In this document: positions 1 to 64,000 of the stretch, piece after piece | How positions within the stretch are numbered: the first letter of the stretch is position 1 | How the letters are laid out: the number at the start of each line of letters is the position of its first letter | Assembly (NCBI GenBank): GCA_963677925.2 | Contig: CAXXYH010000004.1 | Location: 1,216,001-1,280,000, forward strand | Source of the DNA: Spirochaetia bacterium | GTDB taxonomy: Bacteria > Spirochaetota > Spirochaetia > UBA9216 | Direction: 5' to 3' | DNA length: 64,000 nucleotides | Translations under genes and position numbers: made by a program | Notes under the pieces: model-generated | What the model was told of the DNA's origin: nothing | Databases searched by the model: none | What the model saw: only the letters and a program-made list of their open reading frames with translations

Positions 1-596
1 CCTGAGACAACTTTAAGCTGACCCTTGTCAATATAAGGCTGAAGCTGGCTCATAGCGCCGTCAAAGAAGTAATAAGCGTTTGTATCGTCAGGAGAACCTG
101 CAAAAAGTTCAATATTGAAAGGGCCTGCACCGGATTTCAGGTTCAGAGCATCTACAATGTATCCTCCCTGAAGAACACCTACTTTGAAGTTGTCAAATGT
201 TGCGTAGTAGCTTACGTGGGGTGAGTTTACGATAAGTCTGTCATAGGAAATAACTTTTACGTCATTCTTTGCTGCCTGCTCAAGCACATTGAACAGAGCG
301 GCACCATCGATCGCAGCAATAACCAGGCAGTCGGCACCTTTTACTATCATGTTTTCAATCTGGTTTACCTGTGCGTCGATATTATCTTCAGCATACTGCA
401 GGTCTACCTTGTAGCCTCTTTCTTCCAGGATTTCTTTCATGTATCCGCCGTCCTGGATCCATCTCTGTGATGACTGTGTCGGCATTGCCACACCTACGAT
501 CTGCTGTTTGCTCTCCTGTTCTCCTCCTGCAAACACCGGCATAACTGCTGTCAGCAAAACTAGTGCTGCTGTCAGAATAGTTACAATCCTTTTCAT
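1..596 (-). CDS. chvE: Multiple-monosaccharide ABC transporter substrate-binding protein (ChvE/SbpA type), 3' end outside window
   Basis: Not in the ORF track because it has no stop in the window. Manual translation from ATG 596 (GGAGGA SD at 601-606): [15 protein letters not shown]...[20 protein letters not shown]...[19 protein letters not shown]...ISYDRLI...[15 protein letters not shown]...[21 protein letters not shown], which are ChvE-family motifs. Confidence 0.88.
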
Positions 597-624
597 TTTT
601 TCCTCCAAATGGTATAATTTCAGC

Positions 625-709
625 AACCAAACGGTCTGTAATGCAATAAAACGTAATCGTTTGGTTACGAATATGATTAAATCATAGGACCGGTTTTTTT
701 ATCTGTCAA
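625..709 (-). promoter_or_regulatory. sigma70-type promoter of chvE with overlapping dyads (candidate DeoR operators)
   Basis: Minus strand TTGACA (709-704), 17 bp, TATGAT (686-681). Perfect dyad ATGATT-A-AATCAT at 673-685 overlaps the -10. Inverted repeat AACCAAACG (625-633) / CGTTTGGTT (658-666). Confidence 0.55.
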
Positions 710-778
710 GAAAAATCTGCATAATATTTTGCGTGAATATGAATCCATGATAGAATATTCCGGTACTGGAGAGCTTAA

Positions 779-1567
779 GTGTACGCAATTGAAAGAACTA
801 GACTTATTAAAATGCATCTTGAGGAACACGGACAGGCTCAGGTCCAGACTCTAAGCAGCCTGCTTGGTGTGTCTGAAGTCACCGTAAGACGTGATCTTGA
901 ACGGCTGGAAGCCGAAGGCTGGCTTACAAGAACCCACGGCGGGGCGGTCATCAACCGGCCTGATTCAGACACCAGTCTCAACCAGATACTTTCCAAAAGC
1001 ACGGCATCCGAAACTCATGATGAAATTGTTGCCATCGCAATGCGTATGATTGCCGATGGTGATGTGATAATGCTCACAAATGGCGAGGTGAACCGATGTA
1101 TTGCCTCGAGGCTTAATGAGCGTTCGAATCTTACAATCCTAACCAATGACGTCGCATGCGCCGCCCTGCTGACCGGGCAGCAGCAGAATAAGGTTGTACT
1201 GCTGGGAGGGACACTTGATCAGGAAGAGTTTGCCGTTTTCGGTTCGATGACCATTTCCAACCTCAATAAGTTTTTCGTGAACAGGCTTTTTATAGAGGTT
1301 GACGGCATAAGCAGCGACATGCATATGTCTGTGAGCAGTCAGGAGAAGGCTGATTTTATCCTTGAAGCCAGAGCCATGGCCGGCAATTCAATTATTGTAT
1401 GTCCTTCCGATCGCTTCTCGCATAATGCATTTTTCAGACTTGGCGATATCCGAATGGCTCAGGGGCTTGTTTCAGATCCGGATCTTGAAGATTCTTTCAA
1501 GTCGCAGATATTCTCATCGGGGGTTCCGATGTACACATCCATGGAGGCGTTTGAAGGCTGCGAATGA
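779..1567 (+). CDS. DeoR/GlpR family transcriptional regulator
   Basis: N-terminal HTH LGVSEVTVRRDLERLE..GWLTRTHGGA, followed by a DeoR C-terminal sensor domain; GTG start. Confidence 0.9.
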   Translation: MYAIERTRLIKMHLEEHGQAQVQTLSSLLGVSEVTVRRDLERLEAEGWLTRTHGGAVINRPDSDTSLNQILSKSTASETHDEIVAIAMRMIADGDVIMLTNGEVNRCIASRLNERSNLTILTNDVACAALLTGQQQNKVVLLGGTLDQEEFAVFGSMTISNLNKFFVNRLFIEVDGISSDMHMSVSSQEKADFILEARAMAGNSIIVCPSDRFSHNAFFRLGDIRMAQGLVSDPDLEDSFKSQIFSSGVPMYTSMEAFEGCE

Positions 1568-3066
1568 ACATGAACTCTTCTCCGCTGCTTGAGCTGAAGA
1601 ATATCTCAAAGGAATTTAACGGGTTCCACCTTCAGAATATAGATATAGATCTGTACCGCGGAGAAGTTCACGTCCTTGTAGGAGAAAACGGCTCCGGTAA
1701 ATCAACAATGATGAAGCTGATTGCAGGATGGTTTCCGCATGACAGCGGAGAAATCAAAATCAGCGGCTCACCGGTTGTATTCAGGGATATCAGGGACGCC
1801 AGGAAGCTGGGAGTTTACTACCTCCATCAGGAAGTTCAGTATTTCGAAAATCTAAGTGTTGCCGAGAACCTTTTTATGGGTGATCTTCCGAAGGTAAGCA
1901 GGGGCCTGGGGATTTTCAATGTAAATGAACTGATTTTCAAATGCGGTGAAGTCTTCAGGGAGCTCGGCCTTTCGATTAATCCTACGGAGAAGTTCTTTAA
2001 ACTCGGCTATGCCGAACGGCAGATGGTTTTTGTTGTAAAAAGCTACATTTCGGATGCTGATATAATCATCTTTGACGAACCCTCTTCGGCTCTTTCACAG
2101 CCTGAGAGGGAGGTTCTTTTCAATATTGTCCGAAAGCTGAAGTCCATGAACAAGGGAATCTTTTACATTTCGCACCGGCTTGATGAAATAGCAGAGGTGG
2201 GAGACCAGGTATCGGTTATGCACCGTGGCCGGGTAATTGCAACTTCTGACTGTGATTCCGTGCGTAATGAAAGTCTGATTAATATGATGTCCGGCGATGT
2301 GCATCAGGAAAAATATCCGAAGATCTCCGGTCCTCGGGGAAGAATAGTCCTCTCTGTAACCGATCTTATGTTTGAACCCATTTTGAAAGGTGTCAACTTT
2401 GATCTGCGTCAGGGAGAAATCCTTGGAGTGACCGGCCTTATGGGATCCGGGAGGACTCTTCTTGCAAACTGCCTCTTCGGTGCTGTTCAGCCAACCAGCG
2501 GAGAAATTAAAATGGACTGCGGTGTTGTGAACTTTTCCCACCCGCAGGCGGCTATGTCCTGCGGGATTTCACTGATTCCGGAAGACCGGATAAAGAACGG
2601 CATTTTCTCAAAGCATGATCTTCAGCGTAATATGACAAGTGCAACCCTAAGGCGCTTTGTAAACAGGCTGTTTTTGAACAAACTTTTTATGAGTCAGCTG
2701 ACCCATGAATATGTCGAAATCCTGAAAATTAAACCGGGAAAGCAGAATGATCTGATCGGCGATTATTCCGGCGGCAATCAGCAGAAGGTAATGCTTGGAA
2801 AGTGGCTTATGAACCGTTCCCCGATTTACATCATGGATGAGCCAACCCGCGGAGTCGATGCCGCTTCAAAAGTGGATATCTATAACGTCATGAATGAAAT
2901 AGTTTCCAAGGGAGCTGCCATCATTTTTATTTCATCAGAGATTGAAGAAATTCTTGGGATGTCGGACCGTATCCTTGTTCTGGCAGGCGGAAGGATTGCA
3001 AGAGAGCTTAAAAGAGAGGAGGCTACAAAGGAGATTATTCTTACAGCCGCTACTATGGATGTCTGA
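1564..3066 (+). CDS. Sugar ABC transporter ATP-binding protein (tandem NBD, RbsA/MglA type)
   Basis: GENGSGKS Walker A, IFDEPSS, YISHRL, second NBD SGGNQQKV and MDEPTRGVD; ATGA overlap with the DeoR gene. Confidence 0.92.
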   Translation: MNMNSSPLLELKNISKEFNGFHLQNIDIDLYRGEVHVLVGENGSGKSTMMKLIAGWFPHDSGEIKISGSPVVFRDIRDARKLGVYYLHQEVQYFENLSVAENLFMGDLPKVSRGLGIFNVNELIFKCGEVFRELGLSINPTEKFFKLGYAERQMVFVVKSYISDADIIIFDEPSSALSQPEREVLFNIVRKLKSMNKGIFYISHRLDEIAEVGDQVSVMHRGRVIATSDCDSVRNESLINMMSGDVHQEKYPKISGPRGRIVLSVTDLMFEPILKGVNFDLRQGEILGVTGLMGSGRTLLANCLFGAVQPTSGEIKMDCGVVNFSHPQAAMSCGISLIPEDRIKNGIFSKHDLQRNMTSATLRRFVNRLFLNKLFMSQLTHEYVEILKIKPGKQNDLIGDYSGGNQQKVMLGKWLMNRSPIYIMDEPTRGVDAASKVDIYNVMNEIVSKGAAIIFISSEIEEILGMSDRILVLAGGRIARELKREEATKEIILTAATMDV

Positions 3067-3071
3067 GTTTT

Positions 3072-3479
3072 CTATACAGGAAGTGCAGAGCCTATAATTC
3101 CGTCAGCATATTCCGCCACCATATCAGCAGCCTTGATAAAACGGGGGATGTCCTTTTCCTCGGGCTCAACTGTTTTTACGTTAAAGAATGAACATATCAT
3201 CTGAATTGAATCCATGTATTTCATAATCTCTACAAGTTCGGGAGCAAGTTCCTTCACTTCTGCTGCGGTTTCAATAAAATCGGCCATGGTATGGTTTGCC
3301 GGAAGAATGCCCCTGTACATGAAGGCTGCCATGAAATACTTTTCAATGCACATGGCCGCTATATTGGATACAATCACGGGAATAAACACCTTGGGACGTT
3401 TGAGGCAGCCGTTGAGGGTTTTGTGATAGCCTTTTGCTTCGTTATAAAAAGTTTTCCAGTCAGAATCTTCGCTAAACAT
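3072..3479 (-). CDS. HEPN-like domain protein
   Basis: AAMCIEKYFMAAF...GILPANHTMADF resembles the HEPN (A.EK.LKA...P..H.L) pattern; 135 aa, predicted all-helical. Confidence 0.55.
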   Translation of the reverse strand: MFSEDSDWKTFYNEAKGYHKTLNGCLKRPKVFIPVIVSNIAAMCIEKYFMAAFMYRGILPANHTMADFIETAAEVKELAPELVEIMKYMDSIQMICSFFNVKTVEPEEKDIPRFIKAADMVAEYADGIIGSALPV

Positions 3480-3554
3480 AATTTAAAGGTATTTACAATT
3501 TGAAAAATAATCAAGAGATTATTTGTAAAACAATGATAAAAAGACGCGGACATG

Positions 3555-3579
3555 AAAAAACCCGGCAAAAAGCCGGGTT
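3555..3579 (-). terminator. Intrinsic terminator downstream of tRNA-Cys
   Basis: Minus strand AACCCGGC-TTTTT-GCCGGGTT followed by a T-run. Confidence 0.8.
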
Positions 3580-3589
3580 CCAACTAAAG

Positions 3590-3661
3590 AGGCGCCGAGC
3601 GGATTCGAACCGCTGCATCAAGGTTTTGCAGACCTCTCCCTTACCACTTGGGTACGGCGCC
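3590..3661 (-). tRNA. tRNA-Cys (GCA)
   Basis: Reverse complement GGCGCCGTACCCAAGTGGTAAGGGAGAGGTCTGCAAAACCTTGATGCAGCGGTTCGAATCCGCTCGGCGCCT folds as a cloverleaf; GCA anticodon, U discriminator, CCA not encoded. Confidence 0.96.
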
Positions 3662-3724
3662 ATATTTCTTACTTGTTCAACTGAGCCGCGCCAAAGGCAC
3701 AGCGCCATATAATAAGTATGGAAG

Positions 3725-3753
3725 AGAATATCAAAAAACCACTTTAATGTCCA
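3725..3753 (-). promoter_or_regulatory. Putative promoter of tRNA-Cys
   Basis: Minus strand TGGACA, 17 bp, TATTCT with an extended TG. Confidence 0.45.
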
Positions 3754-3778
3754 GACAATACGCATTATAATTCGGGCT

Positions 3779-4423
3779 ATGGAATTAAGTTTCAGTATCC
3801 GCGACCTCGCTCTTTTTCAGGTTGCTTTGTTTGCCATCTTCAGTCCTATGGCCTGTATCGGTCCCTATGTGACTCTTACCGGAACCATGTCACGGCGTAT
3901 TCAGAAGAAAATGGCTTTCCGGATTGCTCTGTACTCGGCGATCTTCCTTGTTGTGACTGCCTGGGCCGGTGAAGCCCTGCTTAAGGCCATGGGTATTTCA
4001 GTAGATGCCCTGGCGGCGGGAGGCGGCCTGATCCTGATCCTTACATCGCTTCCGATGATCATGGAAGGGCGTTCACCCAGAAAGCGGGTCAAGACCGACG
4101 ACAACCCGGATGAGGGATGGGAAACTCTGGTTATCTCACCTCTTGTTTTCCCACTCACAATGGGTGCCGGAAGTATCTCCATGGTTGTAACCCACGCCCG
4201 AATGGTTGTGAGCATTGCCGACAGGCTGGCAATGTCTGTTGTCATTATTATTCACGGCATAATCATTTTCGCCACCTACTTTTTCTCAAGCCCGCTATCA
4301 GCACGTATGCATGGAAGCAGCGGTGCGGTTGTTACAAGAATAGGCGGAATTATACTTATCAGCCTTGCCTTTATTATCTTTACAAACGGGCTCAAAGGCC
4401 TCCTTCCGGGACTTGCCGGTTGA
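3779..4423 (+). CDS. MarC family membrane protein
   Basis: LFAIFSP..., GEALLKAMGISVDALAAGGGLIL, PLVFPLTMGAGSI, TRIGGIIL; about six hydrophobic helices. Confidence 0.88.
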   Translation: MELSFSIRDLALFQVALFAIFSPMACIGPYVTLTGTMSRRIQKKMAFRIALYSAIFLVVTAWAGEALLKAMGISVDALAAGGGLILILTSLPMIMEGRSPRKRVKTDDNPDEGWETLVISPLVFPLTMGAGSISMVVTHARMVVSIADRLAMSVVIIIHGIIIFATYFFSSPLSARMHGSSGAVVTRIGGIILISLAFIIFTNGLKGLLPGLAG

Positions 4424-4468
4424 AAATAATTTCTGCTGCTGCGGCAGTGAAAACTTCAGGAGAGAATT

Positions 4469-5962
4469 TTGCAGGAAGAATCAAAAGAGAACAACGTTAA
4501 AAATTCACAGCCCAAGGGGGCCAGAATACTTAAGAATATTTCTACATCTGCCGGCGGTTATGACTATGAAGCTGAAGCGGACTGGATAATACTGCGAAAG
4601 GAAGAAAAGCCGCGGGCTGAGATGTTTTTTGTCCGTTATACCAAGGTTGAAGAGGATACCTCCGACAGGCCTGTAACTTTCATTTTTAACGGAGGTCCGG
4701 GAGCCTCCTCTGTGTATCTCCATATGGGAGCTGCAGGTCCGAAACGAGTAGAGCTGCAGGGTAACGGAATTCCGGCGGCACCCCCATATAAACTGTATGA
4801 TAATGAGGAAACCTGGCTGAATTTTACCGACCTTGTTTTCATCGACCCTATAGGCACCGGCTTCAGCCGCCTGATCGAGAAGGATGGTGCTGAATCAGCT
4901 AAAAACGGAGAAAAATCCGCAGGCGGTGAAGAAAAGGACGAATACTGGAAGGTTGTGAGGGATCTCGAATCGCTCTGTGAGTTTGTCAGGAAGTACCTCT
5001 CAAAATACAGCAGGTGGGACAGCCCTGTTTATCTGGCTGGAGAAAGCTACGGAGGTTTCCGGGTAGCCAGGCTCGTAAAAATGCTGCAGCAGGATTACGG
5101 CGTGGGGATCAGGGGGGCTGTACTGATCTCTCCGGCCCTGGAGTTTAATCTGCTTAGCGGGTCTTCATACGATGCTCTCCATTGGGTGGACACTTTTCCG
5201 GTCATGGCCGGAGCGGCTGCATCTCATGGGAAATCAGCAAAAATGGGAAAGCAGGACAGCCTGGGTGCTGTAAGGAAAAAAGCCGAGTCTTTTGTGATTA
5301 CAGAGCTTCTGCCGTATCTTGTCTCAGGAGATATGATACCGGCACCCAGAAGAAAAAAAATAATTGCCGAGGCTGCACGATATACCGGAATCCCGGCCGA
5401 AGTGCTTGAAAGAAACCGCGGCCGCCTTGGTTTTGATTACTTTGCCAGAAACCTGCTTAGAAATGAGCGGAAGATACTTGGGCTTTACGACAGCAGTCTT
5501 GCCATTGATGACCCTACTCCCGAGAAGGACGGGTATGAGGGCCCGGAGCCGACACTGAACATGCTCGACCGTGTTTTTGCGGCAGGTATTAATACTCAGC
5601 TGCGCAAGGAAATAGGTCTTGAAACAGAACGTGATTACGAGCTTCTCAGCATGAAAGTAAATGAAAGCTGGGACATTGATACCAAGCAGCACGCCCTTGA
5701 GCGCCGGGTAGGCTCAGCTGATGAACTGCGGTACGGAATAAGTCTGAATACCGGGATGAAGGTTTTTATTACCCATGGGACTTTTGACCTTGTAACTCCG
5801 TATTTTGCGACCGACCGCATTACGGCTCAGATGAATCTTCCCGAAGATCTGAAGAAAAATCTTACTGTAAAGCATTATCGCGGAGGGCATATGTTTTATG
5901 CCAGAACTGACAGCCGGCTGGAATTTTATAAGGATCTCGAGGATTTTTATTCAGAAAGCTGA
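4469..5962 (+). CDS. Peptidase S10 serine carboxypeptidase
   Basis: FIFNGGPGASS, FIDPIGTGFS, nucleophile GESYGG, DLVTPY, GGHMFY; TTG start after AGGAGA. Confidence 0.9.
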   Translation: MQEESKENNVKNSQPKGARILKNISTSAGGYDYEAEADWIILRKEEKPRAEMFFVRYTKVEEDTSDRPVTFIFNGGPGASSVYLHMGAAGPKRVELQGNGIPAAPPYKLYDNEETWLNFTDLVFIDPIGTGFSRLIEKDGAESAKNGEKSAGGEEKDEYWKVVRDLESLCEFVRKYLSKYSRWDSPVYLAGESYGGFRVARLVKMLQQDYGVGIRGAVLISPALEFNLLSGSSYDALHWVDTFPVMAGAAASHGKSAKMGKQDSLGAVRKKAESFVITELLPYLVSGDMIPAPRRKKIIAEAARYTGIPAEVLERNRGRLGFDYFARNLLRNERKILGLYDSSLAIDDPTPEKDGYEGPEPTLNMLDRVFAAGINTQLRKEIGLETERDYELLSMKVNESWDIDTKQHALERRVGSADELRYGISLNTGMKVFITHGTFDLVTPYFATDRITAQMNLPEDLKKNLTVKHYRGGHMFYARTDSRLEFYKDLEDFYSES

Positions 5963-5980
5963 TGCATCATCATAAGCCGG

Positions 5981-8407
5981 CTATGAAACTGTTATTGTTA
6001 TTTCTTCCGATGTCATCCTGGAACATTCAGCTGTCACTGTGACGGTTCCGGGGCTGCCAGTTGTCCTTATCCATGCAGCTGCAACTCCGCCTGTAAATGA
6101 TGTAAGTGCCGGACCTATTACCTTTGCCGGGCCTGATACATTTATCTTCAGATAATCTGAACAGAAGGGCAGTATGTTTCCGAACTGATCAAGCAGCCGG
6201 AACTCAAGCCTGACTGCATCCCAGCTTGAGCGGTTTGACTCAAGAGTATCGGAGTCGGCTTTGATATAAAGCTGATGAAGGCTTCCTGAACCGAACCGTC
6301 TGCGGACAACCTCTTCCTGCTTTACATATCCTGCAATCTCGAATACGTCTTCGCTGTCTCCCCATCCTGCACTGAACTTAAGAAAGAGTGAGACAATATC
6401 TTCGTATTTCAGATTATATTTCTTCATGAAAATACCGAGCTTCAGCATGTGGGAGGGTTTAAGAGCCTCCTCGCCATTGAGCATTACATAACTGATCATT
6501 TTTCTGATTAAGGCAACATCTTTTTCTGAAAACTCTGAATTATCCAGCTGTTTGCCTACAAAGTCTTTAATAATTACCGGAGGATGATCAATTCCGGGAT
6601 ATTCATCCCTGGCAGGATAGAAGTTTCCTATTTCATTTCCGTTTCTGTAAAGTTTAATAAAATCACAGTTTGTATATACCTCAATGGGAAGCAGACTTGC
6701 TGCGCTTCGTTCGCCTTTTGCAAATAATGTAGCCGGTTCAAGTACAATTCCTTCCGACGGTTCCTTCTGGCTTGAGTAAACTGCAGCAGCAGTCTTCGGA
6801 ATTCTGAACATGTCGGAAACACCGTGATAGCATATTCTGTCGCCGCTTCCGAATTCCCTGTGTGTATTATAATCGAAGGCGCACCAGCCTATTGTTCCGC
6901 TTATGCTCTTATCAAGTCCGACCCTGTCGATTACCCTCAGATGCCTCAGTGCGTGTTCTCTTGTACGTTCTTCATTGTCAAAGCGCTTGGTCGGATACAT
7001 GTGGCCGTTGTATTCAGTGACCAGATAGGGGACAGGGCATTTTCCGCCCTTTTTGAGTTTGGTAACCTTTTCGGGAGTCCTCAGGATCCTCTCGGGCTCG
7101 GTATTTCCGCTGTGGACGAAATCGTTCATGGTATACACGTCTTCCAGAAGCTCGCTGTTTTCAATGTACCTCACACCGCCGGTCTGTCTTGTCGGGTCAA
7201 GTTCCCTTGCCAGGCTGTTTGTCCGGGTGTAAAAATTGTGATCATCCTGCGACTCATTGATTCTGACTCCCCAGATAATAACCGAGGGTCTGTTCCTGTC
7301 GCGGATAATCATCTCTTTCAGGCTGTTTACCGCGTTTTCCTTCCAGACTTCACCGCCTATATGCTGCCAGCCAGGCAATTCTTCAAAGACCAGCAGTCCT
7401 ATCTCATCACAGCGATCGTGAAAATGCCTGGATTGAGGATAGTGAGAAGTCCGGACGAGATTTAAACCCATTTCGTATTTAAGGATGTCAGCATCCTGCT
7501 TCTGCACCCGCTCCGGCATTGCGTAGCCTGCGTATGGAAAGGACTGATGTCTGTTCAGACCTCTGATTCTGAGGAAGCGTCCATTAAGGTAAAAGCCGTC
7601 GGGGCGGAATACCGCATGTCTGAACCCGGTCGTGATCTGGACTTCATCCATTACAGCATCATTCTCTGACAGTATTATCTCAAAATTATACAGTACAGGT
7701 TTTTTGATGTCCCATAATTCAATACCGGCAATATCATCAAGCCGTATATAGTGTACATTTCGGCCGGCTTTAACATCTTTCAGAATGGTTTTTCTTGTAA
7801 TTTTAACATCAGCAGGATCATCCCGGCGGAAAACCACAATACTGACAGCAAAATTCTCTCCTGCTCTAAGGCTGTGTGTTGTTAGCTCTACTGCGATGTC
7901 CTTTGTCTCCTCGAGTATGCGGTCTGTAACAATAAAAGTGTCTTCAACATAGATGCACTCGTTAACGCGAAGGAATACTTCACGGTAAATGCCTCCGTAT
8001 GTAAGGTAGTCAACTACTTTCCCGAAGGGGGGAATATTCTCATTTTCAGATGCGTCTGTTTTTACTGTGAGTATGTTATTCTTTCCGTATTCTACAAGAT
8101 CGGTAATTTCAACAGAAAAAGGAGTGAACCCTCCTCTGTGCTCGCCGGCCGGATTTCCGTTTAAAAAAACTTCGGCAGTGAGCATTACCCCCTCAAAATC
8201 GAGAAACAGACGTTTACCACTGTATTCAGGCAGTATTGAAAGTTCTATTTCATATGTGCTTTTAAACTGATAATCTTCTTCATCAAAACAGTTGAGCGGA
8301 AGTTCCAGATTGGTATGGGGTAAGTCAACTATTGTAAAGGCTTCATCCGGATCATCATCTTTTTTAAACCTCCAGCCGCTGTTAACAGGGATAATTCTGC
8401 GCATCAT
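5981..8407 (-). CDS. Glycoside hydrolase family 2 (beta-galactosidase)
   Basis: DFEGV, RGLNRHQ, RTSHYP, acid/base WGVRINE, nucleophile VTEYNGH, WCAFDY. Start moved from 8449 to the ATG pair 8404/8407 that follows a GGAGG SD. Confidence 0.92.
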   Translation of the reverse strand: MMRRIIPVNSGWRFKKDDDPDEAFTIVDLPHTNLELPLNCFDEEDYQFKSTYEIELSILPEYSGKRLFLDFEGVMLTAEVFLNGNPAGEHRGGFTPFSVEITDLVEYGKNNILTVKTDASENENIPPFGKVVDYLTYGGIYREVFLRVNECIYVEDTFIVTDRILEETKDIAVELTTHSLRAGENFAVSIVVFRRDDPADVKITRKTILKDVKAGRNVHYIRLDDIAGIELWDIKKPVLYNFEIILSENDAVMDEVQITTGFRHAVFRPDGFYLNGRFLRIRGLNRHQSFPYAGYAMPERVQKQDADILKYEMGLNLVRTSHYPQSRHFHDRCDEIGLLVFEELPGWQHIGGEVWKENAVNSLKEMIIRDRNRPSVIIWGVRINESQDDHNFYTRTNSLARELDPTRQTGGVRYIENSELLEDVYTMNDFVHSGNTEPERILRTPEKVTKLKKGGKCPVPYLVTEYNGHMYPTKRFDNEERTREHALRHLRVIDRVGLDKSISGTIGWCAFDYNTHREFGSGDRICYHGVSDMFRIPKTAAAVYSSQKEPSEGIVLEPATLFAKGERSAASLLPIEVYTNCDFIKLYRNGNEIGNFYPARDEYPGIDHPPVIIKDFVGKQLDNSEFSEKDVALIRKMISYVMLNGEEALKPSHMLKLGIFMKKYNLKYEDIVSLFLKFSAGWGDSEDVFEIAGYVKQEEVVRRRFGSGSLHQLYIKADSDTLESNRSSWDAVRLEFRLLDQFGNILPFCSDYLKINVSGPAKVIGPALTSFTGGVAAAWIRTTGSPGTVTVTAECSRMTSEEITITVS

Positions 8408-8466
8408 TCCTCCGAAAAGATATTCAATACAAGATAGTTCAAAATTCATGAAAAAACATGGTTTTT

Positions 8467-8495
8467 TTGCATTGTCCGGGTGAATATCTTATAAT
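8467..8495 (+). promoter_or_regulatory. sigma70-type promoter of the diguanylate cyclase gene
   Basis: TTGCAT, 17 bp, TATAAT. Confidence 0.55.
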
Positions 8496-8508
8496 TTTAT
8501 TACATCTA

Positions 8509-9930
8509 ATGAAAGAGTCTCTTTATCAACAGTTTATAAGTGAATCTCCGGGCGGTCTGTTTGTCGAAGCAGACGGGATAGTTATTGATTCCAATCAGTC
8601 TTTTCTTGAACTTACCGGATATCATGCTGAATCTGTAGGCGGCCTTGGCATTGATACGGTGTTTACTGCTGAATCCTACAATGAGCTTCTCTACAGTAAA
8701 AAACGAATACTCAAAAACCGCTGTGAGGCTCTTACCATCAGAAACCATGATAAATTTCTTAAAGCAAATATCATCAGATCAGACGGACGATGTATTGCCG
8801 TACTTATCCTGATCATCCCGCCGGCAGAATGTGAGGATGCTGTCTGGATATATCAGGTTCTTGAGATGTCGGTATTCATGAGCGGCATGGATTATAACAA
8901 CAAGCTTTACAAGCTGAAAGACTACCTGCTGGACATCAGTCTGAATCTGTCCCAGCTCAAGGATCTGCAGAATTTCTACACCCTTGTTCTTGATGCCGCG
9001 GTAGCTTCAATTGATTCTGCCGAGTCCGGAATAATTCTGCGGTATAGCGGGAATGACAGCTTTGAAACAGCAGCGTCCATAGGCTGCAGGATTGACAATA
9101 CGAGTATTCTGCGGGTCCCTGCCTCCGAAACTTTTTTCTGGCAGAAATATAAACGCATGATTGACCGCACAGCTATTATAAATAACCTTAATAACTATGA
9201 CGGACGCGGGCTGCTTCAGTTCTGTTCCGATACTGAGTGTAAATCAGTGATTGAAACTCCAATCTTTGTGAATGAGGAGTTTTACGGAGTCATAATCATA
9301 ATGAGCAGTGAAGAAAGTGTGTTTGAAGAGGATGATGCAAAGAGCATTGAGTATTTCAGGCTTCAGCTTCAGATAGCCCTTGAAAACCAGCTTCTTTACA
9401 ACACTATAGAACATAAGGCCAATCACGATCCAATGACTGATGTTGCCAGCCGCGGAGCATTCGAGGAACAGGTCCGTAAATTCCTCAAGAACAGATATGA
9501 ATACGAGTCATGCTGTATTGTTCTGATGGATATCAATGATCTTAAAACTGTGAATGATGTCTGGGGTCATTCTGCCGGAGACAAGCTTATTATAAAATTT
9601 ATTTCTGTTCTTAAGGCCAGTCTCAGGGGTACGGATCTTCTGGCAAGGCTCGGAGGCGATGAGTTTGCTATCTGTTTTTTTTCTTCACAGTCGGCCCAGT
9701 TTATCGAGAGACTGTCGGAAATTCAGCGCAGTCTGGTTGATAATCCGCTTGTCATGTCTGACGGGCAGAAGATTGCCTGCTATTTCAGTTATGGTGTAGC
9801 ATACTGTCCTGAAGATGGTGAAGGCTATGACGAGCTGATAAAAAAGGCAGATGAACTGATGTATATCATGAAAAAGGAGATTAAAAGCCGTCAGCGGAAG
9901 AATGATTTGTCAGAACTCAGGCAGCATTAG
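8509..9930 (+). CDS. Sensor diguanylate cyclase (PAS-GAF-GGDEF)
   Basis: N-terminal PAS-like segment (NQSFLELTGY), GAF-like middle, HDPMT...MDINDLKTVNDVWGHSAGD...RGTD...RLGGDEF. Start placed downstream of the promoter (ORF track gives 8458). Confidence 0.88.
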   Translation: MKESLYQQFISESPGGLFVEADGIVIDSNQSFLELTGYHAESVGGLGIDTVFTAESYNELLYSKKRILKNRCEALTIRNHDKFLKANIIRSDGRCIAVLILIIPPAECEDAVWIYQVLEMSVFMSGMDYNNKLYKLKDYLLDISLNLSQLKDLQNFYTLVLDAAVASIDSAESGIILRYSGNDSFETAASIGCRIDNTSILRVPASETFFWQKYKRMIDRTAIINNLNNYDGRGLLQFCSDTECKSVIETPIFVNEEFYGVIIIMSSEESVFEEDDAKSIEYFRLQLQIALENQLLYNTIEHKANHDPMTDVASRGAFEEQVRKFLKNRYEYESCCIVLMDINDLKTVNDVWGHSAGDKLIIKFISVLKASLRGTDLLARLGGDEFAICFFSSQSAQFIERLSEIQRSLVDNPLVMSDGQKIACYFSYGVAYCPEDGEGYDELIKKADELMYIMKKEIKSRQRKNDLSELRQH

Positions 9931-11464
9931 TAACCGGAAGCCTGATAATAAAGCAGGCGCCTCCTTCCTCTCTGTTCTCAGCTGAAATAAAACCCTTATG
10001 TTTTTCAATAATCTGCTGAGAAATCGACAGCCCCAGGCCTGAACCCTTGCCGGGCGGTTTTGTTGTAAAAAAGGGTTCGAAGAGTTTTCTGATATTATCC
10101 TCTTTTATTCCCTCTCCGTTATCACAGACTGATATAACTATCTCGTCACTCGCTTCATCATACCGGGTGCTTACTTCAATGATGCCCTTTTCCTTTATTG
10201 CCTGCGAAGCATTTACTATCAGGTTCAGAAACACCTGGTTAAGTTCACCCGGGTAGCATATGAGATCGGGAAGTCTGCCGAAATCGGTTTTCACAGTGCA
10301 GTGGTATTTGATCTCGTTATTGGCTATATTCAGCGTGCTTTGAAGTGCTTCGTTTATATCGGCTTTTATCTTTTCCTTCATGTCCGGCCTGGCAAAGGTC
10401 TTAAGGCTTTTGACAATTGAAGATATTCGCGAACATCCATCCAGGGATTCAATAATGCTTTTATCTATATCTTCAAGCACAAAGTTGATATCTTCATCAT
10501 TGTCCAGACTTTCATAGTCTCCTTCTGTACAGCCGCTTTCAGCCATTATTTTCAGTTTTTTTACTACATTAAAGTAGCCCTGCATTGCGGTCAGATTATT
10601 CTGAATAAAACTAACCGGGTTGTTTATTTCATGAGCAACTCCGGCTGATATTCGTCCTATTGTTGCCATTCTTTCGGCTCTTGCAAGCTGATTTTCCTTG
10701 TCGCTGAGTTCCTGATTGAATCTCCTCAAATCCTTCTCTGTCTGAACTCGTTTCGATATGTCCTGGATGGTTACAAAGAGCACCAGCGGAATGCCTTCCT
10801 TTGACCATGATATTGGTTTGATTCTTGAATGCAGTGATTTGATATTTTTGTTAATTTCCACTTCAAAATCGAATTCCAGGACCTTATCATTGCTGCTCAG
10901 CTTGGCGGTTAGCTCTTCCTGATTTGAGGGAAGCATCATGCTGAACAGGTTTTCTACTTCCTGGTATTTACTCTCTTTGAGATTCCTTGTTTCAAATATC
11001 TCTTTTAGCTGATCTGAATAGTCATAAAACTCTTTTTTATCAATATTATAAAAACAGTGGCCTATTTCACCCTGAATCTGGGCTTCCCTGAGCGCCCTTT
11101 CATTTAAAACCCCCTCATTGAACAGTTGGGTTATTTCAGCAAAATCAGGATTGCTCCTTACTTTCTCTTCCCTGATGCTTCTTTTAGTCCTGATTGCTGC
11201 TCCGATTATTTTGAGAGGATAGATTATATTCCTGTTTACCAGCAGGGTTATAGCGAGTGAAATTAAAATAATACCGATTATCCATAATGCAATGAGTTTA
11301 ATTATAAAAATTACCATAGGATAAGTTAACAGACTTTGTTCCGGAGTGATTATCGCGTTCTCAACACATTCGGAATATTTAGCCGTAAGCAGAAACACTG
11401 AAAAAACAATCATTAATATGAATCCTGAAATCAGGATGAGTATTATCTTTGAAATTATTTTCAT
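9917..11464 (-). CDS. Membrane sensor histidine kinase (HisKA + HATPase), no adjacent response regulator
   Basis: Two N-terminal TM segments, [44 protein letters not shown]. Confidence 0.9.
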
Positions 11465-11529
11465 TTTCAGTTCCTATGTAATATAATCCTATTCAAATAG
11501 TATTCTGAAATCAAATTTGCGGAGTTTAT

Positions 11530-12870
11530 ATGAAGATTATCGTTGGTCACAGCAATATGGATTTAGACTGTATAGGGTCGATAGTGCTGGCAAGGTACAT
11601 ATACCCTGATTATGTGCCTGTTAAAAGCAGGCTGATTCATCCGGTTGCCAAGAATCTCCAGAATCTTTATCAGAACCATCTGGCATTTGCAAACCCGATT
11701 GATTTGAAGGAAGAACATGTTGAAAAAATGATAGTTGTTGATACCCGCACATCGGGACGTATTGCGGAGTACATGCAGTATATATCCAATCCTGCTCTTG
11801 AGATCGAGGTTTTCGATCATCATCCGGCTGATGACAAGGATATTGAGGGTGCCCTGATTCATGATAAGCCCTACGGAGCCAATACAACGCTTCTCGCAAT
11901 GGAAGTTATAAAAAGGGGAATTAAGGTTACAGCCGAGGACGCTACAATTGCACTGACCGGGATTTATGCCGATACCGGAAACTTCACTCATCAGAATGTC
12001 AGCTGCGAAGATTTCAGCTGTGCCTCGTACCTGATTGACTGCGGTGCTGAGCTAAAACTTGTCTCTCATTTTCTTCAGCCGCTTCGAAAGAAAATTCAGG
12101 TAAGTCTTTTTCATCAGGTTCTCAATGCTATCGAATATCATGACATCCTCGGCCATTTTATCATCACAAGCTATACAGTTCTCGAACAGGAATCCGAAGG
12201 TGTAAATGCTGTTGTTGAAAAGATATTTGAGGTTGAAAATGCGGAAGTATATTTTGCGTTTTTCTATGTTCCCAAAAGGAAGAAACTGCTGATAGTTGCC
12301 CGGAACCGCAAACCCAATATCAAAATAAATGAAATTCTGTCGCGTTTCGGAGGCGGAGGACACACTCAGGCGGCTTCCGGAGTGGTAAAAACCGAGGACG
12401 GTCAGGAAGTGTATAATCAGATGCTCGCCCTCATAAAGACAAGTCTTATTCCGGCCTATACCGCCAATGATATCATGACCGAGGATGTAATAACCCTGAA
12501 ACAGGATATTTCACTTCTTGAAGCATCAAGAACCCTCGAAGCCATTTCCCATACCGGCGCCCCGGTGCTGGACGAGCAGGGCTTTGTGGTTGGTTTTCTT
12601 ACACTTAGAGATATTATGAAAGGCCGAAAAGCTGAGCAGATGCATGCCCCGGTAAAAGGTTATATGACAAAAAAGATAGTATGTGCTGATCCGGGAACAA
12701 CAGTACGGGAGATTGATGATCTGATGCTGGAGCACAACATCGGACATCTGCCTGTCGTAGAGGATCGTAAACTTAAGGGAATTGTAACCCGTACCGATTT
12801 TCTCAGTTTCCGCAAGGGCGAAAAGCAGAAGCGGGATCAGGCTATAAAGGAAATAGGAGCTCTTAAATGA
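11530..12870 (+). CDS. DHH/DHHA1 phosphoesterase with C-terminal CBS pair
   Basis: GHSNMDLDCIGS, VVDT, DHH, GIYADTGNF, GGGGHTQAAS, then two CBS repeats (GAPVLD..GFLT; GHLPVV..GIVTRTD). Confidence 0.85.
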   Translation: MKIIVGHSNMDLDCIGSIVLARYIYPDYVPVKSRLIHPVAKNLQNLYQNHLAFANPIDLKEEHVEKMIVVDTRTSGRIAEYMQYISNPALEIEVFDHHPADDKDIEGALIHDKPYGANTTLLAMEVIKRGIKVTAEDATIALTGIYADTGNFTHQNVSCEDFSCASYLIDCGAELKLVSHFLQPLRKKIQVSLFHQVLNAIEYHDILGHFIITSYTVLEQESEGVNAVVEKIFEVENAEVYFAFFYVPKRKKLLIVARNRKPNIKINEILSRFGGGGHTQAASGVVKTEDGQEVYNQMLALIKTSLIPAYTANDIMTEDVITLKQDISLLEASRTLEAISHTGAPVLDEQGFVVGFLTLRDIMKGRKAEQMHAPVKGYMTKKIVCADPGTTVREIDDLMLEHNIGHLPVVEDRKLKGIVTRTDFLSFRKGEKQKRDQAIKEIGALK

Positions 12871-13646
12871 AAAACACAACTGACCTGCTTTTACAGCGCC
12901 GATCGGTGCGGAGCTATTCAGATAAACCCATAGATGCTGATTCCAGGCAGCTAATTCTGGACTGCACAATGCGGGCTCCTACCGCCGGAAATCTGATGCT
13001 GTATTCAGTAATTGACGTAAGTGATCAGTCTGTTAAGGATAAGCTGGCCGTAAGCTGTGATAACCAGCCCTTTATTGCGAAGGCTCCGCTGGTTCTTCTG
13101 TTTCTTGCCGATTATCAGCGTATATATGATTACTTTATCACAAGCGGGGCAGAGGACTACGCAGCTTCGGAAGGCCTTGATTTCCGGAAACCTCAGCATG
13201 GAGATCTGATGCTTGCTGTAAATGATGCGCTCATTGCAGCACAGACCGCAGTTACAGCGGCTGAATCACTTGGAATCGGGTCATGCTACATCGGTGACAT
13301 CATGGAGAATTATGAATTTCACAGAGAGCTGTTTAAGCTGCCCGAATACACCTTTCCCGTCACGCTGCTCTGTTTCGGGTATCCAACCGAAGCGGCCTCA
13401 AAGCGGAGGCTTGTTCCGAGGTTTGATCAGGATTTTGTTGTGTTTGAAAATACCTATCCGGAAACAGATAAAGAGAAACTGCTTCACCTGATGGATAATA
13501 TGGAAAAGTGGGAGCATGGCGATAAGCCTCACAGCTATCCTGAAGGGAATCCCGGGTGCAGAATTTTCGGACGGAAGTTTGCAAGCGATTTTTCACTTGA
13601 GATGAACCGCTCGGTCTGCAAAGCCCTGAAAAACTGGGAAAAATGA
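12867..13646 (+). CDS. Nitroreductase / NADPH-flavin oxidoreductase (NfsA/Frp-like)
   Basis: RRSVRSY, RAPTAGNL, AAESLGIGSCYIG, LCFGYP. Confidence 0.88.
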   Translation: MKNTTDLLLQRRSVRSYSDKPIDADSRQLILDCTMRAPTAGNLMLYSVIDVSDQSVKDKLAVSCDNQPFIAKAPLVLLFLADYQRIYDYFITSGAEDYAASEGLDFRKPQHGDLMLAVNDALIAAQTAVTAAESLGIGSCYIGDIMENYEFHRELFKLPEYTFPVTLLCFGYPTEAASKRRLVPRFDQDFVVFENTYPETDKEKLLHLMDNMEKWEHGDKPHSYPEGNPGCRIFGRKFASDFSLEMNRSVCKALKNWEK

Positions 13647-13665
13647 AGCAGGAAATTCAGCCTCA

Positions 13666-14484
13666 GTGAATACCGAAAAAACCGGATATAAAATAAAAAC
13701 ATTTCCTTCAAGCAGGCTTTTCACGATGGATATCGGAAAGCTGGGTATGAGGAAGCATCATATAAAAGCGGTTCTTGAGGCTGATGTCACTCAATCGCGC
13801 AGAAAGATTCGAAAATACCGTTCAGATGCCGGATGCAGCCTTTCTTTCAATTCATGGCTTGTCAAATGTATTGCCGCTGCGGCCTCGGAGTTTCCCGAAG
13901 TGCATGCCTGCCTGAGAAGACATAAAGAGCTTGTGATCTTCGACGATGTGGATATATCTATCATGGTGGAGAAGATGGTTGAGGGGCAGGCTGTCCCCAT
14001 CCCCATGGTTCTTAGAAAAGTCAACGAAAAAACTGTTACACAGATACAGCAGGAAATAGAAGACGCCCGGAATACTGAAATAAGAGATGAAGGTGATTTC
14101 GTTCTCGGTGAACAGGACAGCTCAAAAGCTTCCGTAAGGCTTTTTTCCATGCTTCCGCAAAGACTGCGCCTTATTATCTGGCGTATCATGCTTTCCGACC
14201 CTTTTAGAGTAAAAAGCATGATGGGCACTGTTATTGTCTCCTCAGTGGGAATGATGGGAAGGGTACGGGGCTGGTTTATTCCCTACAGCATTCATTCCCT
14301 GTGCATAGCTGCAGGCTCAATCGTCGAAAAGGTTTCGGTTAAAAAAGGCGAAATCCAGCCTGCTGAATTTATTGAGTTAACTATTCTGCTTGATCATAAT
14401 GTTATTGACGGAGCACCTGCAGCCAGATTTGCTTCCAGGCTGGTTGATATAATTGAGAAAGGAGAAAATATACCTGAAGTATGA
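13666..14484 (+). CDS. 2-oxoacid dehydrogenase E2-like acyltransferase, catalytic domain only
   Basis: C-terminal LDHNVIDGAPAARF (HxxxDG) and GTVIVSSVGM; no lipoyl domain. Confidence 0.82.
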   Translation: MNTEKTGYKIKTFPSSRLFTMDIGKLGMRKHHIKAVLEADVTQSRRKIRKYRSDAGCSLSFNSWLVKCIAAAASEFPEVHACLRRHKELVIFDDVDISIMVEKMVEGQAVPIPMVLRKVNEKTVTQIQQEIEDARNTEIRDEGDFVLGEQDSSKASVRLFSMLPQRLRLIIWRIMLSDPFRVKSMMGTVIVSSVGMMGRVRGWFIPYSIHSLCIAAGSIVEKVSVKKGEIQPAEFIELTILLDHNVIDGAPAARFASRLVDIIEKGENIPEV

Positions 14485-15254
14485 AAGAAAAGCTGATCTC
14501 AGAAATTATTGCCGCCGAACTTAAGTACTACTCACTTTTTGCAGAAGCTGAAAGACTGGAATACGGTATCCGATTCACCGATCAAAATATTCCCGATATG
14601 TTCTGCCATAATTTTCTCTGGTTTGACGGTCCGCAGGAAAAACTAAAGAAGGCATATGATGAAGAGCAGACTTACCGGAAGGTAATGGGGCAGGCTATGC
14701 TTCAGATTGAGTTATTCGATAAATCTCCTTCTGATATTACAGTAAAACTGCCGGGGGCTGAAATATCTGAGCAGTTTGTCATGTCTGCACCGCTTGAGAA
14801 AGTGGCTGCTGCCGGAAGTAAACCGGAGGCTTTCTGCAGGCTTGCCGAAACGGATGAAGATTATATGCGCGGGAGGGAAATTGATATAATTTCATTCGGA
14901 CCTGAATACGCCGGGTTTGCCGGACGCCGATTCGACCGGAAACTTCCTGTTTACCGGGACTCTCAATCTGGAATAAATCATCTGGTATGTACTTCAAATG
15001 AGATAAATGTCGGAAACTGCGACCTTTTTATATATGAGAAAGCCGCAAACGTAGAAGATTTCGACATACTTGAAGAATTTCAGCATCAGGGATACGGGAC
15101 ATCGGTGCTTGCATATGCTGCGGAAATCTCGGTTGATAAGGGGGCTGAATACATGTTTATAATTGTGGACAGCGATAACAGCGCCGTGGAGATGTACCGT
15201 AAAAACGGCTTTGAATACCTGTGCAGCAGCTGTATTATTAATCTGGAACTGTAA
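14481..15254 (+). CDS. GNAT family N-acetyltransferase
   Basis: C-terminal motif A EEFQHQGYGT and AVEMYRKNGF. Confidence 0.8.
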   Translation: MKEKLISEIIAAELKYYSLFAEAERLEYGIRFTDQNIPDMFCHNFLWFDGPQEKLKKAYDEEQTYRKVMGQAMLQIELFDKSPSDITVKLPGAEISEQFVMSAPLEKVAAAGSKPEAFCRLAETDEDYMRGREIDIISFGPEYAGFAGRRFDRKLPVYRDSQSGINHLVCTSNEINVGNCDLFIYEKAANVEDFDILEEFQHQGYGTSVLAYAAEISVDKGAEYMFIIVDSDNSAVEMYRKNGFEYLCSSCIINLEL

Positions 15255-15270
15255 GTCCGGGAGGTACAGT

Positions 15271-15624
15271 ATGAGTGAGATTGATGATTATATTGCCGGG
15301 TTCCCGCCGGCCACCGGGGCGCTTCTTGATAGAATGAGAGCACTTATCAGGGCTGCTGCTCCTGAAGCTTCAGAGAAAATCAGTTACGGCATGCCGACCT
15401 TTTATCTCAACGGGAATCTGGTTCACTTTGCCGGCTACAAGGCTCACATAGGATTTTATCCGGCGCCCAGCGGTATTTCAAAGTTTCCGGAGCGTATATC
15501 TGAATACAAATATGCCAAAGGATCGGTGCAGTTCCCCCTGGATAAACCCCTTCCGGAATTGCTGATTAGTGATATAGTTAAATTCCGCAGGGAAGAAAAC
15601 CTGAAAAAAGTTAAGAAAAAATAG
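15271..15624 (+). CDS. DUF1801 (YdhG-like) protein
   Basis: IDDYIAGFP...EKISYGMPTF...HFAGYKAHIGFYP...KGSVQFPLDKPLP; ATG 15271 follows GGAGG. Confidence 0.85.
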   Translation: MSEIDDYIAGFPPATGALLDRMRALIRAAAPEASEKISYGMPTFYLNGNLVHFAGYKAHIGFYPAPSGISKFPERISEYKYAKGSVQFPLDKPLPELLISDIVKFRREENLKKVKKK

Positions 15625-15634
15625 GAAATGCAGG

Positions 15635-16087
15635 ATGTCAGAAATTAAATTCACCCATGTTAATGTAGTTGCTGAAGACTGGAAAAAACTCGCCGGCTTT
15701 TATATAGAAGTTCTCGGCTGTACTCCTAAGCCTCCGGAGCGGGATCTTTCCGGTGAATGGCTTGATTACCTGACCGGGCTCGATAATGCCAGAATTAATG
15801 GAATACACCTTCAGCTTCCGGGAGGCGGTGCAGACGGTCCGACTCTGGAAGTCTTTCAGTATGACAGCAATGCTTCTGAGCCGGTAAAGCAGATCAATAT
15901 GCCCGGCTTTGCGCATATAGCCTTTTCGGTTGATGATGTTGAGAATTATGCTGCTCTGATAATTGAAAACGGAGGTTCGCTGGTGGGTGATATTGTGAGA
16001 ACCGGAGTGAAGAGCGCCGGTGAGATTCATGTAGTTTATGCACGGGATCCCGAGGGCAATATCATAGAGATTCAAAAATGGATTTAA
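15635..16087 (+). CDS. VOC/glyoxalase family protein
   Basis: HVNVV...FY..VLG, LEVFQY, GFAHIAFSVDDV, YARDPEGNIIE. Confidence 0.88.
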   Translation: MSEIKFTHVNVVAEDWKKLAGFYIEVLGCTPKPPERDLSGEWLDYLTGLDNARINGIHLQLPGGGADGPTLEVFQYDSNASEPVKQINMPGFAHIAFSVDDVENYAALIIENGGSLVGDIVRTGVKSAGEIHVVYARDPEGNIIEIQKWI

Positions 16088-16893
16088 CCGGCAGGATTCA
16101 ATCAGTCAGAGCCGTTTATTTTTCTCCTACCGGAACAACCCGGGCGGTTGTAAAGGCCGCGGCAGAGGGCACCGGACTGTCCGATATCAGGTATTCGGAT
16201 TTGACTACACCCGGCCTGCGGTCGGAATTTGTTCCGGATGTAAGCGAAGATCTTCTGATAATAGGGATGCCCGTCTATGAGGAGCACATTCCTAAAATAG
16301 CAGCTGAGCGCCTTTACCGTCTCAGCGCGCCGGAACGGCCTGTGCTGATAATCAGTGTATATGGAAACGTTGGATACGGGATGAGTCTGAAGGATCTGGA
16401 GGGCTTCTGCGTAACTTCCGGTGCCTGTGTTTATGCCGCCGGAGCTTTTATCGGGGAGCATTCTTTTTCTTCAGGAAATATTTCCCCGGGAGCCGAACGC
16501 CCATCAGATGCAGATCTGGAGGAAGCCCGGAAGCTGGGCGATCTCTTTGCACAGAAGGCGGCCTCCGGAAAAAAAGCAGGGCTTGATTCTTCACTCATTC
16601 CCGGGAAGCTTCCGCTGACTGCCAGGATCCTGCCGGAGGGCAGTGCATCAATGTTTACAAAACCGCCTGTGATAAACAGTCTCTGCAACAGCTGCGGCAT
16701 CTGCAGAATGGCATGCCCTTCAGGCGCCATCAGGGCTGATTTTTCGATCGATGAAGCTCTTTGTCTGCGCTGCTTTGCCTGTGTTAGAAAGTGCAGGAGA
16801 ACAGCAAGGACTGTAGAATACAAAAAATCAGTCCTTGTTAAGACTATGCTTCGAATGAACAGTAAGAATAAAAGCAATCTGCTGATTACCTGA
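16078..16893 (+). CDS. EFR1-type flavodoxin-ferredoxin fusion protein
   Basis: YFSPTGTT flavodoxin motif plus CNSCGICRMACP and CLRCFACVRKC 4Fe-4S motifs. Confidence 0.85.
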   Translation: MDLTGRIQSVRAVYFSPTGTTRAVVKAAAEGTGLSDIRYSDLTTPGLRSEFVPDVSEDLLIIGMPVYEEHIPKIAAERLYRLSAPERPVLIISVYGNVGYGMSLKDLEGFCVTSGACVYAAGAFIGEHSFSSGNISPGAERPSDADLEEARKLGDLFAQKAASGKKAGLDSSLIPGKLPLTARILPEGSASMFTKPPVINSLCNSCGICRMACPSGAIRADFSIDEALCLRCFACVRKCRRTARTVEYKKSVLVKTMLRMNSKNKSNLLIT

Positions 16894-16953
16894 GACTTCT
16901 GCAAAAGTAATATTTTTGCATTCTTCTTCGGGATCTATTAGAATAAGGATGTT

Positions 16954-18387
16954 ATGAAAAGAGATACACATTTCGCCAGAACCAAGATAATCGGAACGAT
17001 CGGTCCGGCTACGAATAAGCCGGAAATAATTGCGGATATGATCAGAGCGGGGCTTGATGTGATCAGGATAAACTTCAGTCACGGTAGCTATGAAGAGCAT
17101 GCCGCCAGTATCGCTGCAGTTAAGGAAGGCGCAAAGCTTGCAGACAACGCAGTTGCCATACTTGCTGATCTTTGCGGGCCCAAGATCCGCTTAAGCAGGA
17201 TTGATGAAGAGTTCGATATAGAAGCCGGTGAGACTGTAGTTATTTCAACCAGTCATGAGTCCTATTCAGGCCCTCATAAGGTTATTCCCACTGATTTTAC
17301 TTCTCTGGCCGCCGATGTGAAACCTGCCGACCGAATTCTTATTGACGACGGACTTCTTCAGCTTGTTGTGCAGGAAGCTTCCGGAAGTGATGTAATCTGC
17401 CAGGTAATAGACGGAGGACGTGTAAAGTCCAGAAAGGGGATGAACCTTCCTAATGTAAAGGTAAGCGTTTCGGCTATAACCGACAAGGACCGGCAGGATC
17501 TTGATTTTATTGTTAAGCAGGATGTTGATTTTATTGCCCTCTCGTTTGTAAGGGATGCCAACGATATCCGCGAGCTCAGATGGCTGCTGAAGGAGAGGAA
17601 CCGGGACCTGCCGATAATTGCCAAAATAGAGAAGCCGGAAGCCATCAGAGATATTGATGCAATAATCGCTGAAACTGATATGGTCATGGTTGCAAGGGGC
17701 GATCTCGGTGTTGAGATGCCGCCGCAGGAAGTCCCCGTTCTTCAGAAGATGATAATAAGCAAGTGCATCGAAGCCAACAAGCCGGTAATAACGGCGACTC
17801 AGATGCTGGAATCCATGATAAACAATCCGCGGCCCACAAGGGCTGAGGCAAGCGATGTTGCAAATGCTGTTTTTGACGGAACCGACACTGTAATGCTGAG
17901 CGGGGAAACCTCTGTCGGGGCCTATCCGCTTGGAGCAGTACGGACCATGGATGATATCATTCATGCAGCTGAAAGCCGAACCCTTGAATTTGATCCCTCA
18001 AGGCTCCGGAGAATGCACAGAGGCAATAACGACGCAGAGAACATCTGTCATTCCGCCTGTCTGATTGCCGCCGAGGCTGATGCCAAGGCAATAATCACAA
18101 TCACCAAGTCGGGCAAGACTGCCCGGATGCTGTCGATGTACAGGCCGAACGTTCCTATTATTGCTTTTTCTCAGAGTGAGCAGACCCTACGACGACTCAA
18201 TATCGTCTGGGGCGTTCAGGCCGAGCTGATTACAGATGTGACAGATACCGATGAAACGCTTCGAATGGCCAGGAATATGGCGCTTAAGCTGGGCTACATC
18301 ACCTCTGGTGATAAGGTTGTGTATGTAACCGGTATTCCGCTGCTTACCAGCAGAGAAGCCAATATGATTAAGATTGATACTGCCTGA
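16954..18387 (+). CDS. pyk: Pyruvate kinase
   Basis: RTKIIGTIGPAT, RINFSHG, DLCGPKIR, IAKIEKPEA, MVARGDLGVE, TATQMLESM, PTRAEASDV, MLSGET. Confidence 0.97.
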   Translation: MKRDTHFARTKIIGTIGPATNKPEIIADMIRAGLDVIRINFSHGSYEEHAASIAAVKEGAKLADNAVAILADLCGPKIRLSRIDEEFDIEAGETVVISTSHESYSGPHKVIPTDFTSLAADVKPADRILIDDGLLQLVVQEASGSDVICQVIDGGRVKSRKGMNLPNVKVSVSAITDKDRQDLDFIVKQDVDFIALSFVRDANDIRELRWLLKERNRDLPIIAKIEKPEAIRDIDAIIAETDMVMVARGDLGVEMPPQEVPVLQKMIISKCIEANKPVITATQMLESMINNPRPTRAEASDVANAVFDGTDTVMLSGETSVGAYPLGAVRTMDDIIHAAESRTLEFDPSRLRRMHRGNNDAENICHSACLIAAEADAKAIITITKSGKTARMLSMYRPNVPIIAFSQSEQTLRRLNIVWGVQAELITDVTDTDETLRMARNMALKLGYITSGDKVVYVTGIPLLTSREANMIKIDTA

Positions 18388-18405
18388 TATAGACCATACT
18401 TCCGC

Positions 18406-18834
18406 TCAGCTTAGAATTTCAATTCCTGCTGAAGTAAGCAGTGAGGCCGTGACTCCCATTCCCTCAACTGTTTTTCCGCTGAAGCTTCCGTCGTAAACAG
18501 TCCCGCATCCGCAGGAAGGGCTGCGCTGCTGAAGGATTGCCTTTGTTATACCGCAGGTTCTGCATATTTCGAGGGTTGCTCTTGCTCCCTTTATAAAGGC
18601 TTCCGATACATCTTCTCCTGAAGCCGTCATAACTTTCTTGCTTCCTTCTGATGTTCTGACTATCTCCGAGGATTCACGGGGAGTGTGAAGTCCTCCGAGA
18701 AGTTCAGGACAGACCGGTAATGCACGGCCTTCTGCAACAAGTTTTGCCGCATCAGGGTCGAGAGTGTTTCTTCCGTCGTAACGGCAGTTAATTCCCGCAA
18801 GGCAGGCGCTTACAATATATTCATAGCTGCTCAT
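18406..18834 (-). CDS. DUF523 family protein (2-thiouracil desulfurase TudS-like)
   Basis: VSACLAG..CRYDG, PVCPE..GGL..PR, RSPSCG, YDGSF, GMGVT. Confidence 0.87.
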   Translation of the reverse strand: MSSYEYIVSACLAGINCRYDGRNTLDPDAAKLVAEGRALPVCPELLGGLHTPRESSEIVRTSEGSKKVMTASGEDVSEAFIKGARATLEICRTCGITKAILQQRSPSCGCGTVYDGSFSGKTVEGMGVTASLLTSAGIEILS

Positions 18835-18895
18835 GGCTTATCCTTTTTCAAAAATATCTTCTGTATTATACTGACAGAAAAACGGGGCAGGGTGA

Positions 18896-19990
18896 ATGTC
18901 TGTGAATGTAAAAAACGATGCTAATATGCTTATTTCCTATAAGACGCTGAGAAGGATACTTGGTATTCTCGGGATGGGGCTTCCGCTTATGCTGTATCTG
19001 TCCACTCTGATGTCAGGAGTCTACTCTCTGGGGCCTTCAATAAGCAGTTACTATTTTACCAATTCGGGAGACCTGCTTGTTGCGGTGCTCTGCAGTTTCT
19101 CGGTCTTTCTTATTACCTACAGGGGATATTCCAAAGCTGATAATATTATAAGCTCTATTGCAGGTTCAGCTGCTTTTCTGATTGCTGTCTTTCCGGCAAT
19201 GAATGAGAGCAGCGTCAAAGTGAACTACCTTTTCAATTTTCTTCCACCCGCAGCCGTCACCGCAGTTCATTTTACATCGGCGGCAGTGTTTTTTCTGCTT
19301 CTTTCAATTATTTCCTTTTTTCTGTTTGTAAAAACGAATCAGAAAGAGCCGCTTCCCAAAGAAAAGCTATACAGAAACCGGATTTACCGTACATGCGGAA
19401 TTATTATTTTTTTATCGCTTCTGCTGCTTGCAGTCTGCAATCTTCTGTCTGCACCGGTATTCGATAAAATTGCACGATTCAGACCGATCTTCTGGCTTGA
19501 AACAACAGCTCTGGCTGCATTCGGTTTCTCCTGGCTGGTAAAGGGTGAGACTTTCTCGGCCGACAAAAATCCCGAATACGTATTTGTATACGGAACCCTG
19601 AGAAGGTATCCGGGCTTTGACAAGAATACAATGCTTGAAGGTCTGTCTGAATATACCGGACCTGCCACAGTGCCCGGACGGCTGTATAATGTAAAGGTTT
19701 TTCCGGCAATGACGGAAACTTTGAACCCTGAAGAAAAAGTCCGGGGAGATGTCTATCGAATCGGAACTAATTCGGAAGTTCTCGGATTTCTTGATGAATA
19801 TGAGGAGATAACCGATAACTATCCGCATCCTAAGGAGTATGTACGTAAAACGATTACGGCCATCTCTGACAGCGGCGTGCAGTATTTCTGCTGGATTTAT
19901 ATTTATAACCGCGATGTTTCATGCCTTGAACGGATTGAATCAGGAGATTATATCGATTATATCGAAACAAAAAGTTTACCTGAAAACTAA
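18896..19990 (+). CDS. Multi-pass membrane protein (DUF998-like) fused to a gamma-glutamylcyclotransferase (GGCT/AIG2-like) domain
   Basis: About six TM helices (SYKTLRRILGILG, SISSYY, HFTSAAVFF, FWLE...FGFSWLVKGE), then YVFVYGTLR...LDEYEE...WIYIY. Confidence 0.72.
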   Translation: MSVNVKNDANMLISYKTLRRILGILGMGLPLMLYLSTLMSGVYSLGPSISSYYFTNSGDLLVAVLCSFSVFLITYRGYSKADNIISSIAGSAAFLIAVFPAMNESSVKVNYLFNFLPPAAVTAVHFTSAAVFFLLLSIISFFLFVKTNQKEPLPKEKLYRNRIYRTCGIIIFLSLLLLAVCNLLSAPVFDKIARFRPIFWLETTALAAFGFSWLVKGETFSADKNPEYVFVYGTLRRYPGFDKNTMLEGLSEYTGPATVPGRLYNVKVFPAMTETLNPEEKVRGDVYRIGTNSEVLGFLDEYEEITDNYPHPKEYVRKTITAISDSGVQYFCWIYIYNRDVSCLERIESGDYIDYIETKSLPEN

Positions 19991-20035
19991 TGTATATTAT
20001 ATTTGAAGGCAGGAAACTTAAAACGGGAGTATACT

Positions 20036-20497
20036 TTGGCTGAAATTAAAACAGTCAGTGATTATATTGATAGCACCCCCGAACCGCGAAGGGGTCTGCT
20101 GATACAGATAGCCGATTCTGTACGGCAGGGCATTCCTTCCGGATTTGAAGAATGTCTTTCTTACAAAATGATAGGCTGGGTAGTTCCGCTTTCCCTCTAT
20201 CCGAAGGGTTATCACACCGGCAAAGGGCTTCCCCTGCCGTTTATCAACCTTGCAGCTCAGAGCAGCTACTTTGCCCTGTATCATTCAGGAATCTACGCAG
20301 ATAAACAGCTTTTTAACTGGTTTACCGGAGAATACGAATCTCTCGGCTACAGGCATAAAATAAATATGGGGAAGAGCTGTATCCGTTTTAAATATCCTGA
20401 TGAAATTCCTTTTAAACTTATCGAAGAATTGAGTTCAAAGATTACTGCTGAACAGTGGATTAATATCTACGAAAAAACAATGAATAACAGGAGATAG
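20036..20497 (+). CDS. DUF1801 domain protein (second paralogue)
   Basis: TVSDYI...GFEECLSYKMIGWVVPLSLYPKGYH...LPFINLAAQ...MGKSCIRFK. TTG 20036 after GGGAG is preferred over 20003. Confidence 0.8.
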   Translation: MAEIKTVSDYIDSTPEPRRGLLIQIADSVRQGIPSGFEECLSYKMIGWVVPLSLYPKGYHTGKGLPLPFINLAAQSSYFALYHSGIYADKQLFNWFTGEYESLGYRHKINMGKSCIRFKYPDEIPFKLIEELSSKITAEQWINIYEKTMNNRR

Positions 20498-20504
20498 AAT
20501 AATC

Positions 20505-20840
20505 ATGGATGAATTATTTATTCTGTGGACGAATGCCGATGAGATGGCGTTCGAAAAAATGGTCTGCATGTATTCAAAAAACGCACTGCTTAAGGGCTGG
20601 TGGGATAAGGTTACAGTTATAATATGGGGAAGTACCGCAAAGCTGACCTCAGAATCGCCCGCAGTACAGGAGCAGGTCAGGCTTCTGCTTGAGGGCGGCG
20701 TACATGTATCAGCCTGCCGTTCCTGCGCGGATCAGCTTGGGGTAACAGAGATTCTTGAAGGCCTGGGTGTCGAGGTTATCTACTGGGGACAGCCGCTGAC
20801 CGGAATTCTGAAGGGCAATCAGAAACTTTTGACAGTCTGA
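20505..20840 (+). CDS. DsrE family protein
   Basis: ILWTN...WWDKVTVIIWG...ACRSCADQLGV. Confidence 0.8.
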   Translation: MDELFILWTNADEMAFEKMVCMYSKNALLKGWWDKVTVIIWGSTAKLTSESPAVQEQVRLLLEGGVHVSACRSCADQLGVTEILEGLGVEVIYWGQPLTGILKGNQKLLTV

Positions 20841-20897
20841 GTTTTCATATAAATTGACCCTGTGGAATATTCATAGTATTCTGTTTTGGGGGGAACT

Positions 20898-21686
20898 ATG
20901 CTGGGAGAAAAATTAATTGCTCTAAAACGGCCTGTAGCCGTAGGGATAATTTCAACCACAGCAATGACTGCTTCTCTTCTTCTCTGGGCATCAATTTCAT
21001 TCTTTATGGGACATGAACTCACATTCTACGGGATGGCTCTTGCTATTCTTATTCCGGGTTTCCTGTCTTCAATCAGCATGTGGTTTACAATAGGTCTGCT
21101 TCAGAAGATTAACCGGCTTAAAGAAGAGCTGGGATACCTTGCGACGTATGATTCACTTACAGGCCTGTATAACCGGGGCGCATTTTTAAGGGTCGCCGAA
21201 AGTCTGTACAACTCCGCTTCCAGGAATCTCAGAAAGCTTGCTGTAGTTTACATTGATATTGATGATTTTAAAAAGATTAACGACAATTTCGGGCATGCCG
21301 CCGGAGATCTAGTCCTGCAGGAATTCGGAGAGATGCTCAACCAGCGCCTGCGAAAGAGCGATGTTGCAGGAAGGGTCGGCGGTGAGGAATTTGTCCTTCT
21401 GCTTGATGAGACGGATCTTAAGGGAGCACTTAAGATAGCTGAAGAACTCCGGGTCATAAGTCACCGTAAAATCATCGAATACCGGGCAAAGGAAATAAGA
21501 TTCACAGTCAGTATAGGCATTACTGTTTTGTCGGAATCAAATAATTCCGGTTTTGAAGATCTTTGTAATCAGGCTGATGACGCCCTCTATGATGCAAAAA
21601 ACTGCGGTAAAAACAGAATTACAAGCTACGATATCATGCAGATTAGAAAAGAGCAGGAAGCCGGCTGTCAGCCAGTTCCCTGCTGA
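20898..21686 (+). CDS. Membrane-anchored diguanylate cyclase
   Basis: Two TM helices, YDSLTGLYNR, DIDDFKKINDNFGHAAGD, RKSD I-site, GGEEF. Confidence 0.9.
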   Translation: MLGEKLIALKRPVAVGIISTTAMTASLLLWASISFFMGHELTFYGMALAILIPGFLSSISMWFTIGLLQKINRLKEELGYLATYDSLTGLYNRGAFLRVAESLYNSASRNLRKLAVVYIDIDDFKKINDNFGHAAGDLVLQEFGEMLNQRLRKSDVAGRVGGEEFVLLLDETDLKGALKIAEELRVISHRKIIEYRAKEIRFTVSIGITVLSESNNSGFEDLCNQADDALYDAKNCGKNRITSYDIMQIRKEQEAGCQPVPC

Positions 21687-21691
21687 CAGCT

Positions 21692-22465
21692 TCAGTCCTT
21701 ATGTTTATTCTCAGAATAGTAAACTTTTATAGCCCTGCTCATAAACTCAGCCAGACCATCTGCGGTTTTATCGATATTCTTTTTAAATCTTTCATCGGCG
21801 GTGTATATATCTCCAAGTCCGCTTAGAATCTCGATGCTGCAGTCATAATAGCTGTCTGTGATATGCTGCTGCCATTTTTTCACAGTTGCCTGAACCTCGG
21901 TAATGTCAGGGGCCAGACTCATAAGTTCACTCATTTCTCTGAGTATCGTATTTCCTTTTGTCATAATGTCTTTCCAGTCTTTATCAGAATATCCGGCTGT
22001 TTTTCTGCCGCTCTGCAGGTATGCACTGGTACTGCCGTATTTTTCTTTTACTTCGTCGGAGTATTTTCTCCGGTGCTCTTCAATGTCTTTTATGCTGAAA
22101 GCCTCAAATCTGTCTTTGCCGTTCATAGTTTCTCCTTCTGATTCAAGTGATATTGTCTGCTCAATGTTTTTGATGATGCCGGCCAGCCTCTTCATCTTCA
22201 TCTCAAGGAGCTTTTTCTGCATTTTCAGGATTTCCATTCTTTCCGAACCGTCAGAGTTGAGTATTTCGGCAATCTCGGACAGCGGAAAATCAAGTTCCCT
22301 GAAAAACAGAATCTGCTGCAGTTTAGCTAAATCAGAATCTGAATAAAGCCTGTATCCATTTTCTGTGTAGCTGGAGGGCTTCAGCAGCCCTGTATAATCA
22401 TAATGATGAAGTGTCCGTACGCTTACTCCGGATAATACAGCTGCCTCTTTTGTTTTTAGACTCAT
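21692..22465 (-). CDS. MerR family regulator with TipAS domain (TipA/Mta-like)
   Basis: SGVSVRTLHHYD..GLLKP...GYRLY...LQQILFFRELDFPL, C-terminal EVKEKYG...GLGDIY..DERF; ATG 22465 after AGGAG. Confidence 0.92.
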   Translation of the reverse strand: MSLKTKEAAVLSGVSVRTLHHYDYTGLLKPSSYTENGYRLYSDSDLAKLQQILFFRELDFPLSEIAEILNSDGSERMEILKMQKKLLEMKMKRLAGIIKNIEQTISLESEGETMNGKDRFEAFSIKDIEEHRRKYSDEVKEKYGSTSAYLQSGRKTAGYSDKDWKDIMTKGNTILREMSELMSLAPDITEVQATVKKWQQHITDSYYDCSIEILSGLGDIYTADERFKKNIDKTADGLAEFMSRAIKVYYSENKHKD

Positions 22466-22482
22466 TCTTCGCTCCTGAAAAA

Positions 22483-22513
22483 ATAATAAACTATCACCTA
22501 ACGTTATAGTCAA
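22483..22513 (-). promoter_or_regulatory. MerR-type promoter with 19-bp spacer and internal dyad
   Basis: Minus strand TTGACT, 19 bp, TATTAT; dyad ACTATAAC-GTTAG-GTGATAGT. Confidence 0.8.
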
Positions 22514-22566
22514 CTTTAAATTATTATTTCTTATGATTTTTATCTTTTATCATTATACTTATAGAT

Positions 22567-24162
22567 ATGGATAATGTTTCCGAAATGCGACAGAAGCAGG
22601 GACGGCCGAAAATTCTTTTAATACTGGCAACAGCCTGTATTGCAATACTGGTTTCTGTAATTGCTGCTGCCAATTCCTTTTATACTGAATATAACCGCCA
22701 GAAGTGGATCGTTCTTGAAGATACTGAAAGGCTGTCACTTCTGTTTGAGCATGAGTTCAGTATCCGTACCCATACTATAAAAGCTCTCAGGAGGATGGCT
22801 GAAGATTATCTGAGCGGGAAGCAGCAGCTGTCAATTGATCTCAGGCCTTTCCTGCAGCCCGTTGAGGGAAAGAACGGCTTCACCCTGGACATTCCTCCAG
22901 GCTATAATTCAAAAACAATAGGAAATATTACCGGCCTCGATGTTTCAAAAATGACCGATCCGGATATTATTGCGGAAATGGATATGGCTTTGTCGTTAAC
23001 CTCTATATTCAGAACTGTGATTGAGCGGGATCCTGAAACTCCATGGATATACTACACCTCTGAAAACGGTTTTATGTATCTATTTCCGAGAGTAGGAACG
23101 GATGATTTTTTCTATTCAGAAAAGATCCAGACTATGGATTTCGTAACTTATGCAAAGCCGGAACACAATCCTGAACGAAGAGTAGTATGGACGCCTCTCT
23201 ATCTTGATGAAGCAGGCAAGGGGTATATGGTTACTCTCAGTACACCCGTTTATGCAGGCGACAGATATATGGGCGCTATCAGTCTTGATATAAGTGTCAG
23301 CAGGCTTAACTGGCTGATAAACCGCTATCATGTACCGCATTCAAAGGTTTTTCTGTTTGCTTCAGACGGCAAGCTTATAGTTAAAGAGGATGAACCGCCT
23401 TTTGTTCCCGATTTTTCTGCTTTGGATGAATCGAAGCTCTCATACGAGCAGGATAAAACTTTCCTTTCCTATACTAAACTCGAAGATCCGGACTGGTTTC
23501 TGGCAGTCTATGCTTCAAAAGGCGAAATGCTTCTGCAGTCTTTTCTGAAATCTCTGCCTTTTCTTTTAATTGCGGTTTTTCTGATTTTCAGCATTGTAAT
23601 CCTGAATCAGCTGTTCCGTGCATACCGGAGAGTTGAGACTCTGTCGACCGAGGACCCCCTTACCGGCTTATGGAACCGCAGGATCTTTGATCAGGTTCTG
23701 ACTGAAGAGCTCTCCCGGGCGGAACGTAAGCAGACGAAATTTGCCCTGATTTTTTTTGATGTTGACTGGTTTAAATTTCTCAATGACATGAACGGACATC
23801 AGGAGGGAGACAGAGTGCTCCGGGAAATATCCCAGTCTGTCCGATCGGTAATGCAGCGGAATACTGATAAGGTGTTCAGGGTCGGGGGTGAGGAATTCGC
23901 GGTAATAGTTCTCGCAGATACTGATGCCCAGCTGATGGAAATAATGGAAATGATCAGACATGCGGTGGCCGGAATGGGCATACCTCATCCCCGAGAAAAA
24001 AACAGCGTTGTTACTATTTCACTAGGAGGGGTTGTTGTAGACGGTGGCGGTGACCCGAGCTTTGATGAGGTATATACCCATGCAGACACAGCCCTTTATG
24101 CTGCTAAAGCTTCCGGAAAAAACTGCAGCCGGCTGTATTCCGGAGATGAAAAAAGAGATTAG
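22567..24162 (+). CDS. Cache-domain sensor diguanylate cyclase
   Basis: TM, periplasmic Cache (WTPLYLDEAGKGYMVTLSTPV), TM, GGDEF (DPLTGLWNRR, RNTD, GGEEF). Confidence 0.9.
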   Translation: MDNVSEMRQKQGRPKILLILATACIAILVSVIAAANSFYTEYNRQKWIVLEDTERLSLLFEHEFSIRTHTIKALRRMAEDYLSGKQQLSIDLRPFLQPVEGKNGFTLDIPPGYNSKTIGNITGLDVSKMTDPDIIAEMDMALSLTSIFRTVIERDPETPWIYYTSENGFMYLFPRVGTDDFFYSEKIQTMDFVTYAKPEHNPERRVVWTPLYLDEAGKGYMVTLSTPVYAGDRYMGAISLDISVSRLNWLINRYHVPHSKVFLFASDGKLIVKEDEPPFVPDFSALDESKLSYEQDKTFLSYTKLEDPDWFLAVYASKGEMLLQSFLKSLPFLLIAVFLIFSIVILNQLFRAYRRVETLSTEDPLTGLWNRRIFDQVLTEELSRAERKQTKFALIFFDVDWFKFLNDMNGHQEGDRVLREISQSVRSVMQRNTDKVFRVGGEEFAVIVLADTDAQLMEIMEMIRHAVAGMGIPHPREKNSVVTISLGGVVVDGGGDPSFDEVYTHADTALYAAKASGKNCSRLYSGDEKRD

Positions 24163-24242
24163 TTGCTCTCTGATATTATCATGTGGTAGAATAGCCTTAA
24201 TTTACAACCTGACGTACTCATGTAAAAAAGAGGAAACATCGA

Positions 24243-25007
24243 TTGGCGTTTTTTACATACCATAATAAGAAAATCTATTATTCCGAGTGCGGCAACGGAC
24301 CTCCGCTGCTGATAATTCACGGAAATTCTGTTTCTTCACGTATGCACAGCCCGATAGTTAAAAAACTCTCGGAAAATTTCAGGGTGATTTCCCCCGATCT
24401 GCCGGGGCACGGCCGCTCAGAAAAGCTTGAGAGCTGGCCTGTAGATTTCTGGTTTGAAAGTTCAAGGGCTCTTTATAATCTGATTCTTCAGCTTGAACTT
24501 CAGAAGGTGATTGTATCCGGCTACAGCGGAGGGGCTCTGATTGCTCTGAATCTTGCGCTTGAGCATCCAGATGCAATAAGCTGTGTAATAGCTGATTCTT
24601 TTGAAGGTGAAGTTTCAATTGAAGCGTATGTAGAAAACCTTGAAAATGAGAGGCGGACTGCAAGACGGAATATTCTAAACAGGTTTTTCTGGTTTCTTAT
24701 GCATGGAAAAAACTGGAATAATGTCATTACAAACGATACTGCTGTAACGCTTGAGCATCACCGCAAACTGCGCCGCTTTTTTCATAAGGATCTTTCGCAG
24801 CTTTCTATACCCGTTCTGTTCACCGGTTCTGCGGAAGATGAATATCTTCCTGATTTAAAGAATATCTATCTTGGTCTGAAAGAGAAAATACCACTCTGTG
24901 ATGTAAAGATGTTCAGAAACTGCCAGCATCCGTCAATGCTGACGGCCGGCATGGATTATCTTGCCTATATAAGCAATTATCTGGAACTTAAATCTCTGGT
25001 AAGTTAA
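24243..25007 (+). CDS. Alpha/beta fold hydrolase
   Basis: IIHGNS, PDLPGHGRS, GYSGG nucleophile elbow; TTG start. Confidence 0.85.
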   Translation: MAFFTYHNKKIYYSECGNGPPLLIIHGNSVSSRMHSPIVKKLSENFRVISPDLPGHGRSEKLESWPVDFWFESSRALYNLILQLELQKVIVSGYSGGALIALNLALEHPDAISCVIADSFEGEVSIEAYVENLENERRTARRNILNRFFWFLMHGKNWNNVITNDTAVTLEHHRKLRRFFHKDLSQLSIPVLFTGSAEDEYLPDLKNIYLGLKEKIPLCDVKMFRNCQHPSMLTAGMDYLAYISNYLELKSLVS

Positions 25008-25146
25008 TAAAATAATCAGGCAGGGTTGCCCGAATACTGAAAAATGCCTGATTTTTCAGTCGTCCCAAGCCGAAGACCTTTACATCTATGTCGAATAAGT
25101 CGCAATATTAGTACTGTAAATATAGCAGTTAACTAAGGCGGGAATT

Positions 25147-25434
25147 ATGTTAAAACACGTTGTCGTATGGAATGTAAAAGAACCGAAGGCTGAGAATATC
25201 GGTATACTTAAGGAAACTTTCCTTGAAATGAAGGGGAATATTCCGGCTGTACTTGATGTTACTGTAGGCGAGACAGTAGATTCTCCCTATTCCAGCAGGG
25301 ATTTTGTTCTGATGACAAGCCATGAAAATTATGAAAAACTTGAAGAATATCAGAAGCATCCATATCATCAGGGTGTACTTGCTAAGGTTGTACCTCTTCT
25401 TCAGGATAAGGCCAGCATCGATTTTATTGAATAA
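25147..25434 (+). CDS. Dabb family (stress-responsive A/B barrel) protein
   Basis: MLKHVVVW...YQKHPYH...SIDF. Confidence 0.85.
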   Translation: MLKHVVVWNVKEPKAENIGILKETFLEMKGNIPAVLDVTVGETVDSPYSSRDFVLMTSHENYEKLEEYQKHPYHQGVLAKVVPLLQDKASIDFIE

Positions 25435-25472
25435 TTGAAGAGCGGTGACAGTATTTTACGGCTGATGTGTTT

Positions 25473-25506
25473 AAAAAGCGGACTTAATATGGAGGTCCGC
25501 TTTTTT
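25473..25506 (+). terminator. Intrinsic terminator after the Dabb gene
   Basis: AAAAAGCGGAC-loop-GTCCGCTTTTTT. Confidence 0.7.
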
Positions 25507-25508
25507 GT

Positions 25509-26462
25509 ATGAAAACAAGGTATTATTTCATTCTTACAGGGATATTGATTATGTGCTCATGCAGCGGAATTCCTTCTGCCGGAACTCCTGGGCCTCCGCC
25601 TGAGGACGGAGGTGGTTTTTATACCGCATCCAGCGGAAACCTCATTTACAGTTATGAATATCTTCCATCCGGGACTGCCTGCGCAACTGTTTATGTTCTT
25701 TCAGGGATCACCGGAATAAATCATAATTCAGAAATGGACATCATAAGGCTTTTAAGCGGCGGTATTTACCGTGTTGTTGTAATTCATCCGACGGGCACAG
25801 GATATTCAGAGGGTCCCAGAGGCTCACTTACGGATTTTGATGTATTCCTGGATGATTATACTGAGGCCCTCGCCGCGGATCTGGAAAAGCAGAAGCCCGG
25901 TCACAGTACTTTTTTCTATGGTCACAGTATGTCCTGTGCTGTTGCCATGCTTTTGGCGCAGAGACTCCCGCAGGTAAGCGGCGTAATTCTTGTAAACCCT
26001 CCTCTGAAGATGAAGGAGTCAAAGGGCATGACCCCGTCTTTTATTGAATATATAAAATATGCAGCTTATATGATTTTTGCGCCGCACAGGCCTGTTGTAA
26101 ATATGGCCGGAGACCCCTCGCTTATAGAAAACCCGGAAGAGCGCCGCGAGGCCGTCGAGCGCGCTGAAGATCCGCTGCTTGTGAAATATTTCAGCATGTA
26201 CATGATGCTTCAGTCAAAAAAGATGATGGACTCAATGGCTGACCGGGCAGGGTATATTGATCTGCCGCTGCTGCTTGTTTATGGAAACGCTGACAGTATA
26301 GTTGAAAAGAGCGGCTGTCTGGAAATATTCAACAGGTGGAAATGCCCTGATAAAACATTTTTGACTGTACCCGGCGGGCCTCATGGTAAAATGACGGTAA
26401 TAATGGCTGAGACGGCTTTAGCTGATTGGCTTCAGAGCAGGATTTATGGAGAGAAAGGATGA
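25509..26462 (+). CDS. Alpha/beta hydrolase (lysophospholipase-like), probable lipoprotein
   Basis: Signal peptide ending CSC, GTGYSEGPRG, GHSMS elbow, GNADSIV, GPHG. Confidence 0.8.
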   Translation: MKTRYYFILTGILIMCSCSGIPSAGTPGPPPEDGGGFYTASSGNLIYSYEYLPSGTACATVYVLSGITGINHNSEMDIIRLLSGGIYRVVVIHPTGTGYSEGPRGSLTDFDVFLDDYTEALAADLEKQKPGHSTFFYGHSMSCAVAMLLAQRLPQVSGVILVNPPLKMKESKGMTPSFIEYIKYAAYMIFAPHRPVVNMAGDPSLIENPEERREAVERAEDPLLVKYFSMYMMLQSKKMMDSMADRAGYIDLPLLLVYGNADSIVEKSGCLEIFNRWKCPDKTFLTVPGGPHGKMTVIMAETALADWLQSRIYGEKG

Positions 26463-26863
26463 AGAAAAGAATAATTATAATTCCGGCAGTTATAATCGTA
26501 GTTGTAATGGCAGCAGTGATTGCAGGTAGAATAATGATAAGCTCAATGGAGAAGAATCTGGAGTATCTTGTTGCTCTGGATGTTCCAGAAGTTGATTTTT
26601 CACATATACCAGACGGCACCTACCATGGAAGTAAAAACGCTTTTCCCATAGTTGTTGAGGTTGAGGTTGTGGCAGAAAACGGCAGGGTTACAGATATTAA
26701 GCTGCTCAAGCACCAGAACGGGCAGGGCGGCGCTGCCGATGCTGTACCTGCTATGGTTGTGGAAAAACAGGGACTTGATATTGATGCAGTCTCCGGCGCC
26801 ACCTACAGCCGCAAGGTAATTCTTCTGACAATTGCAGAAACATTGATTGCCGCGGGGAATTGA
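26459..26863 (+). CDS. FMN-binding domain membrane protein
   Basis: N-terminal TM, PDGTYHG, flavinylation-type DAVSGATYS motif; ATGA overlap with the upstream gene. Confidence 0.87.
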   Translation: MKKRIIIIPAVIIVVVMAAVIAGRIMISSMEKNLEYLVALDVPEVDFSHIPDGTYHGSKNAFPIVVEVEVVAENGRVTDIKLLKHQNGQGGAADAVPAMVVEKQGLDIDAVSGATYSRKVILLTIAETLIAAGN

Positions 26864-26881
26864 TTACAATATATTTTATAT

Positions 26882-27328
26882 ATGGCTGTTTTTACTAAGG
26901 ATAAAGATTACGGTTTGAAGGGCCGGATGTCCACCATTAAAATTGATGCCGATATAAGATCTGCAGTTGCTGAAAGCGGAATAGCTGAGGGCTATGTAAT
27001 GGTTTTTGTTGCAGGCTGTGTCGCTGCCCTCATTGTAACCGAGGATGAGCCGGGGATTCTGAACCACGATCTGCAGTATATGTTTGATTCTGCCATGAAT
27101 ATGCCGTACGGCGAAGGGTTCGCTGACGGGACCCCCTACCGTCATCATGAAACCTGGCATGATGATAACGGCTCAAGCCACCTTCGTTCGCTTCTGCTCC
27201 AGCATTCACTGACGATTCCTGTTCTGAACGGCGAAGTGCTGCTTGGACCATGGCAGAATGTTTTTCTCGTTGAATGTGATACAGGACCCCGAACCAGAAA
27301 GCTGTGGTACCAGGTCCAGGGAGAATAG
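26882..27328 (+). CDS. YjbQ/UPF0047 family protein
   Basis: YRHHETWHDDNGSSHLRS, LLGPWQNVFLVECD. Confidence 0.87.
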   Translation: MAVFTKDKDYGLKGRMSTIKIDADIRSAVAESGIAEGYVMVFVAGCVAALIVTEDEPGILNHDLQYMFDSAMNMPYGEGFADGTPYRHHETWHDDNGSSHLRSLLLQHSLTIPVLNGEVLLGPWQNVFLVECDTGPRTRKLWYQVQGE

Positions 27329-27330
27329 AT

Positions 27331-27903
27331 ATGGCGCATAAGATTAATTCCAAAGCATTTCATAAGCTCGATAATGAAGATCGGCGTAAAAAACTTCCGC
27401 CGGAACTGATTCTTGAAAAGATCGGTTTAAAGTCCGGTGATACCATGATTGATGTGGGTGCCGGTATAGGTTATTTTTCGATACCGGCTGCAGCACTTGC
27501 CGGTGATTCCGGAAGGGTAATTGCTGCAGATATCGCACAGGATATGCTTGATGAGCTGGCCAGAAGAGCAGACGGACACAGGGGGAATCTGAAAATAGTG
27601 ATGTCTTCAGAGGATAATGTTCCTGTGGAAAGCCACTGTGCTGATCTTGTTTTTATATCCTTTGTGTTCCATGAGTTTGAAAACCCGGAGAGCTGGATTC
27701 GGGAAATAGCAAGGCTTTTAAAGCCCGGCGGGCGGGCGGCAGTTATGGAGTTCCAGAAAAAAGAAACTGCTGAAGGTCCTCCTGTTGAACACAGGGTAAG
27801 CTCCGAGGCGCTCACTGCCTATTTTAATTCGGGAGGTTTCAGCAAAACTTCATATGAAGAGTTTTCTGATACCTACTACCTGTCAGTCTTTGTTAAAAAC
27901 TGA
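27331..27903 (+). CDS. Class I SAM-dependent methyltransferase
   Basis: IDVGAGIGYF motif I, AADI, RLLKPGG, GPPVEHR. Confidence 0.88.
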   Translation: MAHKINSKAFHKLDNEDRRKKLPPELILEKIGLKSGDTMIDVGAGIGYFSIPAAALAGDSGRVIAADIAQDMLDELARRADGHRGNLKIVMSSEDNVPVESHCADLVFISFVFHEFENPESWIREIARLLKPGGRAAVMEFQKKETAEGPPVEHRVSSEALTAYFNSGGFSKTSYEEFSDTYYLSVFVKN

Positions 27904-27946
27904 CAGGCTGCAAGGCGGCAGGGGGCTGTTCCTGCCGCGGAAAAGC

Positions 27947-29545
27947 TTATTTCAGATTATCAACTGCAGCCTGTTCAATAAGCAGGCCTGCTGTGTAGCG
28001 TTCAAAGAACTCATTAAAGCCCGCCACATCTTCCGGATCCGGGCTGACCGCCGTACTGCTGTTGCCTGCGAAAATCTTCTCAAGAAAATCTGAAAGGCTG
28101 CTGCTGTTCTCTTTCTGCTTGAGGTAGGCCGCCAGAAGCGCTATGCCCCAGGCACCGCCTTCCCCGGCTGTTTTAAGCACTGAAACAGGAGTTCCGCATG
28201 CTGCGGCCATGATTCTTTCCCCGACGCCCTCAGTTTTGAAGAAGCCGCCGTGCCCTTTAATTTCACTTACAGTCACGTTCTCTTCGTTGAAAAGTATGTT
28301 AAGTCCTGTCCTGAGTGCACACAGCGATGTAAAAAGCTGGGCCCGGACAAAGTTTGCTACTGTAAATTTACTGTCCGGATTCCGCACGAAAAGCGGCCGG
28401 CCCTCAGAAAAGCCTGTTACATGTTCGCCTGAGTGATAGCCGTAGGCAAGCAGGCCGCCGCAGTCCCGGTCTCCGGTCAGTGCAAGCTTCATCATGGTGT
28501 CATAGAGTTTTCCTCCGTCAACATCGGCACCGAGTATGCCGGCTGCTTCACCAAGGAAGTCTATCCAGGCGCTGTATTCAGTACTGCAGTTGTTTGAGTG
28601 AGCCATTGCCACAAGGTCTCCGGAAGGGGTTGTGATCAGGTCAAGTTCATGGTGCAGTTTTGCGAGGTCCTTCTCAAGAACAATCATTGCAAATACAGAG
28701 GTTCCTGCCGATACGTTTCCGGTTCTGGCTTTAACGCTGTTTGTTGCAACCATTCCGGTTCCTGCGTCCCCCTCAGGCGGGCAGAGGGGGATTCCTGCCT
28801 GAAGATCTCCCGAAGGATCAAGTATTGCAGCCCCTTCGCCGGTCAGCATTCCCGCGTCGGCTCCTGCGGGAAGAACCTCGGGAAGAATTCCGCCGAGCAT
28901 CCAGCCGAACCCCCTGTCTGAAAGCTTAGAGTCGAAAGCTGCAATCATTGAAGCGTTGAAATTGCATTCTGCAGTATCAATCGGAAACATTCCTGAAGCG
29001 TCGCCTACGCCGAGAACTCTTTTTCCTGTCAGCTGTTCATGCACCCAGCCGGCAAGAGTGTTTAAGGAGTTAATTTCCGGAAGATGCGCCTCTCCGTTCA
29101 ATACGGCCTGGTAAAGGTGGGCAATACTCCATCTCTGGGGAATCGGGTACTGAAAAAGTTCGGTCAGTTCTTCTGAGGCCTGCTGTGTGATATTATTTCT
29201 CCATGTTCTGAAAGGAACCAGGAGTTTATTGTTTTTATCAAGTGCAATGTAGCCGTGCATCATGGCGCTAATGCCCATTGCCGCTGCAGATTTAAGTACG
29301 GTTCCGTATTGTTCTTTTACATCCCGTTTTAAGTCTGCGTAACATGACTGAAGGCCGCTGATTACCTCCTCCAGAGGGTAGGACCATATTCCGTCTGTAA
29401 GTGAGTTTTCCCAGCCGTGAGCTCCGGCTGCAAGAGGAGTCCCGTCTTCTGAAATGAGTACGGCCTTGATTCGGGTAGAGCCGAGTTCTATACCAAGGAA
29501 GGCTCTGCCTTCACTGATCAGCTTTGTAATTTCGGAATTATTCAT
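27947..29545 (-). CDS. FGGY-family sugar kinase, AraK-type L-ribulokinase
   Basis: LGIELGSTRIKAV, GISAMMHGY, PFRTWRN, PQRWSIAHLYQA, CPPEGDAGTGMVATN, EGGAWG. Sits in a locus with araA and araD. ATG 29545 after GGGAGG. Confidence 0.85.
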   Translation of the reverse strand: MNNSEITKLISEGRAFLGIELGSTRIKAVLISEDGTPLAAGAHGWENSLTDGIWSYPLEEVISGLQSCYADLKRDVKEQYGTVLKSAAAMGISAMMHGYIALDKNNKLLVPFRTWRNNITQQASEELTELFQYPIPQRWSIAHLYQAVLNGEAHLPEINSLNTLAGWVHEQLTGKRVLGVGDASGMFPIDTAECNFNASMIAAFDSKLSDRGFGWMLGGILPEVLPAGADAGMLTGEGAAILDPSGDLQAGIPLCPPEGDAGTGMVATNSVKARTGNVSAGTSVFAMIVLEKDLAKLHHELDLITTPSGDLVAMAHSNNCSTEYSAWIDFLGEAAGILGADVDGGKLYDTMMKLALTGDRDCGGLLAYGYHSGEHVTGFSEGRPLFVRNPDSKFTVANFVRAQLFTSLCALRTGLNILFNEENVTVSEIKGHGGFFKTEGVGERIMAAACGTPVSVLKTAGEGGAWGIALLAAYLKQKENSSSLSDFLEKIFAGNSSTAVSPDPEDVAGFNEFFERYTAGLLIEQAAVDNLK

Positions 29546-29561
29546 TATTTCCTCCCTAATA

Positions 29562-29659
29562 GCGTTAACGAAAACGCATTTTAATATCTTCTTAATCATA
29601 AGTCAAATTTAATTTGACATCCATGTTTTTATGTCTTAAAATTGCGTTAACGATAACGC
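29562..29659. promoter_or_regulatory. Back-to-back promoters, each followed by a LacI-type operator
   Basis: Plus: TTGACA (29614), 17 bp, TAAAAT (29637), then GCGTTAACGATAACGC (29644-29659). Minus: TTGACT (29606), 17 bp, TAAAAT (29583), then GCGTTAACGAAAACGC (29562-29577, written on the plus strand). Confidence 0.78.
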
Positions 29660-29670
29660 GGGATGTTTTC

Positions 29671-30705
29671 ATGGCTACGATAAAAGATGTTGCAGATGCT
29701 GCAGGAGTCTCTATAGGCACAGTTGACCGGATTATTCACAACAGGGGGCGATTTTCAGACTCCACTGCAGAGAAGGTCCGGCTTGTGATGCAGGACCTCG
29801 ATTACTCTCCGAATATGCATGCAAGGGGTCTGAAAAAAGCAGGGAATATTTCACTGACGGTAATATTGCCTCAGGACCATCAGGATGCCGGGTACTGGAA
29901 AACCGTTTACAGCGGAATTGTAAAAGCTGTACAGGAGCTGGGCTCTATCTGCCGTGAAATCGATATAATCAGGTTTGACAGGTATTCCGAAACGTCCTGC
30001 AATGAGGTTATTGAACGGATTAAACACCTGCAGACAAACGGATTTCTTATTGCACCGGTATTCCACGATAACTGCAGCATTTCAGCTGAGGATATTAAAC
30101 CCGCCTGTGTTCTGATAGATACCGATAACCAGGATTTCGGCAGTCGGCTTACCTACATAGGCCAGGATTCCAGAAGCAGCGGGGCTTTATCGGCAAAACT
30201 CATGCATATGATTGCACGTGATCCGGAGGGTTATCTGCTGATCGCGGAACCTCCAGGACACAACGAGCATATCCGGGGAAGGGTTGATGGCTTCAGGGAA
30301 TACCTTGAAGCGAAGGGCTTGTTGTACGGGCTAAAAACCATCAATACCGGCTCCGATGATGAATCAGATTACCACCGGCATCTGGATAGTTTTTTTGAAG
30401 CAGAGAAAAATATTCCGGCTGGAATTTTTGTTCCTGATTCATCGGTATACTATTTCGGATCCTGGCTCAAATCCCGCGGTGAACAATACAGCTCAATTCC
30501 GCTTATCGGGTATGATCTAATCTCTGAAAGGCGGAATCTGATTGACGAGGAAGTTATCAATTTCATCATAACCCAGCAGCCGGAAGAGCAGGCCTACAGG
30601 GGCATGAAGCTCCTTTATGACGCAGTGGTTCTGGGCGGTTCTGCTCCGGGAGAGGTTTATCTTCCAATGAATATAATCACAAAAGAGAATCTTAATACCT
30701 TTTAA
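29671..30705 (+). CDS. LacI family transcriptional regulator (probable arabinose repressor)
   Basis: MATIKDVADAAGVSIGTVDRIIHNRG...YSPNMHARGL plus a periplasmic-binding-fold domain. Confidence 0.92.
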   Translation: MATIKDVADAAGVSIGTVDRIIHNRGRFSDSTAEKVRLVMQDLDYSPNMHARGLKKAGNISLTVILPQDHQDAGYWKTVYSGIVKAVQELGSICREIDIIRFDRYSETSCNEVIERIKHLQTNGFLIAPVFHDNCSISAEDIKPACVLIDTDNQDFGSRLTYIGQDSRSSGALSAKLMHMIARDPEGYLLIAEPPGHNEHIRGRVDGFREYLEAKGLLYGLKTINTGSDDESDYHRHLDSFFEAEKNIPAGIFVPDSSVYYFGSWLKSRGEQYSSIPLIGYDLISERRNLIDEEVINFIITQQPEEQAYRGMKLLYDAVVLGGSAPGEVYLPMNIITKENLNTF

Positions 30706-30733
30706 GGTTTCATATGGAATATGGAGGGATTAT

Positions 30734-32251
30734 ATGAAAGCGTATGAAAATATCAAAATATGGATGGTATCCGGAAGTCAGCACCTCTACGGAGAAGAGA
30801 CTCTCCGGGAAGTTGAGAGGCATACAAGGGAGATTGCAGGCAGCCTGAATGACAGTCCGCTTCTTTCCGCGCCTGTGGAATACCGTGGGATACTGACCAC
30901 ACCGGCAGAGATTACAAAGTTCTGTGTTGAGGCCAGTGCAGATGCGCAGTGTGCGGGTGTCATTCTGTGGATGCACACATTCTCGCCTTCAAAGATGTGG
31001 ATCAACGGTCTGAATGTAATGACAAAGCCCATGCTGCATCTGCATACCCAGTACAACCGGGACATCCCCTGGAATGAGATCGATATGGATTTTATGAATC
31101 TAAACCAGTCTGCTCACGGCGGAAGGGAGCACGGTTTCATCAATACCAGAATGAAAATAGCAAGAAAGGTTGTCGCCGGATACTGGAAGGATGAAAAAGT
31201 ATTAAAGCGTGTTGATGCCTGGATTAGAGCCGCTGCCGCGGTAAGCGATCAGAAGAGCATGAAGGTAGCCCGGTTCGGGGACAATATGCGCGATGTCGCG
31301 GTTACCGAGGGCGATAAGGTTGCAGCTCAGATATCGCTTGGATACGACGTCTACGGATACGGAATAGCCGATCTTGCTGCAGAGGTTGATGCCGTTTCTG
31401 AAAGCATGATTGATGAACTTGTTTCCGAATACAGCGGAAGCTATAAAATTGCAAAGGAACTTCTCCCCGGCGGAACTCAGGCAGGTATGCTCCGTGATGC
31501 CGCAAAGCTGGATGCTGGTCTTGATAGCTTTCTTGTGAAGGGCGGTTTTTCGGCATTTACAACAACCTTCGAGGACCTTACCGGAGTAAGCCAGCTTCCG
31601 GGCCTTGCATGCCAGCGGGCAATGGAAAAAGGATACGGATTCGGAGCCGAGGGTGACTGGAAAACCGCAGCCCTGGTTCACAGCATGAAGGTTATGGCTA
31701 AGGGGCTTACCGGCGGTACTTCCTTTATGGAAGATTATACCTACCATATGGACCCCTCAAATCCGATGGTGCTCGGCGCTCATATGCTGGAAGTCTGCCC
31801 CTCAATTGCCGGCGATACTGATGTTAGAATTGAATGTCATCCGCTTGATATCGGAGGAAAGGATGACCCAGTCAGAATGGTTTTTGATGTTCCGCCGGGC
31901 GCCGCTCTGAATGCATCGCTTATGGATATGGGCAACCGTTTCAGGCTTCTGGTCAACGAGGTTGAAGCTGTTAAACCGGAGAGCAGCTTCCCGAAACTGC
32001 CGGTTGCAAGAGCTATGTGGAAACCGCTGCCCGATCTTTCAACAGCAGCCGAAGCCTGGATTCTCGGCGGAGGTGCACACCATACCGCCTTCAGCAAGGA
32101 TGTTACATCTGAAATGCTGACCGATTATGCTGAAATGCTTGGAATAGAAATAGCCGTAATAAAGAACGGAACCGAAATAGGAAGCTTCAAGAATGAGCTT
32201 AAATGGAATGACCTGTATTATACAATGAGAGCTTTTTCAGGCGGAGTCTAA
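30734..32251 (+). CDS. araA: L-arabinose isomerase
   Basis: GSQHLYG, WMHTFSPSKMW, DMDFMNLNQSAHG, GFGAEGDWK, SFMEDYTY, GAHMLEVCP, GGAHHT. Confidence 0.97.
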   Translation: MKAYENIKIWMVSGSQHLYGEETLREVERHTREIAGSLNDSPLLSAPVEYRGILTTPAEITKFCVEASADAQCAGVILWMHTFSPSKMWINGLNVMTKPMLHLHTQYNRDIPWNEIDMDFMNLNQSAHGGREHGFINTRMKIARKVVAGYWKDEKVLKRVDAWIRAAAAVSDQKSMKVARFGDNMRDVAVTEGDKVAAQISLGYDVYGYGIADLAAEVDAVSESMIDELVSEYSGSYKIAKELLPGGTQAGMLRDAAKLDAGLDSFLVKGGFSAFTTTFEDLTGVSQLPGLACQRAMEKGYGFGAEGDWKTAALVHSMKVMAKGLTGGTSFMEDYTYHMDPSNPMVLGAHMLEVCPSIAGDTDVRIECHPLDIGGKDDPVRMVFDVPPGAALNASLMDMGNRFRLLVNEVEAVKPESSFPKLPVARAMWKPLPDLSTAAEAWILGGGAHHTAFSKDVTSEMLTDYAEMLGIEIAVIKNGTEIGSFKNELKWNDLYYTMRAFSGGV

Positions 32252-32269
32252 CCAACATAGAGTAATCTT

Positions 32270-32302
32270 AGCCCCGGGCTTATAGGTCCGGGGCTTTTTT
32301 TT
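32270..32302 (+). terminator. Intrinsic terminator after araA
   Basis: AGCCCCGG-loop-CCGGGGCT followed by a T-run. Confidence 0.85.
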
Positions 32303-32508
32303 ACGCTTACTCGGCCGGGTTCTTCAGAATCTTTTGTGCAGACAAAAAAACGTAAAAAATCCTAAATTCAGCATAAAAAAATCAACTTTTTCACTGGAAT
32401 ATCCTGAATACGGCGGACCGCCGTAAAATGTCCAACCAAAGTCGATAAGATAGTTCATGTACTTCTGAAATTTCCGGCCCTACAATCATAAAAAACTCAG
32501 GAGGTTCT

Positions 32509-33477
32509 ATGAACAGAAAAATTTTATGTGTTTTGGGCATACTGCTTGTATTAAGCCCGTTTGCGCTTTTTGCAGGAGGCCAGCAGGATTCAGGTCTTAT
32601 TAAAGTCGGAATCATAAATAACCCACCATCCGAATCAGGATACCGTGCTGCAAATGTGGCAGATTTTGAAAAAGTATTTACCGAAGCAAACGGATACGAA
32701 GTTTCAAGCTTTTACAGTCTTAAAAATGATGAGCAGCTGAATGCAGCAAGTCAGTTTATAAACGATAAGGTTGACTACATTCTTCTTTCCGCAGCTGCAA
32801 CTGACGGCTGGGATTCAGTCCTTGCAAATGCAAAGGAAGCAGGTATCAGAGTATTTCTGTTTGACCGGATGCTCAATGCCAGTTCCGACCTTTATGAAGC
32901 TGCTGTAGTTTCAGATATGGCAAACCAGGGTGATACTGCTGTTAAGTGGCTTAAGACTCAGAAGCTGTCGGAATACAACGTTATTCACATTCAGGGCGCA
33001 ATGGGAAGTGATGCCCAGATTGGTCGTACAAATGCACTTGAAGCAGAATTCAAGGCCGGAAAGATGAATAAGGTTGCCCAGCAGACTGCAACCTGGGATG
33101 AAGCCGAGGCAAAGAAGATAGTTGAATCAGTAATTAACTCAGGCGAGCCCTTCAATGTTATCTATGCCGAAAATGACGGAATGGCAAAAGGTGCAGTAGC
33201 TGCTCTTGATGATGCCGGTATTACTCACGGTGTTGACAAGGATGTTGTTGTAATGGGTTTTGACTGCAACAAGTGGGCTCTTAGAGAGCTGCTTGCCGGC
33301 AACTGGAATTATGACGGACAGTGCAGCCCGTTTCAGGCTTCTGTAATTGACGGAATGATTAAGAAAATTGAAGGCGGCGGAACACTTCCTTCAAAGAAGG
33401 TTATATCAGAAGAAAAGGGATTTGATGCAAGGACAATTACTCAGAAAGATATAGATACATACGGTCTGGGTGACTGA
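32509..33477 (+). CDS. Sugar ABC transporter substrate-binding protein (YtfQ-like; arabinose/galactofuranose)
   Basis: Spirochaete-type signal (..LFAGGQQD), ESGYRAAN, GWDSVLANAKEAGI.VFLFDR, YAENDGMAKGA. Confidence 0.87.
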   Translation: MNRKILCVLGILLVLSPFALFAGGQQDSGLIKVGIINNPPSESGYRAANVADFEKVFTEANGYEVSSFYSLKNDEQLNAASQFINDKVDYILLSAAATDGWDSVLANAKEAGIRVFLFDRMLNASSDLYEAAVVSDMANQGDTAVKWLKTQKLSEYNVIHIQGAMGSDAQIGRTNALEAEFKAGKMNKVAQQTATWDEAEAKKIVESVINSGEPFNVIYAENDGMAKGAVAALDDAGITHGVDKDVVVMGFDCNKWALRELLAGNWNYDGQCSPFQASVIDGMIKKIEGGGTLPSKKVISEEKGFDARTITQKDIDTYGLGD

Positions 33478-33578
33478 TTGCTGAAGGCATTCTAAGGACG
33501 GATGCTGATTGGGGCGCGAAGTATGCATGAATTTCAGGCATGCTCCGCGCCGTTATTTTTAAAGGCGGGTTGATACTA

Positions 33579-35099
33579 ATGAATAATGACATCGTATTGT
33601 CCATGCACGGAATCGGAAAGCGATTTCCGGGTGTAAGGGCTTTGCATAATGTGGATTTTACCCTGTGCCGGGGAGAAATCCATGCTTTAATGGGAGAGAA
33701 CGGTGCCGGTAAATCAACGCTGGTAAAGGTTCTTACCGGTGTTTACCAGAAAGATTCCGGGCAGATAAGACTATCCGGAATTGAGAGGGATCTGACGATT
33801 AAATCTCCACAGGATGCCCAGAATCTGGGCATCAGTACGGTTTATCAGGAGATAACCCTGTGTCCGAATCTTACTGTAGCCGAAAACATGTTTATCGGGC
33901 GTGGTAATTACCGGTTTGTAAACTGGCGTTCAATTGAAAAAAAGGCCGATGAAATTCTTAAGCGGCTAAATATTCCTGCCAGTGCATCCAGGCAGCTCGG
34001 ATCCTGTTCCCTTGCTGTGCAGCAGATGGTTGCGGTTGCCCGTGCTGTTGACATGGACTGTAAGATCCTCATCCTTGATGAACCGACATCCTCGCTTGAT
34101 GAGCAGGAAGTAGAACTTTTGTTTTCACTGATGCGGGATCTTAAGAAGCGTGGAGTCGGAATAATTTTTATTACGCATTTTCTTGAGCAGGTGTATGAAG
34201 TCTGTGACAGAATAACCGTACTTCGAAACGGCGAGCTGGTCGGCGCCTACAATATAAAGGATTTGCCGCGTATTGAACTTATATCTGCGATGATGGGTAA
34301 GGACCTTGATGATATATCAGAACTGCAGGAACGCCGGAAAGCGGTCGCTTCAGAAGATATACCGGTCGTGTACGAAGCTGAAGGGCTGTCCAGTGCAGAG
34401 GGTACAAAGCCCTTTGATTTTAAGATCCGCAAGGGTGAGGTGAACGGCTTTACCGGACTGCTTGGATCCGGCCGAAGCGAAAGCGTAAGGGCTATATTCG
34501 GCGCAGATCGTATTACCGGCGGCAGGATTAAAATCAACGGGAAGGATGCAAGGATCTCCAAACCGAAGGATTCAATGAAACACGGAATCGGTTATCTGCC
34601 GGAGGACCGTAAGCTTGACGGTATCATTGAAGACCTGTCAGTCCGTGAGAATATCATCCTTGCCCTGCAGGTTTTAAAAGGTTTTTTCCGGCCCTTTTCA
34701 AGAGCCGAGGCCGAAAACTTCGCGGATAAATATATCAAAATGCTGGGAATCAAAACCGCTTCAACAGATACTCCCATTAAATCTCTGTCAGGGGGGAATC
34801 AGCAGAAGGCTATTCTTGCACGCTGGCTTCTGACGAATCCGCAGTATCTCATCCTTGATGAACCAACCCGTGGAATTGATGTAGGAACCAAGATTGAGAT
34901 TCAGAAACTCGTTCTTCAGCTGGCAGAAGAGGGGGTAAGCGTCTCTTTTATTTCATCTGAAATTGAGGAAATGCTCGCTACCTGCTCCAGACTGATTGTA
35001 ATGAGAGACAGAAATATTGTAGGTGAACTAAAGGGAGAGGATATGACCCAGACCAGTATTATGCATACTATTGCGGGGGAGGCTGATCGGAATGATTAA
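33579..35099 (+). CDS. Sugar ABC transporter ATP-binding protein (YtfR-like)
   Basis: GENGAGKST, LDEPTSSL, ITHFL, LSGGNQQK, LDEPTRGIDVG. Confidence 0.93.
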   Translation: MNNDIVLSMHGIGKRFPGVRALHNVDFTLCRGEIHALMGENGAGKSTLVKVLTGVYQKDSGQIRLSGIERDLTIKSPQDAQNLGISTVYQEITLCPNLTVAENMFIGRGNYRFVNWRSIEKKADEILKRLNIPASASRQLGSCSLAVQQMVAVARAVDMDCKILILDEPTSSLDEQEVELLFSLMRDLKKRGVGIIFITHFLEQVYEVCDRITVLRNGELVGAYNIKDLPRIELISAMMGKDLDDISELQERRKAVASEDIPVVYEAEGLSSAEGTKPFDFKIRKGEVNGFTGLLGSGRSESVRAIFGADRITGGRIKINGKDARISKPKDSMKHGIGYLPEDRKLDGIIEDLSVRENIILALQVLKGFFRPFSRAEAENFADKYIKMLGIKTASTDTPIKSLSGGNQQKAILARWLLTNPQYLILDEPTRGIDVGTKIEIQKLVLQLAEEGVSVSFISSEIEEMLATCSRLIVMRDRNIVGELKGEDMTQTSIMHTIAGEADRND

Positions 35100-36156
35100 G
35101 AGCCTATTTAGAAAACTTACCCGGTCGCAGCTGGCTATTCCGCTGTTTGCCCTCTTTCTGATTGTCATTTTTAATTTATTCAGGGATATCAGTTTCTTTT
35201 CGATAAGAGTAATCACAAATAACTATGGGAATACCGTGCTTTCCGGAAACCTTATCAGTATCCTCAACGGTGCTTCCGAACTGGCTATTCTGGCAATTGC
35301 AATGACTATGGTTACTTCGGCTACAAAGGGGCAGGATATAAGCGTCGGAGCCGCAGCGGCAATTGCAGGCAGTGTCTTTGTGAAGGTCCTGCGCGCAAAT
35401 GAAATTACAATGCCGGTTATCCTTGTGGCCCTTCTTGCGGCCTGCATTGTTGCTATTCTTTTTGCCCTTTTTACAGGGTCGCTTGTATCCTTTTTCAATA
35501 TCCAGCCTATGATTGCATCCCTGATACTGTTTACTGCTGGCCGGCCCATTGCCTACTGGATAAACGGAGGGGCTACCCCGAACGTTGAGAGCCCGCTGCT
35601 CGGTTACATAGGCAGTTTTATTCCGGGAATTCCTATCCCCAGTCCAATCCTGATTGTCGCGGTATTCGGAATTCTTGTGACTCTGGCTCTTAAATTTACA
35701 AATCTTGGTTTGTATACTCAGTCTGTCGGTATAAACGAAAAGGCAGCCCGCCTGAACGGGATTAATCCTGTAATGATTAAACTCCTGTCCTTCATGATTC
35801 TCGGAGTCTGTGTTGCCTTCGCCGGGGCAATTAATGTGAGCAGGATAGGATTGATTAATCATGAAACCATCCTTCTGGATATTGAAATGGATGCCATCCT
35901 TGCTGTTGCGATAGGCGGTAATGCCTTAAGCGGCGGTAAATTCAGGCTGGCAGGTTCGGTAATCGGAGCCTATATCATTCAGGCACTCACTATCACCCTG
36001 TATGCCATGAAGGTTTCCTCCACTGCCGTAAAAGCCTACAAGGCTGTTGTTATTATCGCTATAGTCATCATCGGTTCACCGGTAGTTCAGAAACATGCAA
36101 AGCAGCTGCGGGAAAGACTGTTCTCAAAATCAATGAAGCTGACGGAGGGTAACTGA
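35092..36156 (+). CDS. Sugar ABC transporter permease (YtfT-like)
   Basis: GQDISVG, IQPMIASL, GINEKAARLNGI, EMDAILAVAIGG. Confidence 0.9.
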   Translation: MIKSLFRKLTRSQLAIPLFALFLIVIFNLFRDISFFSIRVITNNYGNTVLSGNLISILNGASELAILAIAMTMVTSATKGQDISVGAAAAIAGSVFVKVLRANEITMPVILVALLAACIVAILFALFTGSLVSFFNIQPMIASLILFTAGRPIAYWINGGATPNVESPLLGYIGSFIPGIPIPSPILIVAVFGILVTLALKFTNLGLYTQSVGINEKAARLNGINPVMIKLLSFMILGVCVAFAGAINVSRIGLINHETILLDIEMDAILAVAIGGNALSGGKFRLAGSVIGAYIIQALTITLYAMKVSSTAVKAYKAVVIIAIVIIGSPVVQKHAKQLRERLFSKSMKLTEGN

Positions 36157-36157
36157 T

Positions 36158-37198
36158 ATGCTGAATAAAAAATCCGGCAAAAAACTTAAAGAACCTGTCT
36201 CAAACACCGCATTACTGCTGACCATTACAGTAAGCGCTTTTGTCGCAATGTATGTCCTTGCAATGATAATCTGGGGCGGCGGATTTCTTAATCCGCAGCA
36301 GTTTTTTGATATGTTCAACAATAACGCCTATCTGATAATTGTATCCTGCGGGCTTACCGTCGTGATGATAGCTGCGGGGATAGATATTTCGGTAGGAGGA
36401 ATGATTGCCCTGGTTACCATGACCAGCGTTGTCTGTATAGAAGATTTCGGTTTCGGCATTGCAGGGTCAATTATCCTTGCACTCGGAATGGGGCTTGCAA
36501 TCGGAGGAATTCAGGGGTTTCTGATCTCCTATCTGGAAATTCAGCCGTTTATTGTTACTCTCGGGGGGATGTTTTTTACCAAGGGCCTTACCACCATAGT
36601 AAGCAAGGTGCCGAGAACCGTAACAAATGAATCGTTTCTTGCCCTCAAGAATTTCAGGCTGATAGTTCCGGGGATCGGCTCCTATGGAAAAACGGGTAAC
36701 TTTATACCTGTAAGGGTGGAGCCCGGAGTAATTGTGGCCGTTTTGATAGTTGTGCTGATATGGGCCGCTCTGAGGTGGACCAGATTCGGACGCAATCTAT
36801 ACGCTGTAGGCGGAAACAGCCAGAGTGCCCTTATGCTGGGTATCAATGTGAAGCGCACAAGATTTTTCTCATACCTGCTCAGCGGTCTGCTTGCCGGTAT
36901 AGGCGGCTATATTTATCTGCTGCACACTGGTGCCGGTAATGCCGCAAATGCCACTCAGGCTGAAATTCAGGCGATAGCCTCATCAATTATCGGCGGGACT
37001 CTGCTTACCGGCGGAGTGGGGAGTGTTGTCGGTACACTGTTCGGGGTGCTTTCGCTGAAGACTATAAGCAATATAGTTATTGCCTCGGGTTTAAGAGAGC
37101 CCTACTGGCAGAGTATTACAATAGGGCTTATGCTGTGCTTTTTTATCCTGCTTCAGAGCGTGATTCTTGCTGTCCGTAAGAAGGGCGGCGCCGGTTAA
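36158..37198 (+). CDS. Sugar ABC transporter permease (YjfF-like)
   Basis: GIDISVG, IQPFIVTL, TRFGRNLYAVGGN, AIASSIIGGTLLTGGVG. Confidence 0.9.
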   Translation: MLNKKSGKKLKEPVSNTALLLTITVSAFVAMYVLAMIIWGGGFLNPQQFFDMFNNNAYLIIVSCGLTVVMIAAGIDISVGGMIALVTMTSVVCIEDFGFGIAGSIILALGMGLAIGGIQGFLISYLEIQPFIVTLGGMFFTKGLTTIVSKVPRTVTNESFLALKNFRLIVPGIGSYGKTGNFIPVRVEPGVIVAVLIVVLIWAALRWTRFGRNLYAVGGNSQSALMLGINVKRTRFFSYLLSGLLAGIGGYIYLLHTGAGNAANATQAEIQAIASSIIGGTLLTGGVGSVVGTLFGVLSLKTISNIVIASGLREPYWQSITIGLMLCFFILLQSVILAVRKKGGAG

Positions 37199-37231
37199 GT
37201 AATAAGCTTTAATGTTATAACGCGTCCAGGT

Positions 37232-38824
37232 TCAGGTTCTTACCGCTGCTGATGACCGGTATTCCTTCGGTGAGACTCCCATATTCTTCTTGAATATAAA
37301 GCTGAAGTAGTGCGGATCGCTGTATCCTGCCTCAAAGGCGATGTCGGAGCATTTCATTTCGCTTTCAAGAAGAAGCCTGCCGGCGTGCTCCATCCGAACA
37401 GCGGTAAGATACTCAATGAAGGTTTTGCCGACATCCTGTGAGAATATGGTGCTGAAGTGGTTGGGGCTGACGTTTACGTAAGATGCGACTGAGTTAAGGG
37501 AAATATCCTGACTCATGAAATTCTTTCTGATGTACTGCTTTGCTTCCTGAATCCGGATGTTATGCTTTTTTCCCATAGTCGAATCCCGGAAATTGATCCA
37601 TTCTTCAAGAATCGATTTTATCTGTTCCCTGAAAATTGATTCGGAAGCTGAAGCTTCAAGCAGTTTTTCGTGTGTATCAAGCTGCTTGATTATCCCGGCC
37701 GGGCCGCCGCCTGCTTCCTTTATGAGTTCGCTGACCGAATCGATGAGATCCTTAAGCAGCAGGAAAAGCAGATTCCGGTTAGTATCGGGGCCATCACTGT
37801 TTCCCGTCAGCTTCAGGTACGATTGCGTGAATTCTTCAATATTCCCGAAATCGATGCTTTTAAGCTGTCCGGTGAGATGCCCGTTCTCCGCCTGGAGCTG
37901 TTTTACAGTCATTGCCCAGTTTAAATCATCTGTTCCGAGTATGTTCTTTTTTCCTGAAATATTCATATACCGGATCAACCTGTCTGCAGAAGTGTAGGAA
38001 TAAACTATTTCACTGATGTGTTCTGCTCTGGTTCCTATTCCGATAGAAACCGGGCATCCGGTCTTTCTTTCGGTTTCAAATTTAACCGCCTGCGCCAGTG
38101 TATAGAGGCTGTCATCCGTGTTTTCAGCCGCTGTTTTCACCAGGAGTATCTGCTTTGCCTGGCTCAGGGGGAATGAAATTACATCGGATCTTCCATCGAG
38201 CGTAGCATTTATTACCTCGCGGGCAAGGCTGTATTTAGAATAATCATCACCGGCCGGATAAAACTCGGTTATCATGCATACATATCCTCTGCTTATAAGG
38301 TCTATTCCGAATTCCATTGCAGTTTCCATAGCATTGACTGAATCAGTCTGGCCGGTTACCAGCCGGCTCAGCCACTTTTCCTTCATCAGCTCTTCATTTG
38401 TGCTGACTTTCTTTTTCAGATTTTCCAGATCATTAAGTCTGCGTCTTTCCCCGGTAAGTCTGTCTGCTACTCTGTCCAGTGTAGATATCATTTCCGCTGC
38501 AGATATGGGTTTTAAGAGATATTCTTCAATCCCTATTGAGATAGCCTCCTTTGCATACTGAAACTCGTCATGTCCGGAAAGTATGATTATTTTAAGCCAG
38601 GGCTGATCTTTTTTGATTATTCTGGCAAGAGTCAGTCCGTCCATAAAAGGCATTTTAATGTCGGTAATCAGAATGTCAGGCTTGATCTCCCTGAGCGCAT
38701 GCAGGGCCATCTCGCCGTCCGGCGCCTCTCCTGCGAGAGTGTAGCGGGTACTCTCCCACGGGATGCTGTTTCTTATTCCTTCCCTTGTGACTATCTCATC
38801 CTCAACAAGAAATACACTATACAT
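37232..38824 (-). CDS. YesN-type response regulator (REC + AraC HTH)
   Basis: FLVEDE, ITDIKMPFMDG, LSGHDEFQYA, YLLKP; C-terminal VSPNHFSTIF...GYSDPHYFS..FKK. Confidence 0.93.
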   Translation of the reverse strand: MYSVFLVEDEIVTREGIRNSIPWESTRYTLAGEAPDGEMALHALREIKPDILITDIKMPFMDGLTLARIIKKDQPWLKIIILSGHDEFQYAKEAISIGIEEYLLKPISAAEMISTLDRVADRLTGERRRLNDLENLKKKVSTNEELMKEKWLSRLVTGQTDSVNAMETAMEFGIDLISRGYVCMITEFYPAGDDYSKYSLAREVINATLDGRSDVISFPLSQAKQILLVKTAAENTDDSLYTLAQAVKFETERKTGCPVSIGIGTRAEHISEIVYSYTSADRLIRYMNISGKKNILGTDDLNWAMTVKQLQAENGHLTGQLKSIDFGNIEEFTQSYLKLTGNSDGPDTNRNLLFLLLKDLIDSVSELIKEAGGGPAGIIKQLDTHEKLLEASASESIFREQIKSILEEWINFRDSTMGKKHNIRIQEAKQYIRKNFMSQDISLNSVASYVNVSPNHFSTIFSQDVGKTFIEYLTAVRMEHAGRLLLESEMKCSDIAFEAGYSDPHYFSFIFKKNMGVSPKEYRSSAAVRT

Positions 38825-40283
38825 TCTCAACCTCCGGAACCCTGAACGTAACTGAAGTCCCTTTTAAATATTCACTTTGAATTTCGAGAGATGCCCGTCC
38901 ATTGTAGTAGAGCTCAAGCCGCTTGTTTACATTATAAAGCCCGTAAACATCGCCTACAGCCGAATGATCCGCCTCGCTGTTCATCTGATGCTTGATATCC
39001 TCAAGCCGCTCGGGCTGTATTCCAATACCGTCATCATCAACCCTGAAGTATAGAAATGCATTATCGCGCCAGCCTTTAACCAGAAGGTTTCCGCGGCCTC
39101 TTTTGTTTTTTATTCCGTGGTACAGGGCGTTCTCAACAATAGGCTGAAGAAGCAGTTTGAGCATAGATTCCTGCATCATGGATTCATCGAATTCTATTTC
39201 ATAGTTTAGAATATCCCGGTAACGGACTTTCTGGATGCTCAGATAATTACAGGCATGTTCATACTCATTCTGAACCGAGGTCCAGTCGCGGCCTTTGTTA
39301 AGTGTTGTCCGGAAGAAGCTTGAAAAATTCCTGGCAACATCGATAACCTCATCATGTCTGCGGCCTTCAGCCAGCCAGACTATGGTGTCAAGTGTATTAT
39401 AGAGGAAATGAGGAGTAATCTGAGCCTGAAGCGCCTTCATCTCAGATTTCTGAAAGTTTTTCTGTTCCTCAATATTGGCTTCAATAAGTTTCTTGATTTT
39501 CTCTGCCATGATATTCAGGTTTTCGGTCAGATTATCCAGCTCTTCTACGTGAGGCTGATCAGCTCTTGCGGCAAGGTTTCCCGATGCAATCTCACTGGAT
39601 AAATTTTCGAGCTCTCTGATCGGAAGGTTTATGGTTGTTGATACATACCGCTGGGTAAAAATGGAAAAAAGCATTACAAAAATTACTATCATAATCTGCA
39701 GGATAGAAAGCATAACCGATATCTGCTTTATGTTCTCATTAGTAATCGAAGCAGCTTCAATTTCCAGAACTATGAACTCCTGCAGAATGTCGGATATAAG
39801 CTCTGATACGCCCCGGATTTCATCCAGAATATCTTCGTTTTCGGTTACGGGATACTGCTCCTGTATCTGGTAACCCAGCCGGTCAACGTATCTGGAGAGC
39901 GTATCCAGCGCACGGCCTGCGACTTCAAGCATTCTTCTGTTTTCGGTAATTTCTGTATTTTTAAATATCAAATCAAGCCGGCGGCCTATATCGTAGAGTA
40001 TTTCATACTGCCTGCCTTCGTCGAATCCACGGCTGCCTGCAACGATATCCCAGATTTCATTGGAAATCTCAGTTTTTACAATCTGGTTCAGTCTGTTTGT
40101 CTGGCTTACGTTTGTTATTGTTCTGTCATATCGTGCAATCTGAAGCCAGCTTGAAGCAATGCTTATTACCGGTGCTATGAGCATAAGGCAGATAATTACG
40201 ATGTATGAGCTCTGCAGTATCTGTCTGATGCTGGCTGTTTTTCTTTTACCGGCTGATATTTCTGTTCCGGATTCGGTTTTCAT
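38817..40283 (-). CDS. YesM/LytS-type sensor histidine kinase (TM-sensor-TM-HAMP-kinase)
   Basis: ALQAQITPHFLYNTL, LQPIVENALYHG, DDGIG, YGLYNV. Confidence 0.92.
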   Translation of the reverse strand: MKTESGTEISAGKRKTASIRQILQSSYIVIICLMLIAPVISIASSWLQIARYDRTITNVSQTNRLNQIVKTEISNEIWDIVAGSRGFDEGRQYEILYDIGRRLDLIFKNTEITENRRMLEVAGRALDTLSRYVDRLGYQIQEQYPVTENEDILDEIRGVSELISDILQEFIVLEIEAASITNENIKQISVMLSILQIMIVIFVMLFSIFTQRYVSTTINLPIRELENLSSEIASGNLAARADQPHVEELDNLTENLNIMAEKIKKLIEANIEEQKNFQKSEMKALQAQITPHFLYNTLDTIVWLAEGRRHDEVIDVARNFSSFFRTTLNKGRDWTSVQNEYEHACNYLSIQKVRYRDILNYEIEFDESMMQESMLKLLLQPIVENALYHGIKNKRGRGNLLVKGWRDNAFLYFRVDDDGIGIQPERLEDIKHQMNSEADHSAVGDVYGLYNVNKRLELYYNGRASLEIQSEYLKGTSVTFRVPEVENV

Positions 40284-40284
40284 C

Positions 40285-41295
40285 TCAGTAACCCCTCGGG
40301 GCAAGTGCGGATAAATCATCCCATTCAGTAAAAACCTCTTCCTTTACATGTATCAGCCTCGGGATTGTTTCTCCCCTTGCAAGCTGCCGGCTCAGTGATA
40401 TAATTTCGGGGCCTGTTTTAGGATTGCATTCAATAACACAGTTGATTTCACCGCGTTCCAGAGCATCTATAGCGGCCTGTTCCGCGTCTATACTGATAAT
40501 TACTATATCCGTTCCGGGTTTTATTCCACGCTCATGCATGGCGTCGATGGCCCCCAGAGCCATACCGTCGTTGTGGGAGTACAGGACGTCGATGTTGTTG
40601 ATGGTGTCAAGAATTTGAACCATTAATTCATAACCCTTGGATCTTAGGAAGTCGCCTGATATGCTGTGCACAATCTCAATTTCAGGATACTCTGAAATAC
40701 AGTCCCGGAATCCTGCCGCTCTTCCGGTAGCTACTGATGAACCTTCGGTTCCTGTTATTTCAATAACCCGGATCTTTTTTCCGGATGTGCGGTTTTCTTC
40801 TATATACAGGCCGAATTTTTTAATTAGAAAATCTGCGGCATTCCAGCCTTCCTGTTCACTGTCTGTGCCGATAAACCCTGCATAAAGATTTTCGTCTTCG
40901 GTTTTGATCTTTCTGTCCGTAATCAGAACAGGAATGCCTGCATCTCTCGCTTCAATCAGAATATTATCCCAGCCGGTCGCCACTATCGGGACGAAGGCTA
41001 TCACATCAACCTGGTAGGCAATAAATGAGCGCAGTGCCTTTATCTGATTCTCCTGCTTCTGTTCTGCGTTTTCAAAAAGCAGCTGTACGCCGCTTTCTCC
41101 GGCTGCATTTTTGATTGATTCCGTGTTGCATTTCCGCCAGGCGCTTTCGGCTCCTATCTGTGAAAAGCCCAGAATGATGCCGTCGCTGTTATCAACGGTT
41201 TCGGGAACCCCGGTCAGGGTTCTGCATTGTATAATACTGATAATAATAAAAGCGGCGATTATTGCTGATGCGATATATGCAAATTTTTTCGGCAT
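40285..41295 (-). CDS. Sugar-binding periplasmic protein (YtfQ-like) in one operon with the two-component system
   Basis: [54 protein letters not shown]. Confidence 0.88.
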
Positions 41296-41311
41296 TGAGA
41301 AGCTGTTCCTT

Positions 41312-41327
41312 GCGTGTACGTTAACAT
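41312..41327. promoter_or_regulatory. Third candidate LacI operator between the sensor operon and araD
   Basis: GCGTGTACGTTAACAT (reverse complement ATGTTAACGTACACGC) resembles the two sites at 29562 and 29644. Confidence 0.55.
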
Positions 41328-41398
41328 ATTCTAACCCTGATAGTATCTATAAGGCAAGAAAATATGTTATACTCGAAAAAAATACAGGAGTAGTGCTT

Positions 41399-42094
41399 AT
41401 GTTAGAAGAACTTAAAGAAGAAGTGTTCAGGGCAAACCTTGAACTTCCTGAATATAAATTAATCACCTTTACATGGGGAAACGTTTCCGGAATAGATAGG
41501 GAAAAAGGCCTGGTTGTTATAAAACCGTCAGGTGTCAGTTATTCTGATATGAAAGCTTCAGACATGGTTGTTGTGGATCTTGACGGAAAAAAGGTTGAAG
41601 GAGATCTTAATCCATCATCCGACACCCCCACTCACGTTGAGCTGTACAAGGCATTCAGTGATATCAGCGGTATAGTGCATACACACAGCCGGTGGGCGAC
41701 TATTTTTTCCCAGTGCGGTGCAGGTGTTCCCGCACTGGGTACAACTCATGCTGATTATTATTACGGTGAGATACCCTGTACACGTAAAATGACTTCGGAA
41801 GAAATTAAAACTGAGTATGAAAAGAATACAGGTGCTGTAATTATAGAAAGATTCAAAGATCTTGACCCTAATCAGGTTCCGGCAGTTCTTGTGAACAGTC
41901 ACGGCCCTTTTACATGGGGGAAATCTCCAAAGAATGCAGTTGAAAATGCTGTTGTCCTTGAGGAAGTGGCTATGATGGCCTGGCATTGTACTTTGTTTAC
42001 CGAAGGCAGTATTGAGCCGATGCAGCAGGTGCTGCTAGATAAGCATTACCTCAGGAAGCATGGTCCCGGTGCATATTACGGACAAAAAAAGTAA
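41399..42094 (+). CDS. araD: L-ribulose-5-phosphate 4-epimerase
   Basis: [69 protein letters not shown]; ATG 41399 after AGGAG. Confidence 0.96.
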
Positions 42095-42589
42095 ATGATA
42101 AGACCTGTTGCTGCTGCGGATTCCGAGCGAATCTGCAGTATTTATAATTACTATGTTGAAAACACTGTAATTACCTTTGAAGAACTTGCTTTGACTGCTG
42201 ATGAGATGCAGATGAGAATAGCGGGTATCTCTGAATCCTTTCCCTATTTTGTGTATGAACATGAGGGCGAGGTTATCGGCTATGCTTATGCTGCGCGGTT
42301 CCGTCCCCGTGAGGCCTACCGCTATACCGTCGAACTGTCCATTTATGTTGATAAGGATTGTCAGCGGCTGGGTGCAGGTTCTGCTCTTATGCAGTCCCTG
42401 CTTGAAGAACTGAAGCATCGGGACTTTCATTCGGCTACCGGAATTATTGCTTTACCGAATGAAAAGAGTGTCAAACTTCATGAACGTTACGGCTTTAAAA
42501 AAGTCGGCCATATTTATGAAGTCGGCTATAAGTTTGGTAAATGGATAGATGTAGGGTACTGGCAGCTCCCGCTTTATACTGAAATTTGA
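42095..42589 (+). CDS. GNAT N-acetyltransferase (phosphinothricin acetyltransferase/YncA-like)
   Basis: IYNYYVENTVITFE, GYAYA..R.REAY..TVE.SIYV, SVKLHERYGF, VGYKFGKWIDV. Confidence 0.9.
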   Translation: MIRPVAAADSERICSIYNYYVENTVITFEELALTADEMQMRIAGISESFPYFVYEHEGEVIGYAYAARFRPREAYRYTVELSIYVDKDCQRLGAGSALMQSLLEELKHRDFHSATGIIALPNEKSVKLHERYGFKKVGHIYEVGYKFGKWIDVGYWQLPLYTEI

Positions 42590-42756
42590 CCGGTATTTTT
42601 ATCAAAGTGAAAAGGTCATAAATTCTTGTATTTCGGCATAGTTTTAACCATACTTTAGCTTTTTCGTGTTTAGCTAACTGGTTATTTTGAAAGAATTTAA
42701 TTTAATAGAAAAACTGATAAATTCGTGAATTTTATCAAAGAATTTTTATGATTCTG

Positions 42757-42886
42757 TTGACATAAAAAGGCCTTTTCTATATATTCATCATCACACGTCA
42801 GAACAACAGATTGTTTGAAACTGACTGAGAAAAGTCAGAGAATAACGGTTTCGTTTCTTGACACAAATAACGGTAATTGGTAGTAT
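42757..42886 (+). promoter_or_regulatory. Tandem rrn promoters P1 and P2
   Basis: P1: TTGACA (42757), 17 bp, TATATT (42780). P2: TTGACA (42858), 17 bp, TAGTAT (42881). AT-rich UP-like DNA lies upstream. Confidence 0.8.
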
Positions 42887-42927
42887 GTACCTCCGCGCTG
42901 ATAATGATGAGTTGTTGTCGCGTTCAT

Positions 42928-42962
42928 TGTTCTAAAACAGATATTAGGGAAGGAAAGAGAGC
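42928..42962 (+). promoter_or_regulatory. boxA-like antitermination site and 16S processing-stem arm
   Basis: TGTTCTAAAACA (a second boxA-like TGTTCTTTAAAA lies at 44983). GGAAGGAAAGAGAGC can pair with GCTCTCTTTCTTCC in the spacer near 44775. Confidence 0.6.
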
Positions 42963-43065
42963 CTGTGTTAATAGGTTTGATACTGAGCTACTTGAAAGAT
43001 AGTAGATAGTGCGAACCGTCAATTGTTAGGATTAAAATTGCTAAGCTTTATGTTTAGCAAATTAT

Positions 43066-44603
<1,538 letters not shown>

Positions 44604-44821
44604 CAATGTGAAAGGAACGTGACTAAGTCTGAAAACTTCGGTTTAAAACTTAGCTTAGAGTTTGTTTACAAACTTTAACGCTTTAATAGTCATGGAAAAA
44701 CAGCCTGTTAGGCAAAAAACAACGCAGTGAAGTTCAGTTTACTGAACTTCCGAGATGCAGCTTGCTGCATCTCCGCTCTCTTTCTTCCTTTTTTATACTT
44801 TAAAGTACTTTGTACTTTAAT

Positions 44822-44895
<74 letters not shown>

Positions 44896-45084
44896 ATTTA
44901 AGTAGGCTATTGCTTCTATAAGTAATAGCTGATTTTTTCGGGCCTTTAAGTAGGCAAGATACTGAAAACTATGTGTTTTTATTGTTCTTTAAAATAGATA
45001 AAGACTGTTGAAAGATTACAGTTTTGAAAACTTATCCATATAACAGGGAGTGGATAAGTATAGGGAAGGGTTAAGAGGTAATAT

Positions 45085-48071
<2,987 letters not shown>

Positions 48072-48216
48072 ATATTTCCCCTTAATCAATTCCCAGAGAA
48101 TTGAGCCAATAGGCTGCATGGACCAAGAAGTCCTGTGAATAGCAACCTATCGTGCCCAAAACTCAATCCCTGTTCGTTCTGCAATAGCAGAATGTAAGAA
48201 TAATTTTGAATAATTA

Positions 48217-48308
<92 letters not shown>

Positions 48309-48326
<18 letters not shown>

Positions 48327-48752
48327 TTTTTTTTATTAATTTCAAAAAGCAGTATTACAATTCTTAACTTTTAAAATAATCACTCCCGCTAACGCGTGAA
48401 CTGATGTAACTTTTTTCACGTAAAATCTATCTAAACTAATAATTTGCGGGACTACGTTAGGCCCCATAGGCTCACCCTGAAAGTAGCACAGCAGGCTTAG
48501 CCTGATGTATAGTAGGTCATTGCCAGGCTTTTTTTTATTAATTTAGACCAACGGTCTAAATTAATAAAATATGAGACCTAAGAAGAGCTTGAAGTTTGGT
48601 AATACCAAACTTCAGAGAAAGTTCTGAATATTAAGCGGTTATATAAACCAATAGAAGTCTGGAAGATAACCAGAGATAAAGGGCAGCAAAGCCACTTTCT
48701 CCGGTCATTGGAGAAGCCTTAGGCATCTATGCCAGGCTTTTTTTATTAATTT
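48309..48752 (+). repeat. Three spaced copies of the 5S rRNA 3' end plus T-tract (5S-anchored repeat array)
   Basis: 34-nt AGTAGGTCATTGCCAGGCTTTTTTTTATTAATTT identical at 48309-48342 and 48511-48544; TGCCAGGCTTTTTTTATTAATTT at 48730-48752. Confidence 0.9.
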
Positions 48753-48820
48753 GCTAATCATTTAAAATATACTTTCGTTATCAGCATACTGCACTTATAA
48801 TTTATTTGTGAGGTAAAGCA

Positions 48821-51004
48821 ATGCGTAAGAATGTAATCTTCGCATTCAAAAAGTTTTCGTCAAACAAAAATATTTTTATAAGTATAATATCTGTTTTTAT
48901 CATAACTCTTTTCTTTCCAAACAGTATTTTTTCTGAAGATCAATTTAGAAAAATTACAGTAGTCTATCCATATAATATGGCTACTGATTGGGACATGGCT
49001 TTTAATCAGAAATTTTACAATTCGATTATTATAAAAAGAGGAACCAATACCAGAATATCTTTTTTGAATATCAAATACAGTCTTGAGGATAATATAAATA
49101 GAAGAGTTAACCTTGTGCCGCAGATTGACTTAATTAAAGAAGAATACCAGCCTGATTTAATAGTTGCCATGTTTTCATCTGTACAGAATTTGTTTTTAGA
49201 TTTGGAAGATGATTCTTTAAATCAGATTGACAAGATATTTGTCCCAGTGGTTCCGCAAATGTTTGAGGAGCTTAATAAGATACCAAATTCGTTTATCATA
49301 CAAAGTTCATCCGGTTATGCTATAGAAAATAATATATTAAGTTTTAAAAATTTGCTTCCACAAAGAAGGCATTTAATTGTTGTGAGCGGTGCGGGTGAGA
49401 ACGACAGCCCATACCTTGATATGTTTAAAGCAAAAGTTAAAAAATTGTCAATGGATGAATATTATTCAATAGATTATATAGTAGGGCAGACTGAAGAAGA
49501 CCTGATTAATTCAATAAAAGAATTAAGTTCTAAGAACGGTATCTTGTATTTTCTCCCATACAATATGGACACTGAAGATAATGTTTATGAATTATCTTAT
49601 CTATTTCCAATAATTTATGAAAATGCTGATATGCCTGTATTCTCATTTTTTAATGATACAATCCCTTTGGGAGCTGTCGGCGGTATTATGACAAGCCCGG
49701 AGGCTTACGGTAGTTTTTCCGCCGAAGTCGCATTAAAAATATTAAGCGAAGGAAAGATTGATAATACGGAAGAGCAGACCGCATATGTGCATCAATATAA
49801 CTGGCTTGAATTGAATAAATGGGGTATTGATGAAGCCAAATTGCCAGATGATTGTGAAATACTTTATAAGCAGTATACCTTCTTTCAGGAATATAAATCT
49901 CGAATTATTTTTGTAGTTATTCTTGTTTTTCTGGAAACATGTCTTATTGTTGCCTTGTCATTTAATTTGGTTAAAAGAAAGCGTGCAGAAATTGAACTGA
50001 GAAAAAACGAAGGCTTTTTTGAAAGAACCGAAAAAATAGCCAAGCTGGCGGGATGGGAAATTGATAATATATCTAAACAATTGATACTGACAAAAGAAGC
50101 GCGGCATCTTCTAGGGGCACCAGTTGATAAACCAGTAGTAATAAAGTCAATATTGAAGAATATAGAAAGATCATATCTGCATGAGTTTATTCAGGCAGTT
50201 CATAGCGTAAATAAAAATAATTCTATCGATTGTGTAATTAGATATAAAACCTACTCCGAAAATTATTCCTGGTTAAGAATTGCAGGAGGCCCTGTCAGAA
50301 TCAACAGCAGGTTGACAAGAATGTCAGGAATTATTCAGAATATCACGGTTGAAAAAGAAAACGAACTAAGGCTTACGAAGATATTAAACGAAAAAGAAAT
50401 TCTTTTAAAAGAGGTTCATCACCGTGTAAAAAACAATCTGGCCATCATTTTATCAATAATTGAACTGCAGAAAGCCGCTTTTGAAGAACCCGTAATAAAT
50501 GAAATTTTACAAAAAACTCAGGGGCGTGTTCGAACAATTGCTTTGATATTTGAACTATTATTCCTGGATAATGAGGTAGAAGAAGTCAATCTTAAGAATT
50601 TTGTAGATATGCTTGTAAATTCAATTATCTCAGAAAATTGGGATAAGGGCCCCGGACTTAAAATTGAACTTAATGTTAGTGAAATTTCAATGAAACTTGA
50701 GATGTTATTTCCTATTGGTCTGATTATAAATGAGCTTGTAGATAATGCTCTACGGCATGGCCTGTATTCAGTCGATATTCCGGAATTGACTGTTATAGCT
50801 GATATTATAGATAAGAGAGAGAATCAGCTTTATATAATAATCCGCGATAATGGGCGCGGGTTTAAGAATATCGAAAATGAATCAGGGAAAAGTAAAACTG
50901 TAGGTCTTTTTTTGGTAGAAACACTTGTTGAGCAGCTTGATGGAATTTTTAAAAAAATTACAGAGGAAAACACAGTATTTGAAATTAGAATACCGTTAAA
51001 ATGA
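48821..51004 (+). CDS. Sensor histidine kinase (extracellular ABC-SBP-like sensor, PAS-like, HisKA_2)
   Basis: N-terminal TM, GAVGG...NWLELNKWGI sensor motif, TM, LLKEVHHRVKNNL, GLIINELVDNALRHG, DNGRG. Confidence 0.87.
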   Translation: MRKNVIFAFKKFSSNKNIFISIISVFIITLFFPNSIFSEDQFRKITVVYPYNMATDWDMAFNQKFYNSIIIKRGTNTRISFLNIKYSLEDNINRRVNLVPQIDLIKEEYQPDLIVAMFSSVQNLFLDLEDDSLNQIDKIFVPVVPQMFEELNKIPNSFIIQSSSGYAIENNILSFKNLLPQRRHLIVVSGAGENDSPYLDMFKAKVKKLSMDEYYSIDYIVGQTEEDLINSIKELSSKNGILYFLPYNMDTEDNVYELSYLFPIIYENADMPVFSFFNDTIPLGAVGGIMTSPEAYGSFSAEVALKILSEGKIDNTEEQTAYVHQYNWLELNKWGIDEAKLPDDCEILYKQYTFFQEYKSRIIFVVILVFLETCLIVALSFNLVKRKRAEIELRKNEGFFERTEKIAKLAGWEIDNISKQLILTKEARHLLGAPVDKPVVIKSILKNIERSYLHEFIQAVHSVNKNNSIDCVIRYKTYSENYSWLRIAGGPVRINSRLTRMSGIIQNITVEKENELRLTKILNEKEILLKEVHHRVKNNLAIILSIIELQKAAFEEPVINEILQKTQGRVRTIALIFELLFLDNEVEEVNLKNFVDMLVNSIISENWDKGPGLKIELNVSEISMKLEMLFPIGLIINELVDNALRHGLYSVDIPELTVIADIIDKRENQLYIIIRDNGRGFKNIENESGKSKTVGLFLVETLVEQLDGIFKKITEENTVFEIRIPLK

Positions 51005-51053
51005 ACTGTACTTATTTATTAATTGAAGTTAAAATAATTCCGGGAGAAAAAAT

Positions 51054-51392
51054 ATGAAAAAGTCAAATTTATTAGTTCTTATCTTTATATCATTTATTTT
51101 AATTGGATGTAATTTGTCCGGTAATTCAATTCTTTTAATTAATGAAACTGAATATACTGTATTTTTCGAATACCGTGACGGTTCTAAAGATAATGGTGCA
51201 GATAATATGGTGACAGCTGAAATAGCTGCAGAATCTGATTTAACCCTGAATGATGTCGAACTATGGGGTATTGGATCTGAAAAAGAGTTATTATACTCTG
51301 GTGCATGGACAGATGAAGGCGTTGATATTGATGTAAACCAGCTGCCTGGAACTGTCTTATGGCCACTAACGGTCAGATTTACGGAAGAGTAG
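51054..51392 (+). CDS. Hypothetical lipoprotein
   Basis: MKK, hydrophobic stretch, LIGC lipobox; GGGAG SD. Confidence 0.7.
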   Translation: MKKSNLLVLIFISFILIGCNLSGNSILLINETEYTVFFEYRDGSKDNGADNMVTAEIAAESDLTLNDVELWGIGSEKELLYSGAWTDEGVDIDVNQLPGTVLWPLTVRFTEE

Positions 51393-51397
51393 AATCT

Positions 51398-52303
51398 TCA
51401 CAGGCGGATATTAAGCCAGTTCTGAATATCATCCAAAACCTCATCTTTTAATGGTTCGTTTAGTATTTCGTGCCGGGCGCCTTTATAGAATTTTAAAGTT
51501 ACATCATTTTTTTCTGATGAACGTAGACTGTTGAATATTTTTTTTACCTCTCTTCCGTATCTTCCTACAGGGTCTTCTGTCCCAGATATAAGCAGAATTG
51601 ATGTTTTGTCCGGTATTTTTTTCAGATTCTTTAAAGAATGAATCTCTTTAAGCAATTCAATAAGATCCAGATAAAATGAAGAACTGTACATTGACAGACC
51701 CTGTCCACGATTTTCAATAAACTCTTTAACTACCTTTTCATCGGAGCATATCCAGTCAAAAAATGTTTTAGGGTGTTTAATCCTGCGGTTAAAATCGGCA
51801 AAACTTAAAATATTTACAAGCAGACTGGATTTATTACTTTTATACCAGCCACCTGTCAGCCCTGTGATGAAAAGGCCGGCGAAAGTCTTTAATTGGGAAA
51901 TCCCGCCGGTTCCGGAGAGTATTATTCCATTTAAAGACGTACCATATTTGATGGCATACTGAAGGGCAATGAAGGAGCCCAAACTATGTCCAAGTATATA
52001 AAATGGAAGTTTGGAATACTCATTCTCAATCAGATTGTGAAGCTTGTGTATATCACTTATCATATCTGAAATAGAAGGGTTTTCTGCATTAGACTCTCCA
52101 TGACCTCTTAAGTCGGGGATTGTACAGATGAATCCTCTTGAACATAGATATTGTGCGGTATATCGGTATCTTTCCTTATACTCGCCCATTCCGTGGAGTA
52201 TTATTATGAGACCACGGGCCTTTATCGGGAAGGACGGTTTACAAAGGTTATAAAAGATTTCAGTGCTATCTTCAGCTGTAAAATTAAAAACACTGGTGCT
52301 CAA
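51398..52303 (-). CDS. Alpha/beta hydrolase (lysophospholipase-like)
   Basis: ILHGMGEY..RY, DLRGHG, GHSLGS, GTEDPVG, ARHEILNE. Confidence 0.9.
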   Translation of the reverse strand: MSTSVFNFTAEDSTEIFYNLCKPSFPIKARGLIIILHGMGEYKERYRYTAQYLCSRGFICTIPDLRGHGESNAENPSISDMISDIHKLHNLIENEYSKLPFYILGHSLGSFIALQYAIKYGTSLNGIILSGTGGISQLKTFAGLFITGLTGGWYKSNKSSLLVNILSFADFNRRIKHPKTFFDWICSDEKVVKEFIENRGQGLSMYSSSFYLDLIELLKEIHSLKNLKKIPDKTSILLISGTEDPVGRYGREVKKIFNSLRSSEKNDVTLKFYKGARHEILNEPLKDEVLDDIQNWLNIRL

Positions 52304-52884
52304 TCTTTTTTATTTCTCCTGAAAGGATTCATAGTCAGGAACGCACTGTCACTTCCCTTAAAGTTTGAAATTGCTCCTGTGACGGCAAGAAAAATACTCA
52401 AACCAAGCAGGATGAATTTTAATGATGTAAACACAGCTAAAATAATTGCGCTGTAATTGTTGATTAAATTATGGGAAAAATTTAGAATTATCAGAGTAAT
52501 ATTTTCGGTATAGTCGAAGATTGCACCGAATAACGGGGTAAGAAGAATCCATCGGTAATTTACCGGTTCGCTGTATTTTATACGGTATATAAAATTTAGA
52601 ATTACAGAAAGCATTATTGCATATACTGCCGGAAAAAGAAAATCGACTGACCTTATAATTCCATAAGCGATAGTTCCGTCTGTTTTATATGCTTCAAACA
52701 AACTTGAAAGCTGTTCCGAAGTTAAACCTATTTTCATATCAGGAATAAGAGACGTTCCGCATTCGGCTTCAAGTCTGTTCATCAGTACTGCAAATACAGT
52801 TTCCATAACGATAAAAAGAATTATTAAAACAGAAAATGCTGTTTTGCTGGTCAAAAAATTGACTGATTTTATGTAGTTTTTCAT
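52300..52884 (-). CDS. Hypothetical membrane protein
   Basis: About four hydrophobic helices, DFLFPAVY and FDYTEN motifs; start uncertain (52884 or 52911). Confidence 0.7.
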   Translation of the reverse strand: MKNYIKSVNFLTSKTAFSVLIILFIVMETVFAVLMNRLEAECGTSLIPDMKIGLTSEQLSSLFEAYKTDGTIAYGIIRSVDFLFPAVYAIMLSVILNFIYRIKYSEPVNYRWILLTPLFGAIFDYTENITLIILNFSHNLINNYSAIILAVFTSLKFILLGLSIFLAVTGAISNFKGSDSAFLTMNPFRRNKKD

Positions 52885-53046
52885 TAGACAATATTTTATG
52901 TTGAAACTCAATTTTAAGCAAGAATGGTCATATGTTCACAATAATGAACAAAAAATCATTAATATTAGTGAATATATGTTCAAGCTATTGCACAAATATC
53001 CGCTAGCTAATAATATTCCGACGTAAATGTAATACGGGAGTTGTAA

Positions 53047-55116
53047 ATGGAAATTCAATATGTACTTTATGCTGTTCTTATAGGCAGCTTACTGGCTCTT
53101 GCATACGCTCTTCTAAGATCAAGGTGGATTTACCGGCAGGAAGTTGGAAATGAAACTTTAAAAAGAATCGGCGGATATGTATCTGAAGGAGCTATGGCCT
53201 TTTTAAGCAGGGAATACAGAGTTCTGGTACCTTTTGTTGTTCTGGTAGCTGCTTTTCTGGCTATCGGTAATAAGGGTGCTATCAGGCTTCAGTCTCTGTC
53301 TTTTGTATTGGGTGCGCTTTGTTCTGCACTTGCAGGTTTTATCGGAATGAAGGTTGCAACAGCTTCCAACTCAAGAACAACTCAGGCAGCTAAAGATAAG
53401 GGTCTTAATGGTGCTCTAAAAGTGGCTTTCTCAGGCGGAAGTGTCATGGGGATGAGCGTTGTAGGTCTTGCTCTCATGGGACTTTTTATCGTTCTTGTTG
53501 TTACAACCAATCTGTTTGGTGAAGATGTTGATACACTTTCATCTGTAATACTTCCAATTGTTACAGGCTTTTCGCTTGGAGCTTCTTCAATTGCGCTCTT
53601 TTCTCGTGTAGGCGGAGGTATCTTTACTAAAGCTGCAGATGTTGGTGCAGACCTTGTCGGTAAGGTTGAAGCTGGTATACCTGAAGATGACCCGCGTAAC
53701 CCGGCTACTATTGCAGATAACGTAGGTGATAATGTCGGTGATGTTGCAGGTATGGGTGCAGACCTTTTTGAGTCTTTTGTCGGCTCAATTGCCGGTTCTA
53801 TGATTCTGGGTCTCACAATTGTAGCAGAAGATGCCCTTAAAGTTAAAATGATGCTTCTTCCTCTGATTCTTGTAACAGTCGGAGTTGCTGCATCGCTGAT
53901 CGGTACTCTGTTTGTAAGGACCAAACCGGGAAAGAATCCGCAGAAAGCGCTAAATGCCGGAACCTTCGGTGCAGGGCTTCTTGCAACTGCTATGACTTTT
54001 GTTGTACTGAAATTTTTTATCGGTGATGCTACTTTTAACGGCGGTGCCGGTATCTACCATATCTTCGGTTCATGTGTAATTGGACTTGCTGCCGGTGTTA
54101 TCATCGGTCTTATGACTGAGTATTTTACGGGTACAGATACAAGACCTGTAACTTCCATTATGAAATCATGTGAAACCGGTCCTGCTACAACACTTATCAC
54201 AGGGCTTGGTGTCGGAATGGTAAGCGCCTTCCCTGCAATCATCATTATCGGAGCAGCTATATGGACGAGTTTTGCTCTTGCCGGGCTTTACGGTGTTGGT
54301 ATTGCCGCTGTCGGTATGCTTATCACACTCGGTATTCAGCTTGCAGTAGATGCTTACGGTCCGATTGCTGATAATGCCGGAGGACTTGCAGAAATGTCGG
54401 AGTTTCCGCCTGAGGTAAGAGATATCACCGATAATCTTGATGCGGTTGGAAATACTACTGCCGCCATTGGAAAGGGTTTTGCAATCGGCTCAGCAGCTCT
54501 TACTGCAATCATTCTTTTTACTTCGTTTAAAGAACAGTCCGGAATATCAAGTGTAGACCTTACAAATATCCCTGTTCTTGTAGGTATTCTGCTTGGTGCG
54601 GTTATTCCCTATCTTTTCTCATCAATGGCAATGAATGCTGTAGGTAAAGCCGCATATAAGATGATTGAAGAGGTTAGAAGACAGTTCAGAGAGAAACCCG
54701 GTATTCTTAATGATGAAGAAGAACCTGACTACAAACGATGTGTTGATATCAGTACTCAGGCGGCTCTTAAGGAAATGATTCTTCCCGGAGTTGTCTCTAT
54801 TATAACACCGATTATTGTAGGCTTTACAGGCGGACCTGATATGCTCATCGGTCTTCTTACCGGTGTAACAGCCTCAGGCGTTGTTCTTGCTATCTTTATG
54901 TCAAATGCAGGCGGTGCCTGGGACAATGCTAAAAAGATGGTAGAAGCCGGCGGAAGCGGCGGAAAGGGCTCTGATGCTCACAAAGCTGCCGTTGTAGGTG
55001 ATACTGTCGGTGATCCGTTCAAGGATACAGCCGGCCCGTCAATAAATATTCTTATTAAATTGATGTCTATGGTATCGCTTGTTATCGCACCTATGTTAAA
55101 ATCGTTCTGGGGGTAA
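53047..55116 (+). CDS. hppA: Membrane-integral pyrophosphatase, K+-dependent, probably Na+-translocating
   Basis: [42 protein letters not shown] (Na+-PPase-type Glu position), GNTTAA (Ala marks K+ dependence), [11 protein letters not shown]. Confidence 0.95.
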
Positions 55117-55124
55117 TTTAATTT

Positions 55125-55916
55125 ATGGTTGATTATATGTACGGCAGATACCTTTACATGATCTGTCATCCGAATCAGGCTCTTGTAGCATCACAGTATG
55201 AACCTTCAAAGTTTGCCAGACATTACAGTTCCGGCTCAACAAGGTATTATGATGGTAAACTGATCTTTGCAGAAATTGATACCGATTTCCGTAATCCTTA
55301 CTTCGATATTGATAAGGGTTTTGAGGCTCTGGTACCGCATGAAGACGGCAGACCCAAGGCTACAAAGTTTATCAGCACTTACAGGGTTCTTGAGCATGTT
55401 GATTTTGATGCAATAAAGCACCTTCACCTTGCTAATTCTGACGGATCATGTTATCCGCTTTCCCCTGCAGAATATGATGCAGTGCATCAGCCTGATTTTT
55501 TAAGGATCTTTGCTGAGATTGCTCCGCTTAAAATGCTTGTACTGTCAAGTTCAAACTTCAGTGAGTACGGCAAGTGGATAACTGATCCGGACAACAACAA
55601 GGGCGCTCCAAAGATGCTTTACACTCAGTTTGACCTTAATATTGCTGATTTTCTAAACGATTTTGAGGCAAATCCGCTTATGCCTAATCCTCTTCCGAGT
55701 GTTCATCCTTCAAAACTCAGAGATGCAATTTTTGAGATTAAAAGCACTCCGAAGCATACAAAAGGATTGAGTATAGATTTCTCTTTCAAGAATAAATCAT
55801 TCAGGCAGATTAGACATGGCTTCATGTTTGCATCACCTGATAAAGAGGTTTTCTTTCCGATGCCTTCATTTGATGTAATTGAAAAAGAGAACTATAAATT
55901 CTGGCGCAATATGTGA
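55125..55916 (+). CDS. Conserved hypothetical cytoplasmic protein
   Basis: 263-aa ORF 8 bp after hppA; motifs [38 protein letters not shown]. Confidence 0.8.
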
Positions 55917-55950
55917 TAGTATAAAGGATAATCTATTATCAGGAGCTATT

Positions 55951-56211
55951 ATGGCCAAAAGTCAACTTAGACTGATTATTGGAATTGTTATTCTTGCGGT
56001 TGGTATCGTTGTAGGTGTATACGGAATATATCTGTATAATAATCTGCAGTCATCAGTTATGAACTCGCTTGAGAAGGCGTTTGTGGGAAGCACTGACGCA
56101 GAGACCCAGGCAATTATCTTTATGGGCAGCGGTGCAGTTGGTGCTGTTCTGGGGCTGGTAATTCTGCTGACAGGCGGAAGCCGCAGAGGCAGAGGCCGTC
56201 GCAGACGCTAG
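55951..56211 (+). CDS. Small two-TM membrane protein (DUF3185-like)
   Basis: IIGIVILAVGIVV...SLEKAFVGSTD...GAVGAVLGLVILL with an Arg-rich tail; ATG after AGGAG. Confidence 0.65.
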   Translation: MAKSQLRLIIGIVILAVGIVVGVYGIYLYNNLQSSVMNSLEKAFVGSTDAETQAIIFMGSGAVGAVLGLVILLTGGSRRGRGRRRR

Positions 56212-56763
56212 ATGCATAATCATAAGAAAATAATTCTTATTCTGATTTTTTTATCCTGCTTAACATTTATTCAGGCTCAGGAGCTTTCTTCTGAGCCTGA
56301 AGCAGTTTCGGGACAGGAGTCCGCTTTACTTCCGGAAAACGGAGTGTCTCTTGATTTTCGGATAGGAGCCGGCAGCACCTTCATTATTCCGGGACTATCT
56401 GCGGAACTTGGAGTTCCAATTACTTTTCTTGACAGAAATCTTACCCTCACGCCCTTTGTCGGTTTTCTGTATCAGTTTGCCGTCATGGATGAACTTCAGC
56501 AGGGTATATACTTTCCCGCCGGTGTTTCGATTATTCATAATCCTACATCACTGGGGTTAAAGCTCAAATATAATTTTCCACTTTCATGGACCGGACATTA
56601 CTTTGATGTACTGCTTATGAGCAATAAAACCGTGTATGAATCAGACCCGTTTTCGCTGTATTTTGACCTGCTTTTCGGACCGGCTGTATACCTTGATACT
56701 TCAACGGACATCAGTGTTTATATCAATTTGAGACTTGGATTTGGTGCAAGATATCACCTGTAA
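56212..56763 (+). CDS. Hypothetical exported protein, possible small beta-barrel
   Basis: Signal peptide (..TFIQA), alternating hydrophobic strands, C-terminal LRLGFGARYHL. Confidence 0.6.
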   Translation: MHNHKKIILILIFLSCLTFIQAQELSSEPEAVSGQESALLPENGVSLDFRIGAGSTFIIPGLSAELGVPITFLDRNLTLTPFVGFLYQFAVMDELQQGIYFPAGVSIIHNPTSLGLKLKYNFPLSWTGHYFDVLLMSNKTVYESDPFSLYFDLLFGPAVYLDTSTDISVYINLRLGFGARYHL

Positions 56764-56767
56764 CTGG

Positions 56768-56796
56768 TTGACTAAATCGATAAAATAAACTAAATT
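56768..56796 (+). promoter_or_regulatory. Promoter of tRNA-Leu
   Basis: TTGACT, 17 bp, TAAATT, ending 13 bp upstream of the tRNA. Confidence 0.65.
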
Positions 56797-56809
56797 ATCC
56801 GAGCATTAA

Positions 56810-56893
56810 GCAGCAGTGGTGGAATTGGTAGACACGCTAGCTTGAGGGGCTAGTGGGCGTTCGCTCGTGGAGGTTCAAGTCCTCTCTGCTGCA
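56810..56893 (+). tRNA. tRNA-Leu (GAG)
   Basis: GCAGCAGTGGTGGAATTGGTAGACACGCTAGCTTGAGGGGCTAGTGGGCGTTCGCTCGTGGAGGTTCAAGTCCTCTCTGCTGCA; long variable arm. Confidence 0.96.
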
Positions 56894-56937
56894 GATAAAA
56901 AAAGGCTATCCGACAAAGGATAGTCTTTTTTTATCTG
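56892..56937 (+). terminator. Terminator after tRNA-Leu (20-bp stem)
   Basis: CAGATAAAAAAAGGCTATCC-GACAAA-GGATAGTCTTTTTTTATCTG. Confidence 0.85.
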
Positions 56938-56946
56938 TACTCAGAA

Positions 56947-57096
56947 AGAGAGGACTTGAACCGGAGCTTCGGTGCGAATACTTGGAGCGCAAAACTGCGA
57001 GGATGCAGTTTTAGAAGCGTAGGCGGGTTGTAGTGAGCTGTCCGGATACAGCGACTGAAAACCAAGTCCTCGGAGAACCTTCGGTTCTCTGCTGCA
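56947..57096 (+). repeat. tRNA-linked RtT-like structured repeat unit
   Basis: 16-nt inverted copy of the tRNA T-arm (56947-56962), internal hairpins, and a regenerated tRNA 3' end CAAGTCC[16-nt insert]TCTCTGCTGCA at 57063-57096. Confidence 0.75.
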
Positions 57097-57107
57097 ATAT
57101 AAATAGT

Positions 57108-57142
57108 AAGAGATTAATCAATGATGATTAGTCTCTTTTTTT
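57108..57142 (+). terminator. Second terminator after the regenerated tRNA 3' end
   Basis: AAGAGATTAATCA-ATGA-TGATTAGTCTCTT followed by a T-run. Confidence 0.75.
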
Positions 57143-57269
57143 ATACTAAATCGCAAACTAACAATGATGCTGAGTTTTTATAGAGCTCAATTGAAATATG
57201 TTTGCCGACAGGCGGCTTTTTTATTAATAAATTTGAGGTTGCTCAATATAATTTGCCGGATCTTGATTT

Positions 57270-58208
57270 CTACTTCAGATTCTTAATCTTTTCTCTGTAA
57301 AACTCAGTTCCCTGTGACAGTTTATTAAGAATCGGTTCGATTGCCCAAATTCTTTCATATACATCATAGGTTATAGCCCTCGATTTAACAGTGTCAAAAT
57401 TGCCAATTTGCTTATGATACATTTTAGCAATAACCGGATATCCGTAGGACTCAGTGCATGCAGCGAGTACGAGAAATGTAGCCAGCTCTTCAGCTTCTTC
57501 AGGATATTTCTCACCGTTGGTATATAACCATTTATAGAGGTCAGGGTGAAAGTTCGCAAGTACTCCGTTGAATCCTTTTGACCCTGCTTTCATGGCGTCC
57601 CATGCAATAGCGGCATTAGCATTTAAGATGGAAATTCCTGATTCTTTTGTTATCCGGATACGGTTCTTGATTGTTTCAAGATCACAAGATACGTCTTTAA
57701 CCATGTTAAAGCGTCCGGTATCTGCCATATATTTCAACTCATCATCGGTGATCAGCCTTCGGAACGGAGCCGGACATTCATACATTCCCAGAGGAATATC
57801 CCCGGGCAGCTTGTCAATTAACCAGTTCAGGTTCCCTATGAAGGTTTCTGTTCCGCGTTGGTGAGGATCCAGGTGATTTGATACAAGAACTATTCCATCG
57901 GCTCCGGAATCAACTGCAGCTGTTAATTCCTCGATTTGATCATATGGGTCATCACTGATATGGCCGCTCGCAACTACAGGAATTCGACCATTAACGTATT
58001 TTACTACGGTTCGGGCAAGTTCTGCTCGTTCGTTTAGAGATAGATGCTGCATCTCACTTGATTGACATACTGCAAACAGAGCATCTGCTCCCATTTTTAT
58101 ATACCATTCTACGATTCTCTCAAGGCTCTTATAATCAATCCGGTTGTCCTCGGTAAAAGGTGTAATCATTACGGGTACTATGCCCTCGATTACTTTATTG
58201 CTTTTCAT
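57270..58208 (-). CDS. Dihydrodipicolinate synthase (DapA/NAL) family protein, non-canonical
   Basis: GIVPVMITPFT, VCQSSEM (in place of GTTGE), YECPAP, Schiff-base Lys in KDVSC. Confidence 0.88.
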   Translation of the reverse strand: MKSNKVIEGIVPVMITPFTEDNRIDYKSLERIVEWYIKMGADALFAVCQSSEMQHLSLNERAELARTVVKYVNGRIPVVASGHISDDPYDQIEELTAAVDSGADGIVLVSNHLDPHQRGTETFIGNLNWLIDKLPGDIPLGMYECPAPFRRLITDDELKYMADTGRFNMVKDVSCDLETIKNRIRITKESGISILNANAAIAWDAMKAGSKGFNGVLANFHPDLYKWLYTNGEKYPEEAEELATFLVLAACTESYGYPVIAKMYHKQIGNFDTVKSRAITYDVYERIWAIEPILNKLSQGTEFYREKIKNLK

Positions 58209-58276
58209 TATTTTCTCCTTAATATAGAATCAATTTGCTTATTCTCAGTTAAGATAGTATCGAACAAAATAAACAC

Positions 58277-59236
58277 TTAATCCACCTGAAAAACCGGTTC
58301 TTTACCTGTGATTACATTATAAATATTCTGGAAACAGCATTCTCCGATACGTATTGTTGCCTCTTGAGTAGATGCTCCTATATGAGGGAATGCTATTACT
58401 CTGGGATGATTTACCAGATCGAAAGATCTAGTCGGCTCTTCTCTGAAAGCATCTATAGCTGCGCTGCTGATAATCTGTTGATTTAATGCCGTAAGTAAAT
58501 CATCTTCATTTACTATTCCTCCTCTTGCCATATTTATTAAAGAAACATTCGGTTTCATCATCTTCATCTCATGCAGCGTAATAAGGTTCCTGGTTTCTTC
58601 TGTAAGCGGAATATTTAATGTTATATAATCTGATTCTTTGTAGAGTTGCTCCAGACCGGTATATTCAAATTCATATTCTTCAATAAGTTTATAATCAGCG
58701 ACGATATCATATACAAGTACTTTCATATTAAATCCCGACAAAAGCTTTAAAATATTTTTTCCGACATTACCCATACCAATTATGCCTAGTGTTTTGCGGG
58801 ACAACTCTGTACCAAGACTGGAATCCCATATACCATTTTTCATGGCATTATTTATGCAAAAAATATCTCGGGCCAAACCAAGCATTGAGGCTACAACAAG
58901 TTCCGCTACAGCAAGGCTGTTTAATCCCTGACAATTGGTCACCTTGATTCCAAGTTCCTTTGCAGTCTGCTTATCTACATTATCAGTCCCGATTCCATGC
59001 TTGCATACTACCTTCAGTTTTGTTCCGCTCATTAATACAGTTTTTGTTATGTCTTCCAGACCAAATATATAACCATCGACATCCTTTATTAGATTTACTA
59101 CTTCATCCTCGGACAGTTTTGCATTTGAAAAACAGGTGATGACTTCAACACCCTTTTCCTGAAATTTTTTTATCATATGACTGTTTACGATGGCAGATTC
59201 TTTTTCTGTCAAAGTTATAAGTACTTTTAATCCCAT
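58277..59236 (-). CDS. D-2-hydroxyacid / phosphoglycerate dehydrogenase-like oxidoreductase
   Basis: HGIGTDNVD, AVAEL, GIIGMGNVG, LINMARGGIVNE, DAFREEP, PHIGAST; ATG 59236 after AGGAGA. Confidence 0.9.
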   Translation of the reverse strand: MGLKVLITLTEKESAIVNSHMIKKFQEKGVEVITCFSNAKLSEDEVVNLIKDVDGYIFGLEDITKTVLMSGTKLKVVCKHGIGTDNVDKQTAKELGIKVTNCQGLNSLAVAELVVASMLGLARDIFCINNAMKNGIWDSSLGTELSRKTLGIIGMGNVGKNILKLLSGFNMKVLVYDIVADYKLIEEYEFEYTGLEQLYKESDYITLNIPLTEETRNLITLHEMKMMKPNVSLINMARGGIVNEDDLLTALNQQIISSAAIDAFREEPTRSFDLVNHPRVIAFPHIGASTQEATIRIGECCFQNIYNVITGKEPVFQVD

Positions 59237-59313
59237 TAGATTTCTCCTGAAATCATGTTCTGTAAACACTAGGCTGTTAAAGTGTTTAAGTATTTAAAGA
59301 AGATTTTTTAAAA

Positions 59314-59342
59314 ATCATAGCTTTACATATGACATATGTCAA
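59314..59342 (-). promoter_or_regulatory. Promoter of the dehydrogenase-DapA operon with an overlapping GntR-type palindrome
   Basis: Minus strand TTGACA, 17 bp, TATGAT; perfect dyad ACATATG-A-CATATGT at 59325-59339. Confidence 0.72.
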
Positions 59343-59439
59343 CAATAAAGAGAATTTAGAAAACTTTTATTTTCACAGCATGGATTCCCGGCAGCTGTTT
59401 TTATTGACAGTCTGCACTTTTTACTTAATTATAATTGGT

Positions 59440-60159
59440 ATGAGAAAGGTCCAGCCTTTTAACCAGCAGACTAAATCTGAATTTGTGGAATCGCAGTTAG
59501 AAAAACTTATTCTCTCATCCCAATACAAAGAGGGGGACAGGTTGCCTTCTCAGAGTGAATTATCAAATCAATTCAATGTCGGGACCAGGATTATCAGAGA
59601 AGTGTTAAAGCATCTTGAAGCTAAAGGTTTAGTTTCGTTGGAGCAGGGACGGGGTGTTTTTGTCCGAAAACAGCGGCTTGATTTCTATCTAAAATCATTA
59701 ACAGCCAGTATTTCTAATGAACTTCCTCAAAATAAAAAAGTTCTTATAGACCTGACCAAGGCAAGGGAACTCTGGGAAATTTATGCTTTAGAGCAATTTA
59801 TGGAGAACCCTGATTCTGAATTTTTAGAAAAGATGAATGGCTTGGTTAATAAGATGGAAATCTTGAGCAGGGAAAAAGATATGGCAGAATATCGCGCCCT
59901 TGATATAGAGTTTCATAGGAGTCTGGTCTCCGTTCTTCATAATGATGTAATTGATTATATGTATAAGCATCTTACCAATCTTCTTATGTACAGCATAATT
60001 AATACCGAGCAAAAAAATAATTATACTGGACTTACTGATCATAAGGAGGTGCTGCAATTTCTAACAGAAGGAAATGTTGAAGGAGCTGTAAAAACTATAC
60101 GGGGACATTTCGCAAAAACTGTTCAAACCATTCAATCGTTAGATACTATCCAGGATTAA
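59440..60159 (+). CDS. GntR/FadR family transcriptional regulator
   Basis: GDRLPSQSELSNQFNVG..IIREVLKHLEAKGLV...QGRGVFV, FCD domain DIEFH. Start 59440 preferred over 59329, which would overlap the promoters. Confidence 0.9.
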   Translation: MRKVQPFNQQTKSEFVESQLEKLILSSQYKEGDRLPSQSELSNQFNVGTRIIREVLKHLEAKGLVSLEQGRGVFVRKQRLDFYLKSLTASISNELPQNKKVLIDLTKARELWEIYALEQFMENPDSEFLEKMNGLVNKMEILSREKDMAEYRALDIEFHRSLVSVLHNDVIDYMYKHLTNLLMYSIINTEQKNNYTGLTDHKEVLQFLTEGNVEGAVKTIRGHFAKTVQTIQSLDTIQD

Positions 60160-60182
60160 GCTAAATATTATATCTGAAAGTA

Positions 60183-62204
60183 TCAATTAATAACGGTTTT
60201 ATCAGCTTCGTAGAAAGCTTCCGTCAGATTGCTGTTAAGCGTCTGATTATATAAGTCATATTTTTTCATTTTACGCCATAAGGTTGTTAAACTGATTCCA
60301 AGGACATCAGCTGCGCTTTTTCTGTTACCGTTAAACCGGGTTAATGCTGCAATTATCTTATCCTTTTCATCTGAGAATAATAGATTTGATTGAACTTCAG
60401 GTTCTATATTTTTTTCAGTTTGAACTTTCCTGGATTTAAACATGTATACATCTTGTATCTGCTTTTTTAAGAAGGCGGCTGAAATGATATTGCGATCAGC
60501 CACTACAATCAATCGTTCACAGAAATTTCTTAACTGACGGATATTACCCTTCCATTCGAAATCAAGCAGCAGCTTTTTTGCCTGTTCATCTAACTGTATA
60601 ATTTTATTATAGGTTTCCCCGAAAATTTGTAAAAAATGCTCAGTTAAAAGAATTGCATCTGAATCTCTGTTTCTTAACGGAGGAATAAATAAAGTTAATA
60701 CATTAAGCCTGTAGAATAGATCTTCTCTGAACTTATCCTGTTCAACTAAATCCATCAGGTTTTTATTTGAAGCCGCTATAATCCTGATATTAACATGCTT
60801 AACTTCATTTGAACCGACTCTGGTGAATGAACGTTCTTCCAGGACTCTAAGCAATCGCAGTTGGGCATTAATGTCCATTTCTGAAATTTCATCCAGGAAG
60901 ATTGTTCCTTTATCTGCTATCTCTATAAGCCCTTTTTTCCCCTTTTTTGATGCCCCGGTGAATGCTCCTTCAACATAGCCGAATAATTCGCTTTCAAGCA
61001 GATGGAGCGGTATTGCACCGCAATTAAGAGCAACAAAGGGTCCATTATTTCTTAAGCTGTTATTATGAATGCTTTGTGCAAAAACTTCTTTTCCTGTTCC
61101 TGTTTCGCCGAAAATAAGAATATTAGAGTCGTATCTTGCAAATTGCGCAGCGAGTCTCTTTGTTTCGATTATTGCAGGAGATTCTCCTTTAATATTTGAA
61201 AAATCATATCTTGCTGAGTTATTTGCATTTTTTGGAGTTTTTGAAGAGTTTTCTATACTATTCTTGTCATTCAGTAGGATGAAGTTTGCAACTGCAGTAC
61301 CCGAATCGGTGTTTTGAATTACGGGATTTATATTTAATACAATTACTGCATGTCCAATATCTATTATTCTTCCGAATATATTTGCTCCGGTGTTTAAGAT
61401 AGTATCTATTTCTGATTTATTTAATTCAGGAATTAAATTGCATATCTGTGAGCCGATAATCTCTGTCTTTGGAAGCCTGAAAATTTTACAAACCGCTGAA
61501 TTGCATATTAATATATTACCCTGTTCGTCCAGGGTCATTACTGGATGAAAAGAATAATCTATAAGAGTTTCAAGTTCCTTCTTCTTTTTTTTCATTTCCA
61601 GATTTGCGAGAGCAATATTTTTTGCATATCTGAAACCCTCTTTGAAGAAATCCGGTTCCTGAACAGGTTCGAAAAAAGTAGGTAAGCCCATTTCTTCTGC
61701 AAAAGGCTGAATTTTCTTATTGCACGCGATTATATCGAAATTTTCATCTATTATTTTTTTTAACGTAGTTTTTATCAGAGCCGGGTGGTCTGATTCAAGC
61801 GCAAAATTCTTTATTTCTATATCATATGTTTCACTGAATATTTTTTCATTTATCTGGAGATGTGAGCTGCTCACCAATCCAATTTTTTTAATATTATTCG
61901 TTTTCGATAAATTTGTTTTATTTCTTATCTTATTTAAAATACTCATTGTTTCGGTAGCGGAGAAAACGATTGGTAAAAATGGTATTGAGCAGTTAATTTC
62001 TTTTAATTTATCTATTATTCTGCCCCTGCTGATTACGATATCGAAGTACTTTTCTTCTAATTCAAGTATTAATTTTTTTATTTCTTCGGTCCTGTATACA
62101 TCAATAGAAGCGGCAAAAATTTCAATTTCAAGCTCTTTGCTTATATTGGAAATTATCTCTTTATCTAAATGAATATCAGAATATAAATAAGCGATTTTTA
62201 TCAT
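60183..62204 (-). CDS. Sigma54-dependent transcriptional activator (PrpR-like: PrpR_N, PAS, AAA+, Fis HTH)
   Basis: IVISRG, GETGTGKE, ESELFGYVEGAFTGA, FLDEI, FREDLFYRL, WKGNIRQL, AADVLGISLTTLWRKMK. Confidence 0.93.
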   Translation of the reverse strand: MIKIAYLYSDIHLDKEIISNISKELEIEIFAASIDVYRTEEIKKLILELEEKYFDIVISRGRIIDKLKEINCSIPFLPIVFSATETMSILNKIRNKTNLSKTNNIKKIGLVSSSHLQINEKIFSETYDIEIKNFALESDHPALIKTTLKKIIDENFDIIACNKKIQPFAEEMGLPTFFEPVQEPDFFKEGFRYAKNIALANLEMKKKKKELETLIDYSFHPVMTLDEQGNILICNSAVCKIFRLPKTEIIGSQICNLIPELNKSEIDTILNTGANIFGRIIDIGHAVIVLNINPVIQNTDSGTAVANFILLNDKNSIENSSKTPKNANNSARYDFSNIKGESPAIIETKRLAAQFARYDSNILIFGETGTGKEVFAQSIHNNSLRNNGPFVALNCGAIPLHLLESELFGYVEGAFTGASKKGKKGLIEIADKGTIFLDEISEMDINAQLRLLRVLEERSFTRVGSNEVKHVNIRIIAASNKNLMDLVEQDKFREDLFYRLNVLTLFIPPLRNRDSDAILLTEHFLQIFGETYNKIIQLDEQAKKLLLDFEWKGNIRQLRNFCERLIVVADRNIISAAFLKKQIQDVYMFKSRKVQTEKNIEPEVQSNLLFSDEKDKIIAALTRFNGNRKSAADVLGISLTTLWRKMKKYDLYNQTLNSNLTEAFYEADKTVIN

Positions 62205-62244
62205 ATTGTACCTTATTCTCTAATGATAACATGTGAAACATTGC

Positions 62245-62278
62245 ATTGCAAATAGAAATGAGTATTTCAAATTGAAAT
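62245..62278. promoter_or_regulatory. Candidate upstream activator sequences for the sigma54 activator
   Basis: Perfect dyad ATTTCAA-A-TTGAAAT (62264-62278) and related ATTGCAAATAGAAAT (62245-62259). Confidence 0.55.
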
Positions 62279-62330
62279 GTTAATTATTATAAAAATGGTA
62301 GAAAACATCGGAATTCAGCTGAATTTTAAT

Positions 62331-62346
62331 TGGCATGTTTCTTGCA
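62331..62346 (+). promoter_or_regulatory. sigma54 (-24/-12) promoter
   Basis: TGGCATGTTTCTTGCA matches TGGCA(C/T)-N5-TTGCW and faces the CocE gene, divergent from the sigma54 activator. Confidence 0.85.
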
Positions 62347-62421
62347 TAAAGCTAAGCATCAAAATATTAAAATTTTAAAAGGATCAGGTATTTCCTGTTC
62401 CTGTTGAGGTAGATGGTAGAT

Positions 62422-64000
62422 ATGAGTTCAAAAAGAGTTTCACTTGCGGGCAGGTATCAGGGTATAAGTGAAGTATTGTATCAGGCGACAATTAAAAAAT
62501 CTTTTTATATAGAGAGTTTTGACGGCACCAGACTGGCTGTTGATGTTGTGTTCCCCGCAGAACTGAATGGTGGAACAGCTGATGGTCCCTTTCCGGTGAT
62601 TTTTATAGCTTCCCGTGACAATCGCTTTTTTCCGGAGAAAGGCAACGGTGATGAGGTTGTCAGCAGTCTGGTATTGCATGGATATATTATTGCAGTAGCT
62701 CAACTCAGGGGCTGCGGAGCTTCATTTGGTTACAACGACAGTTTTGCAGGAATGCTACACAGGAAAGATTCCGCTTTTATAATTAACTGGGTTGAAAAAC
62801 AGCCCTGGTGTAATGGGAATGTCGGAATGGTCGGAACCTCCAACCGGGCCTTTATTCAGTATGCAACGGCAACGCTCCAGCCTAAGGCCCTTAAGGCAAT
62901 TACACCAAGTGTGGCAATTACTGATTTTTATTATCAGAATTATCCAAACGGTGTTTCAGCAGTTCCGGGCAGAATGCTTGCAGAAGGAAAAACTGAAAAG
63001 CTTACAAAAGAGCAGCTGCTTGAAAAAGTTGTGCCGGTAGATTCAGATGCTGACGGCAGTATTGCTTATAAGGCCTATGAACAGGATCAGTACGGAAGAA
63101 ATAAGAACTTTGTAAAAAATCTTCTGTTTCCCAATATGCTCAGAGACACCCCAAACCAGAATTTTGACGGGGAACCTACTAATATTACAATACCGCCTGT
63201 TACAGATATTGAAAAGCTGGTTGATAGCGGAGTGAAGCAGCATCAGCTTATCGGTATGTTTGAATCCGGGGCTCTGGGTCAGCTGGCTCATTATAAAAAA
63301 ATGGGCGGAAGTTTTGTTATGGGCCCGTGGAACCACCGCCAGGTACGGAAGGGTAATCCTGATGTTCCTGAAGGTCTTTTTGATTTTGTATCTGAATATC
63401 ACCGCTGGCTGGATTTCTCGCTCAAGGGTCTTGATAACGGTTTTGAAAACGCGCCTCCCGTCTGCTACTACACAGTAAACGCAAAGGACGGAGAGTTCTG
63501 GCGTTATGCTGATACCTGGCCGCTTGAGAATATAAAGCCGGCAGTACTGTATCTGAACAGTAAAAAATCAGTTACCTGCGGCTCGGTTAATGACGGCAGT
63601 CTTACCCAGTACCCGGAAGAGAAGGCTGCTGGTACTGATTATAAAGTAGATACTTCTATCCAGGTCTTCGACAACAATGACGGCAAGGGTGGAACCTACG
63701 ACCGTATGATGATGTACTGGGAAGGCGACATGACTGAAGGTGTTGATAACAAGGGCCTTACCTTTACCTCCGCACCTTTTTTTGCCAGGTATGAAAATCA
63801 GATAGCAGGCTGTGTTTCAGTTGATCTCTGGGTTTCCTCATCATCAGATGATGCTGATTTTATTGTTTACCTGGAAGAAGTTACTTCTGACGGTAAATCA
63901 AGATTCATCAAGGACGGCGTAATAAGAGCCTCTCACCGGACTGTAGATTCAAACAAAGAATGGGAATCTCTGGGTGCAACACACCATACAAGTATGCAGG
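62422..64000 (+). CDS. CocE/NonD family hydrolase, 3' end outside window
   Basis: Not in the ORF track because it has no stop. Manual translation: MSSKRVS...DGTRLAVDV.FP...GPFPVI...LRGCGASFG...QPWCNGNVGMVGTSN...MGPWNH...WPLE...GLTFTSAP...DADFIVYLEEV..DG. Confidence 0.87.
   Translation, partial: MSSKRVSLAGRYQGISEVLYQATIKKSFYIESFDGTRLAVDVVFPAELNGGTADGPFPVIFIASRDNRFFPEKGNGDEVVSSLVLHGYIIAVAQLRGCGASFGYNDSFAGMLHRKDSAFIINWVEKQPWCNGNVGMVGTSNRAFIQYATATLQPKALKAITPSVAITDFYYQNYPNGVSAVPGRMLAEGKTEKLTKEQLLEKVVPVDSDADGSIAYKAYEQDQYGRNKNFVKNLLFPNMLRDTPNQNFDGEPTNITIPPVTDIEKLVDSGVKQHQLIGMFESGALGQLAHYKKMGGSFVMGPWNHRQVRKGNPDVPEGLFDFVSEYHRWLDFSLKGLDNGFENAPPVCYYTVNAKDGEFWRYADTWPLENIKPAVLYLNSKKSVTCGSVNDGSLTQYPEEKAAGTDYKVDTSIQVFDNNDGKGGTYDRMMMYWEGDMTEGVDNKGLTFTSAPFFARYENQIAGCVSVDLWVSSSSDDADFIVYLEEVTSDGKSRFIKDGVIRASHRTVDSNKEWESLGATHHTSMQ

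Follow-up and report, generated by a model that had tools for sequence, protein, structure and literature searches.

Conserved structured modules ending in copies of the 5S rRNA 3' end form arrays behind the rrn operons of some Spirochaetia

Two unrelated units with a repeated terminus lie behind the 5S rRNA gene

The window, a 64,000-nt stretch of contig CAXXYH010000004.1 from a Spirochaetia bacterium, contains an rrn operon in the order 16S-tRNA-Ile-23S-5S. The 3' terminus of its 5S gene, GCCAGGC, directly adjoins a run of eight T residues, and GCCAGGC with a T-tract behind it occurs three times, starting at 48320, 48522 and 48731, with periods of 202 and 209 nt. We refer to the two intervals as units U1 and U2 (Table 1). 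The 34-nt sequence AGTAGGTCATTGCCAGGC-T8-ATTAATTT at the 5S end (48309–48342) is 100% identical to that at 48511–48544; a third copy (48720–48753) has 62% identity in the same 34-nt register, where the part truly in common is the 23 nt formed by TGCCAGGC, T7 and ATTAATTT (48730–48752). An earlier note on this DNA had described the three copies, both periods and the 34-nt identity, all of which we could reproduce. It had also stated that the two interiors cannot be aligned, and the best local alignment between them is indeed a 13-nt AT-rich word that was equalled by 59 of 1000 shuffles. The stems that it listed are present as well: a 17-bp fold-back (48533–48549 with 48553–48569) and a 12-bp hairpin (48590–48601 with 48603–48614), both exact, in U2, and CGTGAA/TTCACG (48395–48400, 48415–48420) and CAGGC-TTA-GCCTG (48492–48504) in U1. 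The proposed antisense relation of GACCTA to TAGGTC fared less well, being 6 nt long and at chance level by itself.

Table 1. Positions of the 5S rRNA gene, the trailer units and their parts, and the related spacer module
Feature	Position	Strand	Evidence or remark
Two-hairpin module (P1-like, CGAG, P2-like)	44729–44773, tail to 44796	+	R1, 33.2 bits, E 2e-4
5S rRNA gene	48218–48326	+	RF00001, 97.5 bits, model positions 1–120
Junction module 1: last 18 nt of 5S + T8 + ATTAATTT	48309–48342	+	direct-repeat family D1, reference copy
Unit U1, 202 nt; its last 18 nt, AGTAGGTCATTGCCAGGC, equal the 5S 3' end	48327–48528	+	100% identical copies in the other two rrn trailers
CTCCCGCTAACGC, perfect 13-nt antisense to 5S 48296–48308	48383–48395	+	inverted repeat I3
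Junction module 2, same sequence as module 1	48511–48544	+	D1, 100% identity
Unit U2, 209 nt, long 3' variant	48529–48737	+	covariance model R1, 192.9 bits
P0, perfect 17-bp fold-back; 5' arm U-tract + AUUAAUUU, 3' arm ending AUAAAA	48533–48569	+	inverted repeat I1
GACCTAAGAAG, the version here of the (A)GUCUAAGA motif conserved 3' of P0	48575–48585	+	CTAA invariant in 20 aligned junctions
P1 hairpin TGAAGTTTGGTA-A-TACCAAACTTCA	48590–48614	+	inverted repeat I7; double changes in 7 of 10 pairs, 10 distinct U2 copies
P2 domain; helix GAGAAAGT (48615–48622) with ACTTTCTC (48694–48701), variable interior with AGTCTGGAAGATAACCAGAGA	48615–48701	+	double changes in 7 of 8 pairs
Long-variant terminal hairpin, 3' strand GCCAGGC, then T7 + ATTAATTT (junction module 3)	48709–48752	+	fold; third copy of D1

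The units differ in how much of the 5S end they carry. U1 matches it at 18 of 18 nt, with the identity extending 16 nt further, while the window U2 has only the 8 nt TGCCAGGC in common with it, not 18; other U2 copies end in GGTCAT(A)TGCCAGGC, a 14 of 15 match. In the predicted fold, the U2 end (48709–48744) forms a hairpin followed by U7, with GAGAAGCCUU..GGCA pairing with UGCC..AGGCUUUU, and the U1 end has just GCCUG/CAGGC around a 19-nt loop. A simple consensus scan called no intrinsic terminators on the + strand of the array. Six-frame translation gave no gene-like ORF of at least 20 aa in the array, just ORFs of 31–41 aa on the - strand, and Rfam matches in the window, in 48050–48900 (E up to 10) and in 19 related loci were confined to rRNA and tRNA, bar chance-level hits. 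The first gene past the array is a 727-aa ORF (48821–51004, + strand) that starts 84 nt beyond the last U-tract and whose C-terminal part looks by eye like a sensor histidine kinase.

Unit number and order differ between the three rrn operons of the genome

The genome (5.04 Mb in four contigs) has three rrn operons, and all three carry unit arrays behind 5S. GCCAGGC followed by at least six T residues was found at 12 genomic sites, of which 11 belong to the three 5S trailers and just one does not. The arrays comprise two, three and five units, in the orders 5S-U1-U2 (the window), 5S-U2-U1-U2 and 5S-U2-U1-U2-U2-U1', and in each operon the first unit begins one base past the 5S 3' end. In U1', a diverged U1, the 3' end is longer and of a different kind; the short U1 form resembles a fusion of U1' with the 5S end, made at AGTAGGT. 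Identity among the six U2 copies ranges from 99% to about 70%. Neither BLAST nor a covariance model of U2 (R1), all six matches of which lie in the trailers, found U1 or U2 copies beyond the rrn trailers of this genome.

We compared these copy numbers with unitig depths in run X1, possibly the source sample, which makes the check independent of the assembler but not of the sample. Depths were 9.46 for the single-copy flank, 25.8 for U1, 18.4 for the 5' part of U2 and 27 for its middle; the ratios to the flank of 2.7, 1.9 and 2.9 fit three, two and three genomic copies, and the contigs say nothing on unit order. The earlier note would have given up its reading had long reads shown the array to be a chimera, or had the units been invariant and untranscribed in all relatives; we found that relatives, like the operons of this genome, differ in how many units they have and in what order.

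Contigs from three RNA runs were 23S and 5S of other organisms; they leave the units uncovered and do not inform on their transcription. Separately, a 126-nt contig from the oligo-dT RNA library X15 matches 48242–48340 perfectly, that is the 3' part of 5S and 14 nt of trailer, and then departs from it; it may be a read-through transcript of a relative, or DNA in the library.

U2 is a conserved structured module that opens with a fold-back of the U-tract

U2-type units are about 190–210 nt long. The predicted fold of the window copy is far more stable than expected (MFE -71.6 kcal/mol, z -7.24), with none of 200 shuffles equally stable. Every U2-type unit opens with a hairpin of 15–22 bp, P0, whose 5' arm is the U-tract that follows GCCAGGC. 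Since a MAFFT alignment of the junctions lost the register of P0, it was folded junction by junction. An equivalent was found at 22 of 22 distinct junctions, 17 of which have at least 12 bp and at least three U residues of the tract in the stem, and for 21 of the 22 no shuffle was as stable. The apical sequence is different in each distinct junction examined. The earlier note had considered fold-back synthesis templated by the 3' end; a conserved hairpin with its own apex at each distinct junction argues against this.

Downstream of P0 and the conserved motif come the P1 hairpin and the P2 domain, the latter closed by a long-range helix that takes forms such as GAGAAAGU/ACUUUCUC, GAGAUAGC/GCUAUCUC and GAGAUAAC/GUUAUCUC in different copies. 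Over 10 distinct U2 copies from four genomes and three genera, 97% of cells were paired and 15 of 21 pairs had double changes; these counts come from an alignment fitted to the model structure, which favours that structure, and the same pairs were first visible in an unfitted MAFFT alignment. None of 500 shuffles matched this result, and sliding the partner strand reduced pairing to 35–53%.

U1 retains a 13-nt antisense copy of 5S

As a single sequence, U1 is not unusually stable relative to shuffles (z -0.58), and it has no P0. It contains the 13-nt antisense copy of 5S pointed out in the earlier note, which is an exact match and was equalled in score by 2 of 1000 shuffles. Diverged relatives of U1 occur in three other genomes, one of the same genus (G001) and two of another (G006 and G010), and the motif is kept in their U1-type units, including two units of G006; the exception is the fourth copy in G000, the genome of the window, where the motif has diverged. 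It is conserved in two genera, and its flanks drift. The form CUCCCGCUAACGC, retained by U1 in G000, G001, G006 and G010, lies beside the 5S-like sequence GCGGGAC, and internal pairing between them is possible. When duplex energies between 5S and whole units were computed, 60 of 500 shuffles were as stable for U1 and 19 of 500 for U2, values that say little, given the long inputs and the implausibly gapped structures.

Related arrays occur in several genera and two families

In G001, one U2 lies right behind each of three 5S genes, with U1' behind one of them. Within the other genus, U2 was found behind both 5S genes seen in G007, G008 has one U2, likewise next to 5S, and U1' follows 5S directly in G010. 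On the reverse strand of locus L013 of G007, a second U2 loses its match to the family about 130 bases in and unrelated sequence follows, possibly an insertion. The trailer of G006 (locus L035, reverse strand, first 800 bases) contains 5S, two U1-type units that both end in GAGTAGGTCATCGCCAGGC, a composite unit in which a P1-like hairpin is mixed with the CCCGCTAACGC motif, and a minimal U2 consisting of P1 and P2 only. This composite trailer indicates that the modules recombine with each other. G058, from a different family, has two U2 units, and here too U2 adjoins 5S.

A third genus of the window's family provides the natural empty state for comparison. All three 5S genes of G005 (loci L060, L062 and L063) end in GCCAGAT or GCCGGAT; the trailers behind them are unrelated and have hairpin terminators of the usual kind. 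Since these 5S genes have other trailers, the units must be dispensable.

Model R1 matched five of 11 genomes of the family, the order-level set being the same 11 genomes, and four of 151 sampled genomes of the class. A looser junction pattern was found in six of 401 sampled class genomes, one of which (G236) looks like chance, and the reversed control gave one hit. A stricter pattern, applied to one genome per species, returned 14 loci, 13 of them from spirochaetal MAGs; the remaining locus, from a Bacilli MAG, has neither 5S nor fold-back and was set aside as chance. The strict pattern also gave five metagenome loci, whose upstream sequence reads by eye as the end of a 5S gene. Units of GC-richer MAGs are shorter and consist of P0, AGUCUAAGA, a long hairpin, a small hairpin and GUCGCCAGGC-UUU; at least three such units stand in one locus (L059). 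Unit ends track the 5S end of their own lineage, be it CATTGCC, CGTTGCC or CGTCGCC. We conclude that the units are real, conserved and previously unannotated RNA modules of the rrn trailers of some Spirochaetia. A limited search of the literature on bacterial 5S trailers, spirochaetal ones included, found no paper on the latter.

A model for processing and array turnover

Taken together, the array probably, though by no means certainly, represents an rrn 3' trailer built of modular, structured non-coding RNA units, a spirochaetal and non-homologous counterpart of the tRNA- and rRNA-linked repeats of E. coli that would be processed as follows. Helix I of 5S and the U8 tract would act as a leaky terminator. 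In read-through RNA, P0 would arise as a long, perfect duplex of the U-tract and the A-tract downstream of it, beginning a few nucleotides past the 5S end. RNase III cuts perfect duplexes of 17–22 bp, and its cleavage of P0, a step proposed from sequence only, would free 5S for 3' trimming, with exonucleases then trimming back to GCCAGGC. The same steps at every unit end would release RNAs of about 190–200 nt from the P0 cuts, with 3' ends made likewise. By analogy with RrA, RrB and RrF of E. coli, such RNAs could serve as reporters of the rate of rRNA transcription.

We propose RNase III for the P0 step because the genome appears to have no RNase E/G or RNase M5: neither was found in this 99.6%-complete genome, in which genes for RNase III and RNase Y are present. 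The enterobacterial route would therefore be unavailable. RNase M5 and RNase E had been considered as readers of the repeated end and were rejected, as neither is found in the genome. Termination at unit ends is doubtful, since internal unit ends of the GC-richer relatives have only three to four U residues and the scan called no + strand site.

Homologous recombination and gene conversion, acting between operons as well as at the near-identical 34-nt junctions, would lengthen, shorten and rearrange the arrays. The near-identical junctions and the 100% identical U1 copies fit such exchange. Vertical inheritance of the units, with reshuffling at the junctions, fits the sequence comparisons better than repeated insertion.

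Comparison with known stable-RNA trailers

The rrnB terminators T1 and T2 are tandem terminators of rrn operons. As in this arrangement, the spirochaete arrays place several U-tract-bearing modules behind 5S; unlike the terminators, the units are far longer, have compensated helices unrelated to termination, and in many cases lack a hairpin immediately before the U-tract. The functional 3'ETS-leuZ RNA is one short trailer that RNase E cuts from the 3' external transcribed spacer of its operon. It resembles the spirochaete units as a trailer RNA of a stable-RNA operon and differs in having neither a repeated 3' end nor an array. Dual rrn terminators and the 3'ETS-leuZ sRNA of the glyW-cysT-leuZ operon both appear in Stenum et al. 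2021 (PMC8144298).

The closest design is that of the tRNA/rRNA-linked repeats (TLRs) covered in the same paper, which lie in tRNA or rRNA operons at one to five per locus and whose last 18–19 bp are the 3' end of the gene immediately upstream (PMC8144298). Those of rRNA operons in E. coli, rrA, rrB and rrF, are located between terminators T1 and T2 of rrnA, rrnB and rrnD, behind 5S, and repeat its last 18 bp 150 bp downstream. Their read-through transcripts are processed to RrA, RrB and RrF RNAs of 173 and 115 nt, with ends located 3 nt past the 5S end and 3 nt past the repeat, and the authors suggested that RNase E recognises the repeated end (PMC8144298). The function of TLRs is described there as a puzzle since 1978, with modest effects for rrA, rrB and rrF. 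The 178-bp repeats of tyrT-tyrV and the RtT RNA go back to Egan and Landy 1978 and Rudd 1999, as cited in PMC8144298.

The spirochaete units share with rrA, rrB and rrF the position next to 5S in an rrn operon, the repeated 5S 3' end and a similar RNA size (173 nt in E. coli); conservation within one order, conserved structure and presence in some operons only also count as likenesses. They differ in having no sequence or Rfam similarity to them, in forming arrays of up to five units from two unrelated families where E. coli has one unit per operon, and in the U-tract/A-tract fold-back that opens every U2. A further difference is that transcription has been demonstrated for the E. coli TLRs, the spirochaete units being known from sequence alone. 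With RtT and the tyrT repeats they have in common tandem units behind a stable-RNA gene, ending in its 3' 18–19 nt, at one to five per locus; here the anchor is 5S, not a tRNA, unit structure is different, and there is no match to RF00391. The likeness to tyrT/RtT drawn in the earlier note thus stands in position, repeated 3' end and number of units, and its statement that the design was not known for 5S does not, given rrA, rrB and rrF (PMC8144298). The design is already known for 5S, and the spirochaete units are set apart by their two families, longer arrays and P0; their relation to the E. coli TLRs is one of design, not of family. We also considered a CsrA-titrating sRNA and rejected it: csrA is present in the genome, and 10 U2 copies contain 21 GGA motifs versus 26.3 expected, so that CsrA-binding motifs are not enriched in U2, a further difference from rrA, rrB and rrF.

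Alternative origins of the units

The units could instead be tandem 5S duplicates in decay, each a spacer plus an internally deleted pseudo-5S, that serve at most as spare terminators and whose RNA is functionless. The interior of U2 (AGTCTGGAAGATAACCAGAGA) resembles the 5S 5' end AGTCTGG-TGATAA-TAGAGA, by eye a longer resemblance between U2 and 5S is seen in G058, and U1 contains 5S-like pieces (GCGGGAC, AGTAGGT and the antisense 13-mer). Decay would also suit unit ends that match each lineage's own 5S end, and the lack of units in G005. However, RF00001 finds nothing in the units at E values up to 10, and the sense similarity to 5S is non-significant, being equalled by 82 of 1000 shuffles for U2 and 262 of 1000 for U1. 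Decay leaves unexplained both the persistence of distinct U2 subtypes at 69–72% identity within one genome and the fact that P1, P2 and P0 show compensatory changes from genus to genus and between families. We therefore regard it as unlikely, if the most serious of the alternatives.

It is less likely still that the units are independent small-RNA genes with promoters of their own that lie behind rrn operons by happenstance. A short distance (a few bases) upstream of the conserved AGUCUAAGA, the P0 A-tract has the sequence TAAAAT or TATAAA, and a simple scan found TTTAGA-17-TAAAAT at 48542–48570. Yet the four promoter-like sites compare with a shuffle mean of 3.3, pairing with the U-tract accounts for ATAAAA, and the -35 region would fall on the P0 apex, which is variable.

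Had small mobile elements of a MITE-like or integrating type targeted the 5S 3' end specifically, one would expect unit numbers and orders that differ between operons, U1 copies with 100% identity at three loci, and 5S genes without units in some relatives. Against such elements, the genome has zero copies away from rrn trailers, we noticed neither terminal inverted repeats nor, apart from the junction, a target duplication, and the array has no gene-like ORF of at least 20 aa in six frames. Inter-operon identity is expected from rrn gene conversion, and U2 is found at the same position in several genera as old, diverged copies. The repeated site-specific insertion proposed in the earlier note likewise fits poorly with units that are confined to rrn trailers and with a U2 that abuts 5S in several genera and two families in diverged and compensated form, and we consider a mobile origin very improbable. 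A chimera of different rrn 3' flanks is scarcely credible, for although rrn operons and repeats of 200 bp assemble with difficulty and the arrangement is known from contigs, the X1 unitig depths agree with the assembled copy numbers and comparable arrays occur in the separately assembled G006, G007 and G058, in other MAGs and in metagenome contigs.

Possible roles and implications

The spirochaete units are a second, unrelated and deeply diverged set with the TLR layout, bringing covariation, paralogous subtypes and a host without RNase E, and they give comparative leverage on whether the repeated end serves processing, termination or recombination. They suggest that combining a structured RNA with a copy of the gene's 3' end, as in TLRs, is a recurrent solution rather than a peculiarity of E. 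coli. They also explain the repeat-rich, hard-to-assemble rrn 3' flanks of these MAGs, and define a new candidate RNA family for annotation.

More speculatively, and with a low probability in our estimate, the units might be functional RNAs made in step with rRNA that have roles in ribosome biogenesis, through the anti-5S motif of U1 and a P1-AGAG-P2 signal. The 13-mer of U1 is perfectly antisense to the helix IV/V strand of 5S and, by pairing with 5S while nascent or once free, might work as a chaperone in folding or assembly or else as a decoy. If this functional reading were true, rRNA 3'-end mimicry for the maturation of co-transcribed RNAs would have arisen independently in enterobacteria and spirochaetes, with different nucleases.

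A related module lies in the 16S-tRNA-Ile spacer

Within the same operon, R1 also matched a two-hairpin module between 16S and tRNA-Ile. Its sequence reads GAAGTTCAGT-TT-ACTGAACTTC, C, GAGATGCAGC-TT-GCTGCATCTC, followed by a pyrimidine run and T6. The same module, with compensated stems such as GAAATATAGC/GCTATATTTC, is found in the G001 and G007 spacers. It resembles a minimal U2 core that is reused elsewhere in the operon and, if the functional reading were true, the presence of P1-AGAG-P2 in the 16S-tRNA-Ile spacer as well as in the 5S trailer would mark an undescribed rrn processing or protein-binding signal of Spirochaetia. The 16S-23S spacer of the window contains tRNA-Ile alone (44821–44896), without tRNA-Ala. 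By their sequence, TTGTTCTTTAAAA before 23S (44983–44997) and CATTGTTCTAAAACAG in the leader near 42925 resemble boxA antitermination sites.

Follow-up and report, generated by a model that had tools for sequence, protein, structure and literature searches.

What are the short repeated units that follow two stable-RNA genes in this spirochaete genome, and how did they arise? In the window, the whole 64,000-nt stretch of DNA analyzed here, two units (A and B) lie behind a 5S rRNA gene and one behind a tRNA-Leu(GAG) gene. That the repeats are real is confirmed. For 4000 random 30-mers of this genome, the chance of a direct copy of at least 10 nt within 600 nt is 2.75%, and that of an inverted copy 1.85%. 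Copies of host tails are typically 18 nt long when direct and 8 to 16 nt when inverted. At the 5S locus, the 34-nt segment made of the 5S tail and a T-tract occurs at 48309 and 48511 with 100% identity; a third, shortened tail copy at 48720 is 62% identical over 34 nt and retains TGCCAGGC, T7 and ATTAATTT, so that the spacings are 202 and 209 nt. Behind tRNA-Leu, the tRNA 3' end recurs as an 11-nt direct copy at 57086, with a spacing of 203 nt. The suspicion that the 5S array is an assembly artefact is refuted: all three rrn operons carry arrays, in differing orders, relatives carry them as well, and contig depths agree with the 3, 2 and 3 copies in the assembly, the DNA run used being possibly the one that it was built from (25.8 for unit A, 18.4 and 27 for parts of B, 9.46 for the flank).

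Table 1. Coordinates of the features at the 5S and tRNA-Leu loci (positions in the window)
Feature	Position	Strand	Basis or detail
5S rRNA gene (host 1)	48218-48326	+	Rfam RF00001, 97.5 bits
Repeat S+T: last 18 nt of 5S, then T8 and ATTAATTT	48309-48342	+	34-nt direct-repeat family
Unit A (202 nt): AT-rich leader, S', core, regenerated 5S tail	48327-48528	+	
S' of unit A, CTCCCGCTAACGC, antisense to 5S 48296-48308	48383-48395	+	13-nt inverted repeat, 100% complementary
Core module of unit A (GCGGGAC..CGTTAGG..CCCTGAAAGTAGCACAG..hairpin)	48446-48514	+	
Regenerated 5S 3' end of unit A (AGTAGGTCATTGCCAGGC)	48511-48528	+	
Unit B (209 nt)	48529-48737	+	Model R2, 194 bits
B hairpin H1, palindrome over T-tract and ATTAATTT	48533-48569	+	17-nt arms, 100% complementary
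B hairpin H2	48590-48614	+	10 pairs
B long-range helix, GAGAAAGT with ACTTTCTC	48615-48622 with 48694-48701	+	8 pairs
AGTCTGGAAGATAA, like 5' strand of 5S helix I (cf. AGTCTGGTGATAAT at 5S start)	48656-48669	+	Read from sequence
Terminal hairpin of B, ending in TGCCAGGC (shortened 5S tail), and T7	48716-48744	+	Stem read from sequence
Promoter-like site of tRNA-Leu(GAG) gene	56768-56796		
tRNA-Leu(GAG) gene (host 2), CCA not encoded	56810-56893	+	ARAGORN, Rfam
Terminator T0: A-tract, hairpin, T-tract palindrome	56892-56937	+	20-nt arms, 95% complementary
S' of tRNA-Leu unit, AGAGAGGACTTGAACC, antisense to tRNA T-arm 56872-56887	56947-56962	+	16-nt perfect inverted repeat
tRNA-linked unit RNA, P1 to P5	56947-57096	+	Model R1, covariation
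P2 (GCTTC/GAAGC), enclosing P3 and P4	56966-57018	+	
P3, loop GAATACTTGGA	56972-56990	+	
P4, loop GAGGAT	56991-57012	+	
P5 hairpin, GCTGT-CCGGAT-ACAGC	57037-57052	+	
Regenerated tRNA 3' end, split: CAAGTCCTC, inserted hairpin, TCTCTGCTGCA	57063-57071, 57072-57089, 57086-57096	+	
Terminator T2 behind tRNA-Leu unit	57108-57144	+	13-pair stem and T-tract
Separate terminator-like hairpin with GGCTTTTTTATTAAT, not counted in the system	57202-57228	+	

The two loci share one architecture, as a preliminary description of this DNA had proposed, and it recurs across Spirochaetia: behind the terminator of the host comes S', an antisense arm against its 3' region; a structured core follows, then S, which repeats the host's 3' end in sense, and lastly the unit's own terminator. 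In tRNA-linked units, S is typically 18 nt long, beginning in the T-loop (C56) and ending with the discriminator base, and pairs with S' in a helix, P1, that closes the unit and leaves the 3' strand of the host acceptor as the tail before the terminator. S' and S match the local tRNA in every case; where tRNA-Leu(GAG) itself varies between genomes, S varies with it. The split 3' end of the window's unit is also present in the sister species G001. Terminator T0 reads as bidirectional, with a terminator-like site listed on the minus strand. The antisense fragment described early in each unit stands for unit A and for the tRNA-Leu unit, but not for unit B, where the early inverted repeat is one of trailer sequence (T-tract and ATTAATTT). 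A supposed recurrence of the 5S tail at 57214-57228 proved to be the T-tract of a separate terminator-like hairpin; the 15-mer GGCTTTTTTATTAAT occurs once in the genome and is thus not a copy of the tail.

All three 5S genes of the genome, which are identical, are followed by arrays of unit types A and B. Unit A is identical or differs by one base across the three arrays and has relatives in G001, G006 and G010, whose A units conserve its S'. In a divergent copy, A', and in G001, this arm pairs (by eye) with a downstream sense copy, GTTAGCGGGA. All six R2 matches in the genome fall within the three 5S arrays. Covariation in B, based on nine copies from three genomes, includes compensatory changes in five of the ten H2 pairs and changes on both sides in four of the eight pairs of the long-range helix; the tip of H1 varies between copies while its palindrome is retained. 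The stretch resembling 5S helix I, in which GTCTGGAA is retained in eight of nine copies, is inferred to pair with the CCAGGC tail, and B imitates helix I. Units A and B carry other hairpins than the tRNA-linked family. The S'/S layout is also seen at 5S genes in G010, G006 and G025, and in G061, of another family, a B unit immediately follows the 5S gene.

The tRNA-Leu unit belongs to an RNA family without a match in Rfam. Our model of this family, R1, scores 123.1 bits on it (E 1.8e-38, window 56936-57085) and detects members in 54 of 151 Spirochaetia genomes, covering 41 of the 88 genera of the class, as well as in four genomes from other classes of the phylum. The layout is here shown to be widespread in spirochaetes. 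Hosts comprise 15 tRNA isoacceptors, tRNA-Tyr not among them, and units are single or arrayed with periods of 172-235 bp. A same-strand tRNA precedes 70 of 82 distinct matches (70 loci), the first unit mostly starting 35-45 nt past it. A search with a 22-mer pattern retrieved 34 spirochaete-labelled records; none of 12 other matches, from other phyla, has a tRNA upstream. In the present genome, R1 matches occur at 3 of 47 tRNA genes, and three more show a direct tail copy.

Covariation in the R1 family involves 38 pairs: 88.5% of cells are paired, against 28-41% with slid partners, and both partners have changed in 256 cells, a figure that is 82 in shuffles and that none of the 500 attains. 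The excess of G-U over A-C pairs (44 vs 25; 23 vs 7 without P1) indicates the strand. These observations bear on whether the units are functionless by-products of slippage or template switching at terminator palindromes, followed by neutral drift. The symmetry of S' across the terminator palindrome, the fast change in copy number and the presence, at two further tRNA genes, of short units (65 and 91 nt) made up of hairpins and a tail copy only would all suit such an origin. However, compensatory changes conserving structure across a bacterial class strain this reading, motifs are strand-specific, and one core is found behind 15 host types; we consider it highly improbable.

This kind of layout has long been known: it agrees with that of the 178-bp repeats behind E. 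coli tyrT and tyrV that specify RtT RNA (RF00391; rttR), whose function is left unexplained in the parts of the literature available to us. In the E. coli record, each unit consists of S' (GGGGAAGGAT), a core and an S of 19 nt; in the Rfam consensus, P1 is formed by S' and S, and P2 encloses two hairpins. Like the spirochaete units, RtT is about 180 nt long, tandemly repeated and directly behind a tRNA gene, and each unit finishes with the copied 3' end of the tRNA (19 nt, against 18 nt in spirochaetes). In both, the antisense arm pairs with this copy to close the RNA, an inner helix surrounds two hairpins, and the acceptor strand forms the tail. The spirochaete units differ in their hosts (15 isoacceptors, none of them tRNA-Tyr, and 5S rRNA), in having a terminator each and in an extra P5 domain. 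RF00391 gives no match up to E 10 on the window or up to E 1 on four other loci, and R1 scores at best 3.7 bits on the E. coli locus.

RtT is filed as cis-regulatory in Rfam, which lends some weight to a role in cis: S' in a read-through transcript would pair across the terminator hairpin with the host 3' region and control how the tRNA or 5S precursor folds, is processed at its 3' end or decays, S being a competitor that frees the host. It also fits that S' complements the host without mismatch, over 16 nt at the tRNA-Leu gene and over 13 nt at the 5S gene, with the terminator at the centre. But S' pairs with its own S as well, and P1 is kept in every later array unit, far from the host. Covarying, conserved cores and arrays of five to six units are needless for a device serving one host, and most tRNA genes of the genome have no unit. 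We regard a cis device as unlikely, if somewhat less so than the schemes of mobility considered below.

We favor the view that the three units are probably RtT-like trailer cassettes, that is, genes for small structured non-coding RNAs set behind tRNA or 5S genes in the same orientation. Such cassettes would remain at their host loci and be inherited vertically, gains and losses arising by recombination or slippage between repeated S-plus-terminator segments, and no dedicated enzyme would be required. Gene conversion with the host gene close by, together with selection for P1, may keep S and S' in step with the host. In its acceptor-strand part, S does not differ from the host, yet P1 pairing there does not exceed the shuffled control; this identity fits gene conversion and equally another function. 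Every unit lies behind an intrinsic terminator and no promoter-like site was found before the tRNA-Leu unit, so we assume expression by terminator read-through, which would start from the strong host promoter; the cassettes probably borrow the host's end-maturation signals. The original formation of S' and S at 15 tRNAs and at 5S calls for more than local recombination.

The preliminary description, whose interpretation is partly supported overall, had instead invoked an enzyme acting in trans, a nuclease, recombinase or reverse transcriptase that builds host-templated mini-elements at stable-RNA 3' ends or inserts them there, the units being non-autonomous mobile elements. We observed no sign of such a builder. 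Among the 99 ORFs lying up to about 1.5 kb from 30 loci, no family is common to the neighborhoods, the largest cluster having three members, and, in agreement with the earlier account, no recombinase was found between or after the 5S and tRNA-Leu loci. Unit ends matching 15 tRNA hosts and 5S around a retained core, together with the existence of tandem arrays, could be expected of a trans-acting enzyme. So could a core swapped between two species of one genus with flanks kept, and a 66-nt stretch of the unit A core module that aligns directly behind a tRNA-Arg(TCT) unit on contig C3; this recurrence links the two kinds of locus. However, recent movement between loci finds no support: core identity has a median of 0.98 within arrays and falls to 0.54-0.59 when different host loci within a genome are compared (highest value, 0.79), so that near-identical cores at different hosts are absent. 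Orthologous loci retain their own core lineage (0.57-0.87 when one host locus is compared between two congeneric genomes). Cores thus appear specific to their host locus and inherited in place, and arrays probably change by local duplication; an orthologous rrn locus has five units here and one in the sister species. Nor did the suggestion of island capture hold up, since both loci are followed by housekeeping genes rather than by the accessory genes first reported, no recombinase is present, and the sister species has kept the flank that follows tRNA-Leu. A trans-acting builder therefore seems improbable.

A related possibility is that the units are miniature integrative elements, or attP-only remnants, left by circles that a tyrosine integrase targeting tRNA T-loops once inserted, their att core being the segment between T-loop and tRNA 3' end; the units would perhaps still be mobilized in trans. 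In a variant, the palindrome of S, terminator and S' would be a folded single-strand att site, as in integron attC or CTX phage. Integrases are subdivided by target site, and we know of none that targets 5S. In phage Ms6, the attP core recombines with attB in the T-loop of tRNA-Ala, and in T-loop-integrating islands and phages a direct repeat from T-loop to 3' end flanks the insert while the tRNA is regenerated (PMC1762012). An 18-nt repeat from C56 to the discriminator base is what such integration predicts. Moreover, the first terminator of arrays is unlike the internal ones, and some arrays end in a lone S'. Ordinary islands flanked by tRNA tail copies are present in this genome, which also speaks for this reading. 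In contrast to such islands, the units are inserts of about 130-190 nt with no adjoining integrase, and their cargo of only about 110 nt covaries in the manner of an RNA, G-U pairs included. They have been passed on at fixed sites across genera and have counterparts of equal layout at 5S, and the E. coli counterpart is reported to yield an RNA product (PMC3318445). We judge an att remnant to be a poor candidate, about as improbable as a trans-acting builder.

If the units are trailer cassettes, their cargo differs by family. Small RNAs also arise from external transcribed spacers in tRNA operons, one example being the E. coli leuZ trailer sponge; they share the operon promoter and terminator. 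Like the units, they come from a tRNA operon trailer; unlike them, they have no antisense arm, rebuilt tRNA end or tandem copies. A new lead comes from the tRNA-linked units, which are GGA-rich (228 GGA vs 57 TCC) and carry CsrB-type CAGGANG hairpin loops: the motif occurs 104 times, against 2 on the reverse complement, and at least once in 71 of 100 units; 35 of 100 have CACGANG loops, without GGA. E. coli RttR has two GGA and no CAGGANG. GGA density is 4.72 per 100 nt, compared with 5.96 in E. coli CsrB, which has nine CAGGANG motifs. The PrrB_RsmZ model scores below threshold on units, at 28-29 bits (28.8 vs the Rfam threshold of 44). The window's own unit has no exact CAGGANG, and 5S units A and B are not GGA-rich.

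A CsrA match is present in 51 of the 54 genomes with the RNA, including this one. In the three others, one of which (G127) is 55% complete, units persist, and CAGGANG is found in none of nine; genomes and units being kin, Fisher values for this association overstate it. That the GGA-rich loops of tRNA-linked units titrate CsrA is a tentative suggestion, which, taken by itself, we hold to be rather doubtful. One preprint ascribes sRNA antagonists of CsrA to gamma-proteobacteria and FliW to spirochaetes (bioRxiv 10.1101/2020.07.02.184341). The units resemble CsrB/RsmZ-type sRNAs in their many hairpin-loop GGA motifs, CAGGANG and 3' terminator, but their scaffold is a trailer modelled on the host tRNA, and any binding of CsrA is putative. 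Tandem copies multiply these candidate CsrA sites, as CsrB and RsmZ multiply theirs.

The repeats that the preliminary description placed at the 5S rRNA and tRNA-Leu(GAG) genes are real: both hosts are followed by direct and inverted copies of their own 3' region, with spacings of 202 and 209 nt at the first locus and 203 nt at the second. Behind the 5S gene, a 34-nt repeat composed of the last 18 nt of the gene, T8 and ATTAATTT returns as a perfect copy at 48511 and in shortened form at 48720, and positions 48296-48308 of the gene have a 13-nt perfect inverted copy at 48383-48395. Behind tRNA-Leu, the last 11 nt of the gene recur at 57086, and the T-arm has a 16-nt perfect inverted copy at 56947-56962, nearly concentric with a 20-nt terminator palindrome (56892-56937). 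A direct copy of at least 10 nt within 600 nt was observed for 2.75% of 4000 random 30-mers from the same genome, and an inverted copy for 1.85%. We refer below to the arm antisense to the host 3' region as S', to the sense copy of the host 3' end as S, and to the helix that they form as P1.

Host genes, 5S arrays, tail-copy periods and open reading frames lacking a Pfam family
Feature	Window position (strand)	Description
5S rRNA gene	48218-48326	
tRNA-Leu(GAG) gene	56810-56893	
rrn1 (window)		unit order 5S-A-B
rrn2		unit order 5S-B-A-B
rrn3		unit order 5S-B-A-B-B-A' (A', divergent A)
tRNA Leu-gag		tail-copy period 203
tRNA Ala-cgc		tail-copy period 193
tRNA Arg-tct		tail-copy period 174
tRNA Pro-ggg		tail-copy period 91
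tRNA Leu-caa		tail-copy period 65
tRNA Arg-ccg		tail-copy period 461 (10 nt only, near chance level)
Open reading frame	55125-55916 (+)	no Pfam family
Open reading frame	56212-56763 (+)	no Pfam family
Open reading frame	52300-52911 (-)	no Pfam family
Open reading frame	51054-51392 (+)	no Pfam family

The genome (5.04 Mb, four contigs) carries three identical 5S genes, each with an array of units behind it. That the array is no assembly artefact is indicated by its presence at all three rrn operons, by the arrays of the sister species (5S-B, 5S-B-A and 5S-B), and by contig depths in the only public DNA run that contains the stretch (25.8 for unit A, 18.4 and 27 for parts of unit B, 9.46 for the flank), which are consistent with 3, 2 and 3 copies; the assembly may itself derive from this run, whose contigs break at repeats and never bridge the array. 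The rrn3 locus holds five units here and one at the orthologous locus of the sister species.

Unit A measures 202 nt, carries an antisense piece and ends in AGTAGGTCATTGCCAGGC followed by T8. Its S' (CTCCCGCTAACGC) is conserved in the sister species and in two further genomes (G006, G010). In both the divergent copy A' and unit A of the sister species, S' base-pairs with a sense copy located downstream (GTTAGCGGGA); unit A thus also follows an S'-core-S layout, with S split by an insertion. Unit B (188-209 nt) starts with a palindrome over a T-tract and ends in ..CCGGTCAT(A/T)..GCCAGGC plus T7-8. Covariation among its nine copies from three genomes supports a hairpin and a long-range helix (GAGAAAGT/ACTTTCTC), and AGTCTGGAAGATAA, as the sequence reads, is similar to the 5' strand of helix I of 5S rRNA and stands opposite the CCAGGC tail. 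A model of unit B (R2) matches in 6 of 151 genomes of the class; all six matches in our genome lie within 5S arrays, and a genome from a different family (G061) has two tandem B copies directly 3' of a 5S gene. In another family (G025), a 5S-linked unit has an S' (TGGCAATGACC) antisense to the extreme 5S end and a tail copy at a spacing of 189.

We also considered whether units A and B are extra or decayed 5S genes. The region 48150-48850 yields a single 5S match even at E up to 10, and unit B retains only look-alikes of the two 5S helix I strands. TD-2 RNA, a Treponema denticola motif, was likewise set aside for unit B: its match on the minus strand at 48529-48628 scores 19.9 bits versus 48.7 (E 2.6), which probably reflects chance, and overlies the first hairpins of the unit. 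An Rfam search at gathering score and at E up to 10 returned no known family for any unit.

In the wider genome, tail copies other than neighbouring tRNA genes are present at 6 of 47 tRNA/tmRNA genes. Among its other stable RNAs (RNase P RNA, SRP RNA, 6S RNA and tmRNA), our downstream search detected no tail copies. A covariance model of the tRNA-linked unit (R1) identifies three units in this genome, behind tRNA-Leu(GAG) (123 bits), tRNA-Arg(TCT) (47 bits) and tRNA-Ala(CGC) (45 bits). Two shorter arrangements were noted as well. Downstream of tRNA-Pro(GGG) (G000:C3:1217797-1217871, minus strand) lies a 91-nt tail-regenerating unit with the hairpin loop CACTCCG, a loop also found behind tRNA-Pro(CGG) in genome G009. 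Downstream of tRNA-Leu(CAA) (G000:C4:143158-143241) lie two 65-nt units, each consisting of a hairpin and a copy of the T-loop-to-3'-end segment interrupted by a second hairpin.

The tRNA-linked unit belongs to a family that extends across the class. A DNA search of 40 relatives matched the central part of the unit downstream of tRNA-Leu, tRNA-Met and tRNA-Pro genes in other genera, with a tandem arrangement in two of these relatives. A 22-mer of the core, scanned in one genome per species, occurs at 46 loci, 34 in spirochaete-labelled records and 12 in other phyla; a same-strand tRNA gene lies just upstream at 29 of the former and at none of the latter. At these 29 loci an inverted copy of the tRNA tail precedes the motif and a direct copy follows about 91 nt after it. 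Within the class, 54 of 151 genomes, representing 41 of 88 genera, contain units detected by R1, two of them with 15-20 copies or more; outside it, R1 detects units in 4 genomes from other classes of the phylum. Array periods range from 172 to 235 and are mostly close to 185. Among 82 distinct matches (70 loci), 70 have a same-strand tRNA upstream and 10 more are located less than 400 nt from a contig end. Of the last two, one is a weak partial match, and the host of the other is called a tRNA by neither ARAGORN nor Rfam. At locus L017 (genome G039), the 3' end reproduced by a unit is that of a preceding sequence (..GGGTTCGATTCCCATCGGGCGCTCT) with no tRNA or tmRNA call by either program, and a second unit ends immediately after its S'.

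First units are hosted by tRNA-Leu-gag (12), Met (10), Pro-ggg (8), Leu-cag (6), Arg-tct (5), Pro-cgg (3), Asn, Gly-gcc and Thr-cgt (2 each), and Val, Glu, Leu-caa, Pro-tgg, Gly-ccc and Ala-cgc (1 each); a further array of the family lies behind tRNA-Leu(taa). The direct copy, typically exact and 18 nt long, begins at position 56 in the T-loop, runs through the discriminator base and tracks the sequence variants of its host; in the window's tRNA-Leu unit, S is split into segments of 9 and 11 nt.

In a structure alignment of 33 tRNA-linked units, P1 closes the unit, a second helix (P2) encloses hairpins P3 and P4, and P5 forms a separate domain. Paired cells amount to 88.5%, versus 28-41% with slid partners, and 256 cells are changed on both sides versus 82 in shuffles, none of 500 shuffles reaching 256. 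P1 itself is 77% paired, with both-side changes in 7 of 12 pairs. The 5S units are of the same general design, and the R1 search of our genome did not detect them. The two kinds of locus also share material. A 66-nt module of unit A (48448-48514; ..CGTTAGG..CCCTGAAAGTAGCACAG..) is also present immediately behind the tRNA-Arg(TCT) unit, at G000:C3:1266709-1266775, joined to that unit at GGAC; 5S and tRNA loci therefore exchange parts, and a piece of a 5S-type unit has come to lie in the tRNA-Arg(TCT) trailer. An apparent decayed 5S tail (GTAAGGTTGCCGTGAG) lies 3' of the module at this locus.

Strand asymmetries argue that the putative RNA of tRNA-linked units has the same sense as the tRNA. In paired columns, G-U on the tRNA-sense strand numbers 44 versus 25 for A-C, the opposite reading (23 versus 7 without P1); GGA occurs 228 times on the tRNA-sense strand against 57 for TCC, and CAGGANG 104 times against 2 for its reverse complement. 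Each unit sits between two intrinsic terminators, and within the window we found no promoter-like site 5' of the tRNA-Leu unit. We considered a model in which P1 would extend along the whole acceptor strand and mimic a tRNA minihelix for RNase P or RNase Z. Pairing of 14-17 bp is seen in some Met, Val and Arg units; however, we rejected the model because pairing beyond the T-stem is on average no better than in a shuffled control.

This organization is that of a known RNA. In E. coli K-12, as checked on the sequence record, the 178-bp tyrT/tyrV units consist of an S' (GGGGAAGGAT), a core and an S (AATCCTTCCCCCACCACCA), and the Rfam consensus of the corresponding RtT RNA (RF00391) has a P1 formed by S' and S, a P2 around two hairpins, and a tail made of the acceptor strand plus CCA. 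Like RtT, the tRNA-linked units lie directly behind a same-strand tRNA, often in tandem (period 203 in the window), end in a copy of the host tRNA 3' end, and combine a closing helix, built from an arm antisense to the T-arm and a sense copy, with an inner helix around two hairpins. RF00391 (gathering score 45 bits) gives 133-138 bits on E. coli control units, no match on window positions 56750-57300 at E up to 10, and none on four other loci (L072, L073, L014 and L093) at E up to 1; conversely, R1 has no match at the E. coli tyrT locus. Spirochaete units and RtT have an identical topology without model-level similarity in either direction. Unlike RtT, the spirochaete units have their own terminators, are GGA-rich and carry a P5 domain when tRNA-linked, and have 5S counterparts; RtT has tRNA-Tyr of enterobacteria as its host, and wherever a tRNA was called upstream of a spirochaete unit (70 units) it was never tRNA-Tyr but one of 15 other isoacceptors. 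Release of a stable RNA from the operon transcript through processing is a further trait of RtT. The primary RtT paper is that of Bosl and Kersten (1991). PMC3318445 presents rtT as an RNA encoded by one tyrT repeat unit, and the tyrT repeats have been treated as a local oddity of unknown mode of action. Our literature search turned up no account of the spirochaete units, nor of counterparts linked to 5S. According to a preprint (bioRxiv 10.1101/2024.07.17.603846), the tyrT/rttR region gains coverage in exonuclease-resistant 'mobilome' DNA when cells face several stresses; excised repeat circles or nucleic-acid hybrids might account for the signal, a choice that its authors leave open.

The proposal that an enzyme acting in trans builds or inserts these units found no support in our analysis, nor did we see signs of mobility: no ORF family is shared among 30 loci, no recombinase was found, and cores differ between hosts. 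Around these loci, 99 ORFs of at least 110 aa form no shared family, the largest cross-locus cluster having 3 members, and the recombinase search of the window covered 48.8-60.2 kb. Genes between and after the two loci encode a HisKA_2 kinase, a hydrolase, an H+-pyrophosphatase, a DUF3185 protein, a DHDPS-family enzyme, a dehydrogenase and a GntR regulator; four ORFs between the loci (112-263 aa) match no Pfam family at E up to 0.001. The flank 3' of tRNA-Leu is conserved in the sister species. The units resemble tRNA-integrating islands and phages in being bordered by direct repeats of the 3' part of the tRNA gene; unlike these kilobase-sized elements, they measure 130-210 nt and contain no integrase gene. 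Elsewhere in the genome, exact tail copies lie 35 kb downstream of tRNA-Leu(CAG) (18 nt; G000:C4:480782 to 516312) and 13 kb downstream of tRNA-Glu(TTC) (20 nt; G000:C4:2146906 to 2160021), and probably mark the distal boundaries of ordinary integrated islands.

In two complete genomes of one genus, median core identity is 0.98 and 0.99 within arrays, 0.54-0.59 between different hosts (maximum 0.79), and 0.57-0.87 at the same host locus across the two genomes. Arrays alternating between two unit types, found behind tRNA-Pro(cgg) in genome G072 and behind 5S in ours, fit block duplication. In view of these identities and alternating arrays, recent dynamics look like local recombination between repeats consisting of S plus terminator. 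The acceptor-strand part of S is identical to the host despite its unreliable pairing. Plausible contributors are gene conversion with the host gene, which lies some 180 nt away, and correction of the S-terminator-S' palindrome. At the orthologous tRNA-Leu(GAG) of the sister species (L014), comparison with 56947-57096 shows that S', both terminators and the divided S, including the hairpin inserted in it, are conserved, and that the core is of a different type, without P3 and P4 (R1 58 bits versus 123 in the window); the sequences point to a cassette-like exchange of cores.

A possible function is suggested by the loops. GGA is the commonest trinucleotide of tRNA-linked units (6.9 per unit versus 4.7 in dinucleotide shuffles), 154 of 228 occurrences fall in unpaired columns, and the P4 and P5 loops read C-AGGAN-G. 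The 104 CAGGANG occurrences were counted in 100 distinct units, of which 71 have at least one and 29 at least two; 35 of the 100 have CACGANG instead or besides. CsrB and RsmZ, which act as sponges of CsrA, similarly present repeated GGA/CAGGANG in hairpin loops on one strand: counted directly on the E. coli csrB gene, there are 9 CAGGANG, with 22 GGA and 2 TCC, in 369 nt. The CsrB repeat is reportedly worded in Liu et al. (1997). The PrrB_RsmZ model scores 27.9-28.8 bits, against a threshold of 44, on G072 units only, and Rfam families of this type have no match in the window.

CsrA was found in 118 of 151 class genomes, ours included, and in 51 of the 54 R1 carriers, counts that are non-independent, genomes and units being kin. 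The three carriers with no CsrA match, G081 and G103 (both 98% complete) and G127 (55% complete), have CAGGANG in none of 9 units and retain the tRNA-terminator-S'-core-S layout; the scaffold evidently has a CsrA-independent role. The absence of CsrB-type loops where a CsrA match is absent provides a functional handle. That tRNA-linked units act as a CsrA sponge is a tentative prediction from sequence, which we regard as possible but rather unlikely; we keep it at this level because the counts come from kin, the CsrA survey covers the 151 class genomes rather than the MAG records, and the window's own tRNA-Leu unit, with 6 GGA and loops AGGAUG and CCGGAU, contains no exact CAGGANG.

The initial observation is real and general, but what it describes is a further form of the known RtT oddity, not a mobile element of a new kind. 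We read the units most readily as resident, structured trailer-RNA cassettes built on the RtT design, whose ends track the host gene and whose cargo differs by family. The design is wider than the E. coli case suggested: it defines a class-wide spirochaete family with strong covariation and 15 tRNA hosts, and extends to 5S rRNA counterparts. For genome annotation, the family accounts for many of the 'orphan' tRNA 3' fragments and clustered terminators found downstream of tRNA and rRNA genes. If expressed, the units would constitute a new class of small RNAs in spirochaetes, abundant and linked to the cell's strongest promoters.

More doubtful still is the full proposal that E. coli tyrT and the tRNA and 5S units of Spirochaetia represent one kind of satellite gene, present in several phyla: a trailer RNA that, with closing helix and tail templated on the host's terminal helix, would be made, matured and stabilised like its host, and that in Spirochaetia would be a CsrA antagonist with CsrB-type GGA loops, coupling CsrA to tRNA/rRNA transcription. 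If true, this would be the first sRNA antagonist of CsrA outside Proteobacteria, CsrA activity (flagellar and carbon control) would be coupled through tRNA/rRNA transcription to growth rate and the stringent response, and the 45-year-old RtT puzzle would gain a testable function. A passage of bioRxiv 10.1101/2020.07.02.184341 ascribes sRNA antagonists of CsrA to gamma-proteobacteria and FliW to spirochaetes; if expressed, the units could be a second CsrA control in a phylum for which this passage names only FliW.

Finally, the sequence at 57214, initially listed as a possible recurrence of the 5S tail, is not a 5S-tail copy. A terminator-like hairpin (TTGCCGACAGGCGG plus T6) lies at 57202-57228, 60 nt past the tRNA-Leu unit's own terminator, and encloses an 80-nt stretch (57145-57222) that is conserved in the sister species.
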